Below the pieces are notes generated by a model, which was not told where the DNA came from, did no database searches, and saw nothing but the letters and a program-made list of their open reading frames with translations. From NCBI GenBank assembly GCA_963716175.1, contig OY970296.1, positions 3,136,001 to 3,200,000 on the forward strand: a stretch of 64,000 bases of DNA, given 5' to 3'. Both the position numbers and the translations under genes were made by a program. Positions within the stretch are counted from its first letter, which is position 1. Every line of letters starts with the position of its first letter. Below, piece after piece: positions 1 through 64,000 of the stretch. This DNA comes from an uncultured Armatimonadetes bacterium. Its GTDB lineage: Bacteria; Armatimonadota; Hebobacteria; Hebobacterales; Hebobacteraceae.

Positions 1-72
1 GCCCAGTTCGCCGAGGCGGAGAAGAGAGGGCGTCTGCCGAAGGGCTTGGGTCTGCCGGGCTTTCGGCCCTGA
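1..72 (+). CDS. 3' end of a gene, probably signal recognition particle protein Ffh
   Basis: Frame 1 reads AQFAEAEKRGRLPKGLGLPGFRP-stop; G/P-rich tail at the position ffh normally occupies upstream of rpsP. Confidence 0.5.
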   Translation, partial: AQFAEAEKRGRLPKGLGLPGFRP

Positions 73-194
73 AAAGGTATCGCCAAGCCGGCCCAGCCGT
101 GGGTCAAGATAGCGGCACTGGGCTTGATGCAGCCCGATGGCGGGTTCGATTAGAGACAGTTAGTGTGCCGGGCCTTCCGGCCTAGGAGGAGAGG

Positions 195-539
195 GTGGCA
201 GTTCGCATTCGATTGCGTCGTATCGGCAAGAAGAAGCAGCCGCAGTACCGCCTGGTGGCGGCCGAGAGCGCCGGGCCGCGGGATGGACGCTTCATCGAGG
301 TGATCGGGCACTACAACCCGCGGGTGGACCCCAGCGCGGTAAGGGTCAACGAGGAGCGGGCCCTCTGGTGGCTCCGGCAAGGCGCCCAGCCCTCGGATAC
401 CGCGCGGTCTCTGCTGATCAAGACTGGGGTTTGGGACGAGTTCGCGCAGGCCGAGCAAGGACCGGCCGCGGAGAGGGGGATAATGGAGGTTCCGCAGGAG
501 CCGGGGGCGCTGCCAGCGGAAGAAGGGGGGGAGAGCTAG
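195..539 (+). CDS. rpsP: 30S ribosomal protein S16
   Basis: MAVRIRLRRIGKKKQPQYRLV..RDGRFIEVIGHYNP; AGGAG RBS. Confidence 0.98.
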   Translation: MAVRIRLRRIGKKKQPQYRLVAAESAGPRDGRFIEVIGHYNPRVDPSAVRVNEERALWWLRQGAQPSDTARSLLIKTGVWDEFAQAEQGPAAERGIMEVPQEPGALPAEEGGES

Positions 540-732
540 TAGAGGGGGGCTCTCCGCCGGGGCCGCGGCTCGGAGGCGGGGCCCAGCAGTCGGAGTTCAG
601 TGATGCTGTGAAAGGGGCGAGGGCAGTGGCCGTCTCGGGTGAGCGTTGCGATGCGTGCCCGAGCGGGGCGCGCGGCCGCTCCAGGGCCACCATTGAAGCC
701 TTGGCCTTAGCGAACTTGCTCGGAGGTGTCAA

Positions 733-978
733 GTGCAGGAACTGGTGACCATGATCGTAAAGGCCCTAGTGGATGAGCCGGAGCGCGTTGTCGTGAATAA
801 GATTGAGGGTGAGCGCAGCATCATCTTCGAGGTGCGCGTGGCGCCCGACGATCTGGGCAAAGTGATCGGCAAAGGGGGAAGGATCGCCAATGCCTTGCGC
901 ACTCTGGTGAGGGCGGCGGGAACCAAAGAGCATAAGAGCATCTGGGTGGACATCAACAAGCTGGACAGCGACAGCTAG
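733..978 (+). CDS. khpA: KH-domain RNA-binding protein (KhpA/UPF0109)
   Basis: DLGKVIGKGGRIANALR GxxG loop; follows rpsP. Confidence 0.93.
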   Translation: MQELVTMIVKALVDEPERVVVNKIEGERSIIFEVRVAPDDLGKVIGKGGRIANALRTLVRAAGTKEHKSIWVDINKLDSDS

Positions 979-1022
979 CACGCTGGGCGATTAGCAGCCC
1001 CGGGCTCAGAGGGAAGGACAGG

Positions 1023-1433
1023 ATGGGCTTGACTGTTAAGCGATCGGTCGCCGTACAAGCTATCGTAACCGAGCAGTTGAAGGAGGAGCTGAAAGCCGAG
1101 CTGCAAGAGGCGATCGAGGCGACGCAGCGACGGATTGATCAGATGGAATTCCAGAGCCGCCGGTTTCTCGCCGACCTGCAACGCACCGACCTCTCGCAGG
1201 CGATGAGCGCGCGGCGCCAGATCGAGGCCGAGAGACGGCGCCAGGAGGCCCTGGTCGAGGATCTGCGGCGCCAGGCAGAGGAAGCGGAGAAGCTGGAGCT
1301 GGGGAGCGAATTCCCGCGCGGTAACCTGGAGGGGACGGTGGAGCTGAAAGAGGGCGACGACCTCTTTCAGAAGCTGAGCGGCTCTCAGATCGTGATCAAG
1401 GACGGGAAGATCATCGAGCTGCGCGAAGTGTGA
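1023..1433 (+). CDS. YlqD family protein
   Basis: Coiled-coil with C-terminal IVIKDGKIIE; position between khpA and rimM. Confidence 0.85.
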   Translation: MGLTVKRSVAVQAIVTEQLKEELKAELQEAIEATQRRIDQMEFQSRRFLADLQRTDLSQAMSARRQIEAERRRQEALVEDLRRQAEEAEKLELGSEFPRGNLEGTVELKEGDDLFQKLSGSQIVIKDGKIIELREV

Positions 1434-1450
1434 GCGATCTTGGGCCAAAG

Positions 1451-1492
1451 CGCATTTCATAACCTCCCCTGGGAAGGTTATGAATCAGCTTC
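1451..1492. repeat. Palindromic MITE-like element TTCATAACCT-CCCCTGGGA-AGGTTATGAA
   Basis: Core identical to 13916-13944. Confidence 0.75.
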
Positions 1493-1709
1493 CAATGGCG
1501 TTCGCACAAAGAAGTAATGTGCGAACGCCGCTCTGGGCCCGTCCGAGCAGTTGCCTGAGCTTCGCCCCCTTGCTTCTTTCAGCGAAGCTCACCAGGGGAG
1601 CGGGGCGAGTGCGCCGGACTATCGTGCCCAGTCCTCTCCTGGCTGAGGCGTGAGAGCGGGCGGCCGGGTGCAGGGCTGCGACAGGCGGAGCTCGATAGGG
1701 CAGCAGGCG

Positions 1710-2219
1710 ATGGGGGCAGCAGAGGAGCCATGGAACCTGGTCGTGGGCCGGGTGGTGGCTCCCTTTGGCACCGAGGGCGAAGTGCGGGTGCGGGCGGAGA
1801 CGGATTTCCCCGGCCGCTTCCGGCGCCTGACGCGGGTCTGCCTCGAGTTGCCGAACGGGGAGGAGCGCCTGGTCAGGGTGGTGCAGGCGCGAGTCTCTGC
1901 CAGAGGGATCCTGCTCCGCTTCGAGGGATACCGTAACCGAGATGGGGCGGCCGCGCTGCGGGCCGCCTGGGTGAAGATCAAACCGAGCATGGCCGTGGCC
2001 CTGCCAGAGGGCTCTTTCTACCTCCACCAGGTCATCGGGCTCCGTGCCTTCACCGTGGAGGGCCGCGACCTGGGCGAGATCACGGAGGTGATCAGGACGT
2101 CGGCCAACGACGTCTATGTCACGGCCCATGCTATGATCCCGGCCCTGCGCCAGGTGGTGCGGGAGGTGGATCTGGAGAAGAAGCGCATGATCGTTTCTCT
2201 CCCCGACGAGGAGCTGTAG
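1710..2219 (+). CDS. rimM: 16S rRNA processing protein RimM
   Basis: LVVGRVVAPFGTEGEV; GSFYLHQVIGL; SANDVY; start placed at ATG 1710. Confidence 0.95.
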   Translation: MGAAEEPWNLVVGRVVAPFGTEGEVRVRAETDFPGRFRRLTRVCLELPNGEERLVRVVQARVSARGILLRFEGYRNRDGAAALRAAWVKIKPSMAVALPEGSFYLHQVIGLRAFTVEGRDLGEITEVIRTSANDVYVTAHAMIPALRQVVREVDLEKKRMIVSLPDEEL

Positions 2220-2246
2220 GGCGGCCATGCCGAAGGTATCGCCGCC
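2216..2246 (+). repeat. GTAG-type REP-like element
   Basis: GTAGGGCGGCCATGC also present inverted near 25590-25604. Confidence 0.55.
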
Positions 2247-2297
2247 GGCGATTCGCGCCGTCCGCCCACGCAACGCTGATCGCGCACGAGGAGCGAT

Positions 2298-3053
2298 GTG
2301 AGATTCGACGTGGTCACCATCTTCCCGGGCATGTTCGCTCCCGTGCTCGCCGAGAGCATCCTCGGGCGCGCGCAGGCGGCGGGGCTGGTAGACATCCGAG
2401 TGCACGATCTGCGCCGGTTCACCACGGACCGACACCGCACCACCGACGATTACCCCTACGGTGGTGGGGTGGGGATGGTGATGAAACCCGAGCCCTTCTT
2501 CGCCGCGGTCGAAACCCTGCGCCGTCCCCCAGCCGCGGCCTGCTCGGAGGAGGTGGTGTTGCTCTCTCCTCAGGGCGAGCGCCTCCGGCAGCCGCTGGCG
2601 CGAGAGCTGGCCGGTCGCCGCCATCTGATCTTGCTGTGCGGGCACTATGAGGGAGTGGATGAGCGGGTGCGGCAGCACCTGGCGACCCGTGTTATCTCCA
2701 TCGGCGACTATGTGCTGACTGGCGGGGAGCTACCCGCCATGGTGGTGATGGATGCAGTGGCCCGACTGCTCCCGGGGGTGTTAGGCGCGGAGCAGGGCGC
2801 GGAGTCGGATTCCTTCGAGGACGGGCTGCTGGAGTATCCTCAGTATACGCGGCCGGCCGAGTTCAGGGGCTGGCGGGTGCCGGAGGTGCTGCTCTCGGGC
2901 CACCATGAGCAGGTGCGTCGCTGGCGGCGGAAGCAGTCGCTACGTCGCACCCGGGAGCTCCGGCCCGACCTGCTGGCCGCGGCTCGCTTGACCGAAGAAG
3001 ATCGCATTCTGTTGGCGGAGATAGAGCGCGAGCAAGCCGAGCCGGATGGGTGA
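2298..3053 (+). CDS. trmD: tRNA (guanine37-N1)-methyltransferase
   Basis: [36 protein letters not shown]. Confidence 0.98.
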
Positions 3054-3170
3054 GCGACGTAGCCGTGTGGAGGGCGGGTAGGCTGCGACTCGTGCGGCGC
3101 AGCCTCGGCGAAGGCGGAAGCCTTGGCAGAGCGGGATAGTGGTCGGCCGCTTGCCTGCGCGTGCTCTGTC

Positions 3171-3199
3171 TTGACATAGGGCCGGAGCGTCGGTATCAT
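3171..3199 (+). promoter_or_regulatory. sigma70-type promoter of the atp operon
   Basis: TTGACA-N17-TATCAT. Confidence 0.8.
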
Positions 3200-3229
3200 T
3201 CCCGCGACACGAACGGTGGGAGGAGTTCT

Positions 3230-3262
3230 CCAGGCGAGGCGAGAGCCTCGTTGGCTTTTTTT
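3230..3262 (+). terminator. Intrinsic terminator-like hairpin in the atp leader
   Basis: CCAGGCGAGGC-GAGA-GCCTCGTTGG followed by C and T7. Confidence 0.6.
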
Positions 3263-3281
3263 CTGTGCGCGTGAGGCGCGG

Positions 3282-3491
3282 ATGCAGGAACCCATACGCG
3301 CGGCCTGGCTGGTTGCCGGTCTCGCGCTGAGCCTGGGTCTGACTACGGCCCTCGGCGCGCTCTTAGGGCAATACCTGGACGGCCGATGGGGCACCGGGCC
3401 GTGGCTGACTCTGGTGGGGACGCTGACCGGGCTGGGGGCTGGCTTCCTTGAGATGTGGACCATGCTGAGGCGGGTAGCGGGGCCGAAGTGA
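3282..3491 (+). CDS. AtpZ/AtpI (ATPase gene 1) family small membrane protein
   Basis: LGQYLDGRWGTGPWLTLVG motif; first gene of atp operon. Confidence 0.85.
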   Translation: MQEPIRAAWLVAGLALSLGLTTALGALLGQYLDGRWGTGPWLTLVGTLTGLGAGFLEMWTMLRRVAGPK

Positions 3492-3642
3492 CGGACCTGC
3501 TCGGCCGGACGCCTGGCGGGCCCGGCGGTGGTTACTGGCGGCACAATGAAGGTATGACTGAGCTCATCTGGGCCGGCCATAGCCCGTTCTCTGAGCTTCA
3601 CCGCGTTCCCGTTTTCGGCGGGGAGCAGTAGGGCAGAACCTG

Positions 3643-4059
3643 ATGCGGGAAGTGGACCAACTCCACATCAGCCTGATCGAGCGAGTCAGCCGCTGGGCGC
3701 TGGTGGTGCTGGTGAGCGCTGGCGGCGGTCTCCTGGTGTTCAGTCCCAAGGCGGCGGCGGGAGTGGCTACCGGGGGAGGGCTGAGCCTGGGTCTGCTCGC
3801 GTTCCACCGCGCACTCGCCAGCAGGTGGCTCCTGTCTGGGCGCGGAAGGGCCCGGCGAGTCGCCTTCTGGGCCCTGTGGCTGCTGAAGTGGCCCTGCCTG
3901 TGCCTGCTTCTCTATCTCGCGCTCAGCCGGGGCTGGGTGGCCGCCGGATGGCTGTGCGCGGGGGCGGGCCTGGTGCCAGCGGTGGCCACCGGCCTGGCCT
4001 TGAGGGCAGTGCTGCTCGATCTATGGCGGGGCCAGCAGCCGATAGGAGTCAAGCCGTGA
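3643..4059 (+). CDS. atpI: ATP synthase protein I
   Basis: Four hydrophobic helices directly upstream of atpB. Confidence 0.75.
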   Translation: MREVDQLHISLIERVSRWALVVLVSAGGGLLVFSPKAAAGVATGGGLSLGLLAFHRALASRWLLSGRGRARRVAFWALWLLKWPCLCLLLYLALSRGWVAAGWLCAGAGLVPAVATGLALRAVLLDLWRGQQPIGVKP

Positions 4060-4895
4060 CCGCGGGGAGCAAGCGATGGGCAGCAGCAGCCGGGTGCTTG
4101 CTCTTGCTCTCGGCCGGCCCTGCCGCGTTCGCCGAGGAGGCGGCCGGCCCTCACCCGGGCAGCTGGCTGAACTGGCTCTTCGCACTGCGCATCGCCGGGC
4201 ATCCCGTGATCTCCAGCGATGCTGCGCTCGCCTTCGCCTGGTCCCTGGTGGCGATCCTCATCCTCGCTCTGCTCGCGGTGCTCGGCACCCGCCGCCTCTC
4301 CCTCCAGCCCGGCCGCTTCCAGATGCTGCTCGAGATGACGGTGGGGGGACTGCGAGCGATGGTCGAAGGCGTGATGGGCCCGCGGGCCGTCGAGTTCGCG
4401 CCTTTCACCGGCACTCTCTTCATCTACATCGCCGTGATGAACTTGCTGGGTATGGTCCCTGGTTTCATCTCGCCCACCGCCAACCTCAACACCACCGCGG
4501 GCCTGGCGCTGGTAGTTTTCGTGGCCGTCCAGTACCAGGGCCTGCGGGAGCAAGGGGTTGGCTATGTCAAGCACTTCGTGGCTGGAGTGCCGCTTCAGCT
4601 TCCCTTCCTCCTGATGGCGCCGCTGGTGTTCTTCATCCATGTGGTGGGCGAGGTGATGCGGCCCGTCACCCTGGCCCTTCGTCTGTTCGGCAACATCATG
4701 GGCGAGGAGACCGTGGTCCTCAGCCTGATTGCCCTGGTGGTGCCATTGGCGAAAAGGCTCATCCTGATCCCAGTCCAGCTCCCGAACATGCTGCTAGGAT
4801 TGGTGACTGCCTTGGTGCAAGCTCTGATCTTCGCCATGCTGGCGGCTGTCTATCTGACAGGGGTACTGCGGGAGGGGCACGAGGAAGCAAGGTAG
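4056..4895 (+). CDS. atpB: F0 subunit a
   Basis: PTANLNTT, RPVTLALRLFGN, VQALIFAML; GTG start overlapping atpI stop with AGGAG RBS. Confidence 0.95.
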   Translation: MTAGSKRWAAAAGCLLLLSAGPAAFAEEAAGPHPGSWLNWLFALRIAGHPVISSDAALAFAWSLVAILILALLAVLGTRRLSLQPGRFQMLLEMTVGGLRAMVEGVMGPRAVEFAPFTGTLFIYIAVMNLLGMVPGFISPTANLNTTAGLALVVFVAVQYQGLREQGVGYVKHFVAGVPLQLPFLLMAPLVFFIHVVGEVMRPVTLALRLFGNIMGEETVVLSLIALVVPLAKRLILIPVQLPNMLLGLVTALVQALIFAMLAAVYLTGVLREGHEEAR

Positions 4896-5020
4896 GGCAG
4901 GCCTGCCCCGGGCGCAGCCGAGGGGTCGGGTACCTGCCCCGGCAACCATGCGGTCCTGGTACGCCAAGAGTCGGCAGGACAAGCGACATGCTCGTCCTAA
5001 CAGAGGCAAAGGAGAGGAGA

Positions 5021-5302
5021 ATGCTCTATCTTTTCGGGCTGGCGCTAGCAGGAGGATTGGGAGTAGCGATTGCCGCCTTCGCCGGAGGCCTGGGTCAGGG
5101 GCGCGCCATCGCCGCCGCTCTGGAGGGCACGGCGCGGCAGCCAGAGGCCGGGGGCAGGCTGATGACGGTGCTCATCCTGGGCCTGGCCTTCATCGAGTCC
5201 CTGACTATCTACGCCTTCGTGGTCGGGCTCTTGCTGCTCTCCCGGCTGCCCGCCACCGAGCAGGTGTTGGAAGTGCTGCGGCAGGGCTTGCGCGGGGGCT
5301 AG
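5021..5302 (+). CDS. atpE: F0 subunit c
   Basis: GGLGQG, ARQPEA loop, FIESLTIY; ATG 5021 after GGAGAGGAG. Confidence 0.96.
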   Translation: MLYLFGLALAGGLGVAIAAFAGGLGQGRAIAAALEGTARQPEAGGRLMTVLILGLAFIESLTIYAFVVGLLLLSRLPATEQVLEVLRQGLRGG

Positions 5303-5327
5303 AGGAAGGGGGGCGCGGGGAAGCGAG

Positions 5328-5834
5328 ATGGGGGAAGCACTGAAAGCCTTGGGCCTTGATCCCTCGGTTCTGCTGCTGCAGGTCGTTGCTTTTGTCATCC
5401 TCTACCTGCTGCTGCGGCGATACCTCTTTCGGCCCCTGTTCGCGGTGATGGCCCAGCGCCAGGCCGCGATCAAGGAAGGGCTGGCGGCCGGTGAGCAGGC
5501 CAAGACCGAGCTGGCGCGCATTGACCAGGAAAGAGCACGTCTGCTGGCAGAGGCGCGGGAGCAGGGACGGGAGCAAGTGCGGCAGGCGGTGCGGGAGGGG
5601 GAGCAGGCGCGGGAGCAGATCCTGGCGGAGGCGCGCGTCGAGTCTCAGGAGATGCGGGAGCGGGCCCGCCGCGCCCTGGAGCTGGAGCGCGAGGAGGCCG
5701 CTCTCGCCCTGCGCCGGCAGGTGGTGGAGCTGGCGCTGCTGGCCGCCGATAAGGCGGTGCTTCGCCGCCTGGATGAAGAGACTCACCGGCGGGTGGTAGA
5801 TGATTTCATCGCCAGCCTGGAGCAAGAGCAGTGA
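5328..5834 (+). CDS. atpF: F0 subunit b
   Basis: N-terminal TM followed by coiled coil. Confidence 0.93.
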   Translation: MGEALKALGLDPSVLLLQVVAFVILYLLLRRYLFRPLFAVMAQRQAAIKEGLAAGEQAKTELARIDQERARLLAEAREQGREQVRQAVREGEQAREQILAEARVESQEMRERARRALELEREEAALALRRQVVELALLAADKAVLRRLDEETHRRVVDDFIASLEQEQ

Positions 5835-6385
5835 CCAGTCGCCGGGTGGCCGCAAGATATGCCGAAGCGCTGTTCGGGCTGGCCCAGGCCCGCGCCTCGG
5901 TGGAAACAGTGCGAGCCGAGCTGCAGGCCCTGGTGGGGCTGATCGCACAGACCCCGGCCCTGGCCAGCCTGCTCGAACGGCCGGACCTGGAGGCGGAGCG
6001 GAAGCTGGCGGCCGCGACGGCCGCGCTGGAGGGCCAGTTCAGCGCGATCGTGACCTCCCTGCTCGCCGTCCTGCTGCGGCATCGGCGCGGCGACCAAGTG
6101 GGGGCGGTGGCGGAGGCCTTCGCCGAAATGGCCGATGACGCTGCCGGGGTGGTGAAGGCGGAAGCGACCACCGTGGTGCCGCTGACGCCGGTGCAGCGCA
6201 GCCGGCTCACGGGGGCGCTGAGCCGCATCACCGGCCGGCGCGTGGTGCTGGCCGAGCGGGTCGAGCCCGAGGTGCTGGCCGGGGTGAGGGTGCAGGTGGG
6301 AGATCGCTTGATTGACGGCAGCGCGGCCGGTCGCCTGGAGAGAATGCGGGAGCAGCTAGTGGCCGTGGAGGGAGCGAGGCGGTGA
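5831..6385 (+). CDS. atpH: F1 delta subunit
   Basis: AARYAEALF; VGDRLIDGS. Confidence 0.95.
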
Positions 6386-7911
6386 GGATCAGCCCGGACG
6401 AGGTCAGCGCGGTCATCCGCCAGCAGATGGAGCAGTTCGGCGCCGGGGCGGAGATGACCGGCGTGGGCCGCGTGCTCCAGGTAGGAGATGGAGTGGCGCG
6501 GGTGTACGGGCTCCGCGAGGTGATGATGGGGGAAATGGTGGAGTTCCCCGGCGGAGTCTACGGCCTGGCCCACAACTTGGAGGAGGACAACGTCGGCTGC
6601 GTCCTGCTGGGCCGGGATACTGAGATCAAAGAGGGCGACACCGTCAAGACCACCGGGCGCATCATCCAGGTGCCGGCGGGGGATGCCCTGCTGGGGCGGG
6701 TGGTCAATGCCCTGGGCGAGCCGCTGGATGGGAAGGGGCCCATTGCCGCTCGGGAATCTCGGCCCATCGAATCTCAGGCCCCCAGCGTGGTGGAGCGGCA
6801 GCCCGTGAAGGAGCCGCTCCAGACCGGCATCAAGGTGGTTGATGCCATCACCCCCATCGGGCGGGGGCAGAGAGAGCTGATCATCGGCGACCGCCAGACC
6901 GGCAAGACCGCGTTGGTGGTGGATACCATCATCAACCAGAAGGGGCAGAACGTCATCTGCATCTACGTCGCGGTCGGCCAGAAGCTCTCCACCGTGGCGC
7001 GGGTGGCAGACGTGCTGGCCAGGCACGACGCCATGGCCTACACCACTATCGTGGCGGCGACCGCGGACGACCCGGCGCCCCAGCAGTACATTGCTCCTTA
7101 CGCCGGCTGCTCCATGGGCGAGCACTACCGCGACCAGGGCAAGCACGCGCTGGTGGTCTACGATGATCTCACCAAGCACGCCCAGGCCTACCGTCAGATC
7201 TCGTTGCTGCTGCGCCGGCCTCCCGGGCGGGAGGCCTTCCCTGGCGACATTTTCTACCTGCACGCGCATCTGCTGGAGCGGGCGGCGAAGCTGAGCGACG
7301 AGCGCGGCGGGGGTTCGCTCACTGCTCTCCCCATCGTGGAAACCCAGGAGGGCGACTACGCCGCCTACATCCCCACCAATGTGATCTCCATCACCGATGG
7401 CCAGATCTACCTGGAGCGAGACCTCTTCTTCGCCGGGTTCCGGCCGGCGATGAACGTGGGCATCTCCGTCTCGCGGGTGGGGGGCGCGGCCCAGACCCCG
7501 GCCATGAAACAGGTTGCCGGCATGCTCCGGCTGGATATCGCTTACTACCAGGAGCTGCAATCCTTCGCTCAGTTCAGCACGGAGCTGGACGCGGCCACCC
7601 GGGCACAGCTCAACCGCGGGGAGCGGATGATGGAGCTGCTCAAGCAGCCCCAGTACACTCCCATGGCTATGGCCGAGCAGGTGGTGGTGATCTACACCGG
7701 CACTCACGGCTACCTGGACGGGCTCGAGGCGCACCAGGCGGGGCCCTTCGCCGGGCAGCTCGTCACCTTCGTGCGGGAGCGGCATCCCCGGGTGTTGCGG
7801 CAGATTCGGGAGAGCGGCGAGCTGAGCGAGGAGCTGGAGAAGGAGCTGCAGCAGGCCATCCAGGACTGCGTCGCGCGGTTCCGGGGCGAACCGAAAGAAG
7901 CCGCGGCCTGA
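6382..7911 (+). CDS. atpA: F1 alpha subunit
   Basis: GDRQTGKT Walker A; PGREAFPGD. Confidence 0.99.
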
Positions 7912-7927
7912 GCCGAGAGGAAGAGCT

Positions 7928-8757
7928 CTGCAAACTACCAAGGACATCTTGCGCAAGATTCGTGCCGTCCGGAGCGTCGAGCAGATCACCCGGGCGATGA
8001 AGACCGTGGCTTCCATCCGGCTGCGCCGAGCAGAGCAGCGGCTGGCTCGGGCCCGGCCCTACCGCACTGAGCTGGTGAGGCTGGCCTCGCAGGTGGCCGC
8101 GGTCACGCAGGAGCACCCGTTCTTGCAGCCGCGCCCGGTGGGGTCCACGCTTGCGGTTGTGGTCACCAGCGACCGGGGCCTGTGCGGAGGGTACAACCTC
8201 GGCGCAGTGCGCCAGGCAGTGGCCCTGGGAGCGCCTGAGGCGGTGGGGGTGGCGGCGGTGGGGCGCAAGGGGCGGGCGCAGATGGCCCGCCGAGGATATG
8301 TGATTGTGGATGAAGTGGTACCCTTGGGAGGTGAGCCCGACGCCCGCGCCATCTGGGAGCTGGGGGGAGGATTGGCGCGCGCTACCTGGCCGGCGAGGTG
8401 GACCGGGTGGTGGTGGTCTACTCGCGCTTCCTGGGTGGGGCCAGCTATCGTGTGCAGGCGGACACCGTGGTGCCACTGGTGGGTCAGGCGGAGGAGGCCG
8501 GCGAGATGATCTTCGAGCCGGAGCCGCCAGAGCTGCTCGCCGGGCTGATGGATCGCTACCTGCGCGCGGTCCTGCTGGGGGCGGTGCTGGAAAGCTCGGC
8601 CAGCGAGCACGCGGCCCGGGTGGCGGCGATGGCCGCGGCCACCGACAACGCGGAGGAGATGGTCCGGGACCTAACCATGGACTACAACAAGGCGCGGCAG
8701 GCGGGTATCACTAAGGAGTTGTCTGAGATTGTCGGCACCGCGGAGGCCACCGCGTAA
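7928..8757 (+). CDS. atpG: F1 gamma subunit, split by a frameshift near 8360-8385 (likely sequencing error)
   Basis: N-half TSDRGLCGGYN in ORF 7949-8509; C-half SEHAAR..ARQAGITKE in ORF 8398-8757; probable start CTG 7928. Confidence 0.9.
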
Positions 8758-8779
8758 GCTGCAGGGCGCGCCCACTGTC

Positions 8780-8856
8780 GGGCAGGAGCCCCTGGGCCGC
8801 GGAGCGACCGGGGTGGCGGCCCGCTGGAAGCGGGCCTAGCCACTTGCCTCCTGCCC
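8780..8856 (+). repeat. Structured ~77-bp composite REP-like element, copy 1
   Basis: GGGCAGGAG..CTCCTGCCC closing stem; homologous to 54696-54771. Confidence 0.7.
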
Positions 8857-8865
8857 CTTGGATAA

Positions 8866-10293
<1,428 letters not shown>

Positions 10294-10298
10294 CGGCC

Positions 10299-10712
10299 AT
10301 GCCCCCGCTGTTCGATCTCAGGGCGATGGCGCGGGAGCGCACCGTCTACTCGGGCCGGGTGAGCAGCGTAGTGGCGCCCGGCCGGGAGGGGTACTTCGGC
10401 GTGCTCGCGCATCACGCGGACATGGTGGCCGAGCTGGGGGTTGGCCGGGCGCAAGTGGTAGAGGAGGCCGGCCGGGTGCGCTGGTTCGCCCTCTCGGGCG
10501 GTTTCCTGGCAGTGGGCGGACACCAGGTGACGATGCTGGCCGATGCCATGGAAGCGGCGGAGGAGGTGGACGTGGCCCGCGCCCAGGCCGCCGCGCAGCG
10601 TGCGGAAGAACGCCTCAGCCTGGGGCGAGAGGAGGTTGACGTGGTGCGGGCGCAGGCGGCGCTGGAACGCGCGCTGAATCGGCTGCGGGTGGCGGAGGCG
10701 AGGCGGGAATAG
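10299..10712 (+). CDS. atpC: F1 epsilon subunit
   Basis: GYFGVLAHHA; C-terminal helices ending LERALNRL. Confidence 0.95.
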   Translation: MPPLFDLRAMARERTVYSGRVSSVVAPGREGYFGVLAHHADMVAELGVGRAQVVEEAGRVRWFALSGGFLAVGGHQVTMLADAMEAAEEVDVARAQAAAQRAEERLSLGREEVDVVRAQAALERALNRLRVAEARRE

Positions 10713-10755
10713 TCGAAGCAGAGTCCTAGCCCGAGTTCCATTCCGAGGAGCGGCT

Positions 10756-12054
10756 ATGATCGAAGACGGCTGGCGCATCATCGGCGGACGCCCCCTGCAG
10801 GGAAGGGTCAGACCCTCTGGCAGCAAGAACGGCGCGCTTCCTACCCTGGCGGCGACGCTGCTGCTCGAGGGCGAGGCCCTGCTGCACAACGTGCCTCGCA
10901 TCGCTGATGTCGAGACCATGCTCGGGCTGCTGCGCAGCTTCGGCCTGGCGGTGGAATGGGCGGCCGACGGCAGCCTGCGGGTAGTGAACCGCGGCATCGA
11001 GACCCACCGCGCGCCGCTGGAGCTGGCGGGCCGCATGCGTGCCTCGCACTACCTGCTGGGCCCCTTGCTGGCCAGGCTGGGGAGGGCCGAGATTCCCTAT
11101 CCCGGCGGATGCGCCATCGGGGAGCGGCCCGTGGATTACATCCTTGCCGGCCTGGAGGCGCTGGGTGGCGAGAGCCGGGTGGACGAGGCTGGGATCAGGG
11201 TGCGCGCCATGCGGCTGGTCGGCGCGCGCTTCTCCCTCGACCCGGTGTTCCGCAGCCCCGGCGCCACCTTCAACCTGCTCATGGCGGCCTCGCTCGCCAG
11301 GGGCAGTACGGTGATTGAGAACGCTTCCTTCGAGCCGGACGTGATCGCCTTCTGCCAGTACCTGACCGCGGCCGGCGCACAAATCGAGGGCGCGGGCACT
11401 ACCAGCATCACGGTGCGAGGTAGGAAGGCGCTGCACAGCGTCGAGCACACCGTGAACTGCGACCGGCTGGAGGCGGGCACGTTCTTCTGCGCCGCTTCCG
11501 CGTCGCGGGGCGCAATCACCGTCGAGGGCATCGGCCGGGGCGAGCTGGGGGCGATCCCAGACAAGCTCGAGGAGGCGGGCGTGCTTCTGCAGGAGCGCGA
11601 TGGCGGCCTGACCGCGGTCGGCACGGAGCGCCCACGTGGCATCTCCGTAGTAACGCAGCCGTTCCCTCACTTTCCGACCGATCTGCAGCCGCCCCTGGCG
11701 GCCGTGCTCGCCACCGCCGAGGGCACGAGCAGCGTCCGGGATAGCATCTTCGACATGCGCTTGCAGTATGTCGAGCCCTTGCTCGCGATGGGCGCGAGTA
11801 TCCGCCAGCTCGACGCCCGCACCGTGGAGATCGCCGGGGTGCCGCGCCTGCACGGGGCCGCCGTGGAGGCATTCAACATCCGCGACGGCGCGGCCCTGGT
11901 GGTGGCCGCGCTGGGAGCGGAAGGGGAGAGCCACGTGCTGGGCCGGCGCTTCGTCGCCCGCGGCTATCAGGATCTGGACAGCAAGCTGCGCGCCCTGGGG
12001 GCGGAGATCAGCCTCATCGAGCAGCCCTCGCAGACCGTCGCCGATCGGCCTTAG
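10756..12054 (+). CDS. murA: UDP-GlcNAc 1-carboxyvinyltransferase
   Basis: SGSKN, MRASH, PGGCAIGERP (catalytic Cys), FPTDLQ. Confidence 0.95.
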   Translation: MIEDGWRIIGGRPLQGRVRPSGSKNGALPTLAATLLLEGEALLHNVPRIADVETMLGLLRSFGLAVEWAADGSLRVVNRGIETHRAPLELAGRMRASHYLLGPLLARLGRAEIPYPGGCAIGERPVDYILAGLEALGGESRVDEAGIRVRAMRLVGARFSLDPVFRSPGATFNLLMAASLARGSTVIENASFEPDVIAFCQYLTAAGAQIEGAGTTSITVRGRKALHSVEHTVNCDRLEAGTFFCAASASRGAITVEGIGRGELGAIPDKLEEAGVLLQERDGGLTAVGTERPRGISVVTQPFPHFPTDLQPPLAAVLATAEGTSSVRDSIFDMRLQYVEPLLAMGASIRQLDARTVEIAGVPRLHGAAVEAFNIRDGAALVVAALGAEGESHVLGRRFVARGYQDLDSKLRALGAEISLIEQPSQTVADRP

Positions 12055-12055
12055 A

Positions 12056-12115
12056 GGCTGTACCAAACCCCGGTCGAGTGGACTGTCATAATGCCCCAGT
12101 GGCTTTGATACAGCC
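12056..12115. mobile_element. ~60-bp MITE-like element with GGCTGTAYCAAA terminal inverted repeats
   Basis: GGCTGTACCAAA...TTTGATACAGCC; related copy at 56836-56894. Confidence 0.55.
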
Positions 12116-12212
12116 CCGCAGATGGTTGTGTCAGACCCGGAATATGCACACGCTCAGGAGCCGCGCAGGGGTATCCCATCGCTATTCAACATGGGCAGGT
12201 TGTCTCACTGTC

Positions 12213-12341
12213 TTACCGCGTCACCTTCCTTCTCTCCAATTCACACCAAGCGTTGAAGGTCAGCCGACCTGAGGTGGCTCCGCCAAGACAGGCCGAAACG
12301 CAGAGGCACATCGCGAATACCAACGCCGGTTTCCTCACCAT
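12213..12341 (-). pseudogene. 42-codon ORF with signal-peptide-like N-terminus, probably truncated
   Basis: AAGGAGGGA RBS; MVRKPALVFAMCLCVSACLGGATSG..; crosses the 17-bp IR and then stops. Confidence 0.45.
12238..12254. repeat. 17-bp inverted repeat, left copy
   Basis: AATTCACACCAAGCGTT is the exact reverse complement of 13754-13770. Confidence 0.85.
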
Positions 12342-12380
12342 TCCCTCCTTGTCTGGGGCTCGCGAGAGCGCAAAGGGCTC

Positions 12381-13733
12381 CTACTCCTCCACGATCTGCA
12401 CCTCCATGATACGGGCGTCGAGGCTCCAGCTGCGGCACATGAGTGTGTGGAGGTGGTCGGGGCCGTCCCAGATCGGGCGGGTACCCCAGAAGACGCTCGC
12501 ATCGAAGCGCGTGGTCTCGACCCCGTCCACGACTATCGCACCCCCGTCTGCGGGGAAGGTATGGGGAACGGCAGCGATGTAGGCGAGGTGCTTGCTGTCC
12601 GGGCTGAAAGCGAGGGCCCAGACTCCATTGTACTGAGGGCCCTCAGCGCCGTCGGCAACCACAAGCCACTTTGTCCCGAGGGCGGCAGCATAGGCCAGTC
12701 GGCGGCTGTCAGGGCTGAAGGTTGGCGCCGAGCAGCCGTCATAGGCTTCCCCCTCGACTCCATCCAGCACCACCATGCCTTTGCCATCACGGGCGGCGCA
12801 GTAGGCGAGATGGGCGCTGTCAGGGCTGTAGACCGGGTTAGAGCGGTAACGGATGGCGTCGTATGCTTTTCCCTCGACTCCACCGGCGACGACGAACCAT
12901 GACGTCCCCCGCCTCGCCCGATAGCAGAAGTGCTTCCCGTCGGGGCTGAAGGTCAGGGACTCGGGGGAAACCTCGTCATACTCTTTCCGGCGCTCTCCAT
13001 CCACCACCACGAAGAACGCATCCCCGCTTTTCGCGGCGAAGGCCAGCCGCGTTCCGTCCGGGCTCAGGACAGGACGCAGGACTAGATCGTACCGCTCGCC
13101 CTCCTGGCAGTCGGCCACGACGAACCACTGCCCGCCGGCCTTGGCCAAGTAAGCCACGTGCTTCCCCTCGGCGTCGAAGGCGATTGGCCCGCCGACCTCG
13201 TCGTACTCCTTCCCCTCCACCCCGTCCACCACCGCCAGCCACCTCTCTCCTTTCTTCGCAAGGTAAGCGAAGCGCCTGCTGTCAGGGCTGAAGACAAGCG
13301 GCATCTGGACTTCATCGTATTGCTTCTGCTCCACCCCGTCCAGGACGACGGAGCAGCGCGACCGCCTGCTTGCGCGGGCGACGAAGGCCAGCCGCTTGCC
13401 GTCAGGGCTCCATGTGGCCGGGTAATCATCATCGATGCCCGCCAGCCCCGGCCCGTAGGCCTGCCCGTCCACCGCCATCACCATCCGCTTCTTGGCGAAG
13501 AAGCGGGCGACGGGATGGGCCTCGTGGCGGTTGTCCGGGCTGGCCACAACCCAGGTGAAGGACCGGGTTTCGCCGGACAGGGTCGCCAGCAGGTCCCCCT
13601 CGTGGATCTTGGCGAGGGTGGTCTCAGTCACGGTCAGCTTCAGCTTCGGCGGGTCCTCGGCGGCCGGTGAACGGCCCGCCGCGAGCGCCACGGCTGCTAG
13701 CGCCGCGAGCACGAATGCGAAGGCTGTTCTCAT
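12381..13733 (-). CDS. Secreted TolB/PD40-like beta-propeller repeat protein
   Basis: Signal peptide; repeated FSPDxxxLAY..W.VV.DGxEGxxYD units. Confidence 0.85.
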   Translation of the reverse strand: MRTAFAFVLAALAAVALAAGRSPAAEDPPKLKLTVTETTLAKIHEGDLLATLSGETRSFTWVVASPDNRHEAHPVARFFAKKRMVMAVDGQAYGPGLAGIDDDYPATWSPDGKRLAFVARASRRSRCSVVLDGVEQKQYDEVQMPLVFSPDSRRFAYLAKKGERWLAVVDGVEGKEYDEVGGPIAFDAEGKHVAYLAKAGGQWFVVADCQEGERYDLVLRPVLSPDGTRLAFAAKSGDAFFVVVDGERRKEYDEVSPESLTFSPDGKHFCYRARRGTSWFVVAGGVEGKAYDAIRYRSNPVYSPDSAHLAYCAARDGKGMVVLDGVEGEAYDGCSAPTFSPDSRRLAYAAALGTKWLVVADGAEGPQYNGVWALAFSPDSKHLAYIAAVPHTFPADGGAIVVDGVETTRFDASVFWGTRPIWDGPDHLHTLMCRSWSLDARIMEVQIVEE

Positions 13734-13753
13734 CGAGCGTCCCTCCCCAGCCA

Positions 13754-13770
13754 AACGCTTGGTGTGAATT
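13754..13770. repeat. 17-bp inverted repeat, right copy
   Basis: AACGCTTGGTGTGAATT. Confidence 0.85.
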
Positions 13771-13824
13771 AGACCCAGATCATGCGTAGGCGAGGGCTGA
13801 AAGCTGAGAAGTGCCCACTATGCG

Positions 13825-13955
13825 TAGAGAGCATTTCATAACCTACCTGCTGGCTGGCCGCACTACGCCCTCGCATGAAATGCGCCTGCCACTGCCTGAC
13901 GTTGTGCAGTGCTGTTTCATAACCTCCCCTGGGAAGGTTATGAAACAGCTTCTAG
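13825..13955. mobile_element. Two MITE-like palindromes (GCATTTCATA..ATGAAATGC and GCTGTTTCATAACCT..AGGTTATGAAACAGC)
   Basis: 15-bp perfect IR at 13911-13949; same core as 1456-1484; resembles IS terminal repeats without a transposase. Confidence 0.6.
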
Positions 13956-14127
13956 ACTTTCTTGTCTCAGCCGATTCACCTACAAGTTGAAAGGTCGCCC
14001 TCAAGAGAAGCATGAATTTGCCTTGTCTTCTTGCTCATTTGCTTTTTCCTACGCATAATCTCGGTTAGAGGCTCTTGGGCCAGCCCAGGTTCCTCATCAT
14101 CAGAGAGGCGGACGGCGGGGCGGCCTG

Positions 14128-14967
14128 TTAGGCGTCGCGCACTGCGCCCACAGCGATCTCGATGCTGCGGCGCATGGCGCTGGCGAATGCGATGACTGCC
14201 TTCTCTGCCGCCTGCACCTTCGTATAGCCGGAGAGGAAGTAGTCCCAGCCCGAGAGGTAGTAGCTGGCGTAGCTCTCCGCCAGCGCCACTTCGCCCAGGT
14301 GCGCGAGCAATGAGACCACGCGCGTGCGATTGGCCGACCACGCCTCCTGGGGTGGCACGCCGAGCGTCGTGAGCACCCGCGGGCCGGTGGGCGAGAGCTG
14401 CCAGTTCAGATCCCGGAGCACCGCGGGCAGGTGGGCATCGGCCTTGTCGATCATCCGCAGCGGAAGTGCCTCCACGCGGGGAGCGAGCGCGAGCACGCTC
14501 TTGCGGTCGAGTTCCCGGATGCGGTCGGCTTGTGGGCAGTCCTCATGTAGTGGCTCACCGAACACTGTCTTGAGTGTGCCTTCGGGCGCCGGGCAGTAGT
14601 CAGGGTCGGCCAGCAGGCGATTGAGCAACACGAGCTGCGGCTCGGGGAAGTGGATCGGATCGCTCACGCGAGCCCGGTAGGCGCCGATGACCTGTGACCT
14701 GATGCCGAGCGTGCTCTGCAGGCTGAACCGGCCGGCGGCAGCGTCCGTATCCCTGAACAGCAAATGGATATCAACGTCACTCAGCTCGGGAACATAGTCG
14801 AGCGGCGAATCCCAGGCCTTGATCGCCGATCCTTTGACGTAGATTCCCGTGATTTCGCCGGCGGGCACGAAGGCGAGGAGCGTCTCGACAAAGGCGTCAA
14901 TCAGGCCATCCACTTCCCGCCGGATACGTTCCTTGCTCGGGTACTTCGCCGACCAGGCGAGATCCAA
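14128..14967 (-). CDS. Pol-beta-like nucleotidyltransferase domain protein
   Basis: YVKGS...SDVDIH (GS..DxD) signature. Confidence 0.65.
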   Translation of the reverse strand: MDLAWSAKYPSKERIRREVDGLIDAFVETLLAFVPAGEITGIYVKGSAIKAWDSPLDYVPELSDVDIHLLFRDTDAAAGRFSLQSTLGIRSQVIGAYRARVSDPIHFPEPQLVLLNRLLADPDYCPAPEGTLKTVFGEPLHEDCPQADRIRELDRKSVLALAPRVEALPLRMIDKADAHLPAVLRDLNWQLSPTGPRVLTTLGVPPQEAWSANRTRVVSLLAHLGEVALAESYASYYLSGWDYFLSGYTKVQAAEKAVIAFASAMRRSIEIAVGAVRDA

Positions 14968-15044
14968 GCCGCCCTCCTGACGCGCGTGCGCTCTCTGAGC
15001 ACCGCGGACTGCCTGCTGACTTCCGGTGCGGCCTGGTGGCCAGG

Positions 15045-16259
15045 TCAGTAGGCGCGGCCCACCTTCTCCTGCTGGAACCCGGCCTGGATCACCTGCATCG
15101 CCTGCTGCGCCAGCTTCTCCACCGTGCTCTTGTGGAAGTCGGCATCCTCGGGGGTGATGGCGAAGAGCGTCTGTCCCCGTGCCTGCACCAGGGTCTGCTC
15201 CCCCGCCTGGGTCAGTGTGACTTCCAGAGGCCGAAGATCGGAGAGCAGCAGCCGGTTGAAAGCATCGGACGCGCGCTGGGCTCGGGTCAGTGGAGAGTTC
15301 CCTGCCACCTCCACTGCCGGCTGGAAGACCGACGCTGACCAGGGCTCTACGCCACCCGAGGTAGTGAGCCGCAGTTCCCCGATCTCCCGGCCTTCCACGG
15401 TCACCGCCACTGCCACCGCCGTCAGCGACTTCGTCACCCGCCGGCGCTCGATCGGGATCTTGAGGTCGTTGAGTTCGCTGGTGATGGCGGCGATCCGCTC
15501 TTCCGGGTAGGGGTGAGTCTGGAAGACGCCCTGCTGCACTGGGGCCTCGCCCCCCTCCAGGCGGGCCAGGCCCTCGGCGACAGTGAGCATCGCCACCGGG
15601 TTGTAGACCTTGCTGGCATTCAGGTAGAGCACCGCGTTGTGATCCGCCTCCAGCTCCGCCCCTCTCCCGTAATGGTTCAGCGCGTCCTCTACCACCAGGC
15701 TGCCCACCATCGCAATCGCGCCGGGGTCCACGCTGCTGGATCTGCTCAGGATCGAGCCCAGCACGATCGGCCCCAGAATCCTATTATAGCGGTCGTTCTT
15801 GCTCATCATCTTGCGGGAGTGGCCCAGGCAGACGTGAGCCATCTCGTGCCCCGCCACCGCGGCCAGCTCGTCATCCGACTCCACCGCATCCAGCAGCCCC
15901 TGAGTGAAGTAGAGATAGCCGCCAGGCAGGGAGAAGGCGTTGATCGCCTTGCTGTCTACCACCTTCACCTGATAGCTGAGATGCGGCTTCTGGGTGACAG
16001 GGCGGAGCCGGTCCACGATGGCGGTGATGCGCGGCAGGGCCGGCGAGTCCTTGATCATCTTGAACTGCTTCGCCACCGCCTCGTCCGCCGATTTGCCAAT
16101 GTCGGCGTCGGCCTTCTCCTCGGGGGTCATCTCCACGGACCCGGAGGCCGCAGGCGTCCCCGCGGCCTGCTCGGCCGCCGACCCAGGCCCTGCCCCCGGG
16201 CCAGCCAGGCCCAGCGCCAGCAGCGCCAGGATCAGACTCAGCTTGCCGACTTCCCGCAC
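15045..16259 (-). CDS. Secreted M48 family zinc metalloprotease
   Basis: NAFSLPGG, HEMAH, ELEAD, THP; start placed at GTG with GGAG RBS, followed by a signal peptide. Confidence 0.9.
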   Translation of the reverse strand: MREVGKLSLILALLALGLAGPGAGPGSAAEQAAGTPAASGSVEMTPEEKADADIGKSADEAVAKQFKMIKDSPALPRITAIVDRLRPVTQKPHLSYQVKVVDSKAINAFSLPGGYLYFTQGLLDAVESDDELAAVAGHEMAHVCLGHSRKMMSKNDRYNRILGPIVLGSILSRSSSVDPGAIAMVGSLVVEDALNHYGRGAELEADHNAVLYLNASKVYNPVAMLTVAEGLARLEGGEAPVQQGVFQTHPYPEERIAAITSELNDLKIPIERRRVTKSLTAVAVAVTVEGREIGELRLTTSGGVEPWSASVFQPAVEVAGNSPLTRAQRASDAFNRLLLSDLRPLEVTLTQAGEQTLVQARGQTLFAITPEDADFHKSTVEKLAQQAMQVIQAGFQQEKVGRAY

Positions 16260-16596
16260 GTCTTCGCTCCGCAGCGCCCCTGCGCTCCGCCGCATCAGGC
16301 AATAAGCCCAAGTGCGCAGACCGGGCCGGAGCGGCTCGCGACAGGGCCCGGCTAGCACTCGTGTATGCAGACATGACCAGTATACCATGCCAGGGGCCTC
16401 CTAAGCGCGGCCCCATTTCCACCGCGCTGGGCCGGCACAAGCACAGCCGCATCGTGTCCCCGACATGCACACGAATCGTGGTATATAGCCACCGACGGCA
16501 CGGTGGCAGGGGTAGCCGCCCCGATGCCGGGGTAGCATATATCCAGGCGATGACGCGCACTTCCCAGGGTCAAGGGGCCGGGAGAGGACAGGCACT

Positions 16597-17214
16597 ATGA
16601 GCTCGAGACAACGGGAGTCGGCCTTCGGCGGGGTGCGTACCGAGACCCGGCAGGATTACCAGGTGATGATTGACTACATCAAAGACCAGATCGGGGAAGG
16701 TCGGGAATACCTGAACGACCTGGTCCGGGTGGTGCTATCGGATCGGGGATGCTACTACGAGTTCCGGGACATGCCGGAGGAGTTCTCCGGCGCGGTGGGC
16801 TCGGGGTTCCGCTATGAGTTCATCGGCACCCAGAAGAGCCGGGAGCTGTTGAGCGCCATCCAGGCCCTGATGGCCGCCCCCGAGACCGCGGACACGCTCG
16901 AGATCAGCTTGATGGTGGTGTACGGGTGGGACGGACTGTTCCGGCGGGAGGATATGTTCGTCTACCACTGGGCCCGCGACGGCGGTGAGGAGGAGGGGCC
17001 GGTGATGGTGGGCGTCTACCGGCCGGAGGTGCTTCCCTTGTTCTTCAAGCTCAAGGTGGACAGCCCGCTGGCCGAGCCCCTGCTCGGGGCCGCCAGGGGT
17101 GTCCTCTTCTTCGTAGCCAATCTCAGCGACCAGCACCTGCTGGTCCGGATCCCACACATGGGCCCCGGCGTCACCGACCTGAACGAGCCTCACGGGCCCA
17201 GGCTCATCCACTGA
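16597..17214 (+). CDS. Hypothetical protein
   Basis: 205-aa ORF with RBS and typical codon bias; no family recognised. Confidence 0.75.
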   Translation: MSSRQRESAFGGVRTETRQDYQVMIDYIKDQIGEGREYLNDLVRVVLSDRGCYYEFRDMPEEFSGAVGSGFRYEFIGTQKSRELLSAIQALMAAPETADTLEISLMVVYGWDGLFRREDMFVYHWARDGGEEEGPVMVGVYRPEVLPLFFKLKVDSPLAEPLLGAARGVLFFVANLSDQHLLVRIPHMGPGVTDLNEPHGPRLIH

Positions 17215-17238
17215 TCGCAGCGCGAATCAGCTATCCTA

Positions 17239-17269
17239 CACCGACCCGGCCCGGAAGGCCGGGTCGGTG
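17239..17269. terminator. GC-rich hairpin, probable terminator
   Basis: CACCGACCCGGCC-GGAA-GGCCGGGTCGGTG. Confidence 0.6.
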
Positions 17270-17337
17270 CGTTTCTCCGACTCCTGCGGGCGGCTAGAGT
17301 TCCGCCGCCCGCCAGTCCGACCAGCGCCAGCACGGGC

Positions 17338-17367
17338 TTGCCCTGCCTCATGGCTGTATGCTATACT
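17338..17367 (+). promoter_or_regulatory. Promoter for rplS operon
   Basis: TTGCCC-N18-TATACT with extended TG. Confidence 0.6.
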
Positions 17368-17479
17368 TGCTCCGATGGTCTGGCAGACCCGTCCCCCTGG
17401 CGATTCCCTCGCCAGGCTTTTCTTAGAGGGCTGCATCCGAACTGGACATCACTGCCTGCGCGCTGGGAGGTGAGCTGCG

Positions 17480-17827
17480 ATGACGATGCTGACCGAGCTG
17501 GAGAAGGGGCAACTGCGCGGCGATCTGCCGGAGTTCGGGCCCGGCGATAATGTCACCGTCAGAATCCGCGTCACCGAGGGGGGCAAAGAGCGCGTGCAGC
17601 CCTATGAGGGTGTGGTCATCGCCCGGCGCAATCAGGGCCTGAAGGAGACCTTCACCGTCCGCCGGGTCACTCATGGCGTGGGCGTGGAGCGCACCTTCCT
17701 CTTGCATTCGCCGCGGCTGGAGAGCATCAAGGTCACGCGGCACGGCAAGGTGCGGCGGGCCAAGCTCTACTACCTGCGGGGCCGGGTGGGCCGGGCCGCC
17801 CGCATCAAAGAGGATCGTCGCTCCTAG
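17480..17827 (+). CDS. rplS: 50S ribosomal protein L19
   Basis: [13 protein letters not shown]; [11 protein letters not shown]. Confidence 0.98.
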
Positions 17828-17828
17828 C

Positions 17829-18650
17829 ATGAACCCGGACCAGCCCTGGCAGATCGCCGCCCTGATCGGGCTGCTGACACTGTGCCGACTGCTGTGGGGT
17901 CGCTGGCGGCGATCCCCGGCGCGAGGCTTCCTGCTGGAGCTGTTCGACTCCGGGCTGATCGCATTCGCCCTGGTCTTCCTGCTCATCCGGCCCTTCGTGG
18001 TGCAGTCCTTCTACATCCCTTCAGCCTCTATGGAGCCCACCCTGATGGGGCCTGAGGTGGAGGGAGATGGATCCGCCCTGGGCCGGCAGGCCTGGAGCGC
18101 GCCCTTCGCAGTCGGGCCCCGCATCAGCCTGCGGTCCATGAGGGGAGATCACATCCTGGTCAACAAGTTCATCTACCGCCTCACCCCTCCTCGGCGGGGC
18201 GACATCATCGTGTTCCGGGCCCCGCCCCAGGCACTTCACGGCGGCCCCCCGAGCGATTTCATCAAGCGCCTGGTCGGGCTCCCGGGAGACCTGATCGAGA
18301 TCAGGCGAGGGCTGGGCGTCTTCGTGAACGGCGCGCGGCTGCGCGAACCGGCCGCTATCCCCCTGCCCGACTACGACTGGCCCGTGGATCGGGTGGGCCT
18401 GCCCAGCGGCAGGCCCTACCAGGTCCCGCCAGACTGCTACTTCGTGCTCGGCGACAACCGCAACCACAGCTACGACAGCCACGCCTGGCAGCTACCTGAC
18501 GGCTCGCCCCAGCCGGAGCTGGCACAGGGCCTGGTGCTCGGCAAGGCCATGGCCATCTTCTGGCCCCCGGGCAGGGCCCGGCTGCTGGGGGATAGCGCGC
18601 AGGTCTACCTGCCAAGCGTGCGCATCGCGCAGCAGATGAAGAGCATATGA
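17829..18650 (+). CDS. lepB: Signal peptidase I, copy 1
   Basis: IPSASMEP, FIKRLVG, GDNRNHSYDS. Confidence 0.93.
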   Translation: MNPDQPWQIAALIGLLTLCRLLWGRWRRSPARGFLLELFDSGLIAFALVFLLIRPFVVQSFYIPSASMEPTLMGPEVEGDGSALGRQAWSAPFAVGPRISLRSMRGDHILVNKFIYRLTPPRRGDIIVFRAPPQALHGGPPSDFIKRLVGLPGDLIEIRRGLGVFVNGARLREPAAIPLPDYDWPVDRVGLPSGRPYQVPPDCYFVLGDNRNHSYDSHAWQLPDGSPQPELAQGLVLGKAMAIFWPPGRARLLGDSAQVYLPSVRIAQQMKSI

Positions 18651-19402
18651 ACCTGGACCAGCCCTGGAAGATTGGCGCGGTCATCGGCCTGGTGGCCTTC
18701 CTCCGCATCATCTGGGCCCTGTGGCGCCGGGCGCCGGCGCGGCCGTTCATGGTGGAGCTGCTGGACTCCGGCCTGATCGCCTTCGTGCTGGTGTTCCTGC
18801 TCATCCGGCCCTTCGTGGTGCAGGCCTTCTACATCCCGTCCCGCTCCATGGTGCCGGCCCTGCTCGACGGCGATCGCATCCTGGTGAACCGGTTCCTCTA
18901 CCGGCTGAACCCGCCCGAGCGGGGCGACATCATCGTCTTCAACGCCCCGCCGCAGGCGCTTCAGGGGGACAGCAGGAAGGACTACGTCAAACGCCTGATC
19001 GGATTGCCGGGGGACGCCATCGAGATCAAGCGCGGCCTGGGCGTGTTCATCAATGGCACGCTGCTCAGGGATGCCCCGGGGGTGCCACTGCCCGAGTACG
19101 ATTGGCCGGTGGATGAGTACGACCTTCCCACCGGCCGCCCGTACGTTGTGCCCCAGGGCTGCTACTTCGTGCTGGGCGACAACCGCAATGACAGCAATGA
19201 CAGCCACAAGTGGACCGAGATAGCGGGCAATCGCCGCGTGCCTCGGCCGGAGCTGGAGGCAACGCAATTGGTGGGCAAGGCGATGGCCGCCTTCTGGCCC
19301 CTCTCCCGGATCGGGTTGGTCAGCGATCATCAGCAGGTCAGCCTTCCGACTCCCTCTCGCAGGGCCGCGCGACCGGGGGCGGCAGCGGCGGCCTCGCGCT
19401 GA
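18647..19402 (+). CDS. lepB: Signal peptidase I, copy 2
   Basis: IPSRSMVP, YVKRLIG, GDNRNDSNDS. Confidence 0.93.
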   Translation: MNLDQPWKIGAVIGLVAFLRIIWALWRRAPARPFMVELLDSGLIAFVLVFLLIRPFVVQAFYIPSRSMVPALLDGDRILVNRFLYRLNPPERGDIIVFNAPPQALQGDSRKDYVKRLIGLPGDAIEIKRGLGVFINGTLLRDAPGVPLPEYDWPVDEYDLPTGRPYVVPQGCYFVLGDNRNDSNDSHKWTEIAGNRRVPRPELEATQLVGKAMAAFWPLSRIGLVSDHQQVSLPTPSRRAARPGAAAAASR

Positions 19403-19411
19403 GGTGAGGGT

Positions 19412-20047
19412 ATGTGGGGCCGCTGGCGGATAGAGGAGGAGCTGCAGGGCCAGGGCTTCCGCCGCATCGCGGGAGTGGACGAGGCCGGACGCGGCCCTCT
19501 GGCGGGACCGGTGGTGGCGGCGGCCGCCATCCTTCCCCGGCGCTGCCGCCTGCCCGGTCTGCACGACTCCAAGTTGCTGACCAGGGGAGACCGGGAGCGG
19601 CTGTACGCCCTGATCCGGAAGCGGGCCATCGCGGTCGGGGTAGGAATAGCGGACGCCAAGATGGTTGACCGGCTGAACATTCTGGAGGCCACGCGCTGGG
19701 CGATGACAGAGGCGGTGGAGCAACTGGATCTGGAGCCGGACCTGCTGCTGGTGGACGGCCGGGAGCTACCTTTCCATCCCGGCGCGCAGCGCGCGATTGT
19801 GCGGGGCGATCGCCTCTGCGCCTCCATCGCCGCCGCCTCCATCGTGGCCAAGGTGCTGCGCGACCGCATGATGGACGAGTTGGATGGCCTCTACCCGCAG
19901 TATGGCTTCGCTCAGCACAAAGGCTATGCCACCAGACTGCATCACGCCAAGCTGTTGGAACTGGGCGCGTGTCCCGAGCATCGCGTGAGCTTCGCACCAG
20001 TGCGCGATTTGCTGCAGGGGCGGCTGCCTCTGCGCGACGCGAGTTGA
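19412..20047 (+). CDS. rnhB: Ribonuclease HII
   Basis: GVDEAGRGPLAGPV, DSK, SIAAASIVAKV. Confidence 0.97.
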   Translation: MWGRWRIEEELQGQGFRRIAGVDEAGRGPLAGPVVAAAAILPRRCRLPGLHDSKLLTRGDRERLYALIRKRAIAVGVGIADAKMVDRLNILEATRWAMTEAVEQLDLEPDLLLVDGRELPFHPGAQRAIVRGDRLCASIAAASIVAKVLRDRMMDELDGLYPQYGFAQHKGYATRLHHAKLLELGACPEHRVSFAPVRDLLQGRLPLRDAS

Positions 20048-20131
20048 GGCAGCAGGGGTCACGCGTGCTCTTGCCGCCCAGGGGTGTCGGGTTTCCGACG
20101 GGACAGGTTTCCGGCGAGCGAAGGCCGCGGC

Positions 20132-20161
20132 TTGACAAGGCGCCGCGTGGCTCCATATATT
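20132..20161 (+). promoter_or_regulatory. Promoter upstream of rpoZ-dnaJ
   Basis: TTGACA-N18-TATATT. Confidence 0.65.
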
Positions 20162-20296
20162 GAGCTTCGCCGAACCACGTGATCCGGCCAAGCTCGGAGG
20201 CGGGGCCGAAAGGCACTGCGGCGAAATCCGGAACCGCCTCCAGGCGCGAGCATCAATAGGCAGCCAATGCGGATGTCTCCGGGGGGTTGCACATCT

Positions 20297-20536
20297 ATGA
20301 GAGCACGGAGTCACTATGGTAGTGGTAAGCAGACCGAGGTGATTGACCGACTGGCGAAGAGGTACGGGAAGTATGCCTTGGTGGTGGGAGTGGCGCGGCG
20401 CGCGCACGATCTCAAGGAGCGCATTGATGCCACGCTGGAACCCAGCGGGGGTGGGCTGATCAACCGGGCGCTCACCGAGATCGCGCGGGGCGAGGTGCGG
20501 ATTCGCGGGGGGGAGCCCGAAGAGGAATCTGACTGA
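20297..20536 (+). CDS. rpoZ: RNA polymerase omega subunit-like protein
   Basis: IDRL..KYALVVGVARRA..ALTEIARGEV. Confidence 0.75.
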   Translation: MRARSHYGSGKQTEVIDRLAKRYGKYALVVGVARRAHDLKERIDATLEPSGGGLINRALTEIARGEVRIRGGEPEEESD

Positions 20537-20551
20537 CCCGCCGCCTCAGCC

Positions 20552-21676
20552 ATGGCCGAGGGACAGGACTATTACGAGATCCTGGGCGTTGACCGCAACG
20601 CCACTCAGGATCAGATCAAGCGGGCCTTCCGGCGTCTCGCCCGGCGTCATCATCCCGACGTCAGCCCTGAGGATCCCGAGGCCGAGGCCCGCTTCCGGGA
20701 GATCGCTGAAGCCTACCAGGCGCTCAGCGATCCGGAGCGGCGCGCCCAGTATGACCTCTACGGGCGGACGGGCCCTGCGGGCCCGTTGGCCGGCGACATC
20801 TGGGAAGAGCTGAGCGGCCTGGGCGGCCTGTTCGAAGCTTTCTTCGGCCCGCGCGCTCCAGCCCACCCGCGACTTCGACCGGGCGCGGACCTGCGCTACG
20901 ACTTGGAGGTTGAGCTGGCCGAGGTCGCCACCGGAGTGGAGAAGCGCATCGTCGTGGAGCGGCTGCGGGCCTGCGACACCTGCCAGGGAACCGGCAGCCG
21001 ATCGAAGTCGGGCCCCCAGCCTTGTCCCACCTGTCGCGGCTCTGGCCAGACGCGACACACTGCCGCTACCCCATTCGGCCATCTCTCCACGGTAAGCACC
21101 TGTGCCCAGTGCGGGGGGGCCGGAACCGTGATGCCGGACCCGTGCCCGGACTGCCGTGGGTCGGGCCGCCGCGCCGTCACCGGCGTGGTGCCTGTGAAGA
21201 TACCGGCGGGCGTCGAGCACGGAGCCACCCTCCGCCTCCACGGCGAAGGCGAGTCCGGCGAGCGAGGGGCCCGCGTGGGCGACCTCTACGTGGTGGTGCA
21301 CGTCAAACCGCACGAGATCTTCGAGCGCCAGGGCCGCGATCTGCAGTGCGTGGTGCCCATCGCCTTCACCACCGCCGCTCTCGGAGGCGTCGTGAGCGTG
21401 CCCACCCTGGCGGGCGGGACTGAGGAGCTGACCATCCCGCCGGGCACCCAGACTGGAGAGACATTCACATTGCTTGGGCTGGGCCTGCCCGATGCCCACA
21501 CCGGGGTGCGCGGCTCCCTCCACGTGACCGTGCGCGTGGTCACCCCCGCCCATCTCACCCCCCGCCAGCAAGAGCTGCTGTCCGAGTTCGCCGTGGAGGG
21601 GGGCGACCAGGTGGATGTCCCCAGGGGATGGTTTGCCCGGCTGCGCGACGCCCTGCGGGGAGAGGAAGGCGAATAG
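20552..21676 (+). CDS. dnaJ: Chaperone DnaJ
   Basis: J domain with HPD; four CxxCxGxG repeats. Confidence 0.95.
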   Translation: MAEGQDYYEILGVDRNATQDQIKRAFRRLARRHHPDVSPEDPEAEARFREIAEAYQALSDPERRAQYDLYGRTGPAGPLAGDIWEELSGLGGLFEAFFGPRAPAHPRLRPGADLRYDLEVELAEVATGVEKRIVVERLRACDTCQGTGSRSKSGPQPCPTCRGSGQTRHTAATPFGHLSTVSTCAQCGGAGTVMPDPCPDCRGSGRRAVTGVVPVKIPAGVEHGATLRLHGEGESGERGARVGDLYVVVHVKPHEIFERQGRDLQCVVPIAFTTAALGGVVSVPTLAGGTEELTIPPGTQTGETFTLLGLGLPDAHTGVRGSLHVTVRVVTPAHLTPRQQELLSEFAVEGGDQVDVPRGWFARLRDALRGEEGE

Positions 21677-21802
21677 GCCAGGCATCACCGCGGTGGCGCT
21701 CCCGGCATGGCCAGACCTGTGGGAGCCCCGTTCCGGAGCTCCCACGGCCTCTCTTGCGTTGTCCTTTGCGCCCTTCGCGCCACTGCGGTGGGTATTCCTG
21801 TC

Positions 21803-22800
21803 TTACAGCTTTACCTTCTCCGGCTCCCCTGACTCACCCGATTCCCAGGCCGCTTCCGTCAACTGGATCACCCGCAGCCCCCAGATCGGCGGAGTCTGCG
21901 GCTTGTCCTTGCCCAGGATGGAGTCCACGAAGTTCTTGTCCGCGCTGCCCTTGTACTTGACCGTGTCCGTCACATCCTTGGTCTCGGCACCCCAGCCCCT
22001 GGGGTCCGGCACCTGGTGCAGGATCCGGTCGTGGCGGATGTAGACCGCGCCCTTCTCGCCGTAGTAGGCCACTTCCTCCCACCACCCCGGCGCGTCGCCG
22101 ACGATGGAGATATTGCCGATCACCCCGCCCTTGAACTCGATGGTCAGCCCCGAGTTGATGTCCACCTTGCTCCCGCGGTTATCAATCTTGGCGTAAACGG
22201 TGGCCGGGGCAGATCGCTCACCCACAGGATGATGTCCAGCAGATGGCTGGCGGAGTCATTGAGCTGGCCGCCTCCGCTCAGGTCCGGCTGCTGACGCCAC
22301 GTTCCCTTCGTCCCCCGCAGCCATTCCTGCCCCTGCAGGGCGGAGATGAACTTGACCTTGCCGATCTTCCCCGATTGCACGATCTCTCGCGCCGCCCGGA
22401 AGGCCGGCGAGAAGTGACGCTGGTAGGAGATCATCAAGATGCGCTTCTTCTGCTCCGACTTCCTGATCACCGCCTTGGCGTGGGCAACCGTGCACACCAT
22501 CGGCTTCTCGGTCAGCACGTGCAGCCCCGCCCCGAGGCAGGTCATGATCTGCTCGTAGTGGATGGTGTGCGGGGAGGCGATGATCACGCCATCCAGGTCC
22601 ACCGCGCCGAGCATCTTGCGGTAATCCGCGAATGTGGGCAGGTTGGCCAGCTTGGGGTGGCGCTTCTTGAAGCCCGCCATCATGGTCCTGCTCGGATCCA
22701 TCAAGGCGGCGATGGTGGCCGACTTGACTGGCTCCAGTTGCTCCACGTGCATGCTCATGATCCCGCCGCATCCAATCAGCCCGACTCTGACTTTAGGCAT
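21803..22800 (-). CDS. Gfo/Idh/MocA oxidoreductase, frameshifted near 22200-22220
   Basis: GLIGCGGI, HVLTEKPM, GGGQLND..H in one ORF; C-terminus in ORF 21803-22225. Confidence 0.85.
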
Positions 22801-23015
22801 GTTCTGTGTTTCCTCCGAAGTATTCGGCCGGCCGTACAAGCTCCCCGGCTGGCGCGCCGGGCGTTGTTCTCTGGTAGTGCTGTTTCTTCCTTCCGCGCCG
22901 GCAGGCGTAAGAGGACAGCCACGAGGTCCGACGAGCCGTTGACCGCCATGGGCTCCCGGCGTACACTGCGGACAAAGGTGAGAGGCGAAGGGGCGGCACC
23001 AGAGGAGCGAGAGGA

Positions 23016-23372
23016 ATGAGCAGAGGCAAGTGGGTGCTAGTTCTGATAGTTGTCGTGGTGCTAGCGGTGGTCGCGGGGGCGTACGCGGCGGGTAAAGCGA
23101 AGTTGCTGCCGGGTGCGCTGGGGGGCTTCAAGATCAGTGTAGCTCGATTCGACGAGAGCCTAGGGAGCAGACCCCTCCCAACCATCCCAAAGAGTTGGCG
23201 ATTTGTCGGCGTCAGCAACGGCAGGGCGATGAACTCGAATGCCTTGTGGTTTCAGAGCCCGGATGGCAACATCTACAGGGTTGAGGGTTTCGTCAACAGC
23301 GACAAGAGCTTCGCCAGTTACGGTAAGTTCACCCTCGAAGAGGATATTGCCAAGATAGCGGCGGGGGAATAA
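23016..23372 (+). CDS. Small secreted hypothetical protein
   Basis: Signal peptide ending AYAAGKA; lower GC. Confidence 0.75.
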   Translation: MSRGKWVLVLIVVVVLAVVAGAYAAGKAKLLPGALGGFKISVARFDESLGSRPLPTIPKSWRFVGVSNGRAMNSNALWFQSPDGNIYRVEGFVNSDKSFASYGKFTLEEDIAKIAAGE

Positions 23373-23392
23373 GGAGCGAGGAGACGAGGAAG

Positions 23393-23563
23393 ATGCGTAC
23401 TTGGCGGTGGTACTCGAAGGTGCTACTCGGACTGTTGATTCTCGCGTTCGCCTACTACGTCTGGCCGACGCCGTGGAGGTATGATATGACCCGGGGTTCA
23501 CAAAGCATTCCCTTCCGGATAAACCGATTCACTGGGGACGCCGAGATGATAATCCCCCACTAG
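23393..23563 (+). CDS. 56-aa membrane-anchored small protein (not in ORF track)
   Basis: GAGGA RBS; MRTWRWYSKVLLGLLILAFAYYVWPTPWRY..RINRFTGDAEMIIPH. Confidence 0.65.
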   Translation: MRTWRWYSKVLLGLLILAFAYYVWPTPWRYDMTRGSQSIPFRINRFTGDAEMIIPH

Positions 23564-23623
23564 GAGCCAGACCTTTTTCCGGCAAGCAGCGCAGAAAGGG
23601 CAGCGCCAGAGGAGGCGAGGAAG

Positions 23624-24262
23624 ATGAGCAAGGCCAAGTGGGCGATTGTGCTGGCGGTTATCGTGGCGCTGGCTGTGGCGGCGGCCTATGCCGCGGGGAA
23701 GGCGACGGCGCGGGAGGTGGTGAGGGCACAGGCGTTCGAGCTGGTGGACGCGGAGGGGAGGACGCGCGCAATGCTGGCATTGGTGAACCGCCAGCCGCAC
23801 CTTGTGTTCGTCGACGAGCAGGGCAAGCCGCGCGCCGGGCTGGGACTACACACCGACGGCACCCCTGGACTGCAGCTCCGCGACGAGAAGGGCAAGGCGC
23901 GCGCCGACCTGGGAATCTTTACCGACGGCACCCCTGGACTGCACCTCCGCGACGAGAAGGGCAAGGCGCGCGCCGGGCTGACGATGCTTCCCGACGGTAG
24001 CCCGAACCTGCGGCTATTCGATGAGAAGGGCGAGGACCGCGCCGGACTGATGCTGCTGGCCGGCGGCAACCCGAGCCTGGGGCTCTTCGACGCGAAGGGC
24101 AAGGGGTGCGCCATGCTGGCAGTGCTTCCCGACGGTAGCCCGAGCCTAGAGCTACTCGACAAGAAGGGCGAGGTGCACGCCATGCTGTTGCTCCTTCCCG
24201 GCGGCACCCCGAGCCTGGTACTCAGCGACGAGAGGGGTGAGGTGATCTGGAGGGCGCCGTAG
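23624..24262 (+). CDS. Secreted protein with ~22-aa beta-hairpin repeats
   Basis: Repeated RAxLxxxxDGxPxLxLxDEKG; signal peptide. Confidence 0.8.
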   Translation: MSKAKWAIVLAVIVALAVAAAYAAGKATAREVVRAQAFELVDAEGRTRAMLALVNRQPHLVFVDEQGKPRAGLGLHTDGTPGLQLRDEKGKARADLGIFTDGTPGLHLRDEKGKARAGLTMLPDGSPNLRLFDEKGEDRAGLMLLAGGNPSLGLFDAKGKGCAMLAVLPDGSPSLELLDKKGEVHAMLLLLPGGTPSLVLSDERGEVIWRAP

Positions 24263-24598
24263 GCTGGGGCGAACGATTTGGCGTCCGGGGCCACGTGCAC
24301 GGTGGTCTCACTGGCCCAGCCCGGCACGCGCTGCCGTGAGCTGCTCTTCACGGACGGAGATCGAGAACGCCACCAGCGGCTTGACGCCGACCCGCACTGC
24401 CATGCTTCTTCGATCTGCCGATGTAACAGGACGACCAGGGGGTGGCATGACCCTCCCCTTGCGTGGCAGTCTGTCGCCCCTTGGGGGCGAACGCAGGTTG
24501 TGGTCACACCTGGCGGCGCTGACCACAAACCTAGCGCCACCCGCAAGATGCACTCTCCTCCAGTGGCGTGGGTATGTCACGAGCGGCAAGGCAAGTGA

Positions 24599-25501
24599 CT
24601 ACCCGCGCAGGCACGCTGGAGGCGTGCCTGACCCGCCCTGCCCTTCCCCCTCCGCTTCCTCAGGTCTGCCCTCCTCTGCCGCGCGCAGGTGCGGGCAGCC
24701 GGGCTTGTGTTGGGCGACGGCGGCCGTGGGCAGATCAATCTGTCCGCCCTCATCCAACGTGACCACCACGCGGTTGCGCAGCACGTTGATCTCGGTGATC
24801 TTGCCCGGGCCCTTGGTGGTCTCGATCCGGCTGCCCACCTTGGGCAGGCACTGCTTCGCCTCCCGGTAGTGGGCGTACTCGAAGTTGAGGCAGCACATCA
24901 GCCGGCCGCAGGCGCCGGAGATCTTCTGCGGGTTGAGCGAGAGGTCTTGCTCCTTCGCCATCTTGATGCCCACCGGGTCGAACTCGGTGAGGAAGGTGGC
25001 GCAGCACAGCGGCCGGCCGCAGGGCCCCAGTCCGCCCCGCAGCTTGGCCTCATCTCGCACCCCCACCTGGTGCAGCTCGATGCGCGTCCGCAGCGCCTGA
25101 GCCAGGTCTCGCACCAGGGCCCTGAAGTCCACCCGGCGCTCGGCGCTGAAATGAAACACGATGCGGCCTCCGTCCAGCGTGCTCTCGGCCGCGATCAGCT
25201 TCATCGGCAGCTCGTGCTCGGCGACCTTGCAGGCCGCCACCTCCATCGCCTCCTGCTCCCGCACCAGGTTATCCTGGGAGCGGCCTATATCATCCTCTGT
25301 GGCCTTGCGCTCGATGGGCTTGAGGTCGCTGTTGGCCTCCCGCTCCGACAGCTCTCTGGGGGCGCTGCGCACCGCGCCCAGCTCCAATCCCCGTGTGGTG
25401 CGGGCGACCACCTGGTCGCCCGGGACCAGCTCCAAGTTGCCCACTTCGAATCGGTAGAGCCGGCCGCCTGGGCGGAAGCATATGTCAGCAACTCGCGGCA
25501 T
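24599..25501 (-). CDS. ricT: PSP1-domain protein RicT/YaaT
   Basis: RVDFRALVRDLA, GPCGRPLCC, SGACGRLMCCL. Confidence 0.93.
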   Translation of the reverse strand: MPRVADICFRPGGRLYRFEVGNLELVPGDQVVARTTRGLELGAVRSAPRELSEREANSDLKPIERKATEDDIGRSQDNLVREQEAMEVAACKVAEHELPMKLIAAESTLDGGRIVFHFSAERRVDFRALVRDLAQALRTRIELHQVGVRDEAKLRGGLGPCGRPLCCATFLTEFDPVGIKMAKEQDLSLNPQKISGACGRLMCCLNFEYAHYREAKQCLPKVGSRIETTKGPGKITEINVLRNRVVVTLDEGGQIDLPTAAVAQHKPGCPHLRAAEEGRPEEAEGEGQGGSGTPPACLRG

Positions 25502-25629
25502 TGTCCTTTCTCCTCAACTCCATATGGCAGGGGCCAGCCCCTGCCCAGCTACGGCCGGCGGCGATGCTCGCCCGCCCCCGGCGGACTTCGCATGGCCGCC
25601 CTACAATGGCCGGCGGGCGAATATTCCTG

Positions 25630-28600
25630 CTACAGTCTGGCGATCGCTTGCTCGCGCCGGTCATGGCGCCGCGCCTCCTCGGTCAGCGGCAGCAGCGCGA
25701 GCTGATCCAACACCTGCTCCAGTCGGGTGAAGAGCCCGTTGGTGTCTGCCTTTCGCCGCGAGACCACCACCCGGTCGTGCTGGGTGAGGGCCAGCCAGAT
25801 CCTCATCTCGGCCGGCAGGGCGCGCTGCAGCTTCTGCACCAGCAGCGCGGTCAGCCGCCGGTCATCGGTGAGGCGCAGAGACATCAGGTTGAGCTCGGTG
25901 GTGATGCTTTGGACCCCCGCGGCCGCACACCGCACCTTGAGCCGCGCCAGCCGCACCAGGTTCTGCACTGGCTCGGGCGGAGGCCGGCCGAAGCGGTCGG
26001 CGATCTCAGCCTCCAATGCTTCCAGCCGCTGCTGATCGGGCGCGCTGGCCAGCCTTCGGTAGAGGTCTATCCGCTGGTTGAGGTCGGGCGCGTAGTCGGC
26101 CGGCAGATAGGCCTCCACCGGAAGGTCCACGCTCACCTGCGGCCGCTCCACCGGGGCCTCTCCCTTCGCCTCCTGCACCGCGTCCTGCAGCATCTGCAGG
26201 TAGAGCTCCAACCCCACCGCGCTGACGAACCCGTGCTGCTCGGGCCCCAGCAGATTGCCCGCCCCCCGGATCTCGAGATCCCGCATCGCGATCTTGAACC
26301 CGGAGCCCAGCTCGGAGAACTCGCGGATGGCGGCGATCCGCTTCTCCGCCTGCTCGGTGAGCCGCTTGAAGGGCGTCCACATCAGATAGGCGTAGGCCTG
26401 CCGGTTCGAGCGCCCCACCCGCCCCCGAAGCTGATAGAGCTGAGCCAGCCCCAGGCGGTCGGAATCGCTCACCACCAGGGTGTTCGCGTTCGGGATATCC
26501 AAACCATTCTCCACGATGGTCGTGCACACCAGCACCTGCGCGTCCCCAGTGTAGAAATCGAGCATCGCGCTCTCGAGCTGGCGCTCCTCCATTTGGCCGT
26601 GAGCCACCACGAACCGGGCGTGTGGGATGAGCTGGCGCACATGCTGGGCCACGTGGTTGATGGACTCGACCCGGTTGTGCACGTAGTAGACCTGCCCGCC
26701 CCGGTCCAGCTCCCGCAAGATCGCTTCCCGCACAATGCCGTCGTCTCGCTCCAGGGCGCGGGTGATGATGGCGGTGCGTCCCTCCGGCGGATCGTTGATC
26801 AGGCTCATGTCGCGAATCCCGCTGAGCGCCATGTGCAGGGTGCGCGGGATCGGCGTCGCGGTCATGGTGAGCACGTCCACGGTGGCCCGGAGCTGCTTGA
26901 GCTTCTCCTTATGCCTCACCCCGAAGCGCTGCTCCTCGTCCACCACCACCAGCCCCAGGTCCTTGAACTTGATGTCCCGGGAGAGCAGGCGATGGGTGCC
27001 GATGATGATGTCCACTGCGCCGGCCGCCAAGTCGGCCACGGTCCGAGTCTGCTGCTTGCGGCTGCGGAACCGGCTGAGTAGCTCTACCCGCACCGGATAG
27101 GGCACCAGGCGCTCTCTGAAGGTGGTATAGTGCTGCTGCGCCAGGACCGTGGTGGGCACCAGCACCGCCACCTGCTTGCCGTCCATCACCGCTTTGAAGG
27201 CGGCGCGAATCGCCACCTCCGTCTTGCCGTATCCGACATCGCCGCAGATCAGCCGATCCATGGGGCGAGGGGTCTCCATGTCCTGCTTCACCGCCTCAAT
27301 CGCGGTTAGCTGGTCAGGCGTCTCTTCGTATTCGAAGCCATCCTCCATCTCGCGCTGCCAGGGCGTGTCAGGCGCGAAGGCATGGCCGGGTTGGCGCTGC
27401 CGCGCGGCGTAGATGCGAACCAACTCCTCGGCCAGCTCCTGGGCCGACTTCTTGGCGCGGCGCTTGGTGCGCTCCCATTCGCTGCCCCCGAGGCGGTGGA
27501 CCTGGGGGCGCTCCTCCTCCCCACCCAGGTACTTCTGCACCCGGTCGAACTGATCGGTGGGCACGTAGAGGCGGTCATTCTCCGCGTACTCCACCAGCAG
27601 GAACTCCCGCTCTGCGTCCTCGGCCGTGCGCCGCACCAGCCCCCGGTAGATCCCGATCCCGTGGTTGATGTGGACTACGTAGTCACCGGGGTTGAGGTCG
27701 GTGAGCGACCCGATGGGCACGCCCTCCGCCGCCCGGCGGCGGAGGGGCCGCCGCAGCCTGCGCCACCCGAAGATCTCACGATCGGTGAGGGCGGCCAGGC
27801 CCACGCTCGGCAGATGAAAGCCCTCGTTCAGAGGCCGCTCGGAGATCACGATCTGCCCGGGCCGAGGCTCCACCCCCGGCTCCTCCCGCACCATCCCGCC
27901 CATCCCGAACTCGTCCAGCACCTCGATCAGCCGATCCGCCTGGCGGGTGGCGATCAGCACTCGCGCGGAGAGCTGCTGCCATCGCCGCAAGTCGCGGGTC
28001 AGCCGCTCGAAGTCGCCCGCGAACTCGTCCATCCGCTGGGAGGAGATGCCTACCCGCCGCGTGCCGCGCTTCTCCGGAGTCCCACCTACCAGGCAGAGCT
28101 CGATCACCCGCGACTTATCGAGTCTCCGCTGCGCCCCCTCCAGCGGGAGATGCAGGGCATCCGGCAGAGGGAGCAGCAGGCCCTGATCGAGGCGGGAGAC
28201 CCCGACCTCCACCAGGTCTTGCTGGAACTCATTGTAGTGGTCCACCAGCCGGCCCGGCTCGTCCACCACGATGGTGGCCTGAGGCGGGAGATAGTCGAGG
28301 GCGGTGGCCGGCTCCGGGTAGAGGAACGGAAGGAAGTACTCCAAGCCTCGCGCATAGGCTTGTTGCCGGAGCGCCTCCAGCAGGTCGCGAATGCGCTCCT
28401 CCAGCCGCTCCGCCTCCAGGTCCTTGCCATCGGCGCGGAGGACCTCCGCCTGTTGGGCCAAGGCCTGCTCGATCCGCGGCACCGCGCGGGCCACTGCCTC
28501 CTCGGTAAGCAGCACCTCCCGCGCCGGCAGCACTGACACCCTCTCCACCGGAGCGATCGAGCGCTGAGTCCCCGGATCGAAGGTGCGAATGGACTCGATC

Positions 28601-29214
28601 TCCTCCCCAAACAGCTCCACTCGCACCGGCCAGGGAGCGCCCGTCGGATAGATATCTACCACCCCGCCGCGGACCCCGATCTCCCCGGGGGCCTCCACCA
28701 TCTCCTCCCGCTGATAGCCCAGCTCGAGCAGGCGACGTACCAGGGCCTCGCGGTCCACCGAGTCTCCGACCGTGAACGAGAGGAAGGCGGACCGCATCGC
28801 CTCCGGCGGCAGGCAGCGCTGGAACGCGGCCGGCGCGCTCGCCACGACCACCACCGGCTCCCCGTCGAGGAGCTTCCTCAGCGCGAGCTGGCGGTCTCCC
28901 ACCAGACGGGGATCGGGCGCGATGTCCTCAAAGAGCAGCGCCTCCAGGGAGGGGAGCTGCAGGACGGGCGTTCCCACGCCCGCCTCGGGGGCCACCGCGA
29001 GAATGTCCTCGTACAACCGCTCTGCTGATTCGCTGGTGGCCGAGATCACCAGTAACGGGCCCCGGGAGGCGCGTGCGAGCCTGGCGATGACCAAAGCCTT
29101 GACCGGCTCGATCACCCCATCCACGCGCACTCGGGAGACGCCCGGCGACGCGAGCCCCTCCTCGATCTTGCCCAGATCCGCCCAGTCGTCGAGGGCGGAC
29201 AACAACCAGCTCAT
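25630..29214 (-). CDS. mfd: Transcription-repair coupling factor
   Basis: YVVHINHGIG, GDVGYGKT, DEEQRFGV, TATPIPRT, QLRGRVGR. Confidence 0.98.
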   Translation of the reverse strand: MSWLLSALDDWADLGKIEEGLASPGVSRVRVDGVIEPVKALVIARLARASRGPLLVISATSESAERLYEDILAVAPEAGVGTPVLQLPSLEALLFEDIAPDPRLVGDRQLALRKLLDGEPVVVVASAPAAFQRCLPPEAMRSAFLSFTVGDSVDREALVRRLLELGYQREEMVEAPGEIGVRGGVVDIYPTGAPWPVRVELFGEEIESIRTFDPGTQRSIAPVERVSVLPAREVLLTEEAVARAVPRIEQALAQQAEVLRADGKDLEAERLEERIRDLLEALRQQAYARGLEYFLPFLYPEPATALDYLPPQATIVVDEPGRLVDHYNEFQQDLVEVGVSRLDQGLLLPLPDALHLPLEGAQRRLDKSRVIELCLVGGTPEKRGTRRVGISSQRMDEFAGDFERLTRDLRRWQQLSARVLIATRQADRLIEVLDEFGMGGMVREEPGVEPRPGQIVISERPLNEGFHLPSVGLAALTDREIFGWRRLRRPLRRRAAEGVPIGSLTDLNPGDYVVHINHGIGIYRGLVRRTAEDAEREFLLVEYAENDRLYVPTDQFDRVQKYLGGEEERPQVHRLGGSEWERTKRRAKKSAQELAEELVRIYAARQRQPGHAFAPDTPWQREMEDGFEYEETPDQLTAIEAVKQDMETPRPMDRLICGDVGYGKTEVAIRAAFKAVMDGKQVAVLVPTTVLAQQHYTTFRERLVPYPVRVELLSRFRSRKQQTRTVADLAAGAVDIIIGTHRLLSRDIKFKDLGLVVVDEEQRFGVRHKEKLKQLRATVDVLTMTATPIPRTLHMALSGIRDMSLINDPPEGRTAIITRALERDDGIVREAILRELDRGGQVYYVHNRVESINHVAQHVRQLIPHARFVVAHGQMEERQLESAMLDFYTGDAQVLVCTTIVENGLDIPNANTLVVSDSDRLGLAQLYQLRGRVGRSNRQAYAYLMWTPFKRLTEQAEKRIAAIREFSELGSGFKIAMRDLEIRGAGNLLGPEQHGFVSAVGLELYLQMLQDAVQEAKGEAPVERPQVSVDLPVEAYLPADYAPDLNQRIDLYRRLASAPDQQRLEALEAEIADRFGRPPPEPVQNLVRLARLKVRCAAAGVQSITTELNLMSLRLTDDRRLTALLVQKLQRALPAEMRIWLALTQHDRVVVSRRKADTNGLFTRLEQVLDQLALLPLTEEARRHDRREQAIARL

Positions 29215-29223
29215 CTCAGTTCG

Positions 29224-29253
29224 AGTATAGCACTGAGGTCTACGGGCAGTCAA
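29224..29253 (-). promoter_or_regulatory. mfd promoter
   Basis: TTGACT-N18-TATACT with extended TG. Confidence 0.7.
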
Positions 29254-29266
29254 CGAAATGGCCTCT

Positions 29267-29381
29267 GTAGGGCGGGCATGTCGGAGGGCAGCTCTGATGC
29301 CCGGAGCATGCCCGCCGTCTCCCGCTTGCGGCGGGCATGCGTCCACCCGCGGCCGGCGGGTGTCCGACATGCCCGCCCCAC
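29267..29381. repeat. GTAG-type REP doublet (REPIN-like)
   Basis: Outer IR GTAGGGCGGGCATGTCGGA / TCCGACATGCCCGCCCCAC (18/19). Confidence 0.75.
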
Positions 29382-29450
29382 AGTAGGGCCGAGGAGGAAT
29401 GAGAGCCCCTGCCACTGAATCCTCGCGGCAGCCCCGAAGGGAGTAACGCA

Positions 29451-31253
29451 GTGGTCCAATTCGAAGCGTCTGCCGCTTTCACATTCGTGGCTGTCGCACT
29501 CGCGTTCTCGCAGATGTGTGGCGCCGGAGGCAAGGTGGAGCCGGACTCAGGCGGGAGGGTCATCTACGTCGCGCTCGGCGGCAAGGCTGGCGCGGCCGGT
29601 ACGCGGGAGGCGCCCCTTGGACGGGTGCAAGCGGCCCTGGAGCTCGCCCGCGCTGCGGACAGCGTGCACCTCGCTGCCGGCGTGTATAGGGAGCGGGTCG
29701 CGTTCAAGCATGGCGGCGTGTACGGGAAGCCCGTCACCCTGGAGGGAGATCCCGGCGCCGTGCTCGATGGCAGCGAGCCGGTGGCGCTGCACTGGACGCG
29801 TGCCGAGGATATCGCGCCCGGCGTCTGGCGCGCCAGCGTGTCATTCTTCCCCTTCACGGTCACGGCCGATGGCAAGCTCGTTACGGCTCTGGACGAAGAG
29901 CGCGTGGATCCGAAGCAGACCGAGAAGACGGAGTGGCAATGGCCCAACATCTTCAAGAACGGCGTCGGCCCCTCAAAATGGGAGGGCGTGAAGGCGCTGG
30001 TGATGTACCGGCACGAGCAGCACGAACTGCTGATCCGGTTCAAGCAGAACCTTGACCCGCGCACGATGGCCATCACGGTTGCGCCGCAGGAGCCGGTCGT
30101 CCGCATCTCCGGCACGAATCGCTGCGTCGTCCGCGGGCTGGCGCTCCGCAACGCGACCTACGGCGTCCGCATCGAGAATTCAGTGGGGTCGGTTGTTGAG
30201 AACTGCGTCATCGGCCCCACCGACTTTGGCGTGATGATGGGGGACGGCGCTGACCGGTGCACGATCCGGTTCAATGAGATCTTCATGAACCCATATGCGG
30301 GCGCCAGCCCGAAACTCGAGGGATCCTGGGATAACTGGCTGGCCCATAAGGAGGGCGGCTTCTACGATCGCACCGGCATCTCCGTGCTCGCCTCTGCGGG
30401 CGGCCACCAGATCCACGACAACTACATCCACGATCACTGGGACGGAATCGAGGACCTGTTCTACCACGAGGAGAAGGGCCGCGACCACGATCTCAACATC
30501 CACCACAATCGCATCTTCAACATCTCCGATGATGGTCTGGAGCCCAACGGCGAAGAGGTCAACTGCGAGTGGCATGACAACATCGTCGAGGGCTGCATCT
30601 GCGGCTTCCGCATCAAGGCCCCGCGGGTCGGTCCGCTCTACGCTTACCGCAATATCTTCCTCGACAACGGCGAGGACTACCGGAATTTCGGCGGCGGCAA
30701 CCCCATGCTGCCCGCGACCGTCTATGTCTACCAGAACACCTCCACCGCGAAGCCAGCAATCAGTCACTCGGAGATCACCGGCATCGGCACCCCCAACTAC
30801 CATTTCTACAACAACCTGTTCTGGTGCGAGTATCCGCTCATGGTGTCGCGCCGGTCTACGCCGCCCAACTGGACCGCCGACTACAACGTCTACGTCCGCA
30901 GGGAGGACGACGACCGCTGGCAGGAGCGAAAGCAGCAGGTGGAGAGCATGAAGCAGGATGCGCACAGCCTCTGGGTCGAGACCGGCGGCCCTGGGTTCGC
31001 GGACTTCACCAAGCAAGATGTCAGCTTGACTCCCGACAGCCCCGCCCGGGCCCGAGGCGCGGACCTCTCGAAGCTTTTCGGCAAACCTCTGCCGGGTTGC
31101 GAGCCGGGTTACTTCACAGGCCCCGCTCCCGACTGCGGGGCGCTCCAGTTCGGCCAGCCCATGCCGCGGGTGCCGCGAAGGCCGGAGGAGGTGAATGCTC
31201 CGCCCGCAGGCTCCTGGCCCGGGCCGGAAGCGGATTCGCCGGCGCCTCTGTAG
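29451..31253 (+). CDS. Secreted right-handed parallel beta-helix (pectin-lyase fold) protein
   Basis: GTREAPLGRV..AAGVYRE; Asn-rich IHHN/HDN repeats; PDCGA C-terminal motif. Confidence 0.85.
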   Translation: MVQFEASAAFTFVAVALAFSQMCGAGGKVEPDSGGRVIYVALGGKAGAAGTREAPLGRVQAALELARAADSVHLAAGVYRERVAFKHGGVYGKPVTLEGDPGAVLDGSEPVALHWTRAEDIAPGVWRASVSFFPFTVTADGKLVTALDEERVDPKQTEKTEWQWPNIFKNGVGPSKWEGVKALVMYRHEQHELLIRFKQNLDPRTMAITVAPQEPVVRISGTNRCVVRGLALRNATYGVRIENSVGSVVENCVIGPTDFGVMMGDGADRCTIRFNEIFMNPYAGASPKLEGSWDNWLAHKEGGFYDRTGISVLASAGGHQIHDNYIHDHWDGIEDLFYHEEKGRDHDLNIHHNRIFNISDDGLEPNGEEVNCEWHDNIVEGCICGFRIKAPRVGPLYAYRNIFLDNGEDYRNFGGGNPMLPATVYVYQNTSTAKPAISHSEITGIGTPNYHFYNNLFWCEYPLMVSRRSTPPNWTADYNVYVRREDDDRWQERKQQVESMKQDAHSLWVETGGPGFADFTKQDVSLTPDSPARARGADLSKLFGKPLPGCEPGYFTGPAPDCGALQFGQPMPRVPRRPEEVNAPPAGSWPGPEADSPAPL

Positions 31254-31325
31254 GGCGGGCATCCACAGTAGCCCTTGGCGAAGGCGGATGCCCGCCGGTG
31301 GCGGGCGTGGGCACGCCCGCCCTAC
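31250..31325. repeat. GTAG-type REP doublet (REPIN-like)
   Basis: GTAGGGCGGGC...GCCCGCCCTAC. Confidence 0.75.
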
Positions 31326-31398
31326 ACTTTCTTGCTTGGCCGCCATCACTCTGCTATCATCTCACTGGCTCAATCCAGTCCCAGGCTGGCGTGCTTCC

Positions 31399-31818
31399 GT
31401 GGTCATCATCGGCATCGTCTTGCCCATACTAGCCTTCGTTCTCGTCTTGGTCCTGGCGGGAGAGATCAGCCGCTTCAAGTCGGGCCGGCACTTGATCTCT
31501 CCCCGCCGCCTCGCGCTTCGCCTGGTGGCGGGCCTGCTCTTGCTGATGTTGCTGGCGGGGGTGTTCGTGGGCCTCTTCGTGCTGCGGCTGCGTGAGGTCG
31601 GGGCGCGACCCGAGCTCTTCGTCGTGTTCTGGTCAGCTTGTCTACTCATAGCAGTGGCGCTGATCCTGGTCATGCTGGCCGACATGAGAGAGGTGGGAGA
31701 GCGCTACACCCAGCGCCAGCACGAGATCTGGCGCGACCTCGCCGGCCACCTCGCCAAGTCCGTGCCTCAGCTCAGGCTCCCGCAGGACGCGGCCGGCAAG
31801 GACGAACGCAAAGAATGA
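31399..31818 (+). CDS. Hypothetical three-TM membrane protein
   Basis: Three hydrophobic segments; stop overlaps ribD start. Confidence 0.7.
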   Translation: MVIIGIVLPILAFVLVLVLAGEISRFKSGRHLISPRRLALRLVAGLLLLMLLAGVFVGLFVLRLREVGARPELFVVFWSACLLIAVALILVMLADMREVGERYTQRQHEIWRDLAGHLAKSVPQLRLPQDAAGKDERKE

Positions 31819-32970
31819 GCGAGGCCGATCAGGCCGCCGGGCCGGCCGCGGTCGGGTCCCGGGCCGGAACCTGGATGCGGCGCGCGCTCCGGCTGGCGGC
31901 GCGGGGCCGGGGCTGGACCGGCCCCAACCCCATGGTCGGCGCGGTGGTGGTGAAGCGCGGCCGCCTGCTGGGCGAGGGCTATCATCACGAAGTGGGCGGC
32001 CCCCATGCCGAGGTGTGGGCGCTGGAGCAGGCCGGGAAGAACGCCAGGGGGGCCACTGTCTACGTCAACCTCGAACCCTGCTGTCATCACGGCCGCACCC
32101 CCCCGTGCACCGAGACCTTGATCCGGGCCGGGGTGGCGCAGGTGGTGGCGGCCGTCTTGGATCCCGATCCGCGGGTGAACGGCCGAGGACTGAGGGAGCT
32201 CAGACGGGCCGGCGTCGCAGTCAGCGTCGGCGTGCTGGAGCGCGAGGCGCGCCGGCTCAACGAGGGCTACTTCAAGCGCCTCGCCACCGGACTGCCGGTT
32301 GTAGCTTTGAAGGCCGCCATGAGTCTCGATGGCAAGATCGCCACCGCCGCGGGCGAGTCGAAGTGGATCACCGGGGAGAAAGCGCGCGCCTTCGGCCATC
32401 GCCTGCGCGCCCAGCACGACGCAGTGATGGTGGGTGTGCACACCGTGCTGGCCAATGACCCGGAGCTTACGGTCCGCCTCGCGGGGGCGCAGCCCGCTCC
32501 GCGTGGTGGTTGACAGCCGGGGCCGTACCCCGGCCGCGGCTCGGCTGCTCAGGAGCGGTGATCGGCCGCCGGTGATCGCCGTCACCAGGCGAGCGGCCTT
32601 GGCCCGCCGCCGGGCCCTGGAAGCAGTCGGCGCCGAGGTGTGGGTGGCGCCCGCGCGGGACCGGAGAGTGGACCTGGCATGGCTGGCGAAGCGCCTGGCA
32701 CAGGGGGGCGTGAACAGCCTCTTGATCGAAGGGGGTGGCACGCTAGCCGCCAGCGCCCTAGCCGCGGGCCTGGTGGATCGTGTATACTTCTTCCTGGCGC
32801 CCCTGATCGTCGGCGGAGCCAAGGCGCTGACGCCGGTGGAGGGGGAGGGCGCGCGGCGGCTGGGCCAGGCCTGGCGGATTCGGGGGATGCGCACCCGGCG
32901 GGTAGGGGAGGATCTGCTGATCACCGGGGAAGTGACCGGCAGCGCGGGCAATGTTCACCGGCCTGATTGA
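31815..32970 (+). CDS. ribD: Bifunctional riboflavin deaminase/reductase, frameshifted near 32480
   Basis: PNPMVG, HAE, LEPCCH..PPC; reductase LIEGGGTL in second frame. Confidence 0.92.
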
Positions 32971-33583
32971 GGAGATCGGCGTCATCGCGGAGGTCTCTCG
33001 CGGCCCAGCACTGCGACTGGCGGTGCGGGCGCGGCAGGTGCTGGAGGATCTCAAGGTGGGTGACAGCATCGCGGTCAGCGGGCCCTGCCTCACGGTGGAG
33101 CGCATCGCCGGTGACCGCTTCCATGCTTCCCTGCTGCCGGAGACGGCCGAGGCCACCACGCTCAGCGCGGCCCAGATCGGCCGGCGCGTTAACCTGGAGC
33201 GGCCGCTGCGGCTCGGCGACCGCCTGGGCGGCCATCTGGTCACTGGGCATGTGGACGGCGTCGCCGAGGTCACGTCGGCGCAGGATCGCGGGGAGACGCG
33301 ACTGGTCGAGCTGCTCTGCCCGGCCGGGCTGGAGCAGTATCTGGTGGACCGGGGCTCGGTGGCCCTGGATGGAGTGAGCCTGACCGTGCGCGCGCCCGCG
33401 GGGCGGCGCTTCTCGGTGGCCCTGGTCGGGGCCACGCTGGCCGCCACCACCCTGGGTGGGCTGCGGGCCGGGGAGCGCGTGAACATGGAGGCGGACTTAC
33501 TGGCCAAGCATGTGGCGCGGTTGGTGCGGGCAGGGGAGGAGGCCGACGAGAAGCTGGCGGCCTGGCTGACGGAGGCGGAGTAG
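32951..33583 (+). CDS. ribE: Riboflavin synthase (alpha type)
   Basis: MFTGLIE; [12 protein letters not shown]. Confidence 0.96.
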
Positions 33584-33585
33584 CA

Positions 33586-34842
33586 GTGAGCGAAGAGCAA
33601 GCGCATGTCATCATCTCTGTGGAGCAGGCGATCGAGGAGTTCAAGGCCGGTCGCTGCCTGATCCTGGTGGATGACGAGGACCGGGAGAACGAGGGCGACC
33701 TGACCGTAGCCGCGCAGTTCGCCTCGCCCGAGATGATCAACTTCATGGCCCGCGAGGGCCGGGGGTTGATCTGCGTCGCCATGACGCGGGAGCGCCTGCA
33801 CGAGCTGGCCCTCTATCCCATGGTGGCCGAGGAAAACGCGCTGCATGGCACCGCGTTCATGGTGTCGGTTGACGCCAAGCACGGCACCACCACCGGGATC
33901 TCGGCCTATGACCGGGCACGAACGGTGCGGGCGCTGATCGCACCCGAGACCCGGCCGGAGGACCTGGCCCGCCCGGGGCACTTGTTCCCATTGCAGGCCA
34001 AGGAAGGTGGCGTGCTGGCGCGCGCTGGCCAAACCGAGGCCTCCGTGGATCTGGCTCGCCTGGCCGGCCTCTATCCGGCGGCGGTGATCTGCGAGGTGAT
34101 GGCCGAGGACGGCACCATGGCGCGGCTGCCCAGGCTGATGGAGTTCGCCCGCGCCCACCAGGTTCACATCGTCACGGTCGAATCCATCATGAACTACCGT
34201 AGGCAGCGGGAGCGGCTGGTGCGGAGAGCGGCCACCTCGACTGTTCCTACCCGCTACGGCACCTTCACGGTGCACGCCTACGAGAGCTTGGTTGATAACA
34301 AGCCCTATCTCGCGCTGGTCTATGGCGACCTCGGGCCCGGCCCCACCCTGGTGCGGGTACATTCGAGCTGCCTGACCGGCGACGTCTTTCACTCCCATCG
34401 CTGCGACTGCGGCGATCAGCTCGAGCGCGCGCTCCAGATGATCGTGGAGGAGGGCTCGGGGGTGCTGCTGTACATCCAGCAAGAGGGACGCGGCATCGGC
34501 CTGATAAACAAGATAAGGGCTTACGAGCTGCAGGAGCATGGGCACGATACCGTAGAGGCCAATCGCTTGCTCGGATTCGCCCCGGATATTCGCGACTACG
34601 GCATCGGCGCGCAGATTCTGCACGACCTGGGTCTGCGTGAGATTCGCCTCATGACCAACAACCCGGGCAAGGTGGTGGGCCTGGAGGGGATGGGCATGAG
34701 GGTGGTGGAGCGGGTGCCGCTGGAGGTGCCCCCGACCGATGTGAACCGCGGCTACCTGAGGACCAAGCGCGACAAGCTGGGACATCTTCTCTCCGGGGCG
34801 CCGGACGAGGAGCCCAACCAGGGAAAGGACGAAGGGCCATGA
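33586..34842 (+). CDS. ribBA: DHBP synthase / GTP cyclohydrolase II
   Basis: [10 protein letters not shown]; [14 protein letters not shown]; QEGRGIGL. Confidence 0.97.
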
Positions 34843-35336
34843 CCAACACTTACGAGGGCAATCTGCTCGCCAAAGGGCTGCGCTTCGCCATCGTCGCCAG
34901 CCGCTTCAACGACCTGATCACCCGCCGCCTGCTCTCCGGCGCGCTGGATGCGCTCTCTCGCCATGGCGCCGATGAGCAGCAGATTGATGTGGCCTGGGTG
35001 CCAGGCGCGTTCGAACTGCCCCTGGTAGCCCAGCGGCTGGCCCAGTCGGAGAGCTATGATGCCGTGATCTGCCTCGCCGCCATCATCCGCGGCGCCACTC
35101 CTCACTTCGAGTACGTGGCCGCCGAGGCCGCCAAGGGCGTCGCCAAGGTGGGGCTGGACACTGGCGTCCCGACCATCTACGGGATCGTCACTGCCGACAG
35201 CATCGAGCAAGCGGTGGAAAGGGCGGGCACGAAGGCCGGAAACCGGGGTGCGGATGCGGCTCGTTCCGCCATCGAGATGGCCAATCTGATGCGATCTCTG
35301 CCAGCCAAGGGATCGGCGCGAGGCAAGGCGCGGTAG
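34839..35336 (+). CDS. ribH: 6,7-dimethyl-8-ribityllumazine synthase
   Basis: VPGAFELP; [11 protein letters not shown]. Confidence 0.97.
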
Positions 35337-35783
35337 GTGCGAGCGGTCGTCCAGCGGGTCAGCTCGGCGCGAGTGGCAGTGGACGAGCAGCCCGTTGCCG
35401 CTATCGGCAAAGGGCTGCTCGTGCTGTTGGGTGTGGCCGCCGGCGACGGCGAGCGGGAGGCGGAATGGCTCGCCGACAAGATCGCCAGCCTGCGCATCTT
35501 CGAGGACCAGGCGGGAAAGATGAACCTGTCCGTGCAGGAGGTTGGCGGCGCGCTCCTCGTGGTGAGCCAGTTCACCCTCCTCGCCGACTGCCGCAAGGGC
35601 CGCCGGCCCAGCTTCACCGCAGCCGCCCCACCGGCCGAGGCCGACCGCCTCTACCAGGTGTTCGTCGCCAGACTCAGATTGGCCGGCCTTGCCGCTGAGA
35701 CCGGCGTCTTCCAGGCCCACATGGCGGTGCATCTGGTCAATGATGGGCCGGTGACGGTGATTCTGGACACGAAGTGTGGTTAG
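35337..35783 (+). CDS. dtd: D-aminoacyl-tRNA deacylase
   Basis: [19 protein letters not shown]. Confidence 0.97.
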
Positions 35784-35988
35784 GGCGAGCATCCCCGCGT
35801 CCGTGGGAGCCCTCAGTTTGGGGCGATGTCCGTTGGGCAGGAGCTTGCTCCTGCCAATCGCAAACCGCGGCGTTGTTGCAGGCGCTCCTCTGCTGTGGTA
35901 AGATGGCCGAGCCGAGCGCAGCGCCTGCCGGTTGAGCGCCTGAGTGGTTGAGGCGCTCTCGCCCTTCCCTGGCAGCGAAGAGGAGCGT

Positions 35989-36309
35989 ATGGGAGTTGAC
36001 GAGTCCCTGGTCCAGGAGATAACCCGGCGCATTCTCACGGTCGCCAGACCAGACAAGATCATCCTCTTCGGTTCGGCCGCCGCGGGCAGGACGACCCGGG
36101 ACAGCGACATTGATCTTCTCGTGGTGGAGCCGGACGCAGGAGATCGGCGCGAGGAATACGTCCGCATCCGGCGGGCGCTCAGCGGCATAGGCTATCCCTT
36201 CGACGTAATCCTGATCTCCACCGAATGGTTCGAAGAGAGCAAGCATGTCATCGGCGGCATCGCTTACCCGGCGAACAAGTACGGAAGGGTGATATATGAG
36301 GCCGCCTGA
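35989..36309 (+). CDS. Minimal nucleotidyltransferase (MNT antitoxin type)
   Basis: FGS-x10-DID motif. Confidence 0.9.
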   Translation: MGVDESLVQEITRRILTVARPDKIILFGSAAAGRTTRDSDIDLLVVEPDAGDRREEYVRIRRALSGIGYPFDVILISTEWFEESKHVIGGIAYPANKYGRVIYEAA

Positions 36310-36349
36310 GGAGGTCAAGCGCGAGATCGTGGCAGGCTGGCTGCGCTAG
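36296..36349 (+). pseudogene. Truncated HEPN toxin N-terminus
   Basis: MRPPEEVKREIVAGWLR-stop overlapping the MNT end; resembles HEPN N-terminal helix. Confidence 0.55.
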
Positions 36350-36422
36350 CCGGGCAATGCGGTCAGCGATAGCGCGAAGGGCAGCGGACTGCGTTCTGCC
36401 GCGTAAGGTTGAAAGGAATCCC

Positions 36423-36833
36423 ATGACGGCTTACAGCACCAAGGTGATGGAGCACTTCCGCAATCCGCGCAATGTGGGCGTGGTCGAGAACGCGGATGGC
36501 GTGGGCAAAGTCGGCAATCCGGTGTGCGGTGATATCATGGAGCTCACCATCAAGGTGGACGGCGGTATCATCACTGACGCCAAGTTTCGCACCTTCGGCT
36601 GCGGCGCCGCCATCGCCACCAGCAGCATGGTCACCGAGATCGTGAAGGGCAAGACCATCGAGGAAGCGCTGAAGGTGAGCAATGCCACGGTGGCTGAAGC
36701 GCTGGGCGGCCTGCCCAGCATCAAGATGCACTGCTCGGTCCTGGCCGAGCAGGCGCTCAAGCTCGCGATCCAGGATTACTACGAGAAGAAAGGCGAGAAC
36801 CGGGAAATCCCGGCCCCGAAGGACAACGGCTGA
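36423..36833 (+). CDS. iscU: Fe-S scaffold IscU/NifU-like
   Basis: YSTKVMEHFRNPRN, GNPVCGD, FGCGAA, KMHCS. Confidence 0.95.
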   Translation: MTAYSTKVMEHFRNPRNVGVVENADGVGKVGNPVCGDIMELTIKVDGGIITDAKFRTFGCGAAIATSSMVTEIVKGKTIEEALKVSNATVAEALGGLPSIKMHCSVLAEQALKLAIQDYYEKKGENREIPAPKDNG

Positions 36834-36912
36834 GGCCACGAGGCCGGGAAGCGAGTCGCCGGAGGCGGCCAAAGCTCGCCCGCGTCGCGCGGGCTCCTCC
36901 CCAGGGACTCCT

Positions 36913-38529
36913 TCAGCTCTGCGCCGGGTCCGGGCCCGGGTCGGCGCCGGCTCCGCCGTTCTCCATCACCTGCAGCAAGCCGTACTCTACTCCATCAACG
37001 AGCGCTTGCCAGCTCGCCTCGATGATGTTGGTGTGGACCCCCACTGTGGTCCAGGTGCGGGCCCCGGCGCGGGACTCCACCATCACCCGCACCGCGGCCG
37101 CGGTGGCCTGCTCGGGCGCATCCACCACTCGCACCTTGAAGTCGGTGAGCCGGATGCCCTTCAGCTCCGGGTAGAACCGCTCCAGGGCCTTCCGCAGGGC
37201 ATTGTCCAGGGCGTGCACCGGGCCGTCTCCCTCTGCCGCGGTGTGCTCCCACTCGCCATCCACATGCACCTTGATAGTGGCCTCGGTGCGAAGCTCCCCG
37301 GCGCGGTCCTTTTCCACGATCACCCGGAAGCCCTCCAGGTCGAACCGCGGCTTGTAGAGGCCCACGCTCTTGCGCATCATCAGCTCGAAAGAGGCTTCCG
37401 CGCCCTCGAACTGGTAGCCCGCGTGCTCCATCTCCTTCAGTCGCGCCATGATCGCCTGCGCCTGCGGCGAATCCTTCTCCAGCCCCAGCGCCAGCGCTTG
37501 CGCCTTGAAGATGATGGCGCTCCTGCCGGCCTGGTCCGAGATCAGGTGGCGCCTCTCGTTGCCCACCAGCTCGGGCCTGACGTGCTCGTAGGTGCGCGAG
37601 TGTTTCAGCATGGCATCCACGTGCATGCCGCTCTTGTGGGCGAACGCGCTCCGGCCTACGTATGCATCGCGCTCCGGCGGCGGCATGTTGGCCACCGAAG
37701 CGACATAGTGCGCCACCTCATAGAGCTGCGCGAGCTGCTCCTCCGACAGGCAGTGCCGGTTCATCTTCAACTGCAGATTGGGGATCACCGCGCATAGGTT
37801 GGTCATGCCGCAGCGCTCGGCGTAGCCGTTGATCGTCCCCTGCACCTGCGCGCATCCGGCCTCGACCGCGACCAGGGTGTTTGCCACCGCCAGCCCGCAG
37901 TCGTCGTGAGCGTGTATCCCCAACGGAAGGCGCACGGACTCGCGAACCGCTTTCACCGCGCGCCTGACCTCGTGTGGCAGCATGCCCCCATTGGTATCGC
38001 AGAGACAGATCCAGTCCGCACCGGCCTGCTGCGCCGCGCGCAGGCAGGCCAGCGCGTACTCCGGATTGTGCTTGAATCCGTCGAAGAAATGCTCGGCGTC
38101 AAACCCGACCTCGAGGCCGTGTCCCTTCACGTAGCCGACCGACTCCTGGATGATCTTGAAGTTTTCCTCCAGGGTCACGCGGAGGGCATCGGTCACATGC
38201 AGATCCCAGGTCTTGGCCACCAGGGTGGCCACAGGCGCGCCCAGGCCGACCAGGTTCCGCAGTCCCGGATCATCTTCGGCTCTCACCCCCGCCCGCCGGG
38301 TCATGCCAAAGGCCGCCAGCCGGGCCTGCTGCAGCGGCTGCTCTCGCAGCCGCTCGAAGAACTCCACATCGGTGCGGTTGCCCGGCGCCGAGAAACCGCC
38401 CTCCAGGTAGTGCACGCCCAGGTCGTCCAGCTTGCGCGCGATCTTGACCTTGTCGTCCACCGAGAAGGAGATGCCCTCTGCCTGCGCACCGTCGCGAAGT
38501 GTGGTGTCATATAGCAGAAGGTCGCTCAC
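36913..38529 (-). CDS. cimA: Citramalate synthase (LeuA-like)
   Basis: YDTTLRDGAQ, FDAEHFFDG, AFAHKSGMH, C-terminal regulatory domain. Confidence 0.9.
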   Translation of the reverse strand: MSDLLLYDTTLRDGAQAEGISFSVDDKVKIARKLDDLGVHYLEGGFSAPGNRTDVEFFERLREQPLQQARLAAFGMTRRAGVRAEDDPGLRNLVGLGAPVATLVAKTWDLHVTDALRVTLEENFKIIQESVGYVKGHGLEVGFDAEHFFDGFKHNPEYALACLRAAQQAGADWICLCDTNGGMLPHEVRRAVKAVRESVRLPLGIHAHDDCGLAVANTLVAVEAGCAQVQGTINGYAERCGMTNLCAVIPNLQLKMNRHCLSEEQLAQLYEVAHYVASVANMPPPERDAYVGRSAFAHKSGMHVDAMLKHSRTYEHVRPELVGNERRHLISDQAGRSAIIFKAQALALGLEKDSPQAQAIMARLKEMEHAGYQFEGAEASFELMMRKSVGLYKPRFDLEGFRVIVEKDRAGELRTEATIKVHVDGEWEHTAAEGDGPVHALDNALRKALERFYPELKGIRLTDFKVRVVDAPEQATAAAVRVMVESRAGARTWTTVGVHTNIIEASWQALVDGVEYGLLQVMENGGAGADPGPDPAQS

Positions 38530-38634
38530 CGCTCTTCTCCTCGTGTTCCCGCGCCTGGCAGACTGGTCTCCGATCGCGGCAGGGCATGATAGCCGATTCT
38601 ACTCTCGCCCTGTGGAGTGTGTCAAACCGGCCCC

Positions 38635-38694
38635 GTAGGGGCGCAATTCATCGCGCTCACAAAGGCTGTCGGGCGTGATCAACCACCCCCCTAC
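38635..38694. repeat. GTAG-type REP doublet
   Basis: GTAGGGGCGCAATTCATCGCGC...CCCCTAC. Confidence 0.6.
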
Positions 38695-40688
38695 GCCGCC
38701 CCGCGCCCTCCCGACATCAACAGCACCATAGAAGAGAGCAAAGTAGCCGCGGCCTGCCCCAGAAACAGGCCGAAGAAGGAGGGGCGGAGCTGCTGGTACA
38801 AGCGCAGGCCTCCGAAGCGGTAGATCACGTTCACCAGCACCCAGCCCACCAGGGCATTGGCCCAGATCAAGGCATTTATCCCCCAGCCCCCCTGCAGCAG
38901 GAAGCCCACCGGGCTCAGCCGCCACCAGGAGACGTGCATCTGCAGTAGCGCCAGGCCGCAGGCGATGCCGACGCCTGACAGCATGGCGAGGATGCCCACC
39001 CCATCCGGCCGCTGAGGATTCTGGAGCATGCTCGCCATGTCCCCGAACTCCCACCGCGGCACGCCATCATAGGTCCACGAGTCCAGCCCACCGATGCCGC
39101 GGTGATAGCCCGCCCAGATTCTCCCCACCGGCCCCAGCGCTACCATCAACACCACTGCCGCGGCCAGGGAGAGCACCACGGTGGTCCCCCGCAGCCGGCT
39201 GGCGTGGAAGATCCTCATGTCGTTGGCCGCGTAGTGCATGAACGAGACCTTGAACTCGGTCATGAATACGGCGTCCATCGGGTTCAGCAGGGCGAAGGTC
39301 CCAGGGCGCGCGCCCAGTGTCCCGAACCCGCCGTCCAAGAGGTAGCGAACCTGAGGTCCGCACTCCACGTGATTGGTGCCTGCGGCGGCGATCACCCGGG
39401 TGAGCGAGAGCGCGGTCATGTAGAACATGAACATCAGGACCAGCAGACGAGAGACCTGCGCCCCGGCGGCGTGCGCGACCCAGCACAGGCCAAGGGTGCT
39501 GACCGCCAGCCCGATCAGCGCATAGCGCGGTCTGAGCAGGTCCAGCGGGTCAGGATCCCGCCACCTGGGGTCCCACCAGGATCGCACCGCCGCCAGCAGG
39601 GCGCGGCGGGATTGGTAGAGCACGAAGACCCCAAACCCGACCAGCGCACCGCCAGTCTGGAACCCATAGAAACCCGAGCTCCAGCCGACCGCCCCGCCCA
39701 GGAAGCCGAGAGCGGCGAGCGTCACCAACTGTGCGTAGTAGAAGGCATGGAAGAACCAGAGACTCAGTGACACCTCCACCGGCAGCAGGCACATGATCCC
39801 GATGCTGCCCCAGCTCAGGTTGAACTCGATCCGGTTGAGCACGCCCCAGGGCACCACGTTCTCGTTGAACACCCGTCCGATCGCCCACTCCATCGGGAAA
39901 TGGGGAATCGCCGGCAGATAGCGGTTCAGCAGCCCGGTCATCCCATAGAGGAAGGCCAGGCCAAACCCGATCAGGAACATGGACTGGCGCAGCAGCGGGG
40001 TGCCCGGAGTGCCGTGATAACCGACCGTCTCCAGGGGGATCTGCGCCAGAGGGAAGGCCAGCCGCTGGCCTTCGATCCAGTCCCTGCGCACCAAAGACAT
40101 CAGGGAGAAGGAACCGCTGTACACACACAGGCTGATCGCGCCCCAGGCCAGCAGGGGCTGGCGCCAGGCCGCCCAGGGAATGGCCTGGCCCTCGGGGATG
40201 CCCTCCCAGAGCCAACGGATCGCCTCGGGATTGCCTACCTGAAGCCAGACTGGGACATGCGGCTGAATCAGTGTCGTCCAGCGGTTCTCCGGGCTGGCGA
40301 AGTACTGACTCGCGGTCACCATGACGGTGACGAAGGTGGCATAGCCGACGGTGGACATGGCCGCGGTCGCAGCCACCATGGCATAGACAGTCAGGATCTC
40401 AGACCTGCTCAGGCCGCGACCGCGGCGCCGCCAGAGCAGGAGTCCGTTGACCGGGCCCAGCAAGAGGAAAAGCGCCAGCAGGGAGGCCGCGGTGATCGGC
40501 CCCAGGCCCAGGTCAGGGCCGTCTTTCACATCGCTGAGATAGGGCAGCAGAAAGGCGAGCCCGGCGATCAGGCTCAGCCCCAGCAGGAAGGCCCGGAGGG
40601 TCACCCCGCGGGGGCGATCCGGCTCGGAGCTCGCCGCCCCCGCGCCCATGGCAGGTCCGGCAGTCGCTTCCCCGTGCACCGCCATCAC
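38691..40688 (-). CDS. Polytopic membrane protein, DUF6785/DUF6784-like
   Basis: TLRAFLLG, W..W..PLLAW, RLAFPLAQIP, FFGLFLG. Confidence 0.75.
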   Translation of the reverse strand: MMAVHGEATAGPAMGAGAASSEPDRPRGVTLRAFLLGLSLIAGLAFLLPYLSDVKDGPDLGLGPITAASLLALFLLLGPVNGLLLWRRRGRGLSRSEILTVYAMVAATAAMSTVGYATFVTVMVTASQYFASPENRWTTLIQPHVPVWLQVGNPEAIRWLWEGIPEGQAIPWAAWRQPLLAWGAISLCVYSGSFSLMSLVRRDWIEGQRLAFPLAQIPLETVGYHGTPGTPLLRQSMFLIGFGLAFLYGMTGLLNRYLPAIPHFPMEWAIGRVFNENVVPWGVLNRIEFNLSWGSIGIMCLLPVEVSLSLWFFHAFYYAQLVTLAALGFLGGAVGWSSGFYGFQTGGALVGFGVFVLYQSRRALLAAVRSWWDPRWRDPDPLDLLRPRYALIGLAVSTLGLCWVAHAAGAQVSRLLVLMFMFYMTALSLTRVIAAAGTNHVECGPQVRYLLDGGFGTLGARPGTFALLNPMDAVFMTEFKVSFMHYAANDMRIFHASRLRGTTVVLSLAAAVVLMVALGPVGRIWAGYHRGIGGLDSWTYDGVPRWEFGDMASMLQNPQRPDGVGILAMLSGVGIACGLALLQMHVSWWRLSPVGFLLQGGWGINALIWANALVGWVLVNVIYRFGGLRLYQQLRPSFFGLFLGQAAATLLSSMVLLMSGGRGAA

Positions 40689-40729
40689 GCCAGGTAGTTC
40701 GACTGCGTGCCGGGGTCGCCCTGCCGGGT

Positions 40730-42067
40730 CTATTGCGTTGGCTGGCCCAGGTCGGCAGCCACCACCCGCGCGATCAGCAGGGTCATATCATCGCGGTGCC
40801 GGCCGCCCCTGCCGTAGTCGTTCACCGCCTCGAAGATCCGGACTGTCATCTCCTGGGCGGAGGCGGCGGCCCGATGGCTCAGCACCTGGGTCACAAACGC
40901 CTCTCGTCCCAGCAGCCGGCCTCGCCGATCCATCACCTCGGTCATACCGTCAGTGAACATTACCAGCGTGTCGCCGGGATGCAGAGGGATGCTCTCCTCC
41001 TGGTAGACCACCTCCGGCAGCACGCCCAGCACCAGGCCTGCTCGCGCCAGCGCCACCGGGGCCTCAGCCCCGGCTGGGATCAGCACCGGGGGCTCGTGGC
41101 CCGCGTTGGCATAGGTGAGCGTGCCGGTATCTAGATCAACTACCAGATAGGACATGCTGATGAAGATCTCCAGCTCCACGTTGTCCGCCGCCGCCGCCGC
41201 CACCTCGCGGTTGATCTCGGTGAGCACGCGGGCCGGCGACTGCTCCCGGCGCGCGGTCAGCCGGAGCGTAGTCTTGAAGGTGGAGAGATAGCCGATCTGT
41301 TGGCTGAACTGCCCCGAGAGGTCGGCGATGCACAGCCCCCAGCGTCGTCCGCCCAGCGGGATGAGATCGTAGTAGTCACCGGAGAACGCGAACGCCGCGG
41401 GGCGGTACTGAAACCCGATTTCCAGGCCAGGGGCCGCGGGCAAGCGCTTGGGCCTGACCAGCTCGTCCACATACTGCGCCACCCGGATGCGCTCCCGGAA
41501 CTGGTGCAGCACGGCCCTGCTGCTGGCCAGCGCCTGGCGCTCCCGTCCGTGGGCCTCCGCGGCGATGCTCACTACCCCTGCGGTGACGATCAGGAAGACG
41601 ATCTGGAGCATCACCGTGGTCCCCAGCCCACCTCCCCCGGGAAATCGCGCCGTCGCCACCGCCCACACATAGAGCGCCGACGCGAACAGCGCGGTGAGGA
41701 ACGCGCCGCTCACCCCAAACCAGAAGGCCGAGATGATGACCACCGCGAAGTAGAGCGGGAAGAAGCCGACCGCCCCGGGCCCCGAGAAGTAGATCCACAG
41801 CGAGATCAGGATCACGTCCACCGCCACGATGACGGAGCGGGGGAACGGCAGCTGCCGCGTGTGCACCACGAAGAGAGCAAGATTGTAGACTGTGGCCGCG
41901 ATGATCGCCGCGTGCAGCAGCAGGCCGCTGGTACCGCGGGCTTCCATGAACTGGGGTGAGAACAGCACGACCAGCAGGAAGATGGTGCGAAATACCGCGA
42001 TCACGATCTCCGTGTCGCGGCGCCGATGTTCGATCTCCTCGGGTCGCGGAACGCCGGGTCTGGCCAT
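40730..42067 (-). CDS. Membrane-bound PP2C/SpoIIE-type phosphatase
   Basis: SGDYYD, NAGHEPP, FTDGMTE, DDMTLL; N-terminal TMs. Confidence 0.9.
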   Translation of the reverse strand: MARPGVPRPEEIEHRRRDTEIVIAVFRTIFLLVVLFSPQFMEARGTSGLLLHAAIIAATVYNLALFVVHTRQLPFPRSVIVAVDVILISLWIYFSGPGAVGFFPLYFAVVIISAFWFGVSGAFLTALFASALYVWAVATARFPGGGGLGTTVMLQIVFLIVTAGVVSIAAEAHGRERQALASSRAVLHQFRERIRVAQYVDELVRPKRLPAAPGLEIGFQYRPAAFAFSGDYYDLIPLGGRRWGLCIADLSGQFSQQIGYLSTFKTTLRLTARREQSPARVLTEINREVAAAAADNVELEIFISMSYLVVDLDTGTLTYANAGHEPPVLIPAGAEAPVALARAGLVLGVLPEVVYQEESIPLHPGDTLVMFTDGMTEVMDRRGRLLGREAFVTQVLSHRAAASAQEMTVRIFEAVNDYGRGGRHRDDMTLLIARVVAADLGQPTQ

Positions 42068-42290
42068 AGACTATCCCTGGATGCCCTCGGCACTTCGGCA
42101 GCCCGCTGCCGAATCCTGCTCAGCCCACAAAGGGCCAGTTCGCAAGGCGGGTAACGCGGGCCGGAGGCATAGGAGATTTGCCCCAAGCTATGGTAAAAGT
42201 TAGGTGAGGCGCGCGGAAGAGGCGAGGCTGCGCGTCTAATCTCCAGCACCGAACGCCCCGGCTCCATAGCACAAAGGGGAAGCTCAAAGC

Positions 42291-43457
42291 ATGCCAGGTC
42301 GCCACGCTCGTCGCATTCGTCTCACGGCCCTTGGCTTTCTGCTCTTCGGCCTTGTCGTCACAGGCGTCTCCGTCGCGGCTCGCCGTGCCAGCTCCACTGA
42401 CCCGGCGGCGCTCCGCAAGCAGCTCAACTCCATCTACCGGAAGCAGGAGCGCACCCTCAAGAACCTGCGCACCGTGAAGGCGCGCCAGCAGCGGGTGAAG
42501 CGCGAGCTGCGCCAGGCCGAGGCCGCCCTGGACGAGACTGATAGCCGTCTGGGCGAGGTGCGCCAGGATGTCCACGTTGCCCGCCGCAACCTGGCCCAGG
42601 CGCAGCGCGAATACCGCGCCGCCGAGGCCCGGCTGGACGGCCACCGGGAGGACGTTTCCGACCGCTTGGTTGCCATCTACGAGCTGGGTGAGGTGCGCCC
42701 CCTCGAGGTGCTGCTTCAGGCCACCAGCTTCACCGATTTCGCCAACCGGCTCTATCTGCTGAACCTGCTGGTGGAGCGCGACGCCGAGCTGCTCGATGCC
42801 TTCGAGCAGGCGCAGACGACCGCCGACCAGCATCGCGCCAATGTGGCGACCGAGGAGCGAAGGCTCAACGAGCTGCAGGGGCAGGTGGAAGCCAAGAAGC
42901 ATCGCGTGTCCGACTGGCGCGATGCCACGGCCGACAAGCAGGCCAGCCTCCAGGCCGCGCGGGCCGAGTACGAGCGCCAGCTCGCCGAGTTGGAGGAGAA
43001 TTCCCGCGAAGTCACCGCCATGTTGGAGCGGCTGGAGCAGACCAGGGCGGGCCGGGCCCGTTTTGCTCAGCCCTGGAAAGGCGCCTTGATCCGACCGGTT
43101 CAGGGCCGGATCACCTCCGGTTTCGGATATCGCACCCATCCCATCTTCCGGGTGCGGAGGATGCACACCGGGGTTGACATCGCCGCTGCCTCCGGCACGC
43201 CCATTCACGCCGCGGCCGGCGGCACGGTGGTGTTCGCAGGGCGGTGGGGCGGCTACGGCAACTGCGTAATCATAGATCACGGCGGCGGCCTGGCCACTCT
43301 CTATGGGCACTGCTCGAGCCTGGCTGTGGGAGAGGGCAACTCGGTCAAGCAGGGACAGACCATCGCCTATGTGGGCAGCACGGGCCTCGCCACCGGCCCC
43401 CATCTGCACTTCGAGACCCGCCGCAACGGCCGGCCGGTGGACCCGTCGGGCTTCTGA
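42291..43457 (+). CDS. Coiled-coil M23 peptidase (EnvC-like)
   Basis: HTGVD, YGH, GPHLHFE. Confidence 0.92.
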   Translation: MPGRHARRIRLTALGFLLFGLVVTGVSVAARRASSTDPAALRKQLNSIYRKQERTLKNLRTVKARQQRVKRELRQAEAALDETDSRLGEVRQDVHVARRNLAQAQREYRAAEARLDGHREDVSDRLVAIYELGEVRPLEVLLQATSFTDFANRLYLLNLLVERDAELLDAFEQAQTTADQHRANVATEERRLNELQGQVEAKKHRVSDWRDATADKQASLQAARAEYERQLAELEENSREVTAMLERLEQTRAGRARFAQPWKGALIRPVQGRITSGFGYRTHPIFRVRRMHTGVDIAAASGTPIHAAAGGTVVFAGRWGGYGNCVIIDHGGGLATLYGHCSSLAVGEGNSVKQGQTIAYVGSTGLATGPHLHFETRRNGRPVDPSGF

Positions 43458-43463
43458 GCCCCC

Positions 43464-44684
43464 CTACATCCGGATCCCAAACCACCTCTCCGCCGCCCGC
43501 CACATCACTCCCTCCGCGTAGCGCAGCCCTTCCCTTCGCGTCCAGTACCCGCCCTCCACCTTGTCTGCCACCGCCTTCGCCAGGCAGTCCTTGAAGGTGA
43601 GCGCGGCGGCATAGCTTTCCTCGGCGTGCCAGTTGTCCCCACCCCAGAGCAGGGTGTCGGCGCGGTAGGCCACCTCCGCGTACTCCTGGTACACGCGCAC
43701 CGCGGCCGAGGGGGAGATGATTGGCAGCCAGCAGGTGTCCACGATCAGATTGGGCCGCTCCGAGGCCATCGCCAGCACATCATCCATCCAGGGATAGCCC
43801 ACGTGGAAGAGGTCGAAGGTGGTGTTGGGGTTGCTGTCCAGCAGCCACATCAGCCGCTGGGGGTGCGAGGTCGCTTGCCGCGCCAGGCCGGCGTGGACCT
43901 GGAAGACCAGCCCATATTCCGCGGTCTTCTGCGCCAGCAGGTTGAGGATGAAGTCGCCGAACTCCTTCTGCTCCCGCGGATCCCGCGTGCCGGTGTCGAA
44001 GATCCGCTCCGCCTCGCGTCGGCTCACCGGCCCCACATCAATGTCCCGCTCGTAGGCCAGCGCCGACTTGATCGCCACCGCGCCTCTCCGTTTGTGTTCG
44101 GCCACCCAGAAGTCCACCCACCCCAGGTAGTCGTCGAAGCTGGAAATGCCGCGGCCGAACTTGGCGGCGAAGGCGAACGGGTTATTGCCGCCGTGATCCA
44201 CTGCCGACCGATCATAGCCATGCACCAGCATGTGCGACCGCAAGGCCAGGTGAAAGCTCGGCTCCGCGTGCACATAGCCCGGCTCCGGCAGAGGATCAAC
44301 GATGGTGTGCTGGATTCCCGCCTTTCGCAGCACACTCAGCGCCCAGCCTGGCTCCTGGTAGGCGCCCGCCACCTTTTCGGCCAGCCCAGCCAATGCGCCC
44401 TCATCTCTCTGCCTGACATCAGTCCCATACAGCTCGCTCAGCCCCCGCAGCAGTGAGACCGTGTACGCGTTGTAGCGACCCGGCTCCAACCACCTCGCCA
44501 GCGAAGGCGCTCCTGGCTCGAGCTCGCTGTCGTGCGCGGTCCAGCCCACATAAGACTCGCGGAAGATGTCGTAGAGCGTTGTCTCCGGCGAGTCCCACTT
44601 CTCCCCGTAGTGCTCGTGCGTGTCAATGATGGGGATCTCGTCGAGAGCTTTGCGAAGTGATCGGAACTCGGTGCCAGTGAACAT
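43464..44684 (-). CDS. Amidohydrolase superfamily protein
   Basis: IIDTHEH, QVHAG, FHVGYP, WGGD. Confidence 0.85.
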   Translation of the reverse strand: MFTGTEFRSLRKALDEIPIIDTHEHYGEKWDSPETTLYDIFRESYVGWTAHDSELEPGAPSLARWLEPGRYNAYTVSLLRGLSELYGTDVRQRDEGALAGLAEKVAGAYQEPGWALSVLRKAGIQHTIVDPLPEPGYVHAEPSFHLALRSHMLVHGYDRSAVDHGGNNPFAFAAKFGRGISSFDDYLGWVDFWVAEHKRRGAVAIKSALAYERDIDVGPVSRREAERIFDTGTRDPREQKEFGDFILNLLAQKTAEYGLVFQVHAGLARQATSHPQRLMWLLDSNPNTTFDLFHVGYPWMDDVLAMASERPNLIVDTCWLPIISPSAAVRVYQEYAEVAYRADTLLWGGDNWHAEESYAAALTFKDCLAKAVADKVEGGYWTRREGLRYAEGVMWRAAERWFGIRM

Positions 44685-44731
44685 GGCGCTCGCCTATCCT
44701 CCTCCATGCGCGTGCCTCGGCGGGCACGCGA

Positions 44732-45406
44732 TCATCGCGCCAAGGCCTTCACGAACCGCTTCGTCAGGTCTGTGGGCCGGGTGATCGCGCTCCCTACCAC
44801 CACTGCCCACGCCCCCAGGTCCAGCGCGCACCGCGCCTCCGCCGGCGTCGCAATCCCGCCTTCCGCGATCACCGGCACTCTCACCGCGCGGACGACGGCG
44901 TCCAGCAAGCCCCAGTCCGGCCCCTCGCCCCGCTTGCTGTAGGCGGTGTAGCCGCTCAGGGTGGTGGCGACGAGGTCGGCGCCGGCCTGCTCGGCCGCGA
45001 TCGCTTCCGCGACTGTGGAAATATCGGCCATCACCGGCAGCTTGAGCTCGGTCCTGATGCGGTGGACCAGCTGCTCCATGCTCACGCCCCCCGGGCGGGG
45101 CCGCGGGGTGCAGTCGAGCGCGATGATCGCGGCGCCAGCTTCCGCGATGCGCTGGGCGTCCTCGAAACGCGGCGTGATGTAGACCTCGAAGCCCTCCAGG
45201 TAGACCTTATCTATCCCGAGAATGGGAAGGCCGCACATCGCGCGAATGGCTGACATGTCCGGCCACTTCGCGCGAATCCCCACCGCGCCGCCCAACTCCG
45301 CGGCCCGGGCGAAGCGCGCCATCAGCCCGGGCTCGTAGAACGGGCTTCCCTCCTCCGCCTGGCAGGAGACAATCAGTCCGCCTTTGATCTGCTCAATCAC
45401 GCCCAT
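44732..45406 (-). CDS. nanE: N-acetylmannosamine-6-phosphate 2-epimerase
   Basis: LIVSCQA, YITP, TTLSGYT, VGSAITRP. Confidence 0.93.
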   Translation of the reverse strand: MGVIEQIKGGLIVSCQAEEGSPFYEPGLMARFARAAELGGAVGIRAKWPDMSAIRAMCGLPILGIDKVYLEGFEVYITPRFEDAQRIAEAGAAIIALDCTPRPRPGGVSMEQLVHRIRTELKLPVMADISTVAEAIAAEQAGADLVATTLSGYTAYSKRGEGPDWGLLDAVVRAVRVPVIAEGGIATPAEARCALDLGAWAVVVGSAITRPTDLTKRFVKALAR

Positions 45407-45523
45407 CGGTCCACATCCTTCCTGTCATTCCGAGCGACTTGCCCTGCGAAGCTTCAGCGCAGCAGGGCGCGAGCAATGCCGTCATTCTCTGCGCCCTTCG
45501 TGCCCCTGCGGTGAATCCTGCTA

Positions 45524-46267
45524 TCAGAAATTCGGCCGCGCCTTCGGAAACAGCGCGGCCACCACTTCCGCCTCCCGCGCGGACAGCTTCAGGCGACCGG
45601 GCAGGCCCAGCTCCTCCGGCGTGTCGCGGCCCATCAGCATCCGGAAGAAAGTGAGCGGATCGAGATCGAGCCGCAGATCGGGCGAGGGCGAGTGGTCCAG
45701 CGGCCGCAGCCAGTCCTTGGTGAATTCGAGGAAAGCCTGCTGCCCGGAGCACGAGATCGCAATGGTCCCGAGGAAGGATTCGCTCAGCCTCTTCGCGCGG
45801 GCCTGGAACACCGGCACGGTCCGGGAGAACAGCGACTTGATGTTGATCAGGCGCCACAGCAGATACTGCTCCGGCTCCGGGAAGGCCACCCAGCCCGCCT
45901 TCTGGTAAATGGGCACGCCCGAGTAGACCGAGCTGATATCGAAGCCTCGCAGATAGAGGAACTGGGCCGCGACATTGAGGAGGGCGGTCATGTACCCCCG
46001 GCCGCGGTGGCGCGGATGAGTGCAGACATCGCCGATCTCGGCCGAGCGGATCAGGCAATCGCCCACCCGCCGGCCCCGATCGAAGATGCGGATATGGCTG
46101 GCGATCTCGCCGTCCGCGACCAGCACCAGCGAGGACGCGCTCGCGCCCATTCGCTTGAAGCCGTCGGAGAAATAGCCCCGGTTGGCATCCATCACCTCGG
46201 CCAACAGATCCAGGCACTGGTCCCACTCGTCTTCTCTCAGCCATCTGATGTCATAGGCCATGTCCAC
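45524..46267 (-). CDS. GNAT acetyltransferase (Eis-like with SCP2-like C-terminus)
   Basis: VCTHPRHRGRGY; YQKAGW. Confidence 0.85.
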   Translation of the reverse strand: MDMAYDIRWLREDEWDQCLDLLAEVMDANRGYFSDGFKRMGASASSLVLVADGEIASHIRIFDRGRRVGDCLIRSAEIGDVCTHPRHRGRGYMTALLNVAAQFLYLRGFDISSVYSGVPIYQKAGWVAFPEPEQYLLWRLINIKSLFSRTVPVFQARAKRLSESFLGTIAISCSGQQAFLEFTKDWLRPLDHSPSPDLRLDLDPLTFFRMLMGRDTPEELGLPGRLKLSAREAEVVAALFPKARPNF

Positions 46268-46303
46268 TCATCTCCTCGTCAAGGTTCGTCGGATTCGCGC
46301 GTG

Positions 46304-47281
46304 CTACTTCGCACCGACTACTGCCGACCCCGCCTCCAGGTTGGCCAGCACCTGGGGCGTGATCCGGACTTCCGCCAGCTTGAGCGCCAGCAGCACCGCG
46401 GCCATCACCGGCGGGAAGCGCGGCTCTGCGAACACTGCTCCCGGGACGTGGCGCCTGACTTCTCGGCGGAAGCTGCGCCTAACCTGCTCCGAGCCGCGCA
46501 GCACGCCGCCCACCATGCTCACGGTGACGCGACCTCGGGCCATGGCGAGTCGCTCCGCCACCACGCCGGCTGACAGGCCCAGCTCGCGGCCCGCCCGCGC
46601 CAGGACTTGCCGCGCCGCCCGGTCGCCGGCCGCGGCCGCCTTCGGCACCACCGCGGCCAGCGCCGCCATCCCGGCCCGCGAGAGCTTCCCGGAGTAGACG
46701 AGCGCATGCAGCTCCCATAGCCCGCTTGCGCCGGCCTCGGCGAGCAGCAGCGGGGTTAGCGCCGTCGCCTCCGCCCGGCCATCATGAGCCCGGCAGGCCG
46801 CCGCTATCGCCTGGCGTGCGATCCAGAAGCCCCCGCCTTCGTCGCCCAGCAGGTACCCCCAACCGCTGGCGACTGCCTCCCGGCCGCGGGCGTTGCGGCC
46901 GTAGGCGATGGTGCCCGTGCCCGCGATCACCACCACTCCTGGCTTGCCGCCGGTGACGCAGGCCAGCGCGGTCACCGCATCGTTCTCGAGTTGGAAGCGC
47001 CTGGCCGCCACAGACCCTCTCACCGCGCGTCTGGTTCGGTGGTCGCCTCCGGTCATCCCGAGAAATGCGCTCGCGAACGCCGTCGGCTTCAGCCGCGCGC
47101 TCCGCCAGGCCCGGGCGATACTGCTGGTCACGGCGCGCTGCGCCCGCGCTACCCCTCCGGGTTCCCAGACATGATCCGCCGGACCGGCGCGGCCCAGGCC
47201 CAGCAGGTTCCCGGCGAGATCACAGATGGCGGCCGTGGTCGCGGTCTGGCCACCATCCATACCCAGGACGAAGCCGCCCAT
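46304..47281 (-). CDS. BadF/BadG/BcrA/BcrD family sugar kinase (GlcNAc kinase-like)
   Basis: GMDGGQT, IAGTG, GWGYLLGDEGG. Confidence 0.9.
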   Translation of the reverse strand: MGGFVLGMDGGQTATTAAICDLAGNLLGLGRAGPADHVWEPGGVARAQRAVTSSIARAWRSARLKPTAFASAFLGMTGGDHRTRRAVRGSVAARRFQLENDAVTALACVTGGKPGVVVIAGTGTIAYGRNARGREAVASGWGYLLGDEGGGFWIARQAIAAACRAHDGRAEATALTPLLLAEAGASGLWELHALVYSGKLSRAGMAALAAVVPKAAAAGDRAARQVLARAGRELGLSAGVVAERLAMARGRVTVSMVGGVLRGSEQVRRSFRREVRRHVPGAVFAEPRFPPVMAAVLLALKLAEVRITPQVLANLEAGSAVVGAK

Positions 47282-47399
47282 ACCTGCCTCCGCCGCCTCT
47301 TTCGCCGCCGTCCGAGAGGTGTCCTCGCCCGGCCCGCATTGTCGCCGCCCGCGCACCATGCTACAATACGCCCCATCCTGGTCTCGGGCGGGGGTCAGT

Positions 47400-49325
47400 G
47401 TGGATCGCTCTGACAGGCTCTTCCTGCTTCTCCTGCTGATCGGTTTGGCCGCGGCGCTCTTCCTCGCGGTCGGTCGCGCGCGGGTAGAGCGCAGCAACCG
47501 GATCGTCGAGATGGTGGTGGACGCAGACGATGTGCGGCAGTTGGCGATGGCCGCGGGGCTGCCCACCAGCGCCGTGCTCGAGCAGCTCCGCCGCGCCGGG
47601 GCGACTGCGCTGGCAGTGCGGGAGCTGACCATCGGCGAGCTGGTTGACCTGGGAAGCGTGATGCCCATGGCTCTGCCGGGCGGGACCACCCTGGTCTCGC
47701 CTGATCCCGAACTGCTGAGTGTGCTCGCCGGGGCCATTCACGCCAAGCTGCCGCGGGCCGAGGTCGGCCTCCTGGAGTCGCGCGGCGGGGTCGCCATCGT
47801 GCTCCGGGGCCTGGACATGGACCAGCTCATGAAGGTCCCGGTGCTGCTGCGGACCGAGGACGTGCGCGCCGCCCGGGGCGCCGGGCTGCGGCTGGTGGCG
47901 CGCCTCATGAACTTCGCCGCCGCCTCCCCGGAGGCGATCTCCGCCGCGGCCGCGGAGGCGAAGGCAGCGGGAGCCACGCTGGTGATCTTCCGCGAGGACC
48001 AGGTGCTCGGCTTCCAGGATTTGCTGACCGACACCGCCGAAGCTTTCGACCGCAGCCGCCTCCTCTATGGCTATATCGAGATGGTCAGTCAGAAGGGAGG
48101 GGATGCGCTGGCCGCACGGCTGATCCCCCGGCTGGTGCGGGTGCATAGCATCACGGAGGCGGACATGCAGACCATCTCGCCCGCGGTGGCGATTCCACGC
48201 TATGCCCGGGCAGTGGAGGAGCGGAACGTACGCGCCTGCTACGTGCGCCTGATCCTGCGGCCTCAGCCCGATCCCATGGGGAAGAACTCCCGCTACCTGG
48301 AGGCCATCGCCACGGCCCTGCGGGGCCGGGGGTTTCGCATAGGTCCACCTGCCCCGTTCTTCGCGCCAGAGGGATGGCCGCCCAAGTGGGCTCGGGAGCT
48401 GGCGCTGCTGGCGCTGCCCGCCGCGCTCGTGCTGCTGCTGCGCCGGTTGCTGCCACTATCGCAAGTTTGGGCCTGGCTGATCTTCGTCCTGGTGATGGCG
48501 GCAGGGCTGCTGCTGCACCTGGGCCGGCCGGCGCTGGCGGTTCCCGTCTCCGGCCTGGCGGCAGCGTGCATCTTCCCGGCGCTGGCGCTGGCCTGGGTGA
48601 TGCAGTGGGCCCGCGGTCTCCAGGTGCATGTGACCACCGGACGGCTGATCGGCCGCGCGCTGCTGGGCCTGCTGCTCAGTTGTCTGGCGACATTGGCGGG
48701 AAGCATGGTGATCGTCGGCCTCTTCTCGCGGGTGGGCTACCTGGAGGGCGTGGGGCGCTTCCTGGGGGTGAAGCTGGCCTACTTGGCGCCCGTGCTGGTT
48801 ATCCTGGCGGTGGTGGTCTTCGACCTGCCCGGACGAGTGGAGCCTGGCCGCCAATGGTGGATTCGGGTGAGGCTGCGCGCCGGCCAGTTCTTCCGCCAGC
48901 CGGTGAGCATGATCGCAGCCGCCGTGATCCTGATCGCGCTCGCCGCGCTCGCCTTCGCGATCAGTCGCAGCGGCAACCAGCCCGCGGTGGCGCCCACCGG
49001 CGGTGAACTCAAGCTGCGCGGCCTCCTGGAGTCTCTGCTGGTGGTGCGGCCTCGCACCAAAGAGTTCCTGCTGGGCCACCCCGCGCTGATGCTCGCGGTC
49101 GCGCTCTCTCTCCGCGGGCGCCGCACTTGGCTCCCACTGATCGCCGTTCTGGCCGGCGTGGGTCAGGTCTCGCTGCTCAACACCTTCTGCCACTTCCACA
49201 CCCCGCTCTACGTCAGCCTGATCAGGACGGCCAACGGCATCTGGCTGGGTGCCGTGGTGGGAGTGGTGGTGGTCCTGGTGTGGCGGAGGCTATGCGATCA
49301 CCGGCCTCGCCCGACGCGCTCATGA
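47400..49325 (+). CDS. DUF5693-like membrane protein
   Basis: VRVHSI, AVEERNVR, RPRTKEFLLGHP, NTFCHFHTP; coupled to csaB. Confidence 0.8.
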   Translation: MDRSDRLFLLLLLIGLAAALFLAVGRARVERSNRIVEMVVDADDVRQLAMAAGLPTSAVLEQLRRAGATALAVRELTIGELVDLGSVMPMALPGGTTLVSPDPELLSVLAGAIHAKLPRAEVGLLESRGGVAIVLRGLDMDQLMKVPVLLRTEDVRAARGAGLRLVARLMNFAAASPEAISAAAAEAKAAGATLVIFREDQVLGFQDLLTDTAEAFDRSRLLYGYIEMVSQKGGDALAARLIPRLVRVHSITEADMQTISPAVAIPRYARAVEERNVRACYVRLILRPQPDPMGKNSRYLEAIATALRGRGFRIGPPAPFFAPEGWPPKWARELALLALPAALVLLLRRLLPLSQVWAWLIFVLVMAAGLLLHLGRPALAVPVSGLAAACIFPALALAWVMQWARGLQVHVTTGRLIGRALLGLLLSCLATLAGSMVIVGLFSRVGYLEGVGRFLGVKLAYLAPVLVILAVVVFDLPGRVEPGRQWWIRVRLRAGQFFRQPVSMIAAAVILIALAALAFAISRSGNQPAVAPTGGELKLRGLLESLLVVRPRTKEFLLGHPALMLAVALSLRGRRTWLPLIAVLAGVGQVSLLNTFCHFHTPLYVSLIRTANGIWLGAVVGVVVVLVWRRLCDHRPRPTRS

Positions 49326-50434
49326 CCCGGCCCTCGCGCCTGCTGATCTCCGGCTACTACGGCTTCGCCAACGCCGGCGATGAGGCCATCCTCGCCGGGC
49401 TGGTGCAGGGGTTCCGAGAGCTGGCCCCTGAGGCGCAGCTCACCGTTCTCTCTGAAGATCCCCTGGCCACCGCGGCCGAGCACGGCGTAGCGGCGGTTCC
49501 CCGTGGGCTTACCAGTGCCTTCTCGGCAATCCAAGATAGCGATCTGTTAGTTAGCGGGGGCGGAGGGCTGCTCCAGGACGCGACTAGTTGGCGCTCTCCC
49601 CTCTATTACCTGGCCCTGCTTTGGCTGGCTCGCGCCTCCCATGTGCCCATGGCCTGCATCGGCCACGGCATCGGGCCGCTGCGCCGGAGCTGGGTGCGCC
49701 GGCTCACGCGGCGCGAGCTGTCTCGGGTGAACCTGCTGGTGGTGCGGGACAAGCTCTCGCTGACTATCCTCCAGGGGCTCGCCGTCGGGCGGGAGATCCA
49801 TGTCGCTGCCGATCTCGCCTTCCTGTTGCCTCCGCCTGGCGAAGACGAAACGGCCGCCGCCTGGGCCAAGGCTGAACTGCCCCAGGACTCCCGCCCGGCC
49901 CTGGGCATCGCGCTCCGCCAACCTTCAGGCGATTCCTCTCCCGACCTCTCGCCCTCCCTCGCTGCTGCCATCGGCGCCGCCTGCCAGCAGCTCGGACTTC
50001 GCCCCCTGCTGTTGCCGATGCAGCACCCGCGTGATCTCGCCGTGGCCGAAGTGGTGGCGCAGCACATGCCGCTGCCGGCCCAGATCGCACGGCCGCGCCT
50101 GACGGCGCGGGAGATGCTGGCCCTGGTCGCGGGGTGCGACCTGGTGGTGGCGCTCCGCCTTCATGCCCTGATCTTCGCCGCGGTGTGCGGACGCCCGATG
50201 GTGGCCATCTCCTATGATCCCAAGGTGGACGGGCAGATGGAGGAGCTGGGCCTGAAGGCCGCCACCTCGGTCGCAGCCTTCGACGCCCAGGCGCTCGGCG
50301 ATGCTCTCGCCCGGGCCTGGGAGCAGAGAACGGAGATCGCCACCTCGCTCGCCGAGCCCGTGGCGCGGCTGCGCGCCGCCGCCCGGCGCAGCATTGAGTT
50401 GGCACTATCGCTCTTGCCAGAGGTCGCGCCATGA
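49322..50434 (+). CDS. csaB: Polysaccharide pyruvyl transferase CsaB
   Basis: SGYYGFANAGDEAI, SGGGGLLQDATS, RLHALI, YDPKV. Confidence 0.92.
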   Translation: MTRPSRLLISGYYGFANAGDEAILAGLVQGFRELAPEAQLTVLSEDPLATAAEHGVAAVPRGLTSAFSAIQDSDLLVSGGGGLLQDATSWRSPLYYLALLWLARASHVPMACIGHGIGPLRRSWVRRLTRRELSRVNLLVVRDKLSLTILQGLAVGREIHVAADLAFLLPPPGEDETAAAWAKAELPQDSRPALGIALRQPSGDSSPDLSPSLAAAIGAACQQLGLRPLLLPMQHPRDLAVAEVVAQHMPLPAQIARPRLTAREMLALVAGCDLVVALRLHALIFAAVCGRPMVAISYDPKVDGQMEELGLKAATSVAAFDAQALGDALARAWEQRTEIATSLAEPVARLRAAARRSIELALSLLPEVAP

Positions 50435-51598
50435 GCCAGAGGCATCTGCTGCCGGCCTGGTTGGCTGCTGTTCTTCTCTTTGCGGTGCTGCCCGCGGTGC
50501 CCAGCGGGGAGGTGGATGTGCCCACGACTCACGAGATCCTCCGCTTTCGCATCGTCAATGATGCCGGCGGAGAGATCGCCGCCAGCTTCGATGGCGGACA
50601 GACCTGGCAGACCGCCGGCCGGGTGATCCGCTATACCACCCAGGTCAACCGCCGCGGATACACAGCGAGCAAATGGGTTCTGCCAGGACACGTGGCGGCC
50701 ACCGCGGTCAACGCCATCCATATCAACGTTGGCTATAACCAGGAGGAGGACCGCGGCGTGGTTTTCTCTCTGCTGCCGCGGGAGATGCTCGCGGCCACTG
50801 CCTCCTACAGTTCCTTCCTCAGCCCGGACTCCTCCATCTACACCGACATCCCGGCCGGCCAGGGCATCTTCGGCGGCGGAGGCGCGCCCCTGGTCGGAAA
50901 CTGCATCTACCAGGAGACGGGCGGCGGGTTGGTGCCCCTCTCGGCGGGATACGTTCCCGCGCGGGGAGGTGCTGGTGGTGATCGTGGATCGCCCGGCGCG
51001 CTATCCCATTGCCGCTGAGTTCGAAAACCAGGCGGGAGGGGCAGTCACCCTGTCCTACTCAGACGGCTCCCGCGAGCTGTTAGGTTGGGTCGTCAAGCCG
51101 GTCCTGGGCGTAGGGCGCTTCCTGGGCGCCGTCTACACCGGCACCGGTCGCATCCGCGCCAACCACACCGGGGTGATAGACATCTCCACCTCGCCCGTAG
51201 GGGAGCTGGGGGCGTTCCAGATCATCCCTTTCGGTCACGCCCTCAGCCCCGAGATGGGCAATGCCTGGGGGCTGACCCAGTGGATGATAGTCGGTCCTCT
51301 CCGCGATAGGTCCTCCCTCTGGGACGGGATCACCCCGCTCTTCTGTCAGCATATCAGGCCCGACTACCTGTCCGACGACCTCTATGGTCAGGACTGGCGA
51401 GTGCGCTTGCTCTCCCGGTTTCTCGCCGAGGTGGACACCGGCCGGGGCTGGCAGCCGTTTCCGGCCATTCGCCTTTCCCCAGACCCCGGCGCGCCTCTCC
51501 CCGGATGGGCCGGGGATGCGCTCAGCCCGGTGAAGCGGGTGCGCATTCTCTTCCCCCTGGCCGAGCGGGGAGCGGTGGAGGTGGTAGCGCGGAAGTGA
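50431..51598 (+). CDS. Secreted hypothetical protein, frameshifted near 50960
   Basis: ORF 50431 (ATAVNAIH) continues in ORF 50729 frame (VGRF.G, IRANHTGVIDIST). Confidence 0.75.
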
Positions 51599-51849
51599 GA
51601 AGGGGACGGCACCTATGCGGCGCCGTCCCCGGGTTGGCGCGTCACTGCATGACTGCCGGCCCGGCGGAAGACACTCGTGAGGGCGCGAGCATCCCCCAAC
51701 CGGGCCGCCAAGAAGGGCCCCCCGCAGGAGGCCCTCCTTGACCTCTGTGCCCGTGGGTCGCCTGTCTACAGGCGCCCCTATCTCAAAGCAGCCTCAGCCT
51801 ACCAGTGGCAGGAGTGCCCGCTCCTGGCCAGAGTGCAGCCGAGGGCTGA

Positions 51850-53491
51850 CTATTCGGAGTTTCTCCTCCCCACCGCCGCAAGCTCACCATCAAGCCGGGA
51901 GTGCATGGCCTCGGGCATCGGCTCCGCGTCGCCCTGTTTGCTGACGGCAATGGGCAGACGCACGCACACCCGCGTGCCGAGGCTCGAGTCGCCCTGCATC
52001 AACATGGTTCCGCCCTGCGCGCGGATGATCCGCTCTGCGGCCGCCAGGGCCAGCCCGGTCTCAATGGTACCTCTGTGGGGCACACCGAAGGCCTCGCAGC
52101 TCTTGTCACAGGAATCAGAGGCCTCGCCAGCGCGGGCATCTGCGATCTCGGCCTGCACCCAATCGGCCTCGGAGGCGGTGGTCTGAACTGACAGCCGACC
52201 TCCCTCCGGCATATTGTTCAGCGCGTTCACGAACAGATTCAGGAACGCCTGCTGCACCTGCGCGGGACTAGCCTGGACGCAGGGCAGAACGGTGTAGCAT
52301 TCCTGCACCTCGATCTTCGATGCGCAGTACTCCGGCCGCATCACATCGAGCGTGCTCTGGATGACCTGGTTGAGGTCGGCGCTGTCGCGGGATTCGGATC
52401 CGGAGCGCCGCGCCAGTGCCAGCAATCCCGTCAAGGTCTCGGCGACCCGAGCTGCCAGGCTGCGGACGGCGCCCACTTCGCGCCGGACCAGGTCCGGGTC
52501 CCACTCCTGGCGCTCCAGCAGTTGGTCGGCCTTGGCCATGATTGCGGCCGCCGGGTTATTCACCACATAGGCGACCCCTCCGGCAATCACCCCCAGGCCG
52601 GGTACCCTCTCGGCCTCCGTCAGCTGGGCCTGGGTGGCGTGCAGATCATCCAGCAGCTTGCCGAGACGATCCAGTTGCTTCTGGTTCTCGCCGTAGAGAT
52701 GCGCTTTCTCGAGCGCGATGGAGGCCTGATTAGCAAACGACTGAAGAGTGCTGAGGACATGGCTCGAGAAGGGCTCGTGCGGCTTCAGCCGGCCCACCAA
52801 CAGGGCCCCTACCACTCTCTCTCCGGCCAACAGCGGCTCTGCCGCGAGCGCGCTCAGCTCGTCCCAGGGAAGATCGGGCCGGCTGAACTCCTCCGGCGGC
52901 GCCTGCGGAGACAGGCACATCGCCCGCCCGCTGCGGATGACTATCGCCGCCACCCGTTCCGCCAACTCGACCTGGAGGCCCCGCTGATAGATCGCGGCCA
53001 GGCGCAGATGGCGTACCCCTCCTTCCGCCCGGATCAGCGCCGCGCAGTCGGACTCCGTGACATCGGCGGCGGTGCGCGCGATCAGCTCCAGCAGGCGGGG
53101 CAAGTTGAAGTTCGTGATCAGGGTGTGGCTGAGCTGAGACCAGGTGTCCAGTTGCTGGTTGCGATCTGCCAGCGTCTGCGCGGTCGTATCCAGGGTCTGC
53201 ACCAGGTCCCGGTTCTGGTTCCGCACCGCCGTCAGCTTCTCGTAGAGGTAGGCGCAGATCAGCCAGGCCACCACCAGCAGGGCAGCCGGCAGCGCGTAGG
53301 CCTTGGAGGGCCCCCAGCAGGCGCCCCGTCCATGCCAGCGGGATTCGTTCCTCGATGATCGCGGTGGCGTCCAGCAGGAACAGGCCCACGGCCAGCAGCA
53401 GGAAAAGGCTCAGCGCCAGGAACCAGAGCCGCTGCTCTGCCCGCTCGATCCGCTTCAGCCTCTCCAGACTGCCGACCCCCTCGCCTTCCAT
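51850..53491 (-). CDS. Membrane GAF histidine-kinase-like protein with degenerate motifs, frameshifted near 53300
   Basis: TM-GAF-DHp-HATPase layout; H-box reads VAYVVNNP. Confidence 0.8.
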
Positions 53492-53785
53492 GCTTGCCCC
53501 TGCCCTCGCTTGCCTCATCAACTATCCCCCTCCTGCTGTCAGGAAACGGCGCGCCATCCGCCGGCTGTCTCGGGGATGGTGCTCAGGAAGCCGTCGCCGG
53601 TTTGCAGGGCCGCGTTCGCCACGACCCTGGTGTGCTTCTGCTACGGGCTTCATTCCACACTTCCCAGCAGGTTCTGAGACGCTCCCTGGCCGCGTTTGGC
53701 CGCCCAGATAGCCATTCTCCGCTGCTCTGGTTTGTGGAATAAGGCCGAGGGATGGGCCACCGTCCTTGACCCGGGGAGGGAGAGT

Positions 53786-54370
53786 GTGGAGACGCTCCGC
53801 ATTGTCGTGGCGGACGACGAGGAGGCGGTTCGCGCTACCCTGGTAGAGCTGGCCAGTGCCCTCAACCACCAGGTGGTAGGGGAGGCAAGAGATGGCCAGG
53901 AGGCGGTAGCCCTGGCCCGGACCACCTCCCCGGACCTCATCCTGTTGGACATCCGCATGCCTCACCTCGATGGCCTGCAAGCGGCCCACGCCATCAGCGA
54001 AGAGCGACCCGTTCCCATCATCATCGTCACCGCCCATGCCGACCAGGACTTGATAGAGGAGGCGGCCGAGGCCGGTGTGTTCAGCTACCTGCTCAAGCCC
54101 ATCACGCAGCAGCGGCTGGCCGCCGCCATCTCCACCGCCCGCGCCCGCTTCGCCGATCTCCAGCTCCTGCGGTCTGAGGTAGGCGACCTGAAGGGCGCGC
54201 TCGAGGCGCGCAAACTGGTGGAGCGAGCGAAAGGCATCTTGATGCGGGACCTGCGGGTGGGCGAGCAGGAAGCCTATCGCTGGCTCAAGCGCACCAGCAG
54301 CCATCACAACCAGAAGCTCGCCGATATCGCTCGCCGCATCGTCGCCCTGGAGCAGCAGCACCCGCGCTGA
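53786..54370 (+). CDS. REC-ANTAR response regulator (PdtaR/AmiR/NasT type)
   Basis: DDE, LLDIRMP, LKP; RKLVERAKGILM..EAY. Confidence 0.93.
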   Translation: METLRIVVADDEEAVRATLVELASALNHQVVGEARDGQEAVALARTTSPDLILLDIRMPHLDGLQAAHAISEERPVPIIIVTAHADQDLIEEAAEAGVFSYLLKPITQQRLAAAISTARARFADLQLLRSEVGDLKGALEARKLVERAKGILMRDLRVGEQEAYRWLKRTSSHHNQKLADIARRIVALEQQHPR

Positions 54371-54456
54371 TACCGCCGGTCCCCGCCTCCTCAGCCCAGG
54401 CCGTGCCCTCCACAGCCGCAGCGCCGCTCCGCTCATGGCAGGCCCAGCCCAGGTTC

Positions 54457-54485
54457 TTGACGAGCGGCTCCCTCCGTGCTATGTT
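54457..54485 (+). promoter_or_regulatory. Promoter for prepilin-like gene 1
   Basis: TTGACG-N17-TATGTT with extended TG. Confidence 0.65.
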
Positions 54486-54695
54486 GTACCAGCCTGACAA
54501 AGACTGGTCCGGGCAGAGCATGAACGTGGACCGCGCGTGGTGGTTCGGTTCGCTTGATGTCTGGTGGCTCAGGCCTTAGACGAGGCGCGCTAGCTAGCGC
54601 GCCTCGTCTGCTTTGGCCGCTTGTCTGCGGTCGGGCCGGGAGAGGAGGTGAGAGAAGGGGATTGGCGCGCAGTATCAGGCCAGGCGTTGTCTGTT

Positions 54696-54771
54696 GGGCA
54701 GGAGCCCCTAGGCTGCCTGAGGCGGCCGGGGTGGCGGCCGGCGAAACAGGCTTAGCCACTTGCCTCCTGCC
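54696..54771 (+). repeat. Structured composite REP-like element, copy 2
   Basis: Homologous to 8780-8856. Confidence 0.7.
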
Positions 54772-54814
54772 GTGGGCGGATCGCTGTTCCAGGCGTGAGG
54801 AGGGAAGGGGAGGT

Positions 54815-55862
54815 ATGATCAAACAGAGGAAGGGCTTCACCCTGATCGAGTTGTTGGTAGTGATCGCGATCATCGCGATCTTGGCGGCGATGCTGTTCCC
54901 CGTGTTCGCACGCGCGCGAGTCGGCGCGCAAGATTCAGTGCCTGTCCAATGTGAAGAACATCGCCATGGCCATCCAGATGTACCTGGCGGACTTCGACCA
55001 GTTCTTCCCGCTCGAGCACGACAGGGCCGCTGCGGACTTCTTCAACGCCTTTGGCGCCAGCCAGGGTCGCTACGACGAGGCCTGGCCGAGCGTGTGCAAC
55101 CATGCTCGCCAGGCGAATCCCTACCTGCGGGAGCCGGTCGTCCTGGATGAGTACACCAGGAACCGTCAGGTGTGGCAGTGCCCGAGTGCGAAGCTGGAGT
55201 ACGGCCCAGGTTACATCTGCCCTATGGGCCGTGGGGGCTGGTGGGTCAACAATTACATTGACCACCCGAACTTCTATGATGACTGGATGGCTCCGCCCTG
55301 CACGATCGCCTACCCCACAGGTTGGGGCGGCAGCGTCACCGACTCCTTCGTGCAAGGAATGTGTCAAGACGCCGAGGCGGGCGGGTTAACCGCCACCGCG
55401 AAGGAGAGTATGTTCGCCGAATCCATCGGGATCAACGACAACATGCACTGGTCGAAGCCCGCTACTGTGAGCGATGCCGCCCACTATATCACGTGCGGCG
55501 AGTGTGGCTCGGGCGGTCTGTGGGGATCGCACTTCCTGGCCTACCCGGATCTGTGTTATGGATCGTCTCCCTGCGGCCTGCCGGACTGTCCTGAGGCCTG
55601 CACCGCAGATTGGGTCAACTGCGCGTGGACCCAGGCCTGCGGGCTGGACACTGAGCATAAGTGGATGTTCTATAGCGACGCGAACTTTCGCAAACAGTAC
55701 ACCCGGCATCTGGGCGGATCCAACGTTGGCTTCCTGGATGGGCACGCGAGGTGGTATCCCGCGGAGACGATCATCTTCCAGAATGGGCCATACGACTGCA
55801 CAGTCTTCGAGGGCCTGGCAACCGGGTGCTGCTGGTATCCGTTGCCGCCGCAGTGCCAGTAG
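54815..55862 (+). CDS. Prepilin-type N-terminal cleavage / H-X9-DG protein 1, frameshifted near 54915
   Basis: MIKQRKG|[27 protein letters not shown]; C-terminal HLGGSNVGFLDGH. Confidence 0.9.
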
Positions 55863-55892
55863 GCGCTCTGTGCGAACAGTGACGCAGGCAAG

Positions 55893-55923
55893 CGAGCGGG
55901 GTCCGCTGCGGCGGGCCCCGCTC
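55893..55923. terminator. Hairpin between convergent genes
   Basis: GAGCGGGGTCCGC-TGCG-GCGGGCCCCGCTC. Confidence 0.6.
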
Positions 55924-55929
55924 TGTCCT

Positions 55930-56811
55930 TCAGGCCTCTACCGCGGCCTTCCTGCGTTCCCGATACTGGGCTGGGGTGCAGGCGTACTGCTTGACGAAAA
56001 CTCGGTGCAGGTGGCTGTCGTCCACGAAGCCGGCCTCGGCCGCGATCGCGGCCACGGAGCGGTCGGTGTTGAGCAGGCGGTGAGTGGCATAGGATAGGCG
56101 CGCCCGCAGGCCGAAGGCCCCGAAGCTGACCCCCATGGTGTGGCGGAACAAGTCCTGGAAACGCGATCCACTGAGCCTACAGGCCGCTGCCGCCTCCGTC
56201 ACTTCCACCCTGCGCCAAGGCAGGGAATGAACCAGATTGAGGGCCGGCATCAGGCGTGCCAGACTGCTGAGGCGAACCGGTCCGGGCGTCCTGGGCAGCC
56301 TGCTCAGGTCCCAACCGCGGTGCAGCTCGATCAGCAGGCGCAGCAACTCCAGCCGCACCGCGCTTTGCCAGTGCGGCCGCGCCTCCTCGATCTCCCCGCG
56401 CAGCACCTGCCCAATCGCCAGCACCCGCCTGCGCATTTCGGGGGAAGTCACCCGCGGCCGCTGGGCTGGAGGCACCGAGAACAGGGTCAGCCACGGCACC
56501 TCCCCCACCAGCTCCTCTCCGATGAACTCGGGGGCGAAGAGCAGGACCAGGTTGCGAGTACCCGCCGATTTCGCGAACCCGTGGGGCTCCCTGGTGCCGC
56601 AGAGCCACACGTCGCCCGGCCTGCAGGTGAGCTGGTGGTCGCTGAACTCGATCCGCTCCTCTCCAGCCAGCAGCAGGCCCACTTCGACCTCAGAGTGGAG
56701 GTGAATGTCTAGGGGAAGCGGATGCTCGGTGAAGATCGCCTCGGCGTACAGCCCGCGCGCGCCGACCAAAGGTTGCCCCTGCCTGGGCGAAGCGAACGAG
56801 TATTCAGGCAC
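55930..56811 (-). CDS. AraC family regulator with cupin sensor domain
   Basis: HLHSEVE; IAAEAGFVDDSHLHRVF..TPAQYR. Confidence 0.93.
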   Translation of the reverse strand: MPEYSFASPRQGQPLVGARGLYAEAIFTEHPLPLDIHLHSEVEVGLLLAGEERIEFSDHQLTCRPGDVWLCGTREPHGFAKSAGTRNLVLLFAPEFIGEELVGEVPWLTLFSVPPAQRPRVTSPEMRRRVLAIGQVLRGEIEEARPHWQSAVRLELLRLLIELHRGWDLSRLPRTPGPVRLSSLARLMPALNLVHSLPWRRVEVTEAAAACRLSGSRFQDLFRHTMGVSFGAFGLRARLSYATHRLLNTDRSVAAIAAEAGFVDDSHLHRVFVKQYACTPAQYRERRKAAVEA

Positions 56812-56835
56812 TTCACCTCTCCGACGGCACTACCA

Positions 56836-56894
56836 GGCTGTACCAGAACCCAGCCGAGTGCGGTGTCTCGTCGCCCGGCAACGTTGATGCAGCC
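56836..56894. mobile_element. MITE-like element, relative of 12056-12115
   Basis: GGCTGTACCA...TTGATGCAGCC. Confidence 0.5.
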
Positions 56895-57102
56895 CGACTG
56901 AGAGCTTCACCAGGCTCCACCAGAGCAGTAGGATAGTACAGGAAATCCGTATGTTTGTACAGCCTGAAATGAGGTCCGGGGTGGTAACATGGGCGAGCGG
57001 CATCGAGATGGAGCGTGCCTGACCGAAAGGAGGTGATGGGAGCAGCGCTGCCTTGCAGTGCAGTCTCAAGCAGACGGGCGATGTCTGCGAGGAGGTAGTG
57101 CC

Positions 57103-58155
57103 GTGAGCAAGCGACGGAAGGGCTTCACCCTGATCGAGTTGTTGGTGGTGATCGCGATCATTGCGATCCTGGCGGCAATGCTGTTCCCCGTGTTCGCGCG
57201 GGCGCGGGAATCGGCCCGCAAGATCCAGTGCATGTCCAATGTCAAGAACATCGCCATCGCGGTGCAGATGTACCTCACCGACTATGACAAGTTCCCTGGC
57301 GGTGAGCACGCCGCAGACGCCGAAGCCTACTTCGTGAATGCCCCTGGCGGCGGGCAGGACGCCCCCAGGGAGGACTGCAACCACAAGACTCATGCCAACC
57401 CCTACCTGCGGTGGCCGGTGGTTTTCGACGAGTACGTGAAGAACCGGGATGTCTGGCGCTGTCCCAGCGCCAAGCTGGTGAAGGGCGTTACGGTTGTCAT
57501 CACCGCCCAGCCGGGCTGGCTCCAGTACTGGCAGAACCACGAGGGCCTATGGGGCCGCAGCTCTGACTGCAATGGCGGCGGCCCTTGCGGGGTAGCCTGG
57601 CCCACCGGCTGGGGCGGGAGCATCACCGACTCTATCGTGCAGGGAAGATGCGCCACCGCCGATACCGGTACTTTCGAGCAGAGCATCGGGACCGCTACCG
57701 GTCTGGCGGACATGAAGACCTCTCAGATAGACGATCCCTCCTGGACCGTGATCTGTGGTGATGCCGGCGGCCAGGTGGAGATCTCCAGCCCCACCATGCT
57801 CGCCTTCCCGGATGTCTGCGCGCTGAATGGCTGCGGCACTTGCTGCTACAGCCAGCCGGCCGAGATCGGCTGCTGCGCGGGAGACTGGGCCAACTGCCCC
57901 CTCTCTCCGGAGCAATCCTGCCTGGACTACAACCTGAAGCTCAAGTTCTGGACCGATCCCAATCTCCGCAAGCCGTTCGCTCGCCACCTGGGCGGCGTCA
58001 ACGCCGGCTTCGCCGACGGCCACGCCAGTTGGATGGCGTCTGACGCGATCATTGCCAACGCGCCCAGCTCGAACGACTCCAGCGCTGGCAAGATTCGCGG
58101 CATCGGGTGCGCCTGTCTTCCTCCGCCGCCCGGACAGCTGGGCCCGAACCAGTAG
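57103..58155 (+). CDS. Prepilin-type N-terminal cleavage / H-X9-DG protein 2
   Basis: GGAGG RBS; MSKRRKG|[13 protein letters not shown]; [13 protein letters not shown]. Confidence 0.93.
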
Positions 58156-58186
58156 ACGAGCTGCAGAGTACGTAACTTAACGAATG

Positions 58187-58214
58187 GGCGGAGTCCGCCT
58201 CGGCGGACTCCGCC
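58187..58214. terminator. Hairpin between convergent genes
   Basis: GGCGGAGTCCGCC-TC-GGCGGACTCCGCC. Confidence 0.6.
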
Positions 58215-58242
58215 GGTTTCCGTCTCCGCACCGGGAACCGTC

Positions 58243-59959
58243 TCAGGGAGCGAGCCGCGGCCGAAGTCCTGTCTCCAGCGCGGGTGGAGGGTGGTTCGCC
58301 ACCGCCACGTAATCGCCGCGCTCTGCCAGCACCGACAGGCCGGGCAAGGACTGCTTGAGCGCCGGCACGAATCTCCGGTGGGTGAGGGCGCAGGCCGGGG
58401 TGGGGGAGGAGAGAAACCGCACTAGCCCCGCGAACTCGCCTTCCGTCTCTCCCAGGTCCACGATCGGTCGCCCCAGGTAGAAAACTGTGGCATTCCGCTT
58501 CGCGTAGTAGATCCCGACTGGCTCCGATGACGGCAGCGCGCTCGCCAGCAGCAGCGCCAGCTCTTTCCGGGGCTGCGCCTGGATCATCGCCCGCCGCGGC
58601 ACGAACCAGCCGACGTTCACCATCCCCGCTAGGAGCATGGCGCCCGCCAGCGCGGGCGCCACTACTACCCGGCGGAGTGGCGCCGCCACCGCAGCCACCA
58701 GTGAACCCGCGCCGATCGCCGCCAGCATCACCACTGGCGACCAGCCTGGCGTCCAGTCCCCGTACCTGGCTAGCGCCTGGTGCAGCCAGGGTGGCATGAG
58801 GGCCGCAATCACGGCGCCCGCGCCGCAGAGCGTGCCCACTATGCCGAGGGTGGCGAAGCCGGCCGCCGCCCAACCTCGACTCAGAGTGTGTCCCGCCAGC
58901 CACTCGTCCAACCAGGCGCCCACCAGGAGGGCCAGGGCGGGGAAGGCCGGCGCCAGGTAGTGGGCCAGCTTGGACTGTGGCAGGGAGAAGATGACCAGCA
59001 CCGCCAGGCTCCACCAGGCCGCCAGCCGCAGCACGTGGCCGCGATCGGGCTGGCGGAACGCGTGCACCAGAGCCGCCGGCAGGAACGCCACCCAGGGGTA
59101 GAAGTAGATCGCCAGATACATCAGGTTGCCCCATGCGGGCTGAGTGCGGGCCAGCTCCCCCTGGAGGTGGCCGAAGTGCTCTCCCAGGAAGAAGGTGGCG
59201 AAGAACCGGGGCTGGTGGACCAGCTCGTATCCATACCAGGGCCCCGCCACCGCCAGCATCAGCGCCGTCCCGGACAGGAGGCGCGCCTGCGCGAGCACCG
59301 TTCTCAGCCGTCCTGCCGCCGCCAGGTAGGCCAGGGCGCCACACATCACGACCGCCACCGGCACCGGCCCTTTCGCCAACAGCGCCAGGCCCAGCAGCGC
59401 GTAGCCCGCGAGATAGCGCCACCGGTTTCGATGCGGCGGCGCCTGCGTGGCAAGATAGAACAGGAAGAAGCGCGGCCGTGAGCGCCGCGGTGAGGGGAAT
59501 GTCAATCGAGGCCTCCCGGGAGATGTCCATCCACATATAGCACAGCCCCAGCGCCAGCCCCGCCAGGAAGCCCGCCCGCCGGGTCAAGGTGCGCGCGCCG
59601 AACCAGTAGGTGAGCACCACAACCACCACGCCCCAGAAGGCTGATCCCAACCGCGCGGCGAACTCAGTAGGGCCGAACAGGCGGAGAGCGGCCGCCATCA
59701 GCCAGTAGATGAGAATCGGTTTCAGCAGGAAGGGCTGCCCATTGAAATAGGGAGTGCCGAGGTCGCCTCTGGCCAGCATCTCGCGGGCCCCCGCGGCGTA
59801 GTAGGCTTCGTCGAAGTCCTTCAGCGGTGTGAGCCCCAGGCGCCAAGAGTAGAGAGCGCCGCACGCCACCAGGAGGATCAGAGGGCATAGCATGCGGCGC
59901 CAATCGCGCTTCCTGCCGAGAGATAGCTTGGTAAGGCAGTCTCCGCTCGCCGATGCCAT
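58243..59959 (-). CDS. ArnT/GT83-like lipid-carrier glycosyltransferase, frameshifted near 59470
   Basis: DEAYY..REM, KPILIYW, LAKGP, SKLAHY..P. Confidence 0.88.
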
Positions 59960-60133
59960 GGCCTTATCGTTCGTATATCCGTGCTGCTATGAGATAGGAA
60001 ACCGGCCCCGCCCGACCATGCCATGACCCTATCATTCGTATATCCCATCTACAATGAGATAGGAAACCGGCCCCGCCCGACCATGTCATGACCCTATCAT
60101 TCGTATATCCCATCTACAATGAGATAGGGAACC
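59953..60133 (+). repeat. 65-bp tandem repeat (~2.7 copies) containing the start of the GT2 gene
   Basis: ATGAGATAGG at 59989, 60054 and 60119. Confidence 0.9.
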
Positions 60134-61649
60134 TGCCTCGCCTTCTGCCCGAGACCGGCCGCATCGCCGCCGGCCTGGTGTCAGACTATGAGGTGGTGCT
60201 GGTCAATGACGGCAGCACGGACGGCAGTGGCGCTCTCATAGACCGGCTGGCCGCCGAGTTCCCCCACGTGCGCGCCTGCCACCACACTCGCAATCGCGGC
60301 CTGGGAGCGGCCGTCGTCACCGGCCTCTGCCAGAGCAGCAAAGAGCTAGTTCTCTACATGGACTCCGATTTCCCTGTCAGCGCCGAGGAGGCGCGGGAGG
60401 CCATTCGCCGGTTCACCCCGGACTGCGATCTCCTCATCGGCTACCGGGTGGGGCGGGCTGAAGGCCCCCGCCGGGAGCTGATGTCCTGGACCTACAATCG
60501 CCTCATCCGCTGGACCTTCGGCCTGCGGGTGCGCGATGTCAACTTCGCCTTCAAGCTCATCCGCCGCTCCCTGCTCCAGCAGATGCGGCTGCGCTCCGAG
60601 GGTTCGTTCATTGACGCCGAGTTGCTGCTGGAGGCCAGTCGCCTGGGGGGCCGCATCCAGGAAGTTGGGCTTCGCTATCACCCCCGGGTGGCGGGCGTTT
60701 CCACCGCGGCCAGCAGCCGCGTGGTGGTGCGCATTCTGGGCGAGGCGTTGCGCTACTGGGGCCGCCAGCGGGCCGGGGCCCTGGGTCCTGCTGGCGTGAT
60801 CATCAACGCCGACGACTTCGGCCTCTGCGCCGCCGTCAACCAGGGTGTGGTGCAGGCCTTCGACCATGGGGTAGTGACCAGCGTCAGCATCCTGCCTACA
60901 GGCGAGGCCTTCGCGCAGGCCGCCGAACTGGCGCGCTCTCGGCCAAGCCTCGACCTGGGGGTGCACCTCGCCCTCACCCAGACCAGGCCCCTCTCCCCGC
61001 CGGAGGCCGTGCCTTCTCTGGTCAACAGCCGGGGTGAGTTCGCGCCGAGCTGGCCTGCTTTTGTCGCTCGCTACCTAAGGGGAGGAGTCCGCAGGGACGA
61101 GATCGAGGCCGAGCTGCGCGCGCGCAGATCGAGCGCAGCTATCAGGCCGGGCTGAGTGTCTCCCACCTGGATAGCCATCAGCACCTGCACGTGCTCCCTG
61201 GCATCCTGCCGTTGGTGACCAAGCTGGCGGCCGAGTACGGCATCGGCGCCCTGCGCTATCCCTGCCAGAGGCGGAGATGGGCGGCCATCGGCGGGCCGGG
61301 CCGCCTTCGCCGGCAAGTGGAAGGGAGAGCGTTGGCCGCGGTCTGCCGCCTGGGGGCGACTCGCCTGAGATCGAACGGTCTGCTACTCACCGACGATTTC
61401 CGGGGCTTCGGCGAGGCTGGGGCCTGGGACCGGGAGAGCCTCTCGCGCGCCGTCGCCAGCCTCGACGCGGGTCTCACCGAGATCTGCTGCCACCCGGGCG
61501 CCGATGACCGCATCGCCCATCGCTTCCCCTGGGGCTACCGCTGGGAGCAGGAGCTGGCCGCTCTTACCAGCCTGGAGGTAGCCACCGCGGTGGCCGCCAG
61601 CGGAGTGACGCTCACCAGCTTTCGCGACCTGCTGGCCAGAGGACGCTGA
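60088..61649 (+). CDS. GT2 polyprenol-phosphate glycosyltransferase fused to YdjC/ChbG/HpnK deacetylase, frameshifted near 61120
   Basis: PIYNE, NDGSTD, MDSD; then NADDFG, LGVHL, HLDSHQHLH, CHPG. Confidence 0.88.
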
Positions 61650-61725
61650 CCCCCGCTGCTCGCCCCCTCGCCCCGGAGTCCCAGGGGCCTTGTCACAGGC
61701 CAGGCAGGCGCCTCAGCTACCTCAG

Positions 61726-62688
61726 CTACCTCAGCTCAGTGTCTGCGCCCATCTCGAGATTCACCTTCGCCTGAGCGCCGGCGGGGGTGGGGGCTACCAT
61801 CTCCATCGAGACCGCGACCAGCTCCTTCACCCTACGCCCGGCCTGATAGTCGAACCACGTCGTCACCTGGGTGCGGCCCGACTCTCGCAAGGCGGGGGAT
61901 TCCGCCTGCTCCGGCCCCATCGGCATGCTCAACTTCCAGGGCGCCACGGCCTCGATCTTCGCGCACTCGACTCCGTTGATGGTCTCAAAGCCGACCAGCG
62001 TGGAGGTGGTCTGCACCGGGAACTTCAGGTGGGCCAGCTGCTCCTTCGCCTCCGCCGGCATGGGCGCGCCCAGCATCTCCGCGATCGCCGCCGGATCTAC
62101 CATCATCTTCCACTCCCAGGATTCGCCCACCGACACTGACTTGTCCGGGTACAGCGGCTGGCCAAAGGCCTTGACCGCCTTGTCCAGCAGCTCCCCCAGG
62201 TTGATCTTCTGCCCGCCGGGGCCGGGTATGGGTGGCAGCAGCTTGTCCAGCCCCGTGATCGCCACCGGCTTGCCCCGCTTGCTTATCACCATCTCGATGG
62301 GAAGCGCGGGGAGCTTGATCAGTTGCGGCGGGCCCCCGCCGGGGCCCTGAATGGCCACCTGCACGTGCAAATCGGCCACGTCGAGCTTGACATCGAAGGA
62401 CTCGATCTGAGTCCCCATCGTCAGGTCCCCGTTCTCGGCCACACTTGTCACCCGCTCCAGGGTCATCGCCCTTCCCTCGAGCCGTGGGCTCACGACGAGG
62501 TTCGACTCCTGAGCCAGCGGCACGGCGATATCCATCGTCATGTTGAACTTGGACTCATAGCGGGAGGCGGTCCCCGGCGTACCCTTCAGCTCCAGTCTCA
62601 CCGATTCCGGCGCCGCCCATCCCGCCGCCACCACGGCTGCGAGCAGCACCCACATCAGCACTATCGCCAACCCTCGCCGCATCTGCAT
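61726..62688 (-). CDS. Secreted hypothetical protein
   Basis: Signal peptide; PDKSVSVGESW motif; GGAAGGAG RBS. Confidence 0.75.
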   Translation of the reverse strand: MQMRRGLAIVLMWVLLAAVVAAGWAAPESVRLELKGTPGTASRYESKFNMTMDIAVPLAQESNLVVSPRLEGRAMTLERVTSVAENGDLTMGTQIESFDVKLDVADLHVQVAIQGPGGGPPQLIKLPALPIEMVISKRGKPVAITGLDKLLPPIPGPGGQKINLGELLDKAVKAFGQPLYPDKSVSVGESWEWKMMVDPAAIAEMLGAPMPAEAKEQLAHLKFPVQTTSTLVGFETINGVECAKIEAVAPWKLSMPMGPEQAESPALRESGRTQVTTWFDYQAGRRVKELVAVSMEMVAPTPAGAQAKVNLEMGADTELR

Positions 62689-62714
62689 TCTCCTTCCAGT
62701 AGTTGCCTTCGCCC

Positions 62715-63278
62715 TTATTCCGACACCGACGGAGCAAACCCCTTGGCGATCCCTCGCATCCGCTCTGCCGCCGCCGCCATCTGCGCGGCATCCAGCAACC
62801 GCTCGATCATAGGGAAGACCAGCCTGTTCTCCTTCTCGATATGTCGCGTCAGGAGGTCGAGGCTGGCGCTCACCACCGCCTGCAGCCCTTCCGTGGAGTA
62901 ACCGTTGGAGCTTCCAGCCCGCCCCATGGCCCCGAGCAAGCTCATCATCTCGCGCATGCGACTGCGGAGCAGATGGTGGGCGCTCAGGTCATCATCCGCC
63001 GCCTCCCCAAAGAACTGAGACAGGATGTCAACCGCGGGCGCGCCCTCCGCCACTATCCTTCGCACCTCCGGGTACAGCCCCTCCTCCTCCTTGCGGAAAT
63101 GCAGCAGCAGGCGCTGTCGCATGGCCTCCAGTCGGGCCCGTATCTCTTTCTCTGCTTGCGGCCGGGCCTGCTTGGCCGCGGTCGCGCCTGCGGCCACCGC
63201 CGCCGCCAGCTCGCGCATGCAGGCCAGCCCGGCCTCGTGCTCTTCCCGCAGTTCCCCCGTCGCTGACTTCTCACTCAT
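62715..63278 (-). CDS. Hemerythrin-like (HHE) cation-binding protein
   Basis: EEH, HFRKEEEGLYP, HIEKENRLVFP. Confidence 0.88.
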   Translation of the reverse strand: MSEKSATGELREEHEAGLACMRELAAAVAAGATAAKQARPQAEKEIRARLEAMRQRLLLHFRKEEEGLYPEVRRIVAEGAPAVDILSQFFGEAADDDLSAHHLLRSRMREMMSLLGAMGRAGSSNGYSTEGLQAVVSASLDLLTRHIEKENRLVFPMIERLLDAAQMAAAAERMRGIAKGFAPSVSE

Positions 63279-63389
63279 CGCGCCAGCTCCCCTTGGCAAC
63301 ACCACGCAGCTTGCGCCCCGCCACACGGCCGCCGGGCAAGTCTCCTTTCCTGGGACTCTCTGCTAGTCCTGCTGGCATCTGACGCTCCA

Positions 63390-63458
63390 GACGCGAGACC
63401 GCCCGGCATCTCTGCCGGGCGGCAAGCCTGGATTCACCTTGATCCAGCTGTTGGTGGT
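63390..63458 (-). ncRNA. Candidate antisense sRNA 1 against FTLIELLVV coding sequence
   Basis: -10 TATCCT (63465-63470), seed ACCACCAACAGCTGGATCAAGGTGAA, 10-bp hairpin 63399-63422. Confidence 0.6.
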
Positions 63459-63594
63459 GAGAGTAGGATAGCCCGATTGTGTGTCGGGATCATTAACCCA
63501 ACCGCAAACTTCTGTGAGTTTTCCAGGCAGCATGGGGGTTCGGCCCCGCCGGTGGTCGCCGAAAGCACTGCCCCATGCCAGGCTGAGGGCGTCC

Positions 63595-63662
63595 CAAACG
63601 CGCAGCCGCCCGGCGTGTGCCGGGCGGCCACCGCACTTCACCCTGATCCAGCTGTTGCTGGT
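63595..63662 (-). ncRNA. Candidate antisense sRNA 2
   Basis: -10 TATGAT (63669-63674), seed ACCAGCAACAGCTGGATCAGGGTGAAG, 10-bp hairpin 63605-63628. Confidence 0.6.
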
Positions 63663-63830
63663 GCCATTATCATAGGCCACAGCCATGTCCGTACTGTGAA
63701 GGCAAGACCAACCTTCTGTGAGTTTTTGTGCCATTGAGGGCTAAGTACCATGTAGGATTTCGGTCACATGGCCGACATCCGTGACACAAATGGTAGTACG
63801 CAAACCTGTGGACCTGTGGTATATAGAGTC

Positions 63831-63917
63831 GGCGGTCACCACCAACAGCTCGATCAGACGTATCAACCGCCCGAACAGCTCTGCTAGGGGTCACCCATGC
63901 AGAGCTGTTCTGTTTGT
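63831..63917 (+). ncRNA. Candidate antisense sRNA 3
   Basis: Extended -10 TGG-TATATA (63820-63825), seed GCGGTCACCACCAACAGCTCGATCAG, 12-bp hairpin 63873-63910 followed by TGTTTGT. Confidence 0.65.
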
Positions 63918-64000
63918 GCCAGGTCAGCCGCGGAGGTCGCGAGCAGGCCCCAGGCTAGCTGCCCGGGTTTCTCGCGCTCTCCCGCGCCTCTCCTCCAGGC

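What the first reader, a model, noticed from the sequence alone, without database searches (positions are those of the whole stretch)
63390..63917. Cluster of three candidate sRNAs antisense to the conserved [11 protein letters not shown]-coding segment of prepilin-like H-X9-DG genes
Seen: three intergenic 22-28-nt segments match the DNA encoding the prepilin N-terminal motif. They are 63433-63460 (TTCACCTTGATCCAGCTGTTGGTGGTGA), 63637-63663 (TTCACCCTGATCCAGCTGTTGCTGGTG) and, on the opposite strand, 63832-63857. In each, the ANTISENSE strand has a -10-like hexamer about 6 nt before the match and a strong GC hairpin shortly after it, i.e. a promoter-seed-hairpin layout of 65-90 nt. Candidate targets in this window lie at 54836-54867 and 57124-57155, around codons 8-18. 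Established: prepilin/H-X9-DG (DUF1559-like) genes form large paralog families in Planctomycetota, Verrucomicrobiota, Lentisphaerae and Armatimonadota, and share this N-terminus; sRNAs pairing near the start of a CDS can repress translation or trigger decay. Inference: a trans-acting system that silences or thresholds a whole paralog family through its one invariant coding motif. I know of no description of such a system.
Basis: partly seen in the sequence, partly recalled or inferred. Interest (0 to 1): 0.92.

Follow-up and report, generated by a model that had tools for sequence, protein, structure and literature searches.

The report
Small RNAs antisense to prepilin genes
Three short copies of the prepilin signal-peptide coding motif in one intergenic region look like small-RNA genes, conserved across a bacterial family, whose exposed segment is complementary to about 48 paralogous prepilin-like genes; this would be a bacterial parallel to plant microRNAs that control whole gene families.

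Summary
The three motif fragments exist at the stated places, and shuffled sequence gives none.

They are not decayed genes. The same short fragments, with the same boundaries, sit at the orthologous locus in other genera of the family and in metagenome contigs. There are two architectures, both read antisense to the motif.

- **Type A** (63831-63918, + strand): a TGGTATA extended -10, a 6-bp stem closing a 29-nt loop that carries a 21-nt seed, then a hairpin with a U-rich tail. It is found in 12 of 15 family genomes and 16 of 23 metagenome contigs.
- **Type B** (two copies, - strand, about 63465-63390 and 63669-63595): conserved upstream boxes, a -10-like TAnnnT, a 27-nt seed at the 5' end, and a CCGCCCGG/CCGGGCGG hairpin. 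It is found in 10 of 15 family genomes.

Seed variation falls at positions opposite synonymous sites of the target codons. The seed base opposite the Ile codon follows each genome's majority codon, in 12 of 12 genomes.

In this genome the type A seed pairs with 32 of 48 paralog sites with at most one mismatch.

Expression and regulation are untested. I found no Rfam match and no paper describing this. My reading is trans-acting, Hfq-independent sRNAs targeting the DUF1559 prepilin-like family.

The parts
63831..63918 (+). Predicted type A small RNA, about 88 nt: 5' stem, seed loop, terminator
   Evidence: Model R1 hit at G000:C1:3199831-3199920, 90.4 bits. Fold -33.8 kcal/mol, z -3.7. Orthologues in 12 of 15 family genomes and 16 of 23 metagenome contigs.
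63817..63825 (+). Extended -10-like element TGGTATATA of type A
   Evidence: TGGTATA, or a one-base variant of it, stands at a near-fixed distance upstream of GGCGGT in the aligned type A copies.
63837..63857 (+). Type A seed CACCACCAACAGCTCGATCAG, perfect antisense of the codons for L-I-E-L-L-V-V
   Evidence: 14 of 21 columns are invariant in 12 genomes, against 0 of 9 in the rest of the loop. It is unpaired in the single fold and in the RNAalifold consensus.
63831..63871 (+). 5' stem GGCGGT (63831-63836) paired with ACCGCC (63866-63871), closing the 29-nt seed loop
   Evidence: 94-96% of cells are paired. The closing pair is GC in 20 sequences, AU in 2 and CG in 2.
63873..63918 (+). Terminator hairpin GAACAGCTCTGC...GCAGAGCTGTTC plus tail TGTTTGTG
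   Evidence: All 12 genome copies fold a long hairpin followed by a T-rich tail, and the inner sequence differs between genera. Compensatory changes occur at 2 pairs in the 28-sequence alignment.
63390..63464 (-). Predicted type B1 small RNA: seed 63460-63433, hairpin 63423-63398
   Evidence: Model R2 hit at G000:C1:3199380-3199465, 72.9 bits. Fold -32.6 kcal/mol, z -3.4.
63465..63470 (-). -10-like TATCCT of B1
   Evidence: A TAnnnT stands about 5 nt before the seed in most type B copies.
63595..63666 (-). Predicted type B2 small RNA: seed 63663-63637, hairpin 63628-63605
   Evidence: Model R2 hit at G000:C1:3199587-3199669, 78.3 bits. Fold -40.4 kcal/mol, z -3.4.
63669..63674 (-). -10-like TATGAT of B2
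63694..63726 (-). Upstream boxes of B2: AAAACTCACAGAAG (63726-63713) and TTCACAG (63700-63694)
   Evidence: CACnGAAnnTT and TTCACA boxes are conserved upstream of type B copies in several genera. TTCACA lies 20 nt before the TAnnnT in 6 copies. The 14-mer occurs only twice in the genome, both times here.
63509..63522 (-). Upstream box AAAACTCACAGAAG of B1
57124..57150 (+). Candidate target site in an intact DUF1559 prepilin-like gene (57058-58155)
   Evidence: N_methyl and DUF1559 hits. Motif found.
54836..54862 (+). Candidate target site in a frameshifted paralog
62715..63278 (-). Flanking hemerythrin-domain gene, downstream of B1 and B2 on the same strand
   Evidence: Pfam Hemerythrin, 2.5e-12. 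Present next to the locus in 4 of 12 genomes.
63955..64000 (-). 3' end of a 117-aa membrane-protein gene that runs to 64308 beyond the window and converges on type A
   Evidence: Sequence read. A homologue lies next to type A in 10 of 12 genomes. No Pfam hit.

Best explanation
The intergenic region 63330-63955 is a conserved small-RNA locus. It holds one type A gene on the + strand and two type B genes on the - strand, transcribed divergently.

Each gene is read antisense to the prepilin motif from its own -10-type promoter and ends at a hairpin terminator, giving RNAs of about 65-90 nt. The single-stranded seed is 21 nt in a loop (type A) or 27 nt at the 5' end (type B). It is complementary to the mRNA segment that encodes (FT)LIELLVV, which lies about +25 to +51 from the start codon of about 48 DUF1559 prepilin-like paralogs.

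Shown here: the anatomy, its conservation, the orientation signals, the constraint on the seed, and the complementarity.

Inferred: the RNAs act in trans, without Hfq, by forming a long near-perfect duplex in the early coding region. That duplex would lower expression of the whole family, through RNase III or RNase E/Y cleavage, or by blocking early translation. Conserved upstream boxes suggest a shared transcription factor decides when.
For: **Conservation at the orthologous locus**
- Model R1 finds full-length type A (47.8-94.6 bits) in 12 of 15 family genomes and in 16 of 23 metagenome contigs.
- Model R2 finds 22 type-B-like hits of at least 44 bits in 10 of 15 family genomes. Fourteen of these are the copies the model was built from, and I inspected 3 of the 8 new ones.
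- Type B also lies next to type A, on the other strand, in 10 of 17 contigs.
- A small membrane-protein gene lies next to type A in 10 of 12 genomes.

**Orientation**
- TGGTATA stands at a near-fixed distance upstream, and a T-rich tail follows the hairpin only on the antisense strand.
- Several type B relatives have T runs after the hairpin.

**Structure**
- In type A, 96.8% of cells are paired, 3 pairs carry compensatory changes, and 0 of 500 shuffles reach the covariation score.
- RNAalifold recovers both type A helices and leaves the seed unpaired.
- In the type B hairpin, 96.2% of cells are paired and 3 pairs are compensatory.

**Constraint on the seed**
- 14 of 21 seed columns are invariant, against 0 of 9 in the rest of the loop.
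- In 27 distinct sequences, 7 seed columns vary. Six of these are among the 10 positions opposite synonymous codon sites, and 1 is among the other 11. My own hypergeometric p is about 0.02.
- The seed base opposite the Ile wobble matches the majority Ile codon of that genome's paralogs in 12 of 12 genomes and 9 of 9 genera.

**Targets**
- The type A seed has 0 mismatches to 11 of 48 paralog sites, 1 mismatch to 21, and 2 to 9, with G-U allowed.
- 18 of the 20 best duplex sites genome-wide are prepilin N-termini.

**Cofactors**
- Hfq was not found. RNase III, RNase E/G and RNase Y are present.
Against: - There is no expression evidence of any kind.
- A strict consensus scan finds no sigma-70 promoter with a -35 and no strict terminator here.
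- B1 and B2 in this genome lack a good U tract.
- B1 and B2 seeds have mostly 3-4 true mismatches to the paralogs, including a central G-G mismatch, and part of each seed can fold on itself.
- The second Leu codon does not follow the genome's majority codon. In G013 the seed has TTG while 17 of 20 paralogs have CTN (my hand count).
- Synonymous diversity of the target codons is no lower than that of the next nine codons, ratios 0.66 and 0.68 to background. The mRNAs therefore show no specific pairing constraint.
- The site lies beyond the first five codons, so direct block of initiation is doubtful.
- Related genomes are not independent, and two genomes in the family show neither a clear type A nor a count of paralogs that fits. 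sRNA number does not track paralog number.
Confidence: 0.6

Rival explanations
1. They are real, conserved small RNAs, but control of the prepilin-like family is not their job. The complementarity would be a relic of their birth from a gene fragment. They would act on other targets, serve as sponges or decoys for a protein or RNA that recognises the motif, or act through the conserved ACCGCC/GGCGGT element.
For: - Type B seeds fit the paralogs only moderately.
- The stems and hairpins are conserved in sequence, not only in structure.
- The type A terminator repeats the seed core AACAGCTC and its complement.
- The target codons show no specific synonymous constraint.
Against: - A relic would decay. 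Instead the seed is the best-conserved part of the RNA, and it varies at positions opposite target wobble sites.
- The seed base follows the genome's Ile codon choice.
- Prepilin N-termini dominate the predicted duplex list.
Confidence: 0.17
2. They are cis-acting leader or attenuator elements, or protein-binding DNA sites, that control the flanking genes: the hemerythrin gene downstream of B1 and B2, and the membrane-protein gene converging on type A.
For: - B1 and B2 lie upstream of the hemerythrin gene on its strand.
- The same order is seen in G001.
- The type A hairpin could also end the convergent gene.
Against: - The hemerythrin gene is next to the locus in only 4 of 12 genomes.
- Type B copies occur at other loci, such as C1:2875697 after an integrase-family gene.
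- A leader would not need 21-27 nt of antisense prepilin sequence kept under codon-shaped constraint.
- Type A points away from any downstream gene.
Confidence: 0.1
3. They are functionless remnants of decayed or truncated prepilin-like genes.
For: - The genome does hold such a remnant at C1:10876, with its ribosome-binding site still present.
- It also holds frameshifted paralogs.
Against: - The same boundaries, flanking stems, -10 element and terminator are kept across about ten genera and many environmental contigs.
- No ribosome-binding site or start codon lies upstream of the motif.
- The downstream reading frame is not kept between relatives, because the spacer after ACCGCC varies in length.
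- No relative has an intact gene at the locus.
Confidence: 0.03
4. They act at the DNA level. Transcripts or fragments homologous to all paralogs would promote or guide recombination or gene conversion among family members.
For: - The paralog N-termini are nearly identical at the protein level and partly at the codon level beyond the seed region, which fits homogenisation.
- Seed variants could be copied from paralogs.
Against: - There is no direct sign of recombination junctions.
- A 21-nt fragment is short for homologous recombination.
- The promoter-seed-terminator layout is that of a regulatory RNA.
Confidence: 0.05

Closest known systems
Trans-encoded base-pairing sRNAs of bacteria with a 5' or loop seed and an intrinsic terminator, including multi-copy 'sibling' sRNAs (examples recalled, from no call: RybB, OmrA/B, Qrr, LhrC; MicC pairing inside the ompD coding region)
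   Same: - Intergenic genes with their own promoters.
- About 65-90 nt long.
- An unpaired conserved seed and a terminal hairpin.
- Several related copies in one genome.
- Pairing inside the early coding region.
   Different: - The seed is 21-27 nt of near-perfect antisense to a protein-coding motif shared by about 48 paralogs, not a short imperfect match to unrelated mRNAs.
- Hfq was not found.
- The lineage is uncultured, and the RNAs match no Rfam family.
Plant miR482/2118 and related microRNAs that target the P-loop-coding motif of NBS-LRR gene families (PMC5026261, abstract read)
   Same: - One small RNA aimed at a conserved encoded protein motif of a highly duplicated family.
- New regulators born from the target genes.
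- Regulator diversity driven by the wobble positions of the target codons, which matches what searches show here.
   Different: - That system is eukaryotic and uses Dicer and Argonaute. This one is bacterial, with a promoter-seed-terminator RNA.
- The likeness is in logic, not in ancestry or machinery.
Cis-encoded antisense RNAs of pilin genes (recalled, from no call: antisense RNA of pilE in Neisseria, PilR antisense of pilA11 in Synechocystis)
   Same: Antisense RNA directed at the 5' part of a pilin-type gene.
   Different: Those RNAs overlap their single target gene. Here no gene lies on the opposite strand, and the targets are dispersed around the chromosome.

Membership tests
Trans-encoded base-pairing sRNA (general class) | Stand-alone gene in an intergenic region with its own promoter | tested here: inconclusive
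   The locus is intergenic. A conserved extended -10 (type A) or -10-like TAnnnT (type B) stands at a fixed distance. There is no canonical -35, and the consensus scan is blank. No transcription start data exist.
Trans-encoded base-pairing sRNA (general class) | Intrinsic terminator at the 3' end | tested here: met
   Type A has a hairpin plus T-rich tail in 12 of 12 genome copies. Type B has a conserved hairpin, with a T run in some relatives but a poor one in this genome.
Trans-encoded base-pairing sRNA (general class) | Conserved, accessible seed complementary to mRNAs encoded elsewhere | tested here: met
Trans-encoded base-pairing sRNA (general class) | The RNA is expressed and changes target expression | not testable with these tools
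   No RNA run holding the locus was listed, and nothing was laid on it.
Hfq-dependent sRNA | Hfq present in the genome | tested here: not met
   PF17209 was not found in the one-contig genome. The control genomes gave hits.
Any Rfam 15 family | Match at or near a family's gathering score | tested here: not met
   The best match in 62500-64000 is CRISPR-DR9 at 20.9 bits, against a gathering score of 45. All others are weaker.
Pseudogene remnant of a prepilin-like gene | The orthologous position in relatives holds an intact gene, or fragments of varying extent that decay neutrally | tested here: not met
   The fragment boundaries are the same, with conserved non-genic flanks, in relatives.
Cis-antisense RNA | Overlaps its target gene on the opposite strand | tested here: not met
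   The opposite strand holds no prepilin gene, only short ORFs whose frame is not kept in relatives.
Genome-wide palindromic repeat (REP-like) | The hairpin unit is repeated many times in the genome | tested here: not met
   There are 25 loose matches to the hairpin in 4.56 Mb, 3 of which are the type B copies. The 14-nt upstream box occurs twice.

The most novel reading that the evidence does not exclude
A bacterial counterpart of the plant miR482/NLR system. Small RNAs born from a fragment of a hugely expanded gene family use the family's one invariant coding motif, the class III signal peptide, as a common handle. With it they set a ceiling or threshold on expression of about 50 prepilin-like paralogs at once. 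They co-evolve with the family's codon choices and are switched by a shared transcription factor. This would be a new way for bacteria to govern large paralog families.
Probability: 0.45. Interest if true: 0.85.

Novelty: new variant of a known kind. Interest (0 to 1): 0.72.

Why it matters
DUF1559 / H-X9-DG prepilin-like proteins are among the largest unexplained paralog families in several poorly studied phyla. Nothing is known about how dozens of copies are controlled.

A conserved RNA aimed at the only invariant part of all copies gives a concrete and testable handle on that question.

It would also show that regulating a family through a conserved coding motif, with regulators derived from the targets and tracking their wobble positions, is not confined to plant microRNAs.

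Finally, it adds a well-supported candidate RNA family (two architectures, about 50 examples) for a lineage in which I found none described.

Tried and rejected
**RNA evidence.** The look-up of sequencing runs listed no RNA holder of the locus. Laying three metatranscriptome runs of the same study placed nothing on it. This says nothing either way.

**Known RNA families.** The Rfam scan at E up to 10 gave only noise.

**Consensus signals.** The consensus promoter and terminator scan was blank.

**Taxonomy and synteny.** The search for related loci with the hemerythrin protein returned three unrelated Firmicutes and Spirochaete loci, of no use for either purpose. Taxonomy remains only a lead: the nearest Atlas clusters of the DUF1559 protein are most often Armatimonadota.

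**Synonymous-site test.** I asked whether the paralog mRNAs show lowered synonymous diversity specifically in the seed target. They do not.

**Second Leu codon.** I asked whether its choice in the seed follows the genome majority. It does not in G013, and it is about even in G010 (hand counts).

**Distribution outside the family.**
- Type A outside the family: class sample, 16 other genomes, best 35.6 bits, not inspected.
- Phylum sample: two type A hits and three type B hits, all intact genes read antisense.
- This means 'not found in those searched', not 'absent'.

**Repeat element.** I considered a REP-like repeat and rejected it.

**Coding potential.** I considered a small sense-strand ORF (41 aa, 63741-63866) and rejected it, because the frame after the motif is not kept in relatives.

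**Literature.** Searches for DUF1559 with sRNA, prepilin / antisense / Armatimonadota, N-terminal methylation / pseudopilin with sRNA, pilin / paralogs / seed and Armatimonadetes with RNA motif listed no description of such RNAs. I saw only the listings. Subscription journals are not covered. I requested no supplements.

**Closed or unused tools.** I did not use the look-up of encoding contigs, which is stated closed.

Full report
**What is in the sequence.** The window is G000:C1:3136001-3200000 of a one-contig, 4.56-Mb genome with 66% G+C. The region 63327-63955 is intergenic. It lies between a hemerythrin-domain gene (62715-63278, - strand; Pfam 2.5e-12) and the 3' end of a 117-aa membrane-protein gene (63955-64308, - strand).

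A degenerate 21-mer with one mismatch allowed hits them and one real gene in the window. It hits nothing in 100 shuffles. Copies 1 and 2 belong to a 204-nt tandem unit in which blocks of high identity alternate with unrelated sequence.

**The target family.** A strict DNA pattern for TTY ACN YTN ATY GAR YTN YTN GTN GTN ATY GC finds 39 + 9 = 48 sites in this genome. Of these, 43 are followed by at least 150 codons of open frame. The gene at 57100-58152 hits N_methyl and DUF1559/SBP_bac_10.

The first 40 or so residues are almost identical among paralogs. The motif starts 18-27 nt after the likely start codon.

**Not decayed genes.** A DNA search of 41 relatives found matches that extend beyond the motif into the flanks in 12 of 14 other genomes of the same family. 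In G011 it found the same order of two copies plus one inverted copy.

Reading the loci showed two recurring architectures.

*Type A.* Written in the antisense orientation, type A is: TGGTATA, then about 7-9 nt, then GGCGGT, the 21-nt seed, about 8 nt, ACCGCC, then ACAGCTCTG, a variable insert, CAGRGCTGT, and a T-rich tail.

*Type B.* Type B is: a CACnGAAnnTT box, a TTCACA box, a TAnnnT (20 nt after TTCACA in six copies), about 5 nt, a 27-nt seed that runs on through GGGTGAA, about 8-12 nt, then a CCGCCCGG-loop-CCGGGCGG hairpin.

In the sense direction there is no ribosome-binding site or start codon. The spacer after the motif also varies in length between relatives, so no reading frame is kept.

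**Distribution.**
- A covariance model of type A (R1) gives full-length hits of 47.8-94.6 bits in 12 of 15 family genomes. It gives nothing above 36 bits in the other 16 genomes of the class (that best hit was not inspected).
- In a 151-genome sample of the phylum, R1 gives only two outside hits, both intact prepilin-like genes read backwards.
- A type B model (R2) gives 22 hits of at least 44 bits in 10 of 15 family genomes. Fourteen are the training copies and eight are new. I inspected three of the new ones: G002, G006 and G000:C1:2875697.
- Outside the family, the three best R2 hits are intact genes.
- Taking both models, 14 of 15 family genomes have at least one type. The exception is 74% complete.
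- A pattern scan of metagenome contigs found 23 contigs. Sixteen hold a full type A. Six of the rest are ordinary pilin-type genes, and one is a divergent type A.
- Type B lies 150-450 nt from type A on the other strand in 10 of 17 contigs.
- The small membrane-protein gene converges on type A in 10 of 12 genomes. The hemerythrin gene is adjacent in 4 of 12.

**Structure and orientation.**
- The window's type A folds into the 5' stem, an open 29-nt loop and a 12-bp-plus hairpin followed by UGUUUGUG (-33.8 kcal/mol, z -3.7).
- All 12 genome copies have a long terminal hairpin with different inner sequence and a T-rich tail. Eight of the 12 also show the 5' stem in their minimum-energy fold.
- On 27 distinct sequences, 96.8% of cells pair and three pairs carry compensatory changes (10 cells). 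No shuffle of 500 reaches the covariation score, and slid controls pair 33-54%.
- RNAalifold finds the same two helices by itself.
- In the type B hairpin, 96.2% of cells pair and three pairs are compensatory.
- The tail and the -10 element fit only the antisense direction.
- Against this, a strict consensus scan sees no two-hexamer promoter and no strict terminator. B1 and B2 in this genome have poor U tracts.

**The seed is under its own constraint.** In the 12 genomes, 14 of 21 seed columns are invariant, against 0 of 9 in the remainder of the same loop.

In 27 distinct sequences, seven seed columns vary. Six of them are among the ten positions that face synonymous sites of the target codons (third positions, and first positions of Leu). 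One is among the other eleven, and it varies in a single sequence. My hypergeometric p is about 0.02.

The base facing the Ile wobble is G in seven genomes whose paralogs mostly use ATC: 39/9, 25/12, 13/2, 2/1, 5/0, 3/0 and 1/0 (ATC/ATT). It is A in five genomes whose paralogs mostly use ATT: 2/11, 3/13, 4/16, 11/19 and 9/10.

Related genomes are not independent. By genus the match is 9 of 9. The second Leu codon does not follow this rule (G013: seed TTG, 17 of 20 paralogs CTN).

The pattern is what PMC5026261 reports for plant microRNAs against NBS-LRR genes (abstract read).

**Targets in this genome.** The type A seed has 0 true mismatches (G-U allowed) to 11 sites, 1 to 21, 2 to 9, 3 to 3 and 4 to 4, out of 48. 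B1 and B2 have mostly 3-4 mismatches in 27 nt, including a central G-G, and part of each seed can pair within the RNA.

I ran a duplex scan of all genome windows that share a 7-nt complement. It puts prepilin N-termini at 18 of the top 20 places for type A. The remaining two are the RNA's own DNA complement and another pilin-type gene. This ranking follows from how the seed was found and is not independent evidence.

**Mechanism.** Hfq was not found. RNase III, RNase E/G and RNase Y are present. The pairing site (about +25 to +51) lies beyond the first five codons.

I therefore favour duplex-triggered cleavage, or a block of early elongation, over occlusion of the start site. This step is inference only.

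The paralog mRNAs show no specific synonymous constraint in the target codons: the ratio to background is 0.66, against 0.68 in the next nine codons.

**Comparison and novelty.** The layout is that of a trans-encoded bacterial sRNA with sibling copies. No Rfam family matches, and five literature searches listed nothing similar.

What is unusual is the long, target-derived seed aimed at one conserved coding motif of about 48 paralogs, and its codon-shaped evolution. I rate it a new variant of a known kind.

**Verdict.** Expression and effect still need experiment.

My confidence that these are sRNA genes is about 0.85. That the prepilin-like family is their target, about 0.7. That they repress it, about 0.5.

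Noticed in passing
G000:C1:2875697-2875789 (- strand), outside the window; locus L083: A fourth type-B-like copy: GGAAGTTT box, TATAGC, a seed lacking one Leu codon, and an ACCGCCTGG/CCGGGCGGT hairpin (R2 44.4 bits). It starts right at the stop codon of a Phage_integrase-family recombinase gene (Pfam 4.2e-45) on the same strand.
   Followed up: partly
G000:C1:10846-10920 (+ strand), outside the window: A truncated prepilin-like 5' end that still has its ribosome-binding site and breaks off after ...LLVVIALQ*. It looks like a true gene remnant, unlike the three fragments of the finding. Its antisense strand resembles the promoter-proximal part of the 'B3' copies of G005 and G011.
   Followed up: partly
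window 54836-54990 and G000:C1:112976: Two paralogs carry a one-base loss in the GCGCGCG/GCGCGGG run about 28 codons into the gene, which shifts the frame at the same place. This could be pseudogenes, slippage-based switching, or an assembly error in a simple run.
   Followed up: no
codons 9-15 after the Gly of 41 intact paralogs (for example window 57148-57170): Codon choice is almost fixed in GTG ATC GCG ... GCG ATC (40-41 of 41 copies at four codons), just beyond the type A, B1 and B2 seed targets. This forms GATCGCGATC palindromes. The sRNA pairing does not explain it.
   Followed up: no
window 63875-63908: The type A terminator arms repeat the seed core (AACAGCTC) and its complement (GAGCTGTT), and they are conserved in sequence across genera. 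This suggests birth from an inverted duplication of the target fragment, or an alternative pairing that masks the seed.
   Followed up: no
window 63640-63660 (- strand), and G011_B2 and G005_B2: Two changes relative to perfect antisense make a small CCAGC-(A/G)ACA-GCUGG hairpin inside the B2 seed. The same two changes are kept in the orthologous B2 copies of another genus.
   Followed up: no
window 63781-63788 (+), 63694-63726 (-) and 63509-63522 (-): Similar GACA/TCACA-type boxes lie upstream of both type A (about 31-33 nt before the -10) and type B. This hints at one shared regulator for the divergent genes.
   Followed up: no
window 63955-64000, running on to 64308 beyond the window's end: A 117-aa protein with one N-terminal membrane helix (MDRSVPTLLGITIILMVAVLVV...) and no Pfam hit is kept next to type A in 10 of 12 genomes. 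Its helix-coding segment partly resembles the motif in some relatives.
   Followed up: partly

Follow-up and report, generated by a model that had tools for sequence, protein, structure and literature searches.

A putative small RNA gene of an uncultured Armatimonadota bacterium carries a loop antisense to the starts of about 48 pilin-like genes

Positions 63830-63918 of the window look like a real, so far undescribed small regulatory RNA gene of uncultured Armatimonadota. The window is the whole stretch of 64,000 nt that was analysed (C1:3136001-3200000 of a single-contig genome of 4.56 Mb and 66% G+C, labelled G000 below). We consider it probable that the plus strand of this interval encodes an independently transcribed, trans-acting antisense small RNA of about 88 nt, hereafter sRNA 3, whose targets are paralogous prepilin genes. 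A single RNA with an exposed loop antisense to the starts of about 48 near-identical pilin-like genes could control the whole family. The anatomy of the gene, its conservation, its strand and its complementarity are supported computationally, and from these we infer transcription of the plus strand, pairing in vivo and a regulatory outcome; the ends and strand assigned to the predicted RNA derive from sequence signals (Table 1).

No Rfam family (release 15) reached its gathering threshold anywhere in the window, and a search of 63300-64000 with E-values up to 10 returned sub-threshold matches at chance level only, the best being CRISPR-DR9 at 20.9 bits (cut-off 45). In the literature searched, with subscription journals outside its coverage, we found no paper linking small RNAs with DUF1559 genes or with the pilin-like genes of Armatimonadota. 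To our knowledge almost nothing is known about RNA regulation in this phylum, and we know of no function or mode of regulation for the large families of N_methyl+DUF1559 proteins in Armatimonadota, Planctomycetota and their relatives. If our reading is correct, a conserved small RNA directed against the codons of a common signal sequence makes an entire paralog family one regulon, its targets being chosen through the coding sequence of a protein motif. It would then provide a handle on when N_methyl+DUF1559 proteins are made, and a clear example in bacteria of a regulator descended from part of the very gene it targets.

Table 1. Positions in the window of the predicted small RNA genes, the parts of sRNA 3, and target sites in two prepilin-type genes.
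Feature	Position	Strand	Basis
Predicted type-1 small RNA (sRNA 3, unit C), about 88-90 nt	63830..63918	+	R1 score, fold energy, homologues; ends predicted
Promoter-like box TGTGGTATATA (TRTG + G + TATATA), extended -10 type	63815..63825	+	kept in 28 of 28 homologues
Closing stem, 5' arm, GGCGGT	63831..63836	+	pairs with 63866-63871
26-nt seed GCGGTCACCACCAACAGCTCGATCAG, antisense to the LIELLVVIA codons of prepilin-type genes	63832..63857	+	consensus match, invariance
Closing stem, 3' arm, ACCGCC	63866..63871	+	pairs with 63831-63836
Terminator hairpin	63873..63910	+	helix 2, 10 pairs, covariation
U-rich tail TGTTTGTG	63911..63918	+	T-rich tails 3' of the hairpin in homologues
Type-2 small RNA gene B: -10-like TATGATAAT (63666-63674), seed 63637-63663, terminator hairpin 63605-63628	63596..63675	-	
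Type-2 small RNA gene A: -10-like TATCCT (63465-63470), seed 63431-63460, terminator hairpin 63399-63422	63390..63470	-	
Gene 2, prepilin-type N_methyl + DUF1559 (SBP_bac_10) protein	57103..58155	+	PF07963 1.6e-10, PF07596 7.9e-13
Predicted target site, gene 2 mRNA, +28 to +53 from GTG start 57103	57130..57155	+	complementarity, cofolding
Predicted target site, gene 1 mRNA, +28 to +53 from ATG 54815, one C·A mismatch	54842..54867	+	complementarity

The candidate gene lies in an intergenic region (63327-63954) that holds three anti-prepilin units, A, B and C, of which C is sRNA 3. In unit C the prepilin motif is antisense on the plus strand. Units A and B stand in tandem, about 204 nt from one to the next, and their motif is sense on the plus strand and antisense on the minus strand. 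Read on the motif-antisense strand, all three units have the same layout: an A+T-rich -10-like box, a seed within 6-9 nt of it, and a G+C-rich hairpin. Both neighbors are on the minus strand, a hemerythrin-domain gene at 62715-63326 and an ORF for a small membrane protein at 63955-64310. The order of hemerythrin-domain gene, small RNA cluster and membrane-protein ORF is common to G000 and G001 (locus L008); it is not the same in G012, G008 and G013.

Sequences within three mismatches of the 26-nt seed number three in the window, whereas 100 dinucleotide shuffles gave 0.00 on average. Chance is nevertheless the wrong null model for this match, because the segment is plainly homologous to the N-terminal codons of prepilin genes. 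The relevant null is an inert gene fragment, and this was tested by comparative analysis. When 63330-63960 was compared by BLAST with 31 genomes of the class, matches of 67-102 nt spanned box, seed, spacer and hairpin in other genera; a unit resembling A and B often lay some 200-260 nt off in divergent orientation. The alignment of nine genomes has a fixed order: unalignable sequence upstream, T[AG]TGGTAYA, 7-9 variable nucleotides, GGCGGTCACCACCAACAGCTCGATCAG, a variable loop, ACCGCC, a hairpin with compensatory changes and a T-rich tail. Within it, 20 of the 26 seed columns are invariant, compared with 0 of 8 in the adjoining segment of the loop.

A covariance model built from the RNA part alone (R1) scores 88 bits at sRNA 3, which is its sole match in G000. 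It matches 12 of the 15 genomes of the family, representing 9 of 11 genera; the three genomes missed are 74%, 84% and 93% complete. Among the remaining 16 genomes of the class it finds only two matches, both to the antisense strand of genuine pilin genes. A pattern scan of two further sets recovered 12 loci in genome_contigs (8 small-RNA units and 4 true VVTA pilin genes) and 23 in metagenome_contigs (17 small-RNA units and 6 pilin genes); conservation of the seed in rows from these sets is partly ascertainment, since the search pattern fixes most of the seed.

Conservation of the promoter-like box is independent of the query, as TRTGGTAYA is absent from both the covariance model and the search pattern. 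In all 28 distinct homologues TGG[TC]A stands 15-18 nt upstream of GCGGT, preceded by R at -1 in every case and by T at -2 in 24. The TGGTA core is also found 17-27 nt upstream of several tRNA genes in the same genome (as in TGGTAGACT and TGGTATAAT), where TTGACA frequently stands another 17 nt upstream, and on this basis we read the box as a local extended -10 element. In 27 of the 28 homologues the -10 hexamer ends in A or G and not in the usual T. We see no -35 element, and a simple consensus scan of 63200-64000 returned no sigma-70 promoter and no terminator. A sigma-54 reading of TGGTA was dropped, the GC position expected at -12 not being conserved. Genome-wide, T[AG]TGGTA[TC]A occurs 42 times, where a rough estimate gives about 35 by chance; the box alone is therefore no marker of a regulon.

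In the predicted fold, a 6-bp closing stem, GGCGGU/ACCGCC (helix 1), holds the anti-prepilin seed in a loop of 29 nt. Over 28 distinct sequences, 97.3% of 443 cells of the two-helix structure are paired and 5 of 16 pairs are changed on both sides. Pairing in helix 1 reaches 95.7%, its outer pair occurring also as AU and CG, and in G003 the stem differs yet stays complementary (GAUCAC/GUGAUC). Helix 2 is 98.2% paired, 4 of its 10 pairs being changed on both sides; the terminator loop is variable in length and carries large insertions in G012 and G008. Covariation scores 0.244, where shuffles give 0.161 (none of 500 attains 0.244), and slid controls are 32-59% paired, a result that is supportive but modest because the alignment used (A3) was fitted to the model's structure and because helix 1 is nearly invariant.

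The fold energy of sRNA 3 is -37.4 kcal/mol (z = -4.22), and since the other strand folds about as well, folding alone gives no strand. The plus strand is signalled by the box upstream, by the T-rich tail and by strand-specific G:U pairs: many cells in the helices are G:U or U:G, which would be A·C on the opposite strand. A stable 3' hairpin followed by a U-rich tail is present on the RNA strand, though the strict consensus scan did not flag it.

Other classes of element were considered and set aside. A REP or MITE repeat is ruled out by copy number, the type-1 hairpin occurring once and the type-2 hairpin motif twice in 4.56 Mb. A pseudogene fragment does not fit the retention of a non-genic box, closing stem and terminator across 9 of the 11 genera of the family. 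Neither does a cis-antisense RNA fit a locus whose opposite strand is without a conserved gene, the sense ORF there being variable and its start unconserved.

What might such an RNA recognize? The prepilin N-terminal motif occurs at 59 sites in the genome; 56 of these run for at least 50 codons, and 48 have an identical 18-residue start. Short fragments of the motif outside genes number four, three in 63327-63954 and one at C1:10873. The likely targets are the 48 N_methyl+DUF1559 paralogs. The seed equals their consensus at 25 of 26 positions, and contiguous pairing extends over at least 12 nt in 41 of them, at least 17 nt in 23 and at least 26 nt in 11. All genomic sites within three substitutions of the 26-mer are either prepilin N-termini or small-RNA units. 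Cofolding of sRNA 3 with gene 2 predicts a 26-bp duplex with a net gain of -27.1 kcal/mol. Loop, pairing and cofolding together describe an accessible seed that is complementary to mRNAs encoded elsewhere.

A previous, sequence-only reading of this DNA had proposed the pairing with gene 2, as 24 Watson-Crick and two G:U pairs without a mismatch, and our comparison agrees. Gene 1 adds, as it also stated, one mismatch; there GTA replaces GTG, and C faces A. The 26-nt pairing is bounded on each side, by G·G at one end and A·C at the other. The same reading is borne out in its account of the two differences between seed and gene 2: at both, the mRNA has T where the sense equivalent of the seed has C, so that an antisense G faces U, and one of them, were the segment coding, would change ATC to ACC (Ile to Thr).

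From these differences it had been argued that selection acts on RNA pairing with many paralogs and not on protein sequence. Part of this argument stands. A promoter-like box, a stem-loop that presents the seed, a covarying terminator, a U-rich tail and the lack of any conserved ORF start or length all point to a non-coding, plus-strand antisense RNA, probably kept for its pairing with the paralogs. The other part, in which the placement of the G:U wobbles was taken as a sign of selection for wobble tolerance, finds no support in the paralogs, where G:U is not enriched. Over the 26-nt site in all 48, with the fixed wobble excluded, there are 99 deviations from Watson-Crick pairing, 30 of them G:U and 69 mismatches. 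The first G in question, opposite a Leu codon that is CTG or TTG, matches the majority (C in 32 of 48, T in 16). The second, opposite position 2 of ATC, forms G:U with every one of the 48 paralogs; it belongs to the closing stem and is kept because the RNA needs it there. At the other Leu site that varies between C and T the RNA has A, mismatched with 21 of the 48. The RNA base is the majority base of the 48 paralogs at all variable sites, and for two of two transitions to land on G the chance expectation is 1 in 4.

Most seed substitutions among the 12 genomic homologues face synonymous sites of the target codons. Opposite the third position of the Ile codon the RNA has G or A, and in 11 of 11 genomes this base fits the majority codon of the targets. 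It is G in G000 (ATC:ATT 38:9), G011 (27:12), G012 (3:0), G008 (4:0), G007 (5:0) and G004 (2:1), and A in G013 (5:19), G010 (4:13, excluding the small-RNA locus itself), G014 (13:20), G001 (5:11) and G002 (9:11). These 11 matches correspond to perhaps one to three evolutionary events, given that G013, G010 and G014 are of one genus. At other sites, by hand count, the seed does not follow the majority in G013 (4/24), G001 (7/16) or G010 (8/17 and 5/17): in G013 the RNA places A against a Leu codon for which 20 of 24 genes use CTN, and in G010 it has A where 12 of 17 genes carry C. Outside the Ile codon, again by hand count, it does follow the majority in G002 (20/20) and in G000 (27/48). The identity of the seed could come from gene conversion by the paralogs instead of selection on pairing.

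The synonymous sites of the 48 paralogs are themselves unevenly frozen. ATC (motif positions 31-33) is found in all 48 and GTG (28-30) in 45, while the Val codon just before the frozen GTG varies (G in 24, C in 10, A in 10, T in 4) and the other Ile codons are ATT in 9-19 genes. Opposite the 5' end of the type-1 RNA stands the frozen stretch GTGATCGC, which lies within a 10-bp palindrome, GATCGCGATC (e.g., window 57121-57168).

A broader proposal is that inverted 5' fragments of prepilin genes gave rise to a multi-copy small RNA family that reads sorting-signal codons, silences the whole gene family and co-evolves synonymously with its roughly 50 paralogs. We regard this as possible, if somewhat doubtful. 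Co-evolution of the RNA with the paralogs would produce near-frozen ATC and GTG codons amid freely varying neighbors, as well as an RNA base that follows the preferred Ile codon from genome to genome.

The features of the gene suggest how sRNA 3 might work. Transcription would start about 7 nt past the extended -10 box, and the RNA would open with the 6-bp stem and its 29-nt loop and end in an intrinsic terminator. The loop together with the 5' stem arm would pair, over up to 26 contiguous nucleotides, with the codons for L-I-E-L-L-V-V-I-A of the class-III (prepilin-type) signal sequence. Pairing would presumably begin at the loop, whereupon the short stem would open and a long duplex would form, lowering expression of the entire paralog family. 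The most likely route would be cleavage by RNase III and/or a block of early elongation, in either case without Hfq. RNase III is encoded (134 bits). A search for Hfq (PF17209) gave 0 matches in G000, which is 90.85% complete, and the control search was positive in five reference genomes. Duplex-dependent decay or an early elongation block is favored by this combination of a predicted full duplex, RNase III, no detected Hfq and, in genes 1 and 2, a target site downstream of the ribosome-binding site. The regulatory outcome is uncertain, since the site falls outside the region where pairing directly blocks ribosome binding.

Small RNAs that act on pilin or envelope-protein genes provide points of comparison. 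Arp of Acinetobacter baumannii is described as a small RNA, encoded in trans, whose single long and uninterrupted interaction with the 5' portion of a type IV pilin mRNA, first codons included, represses that pilin; by the same account its trans action concerns one pilin gene and its pairing extends over the Shine-Dalgarno sequence (PMC12338739). sRNA 3 shares with it, as so described, trans-encoding and, as predicted, a long contiguous pairing with the 5' part of a pilin-type mRNA. Compared by description and not by sequence, the two differ in that the predicted pairing of sRNA 3 begins at codon 10 and leaves the ribosome-binding site free, and in that sRNA 3 fits about 48 DUF1559 paralogs through common signal-sequence codons in a host where Hfq was not detected. 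PilR of Synechocystis PCC 6803 is described as an antisense RNA that lowers expression of a prepilin gene and is encoded in cis, opposite its sole target pilA11 (PMC5924778). sRNA 3 would likewise be an antisense RNA aimed at prepilin genes; unlike PilR as there portrayed, it is intergenic, faces no gene on the other strand and would have many loci as trans targets.

Envelope-stress small RNAs repress many outer-membrane-protein mRNAs. MicC, RybB and SdsR are described as pairing inside the coding sequence of ompD (PMC4911921). With these RNAs, so far as those descriptions go, sRNA 3 would have in common a pairing site downstream of the initiation region and the targeting of a whole class of envelope proteins. 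They are portrayed as using short, Hfq-dependent seeds on unrelated target sequences, whereas the seed of sRNA 3 is a 26-nt copy of the coding sequence of a protein motif and Hfq was not found.

Several alternatives to a repressor of the paralogs need to be weighed. The RNA may be real and have another role: it might stabilize or activate the mRNAs, titrate another factor, or have DNA as its target, perhaps through R-loops at the 5' ends of the paralogs that promote recombination or homogenization. Such a role would suit a target site that does not overlap the ribosome-binding site, and also the striking homogeneity of the paralogs' N-terminal DNA, which extends to the synonymous sites in ATC and GTG. 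There is a parallel in Neisseria, where a non-coding RNA is described as driving pilin gene conversion (PMC3547852). At the locus, however, no G4 or recombination-associated feature was seen. Long perfect duplexes with RNase III are a classical route to RNA decay, and both the duplex (as predicted) and the enzyme (as encoded) argue for that route here. Even though the direction of regulation is indistinguishable from these sequence data, we judge a role other than repression unlikely. A good deal less probable is that the units are inert 5' fragments of prepilin genes, left by rearrangements and kept similar by recent origin or gene conversion. The seed is obviously homologous to the gene family, the type-2 units retain G-F-T codons, truncated or frameshifted paralogs exist in the genome, and seed substitutions resemble synonymous changes, all of which inert remnants would explain. 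They would not explain a unit with sharp boundaries and unalignable flanks that is kept in 12 of 15 genomes and 9 of 11 genera, nor a box, closing stem and covarying terminator that belong to no prepilin gene. The Ile-to-Thr position, moreover, is kept in nearly all small-RNA copies and found in 0 of 48 genes.

To the remaining two readings we give very little credence. The minus strand holds a 41-aa ORF (63741-63866) with the hydrophobic segment LIELLVVTA, seed substitutions show a coding-like three-base periodicity, and 9 of 28 homologues have an in-frame start three codons upstream. That this ORF is a small protein is nonetheless highly improbable: the nearest in-frame start is missing in 6 of the 28 and elsewhere scattered from 1 to 74 codons upstream, the frame stays open for another 9 to 162 codons after the motif, and the differences in spacer length are not multiples of three. 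With starts, lengths and spacers all unconserved among the 28 homologues, we rejected a coding reading of the minus strand. The conserved residues amount to LIELLVVTA and a YH that is simply the TGGTA box read on the complementary strand, the prepilin cleavage site lacks its G (-1) and F (+1), and the G:U pairs and U-rich tail indicate the other strand. Equally hard to credit is a hairpin that merely terminates the convergent minus-strand gene (63955-64310), with a seed similarity of no function. The hairpin does lie 45 nt past the stop codon of that gene and folds on both strands, but the T-rich tail and the G:U pairs fit on the plus strand only, and box, seed and stem persist in genomes with different neighboring genes. 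A plus-strand antisense RNA remains our preferred reading.

sRNA 3 has relatives in the same genome. The type-2 class comprises units A and B and their homologues in nine or more genomes. Its members share upstream boxes, a TAnnnT hexamer and a seed that extends over the F-T codons; pairing in their terminator reaches 96.7%, and both bases differ in 3 of its 10 pairs. Against all 48 genes, the seeds of A and B are broken by a G·G mismatch, CAG replacing GAG. The upstream boxes, aaTCACrGAAGTTT at about -60 and TTCACAnnnnGGACA at about -30, are found at 63676-63730 and 63480-63525 on the minus strand, with homologues at loci L002, L006, L007 and L021. Their spacing is unfit for a -35 element, and they may be a direct-repeat binding site for a regulator. 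A fourth unit, at C1:10852-10979 on the minus strand (L063, containing the motif fragment at C1:10873), has a perfect antisense seed of 35 nt and a TACTAT box. Its homologues in G001 and G011 have intact terminators, whereas the terminator of the G000 copy looks degraded. The small RNA family probably originated as inverted 5' fragments of prepilin genes.

Some of the paralogs are themselves incomplete. Gene 1 (54815-55862), one of the DUF1559 paralogs, is broken across two frames (ORFs 54554-55150 and 54951-55862); relative to gene 2, one base is missing near 54905-54915, so that it is either a frameshifted pseudogene or the product of an assembly indel. Paralogs that stop early are found at C1:112973 (54 codons), C1:758116 (67 codons) and C1:4059206 (104 codons). 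An ANTAR-type response regulator (53696-54370) lies just upstream of gene 1 and an AraC-family regulator (55930-56811) between genes 1 and 2; either may be a local regulator of the paralogs.

The layout of the unit varies among the metagenome loci. L041, L043 and L059 have no closing stem and a longer seed (GATCGCGGT...), with the terminator directly after it, and L049 and L051 have an additional hairpin between seed and terminator.
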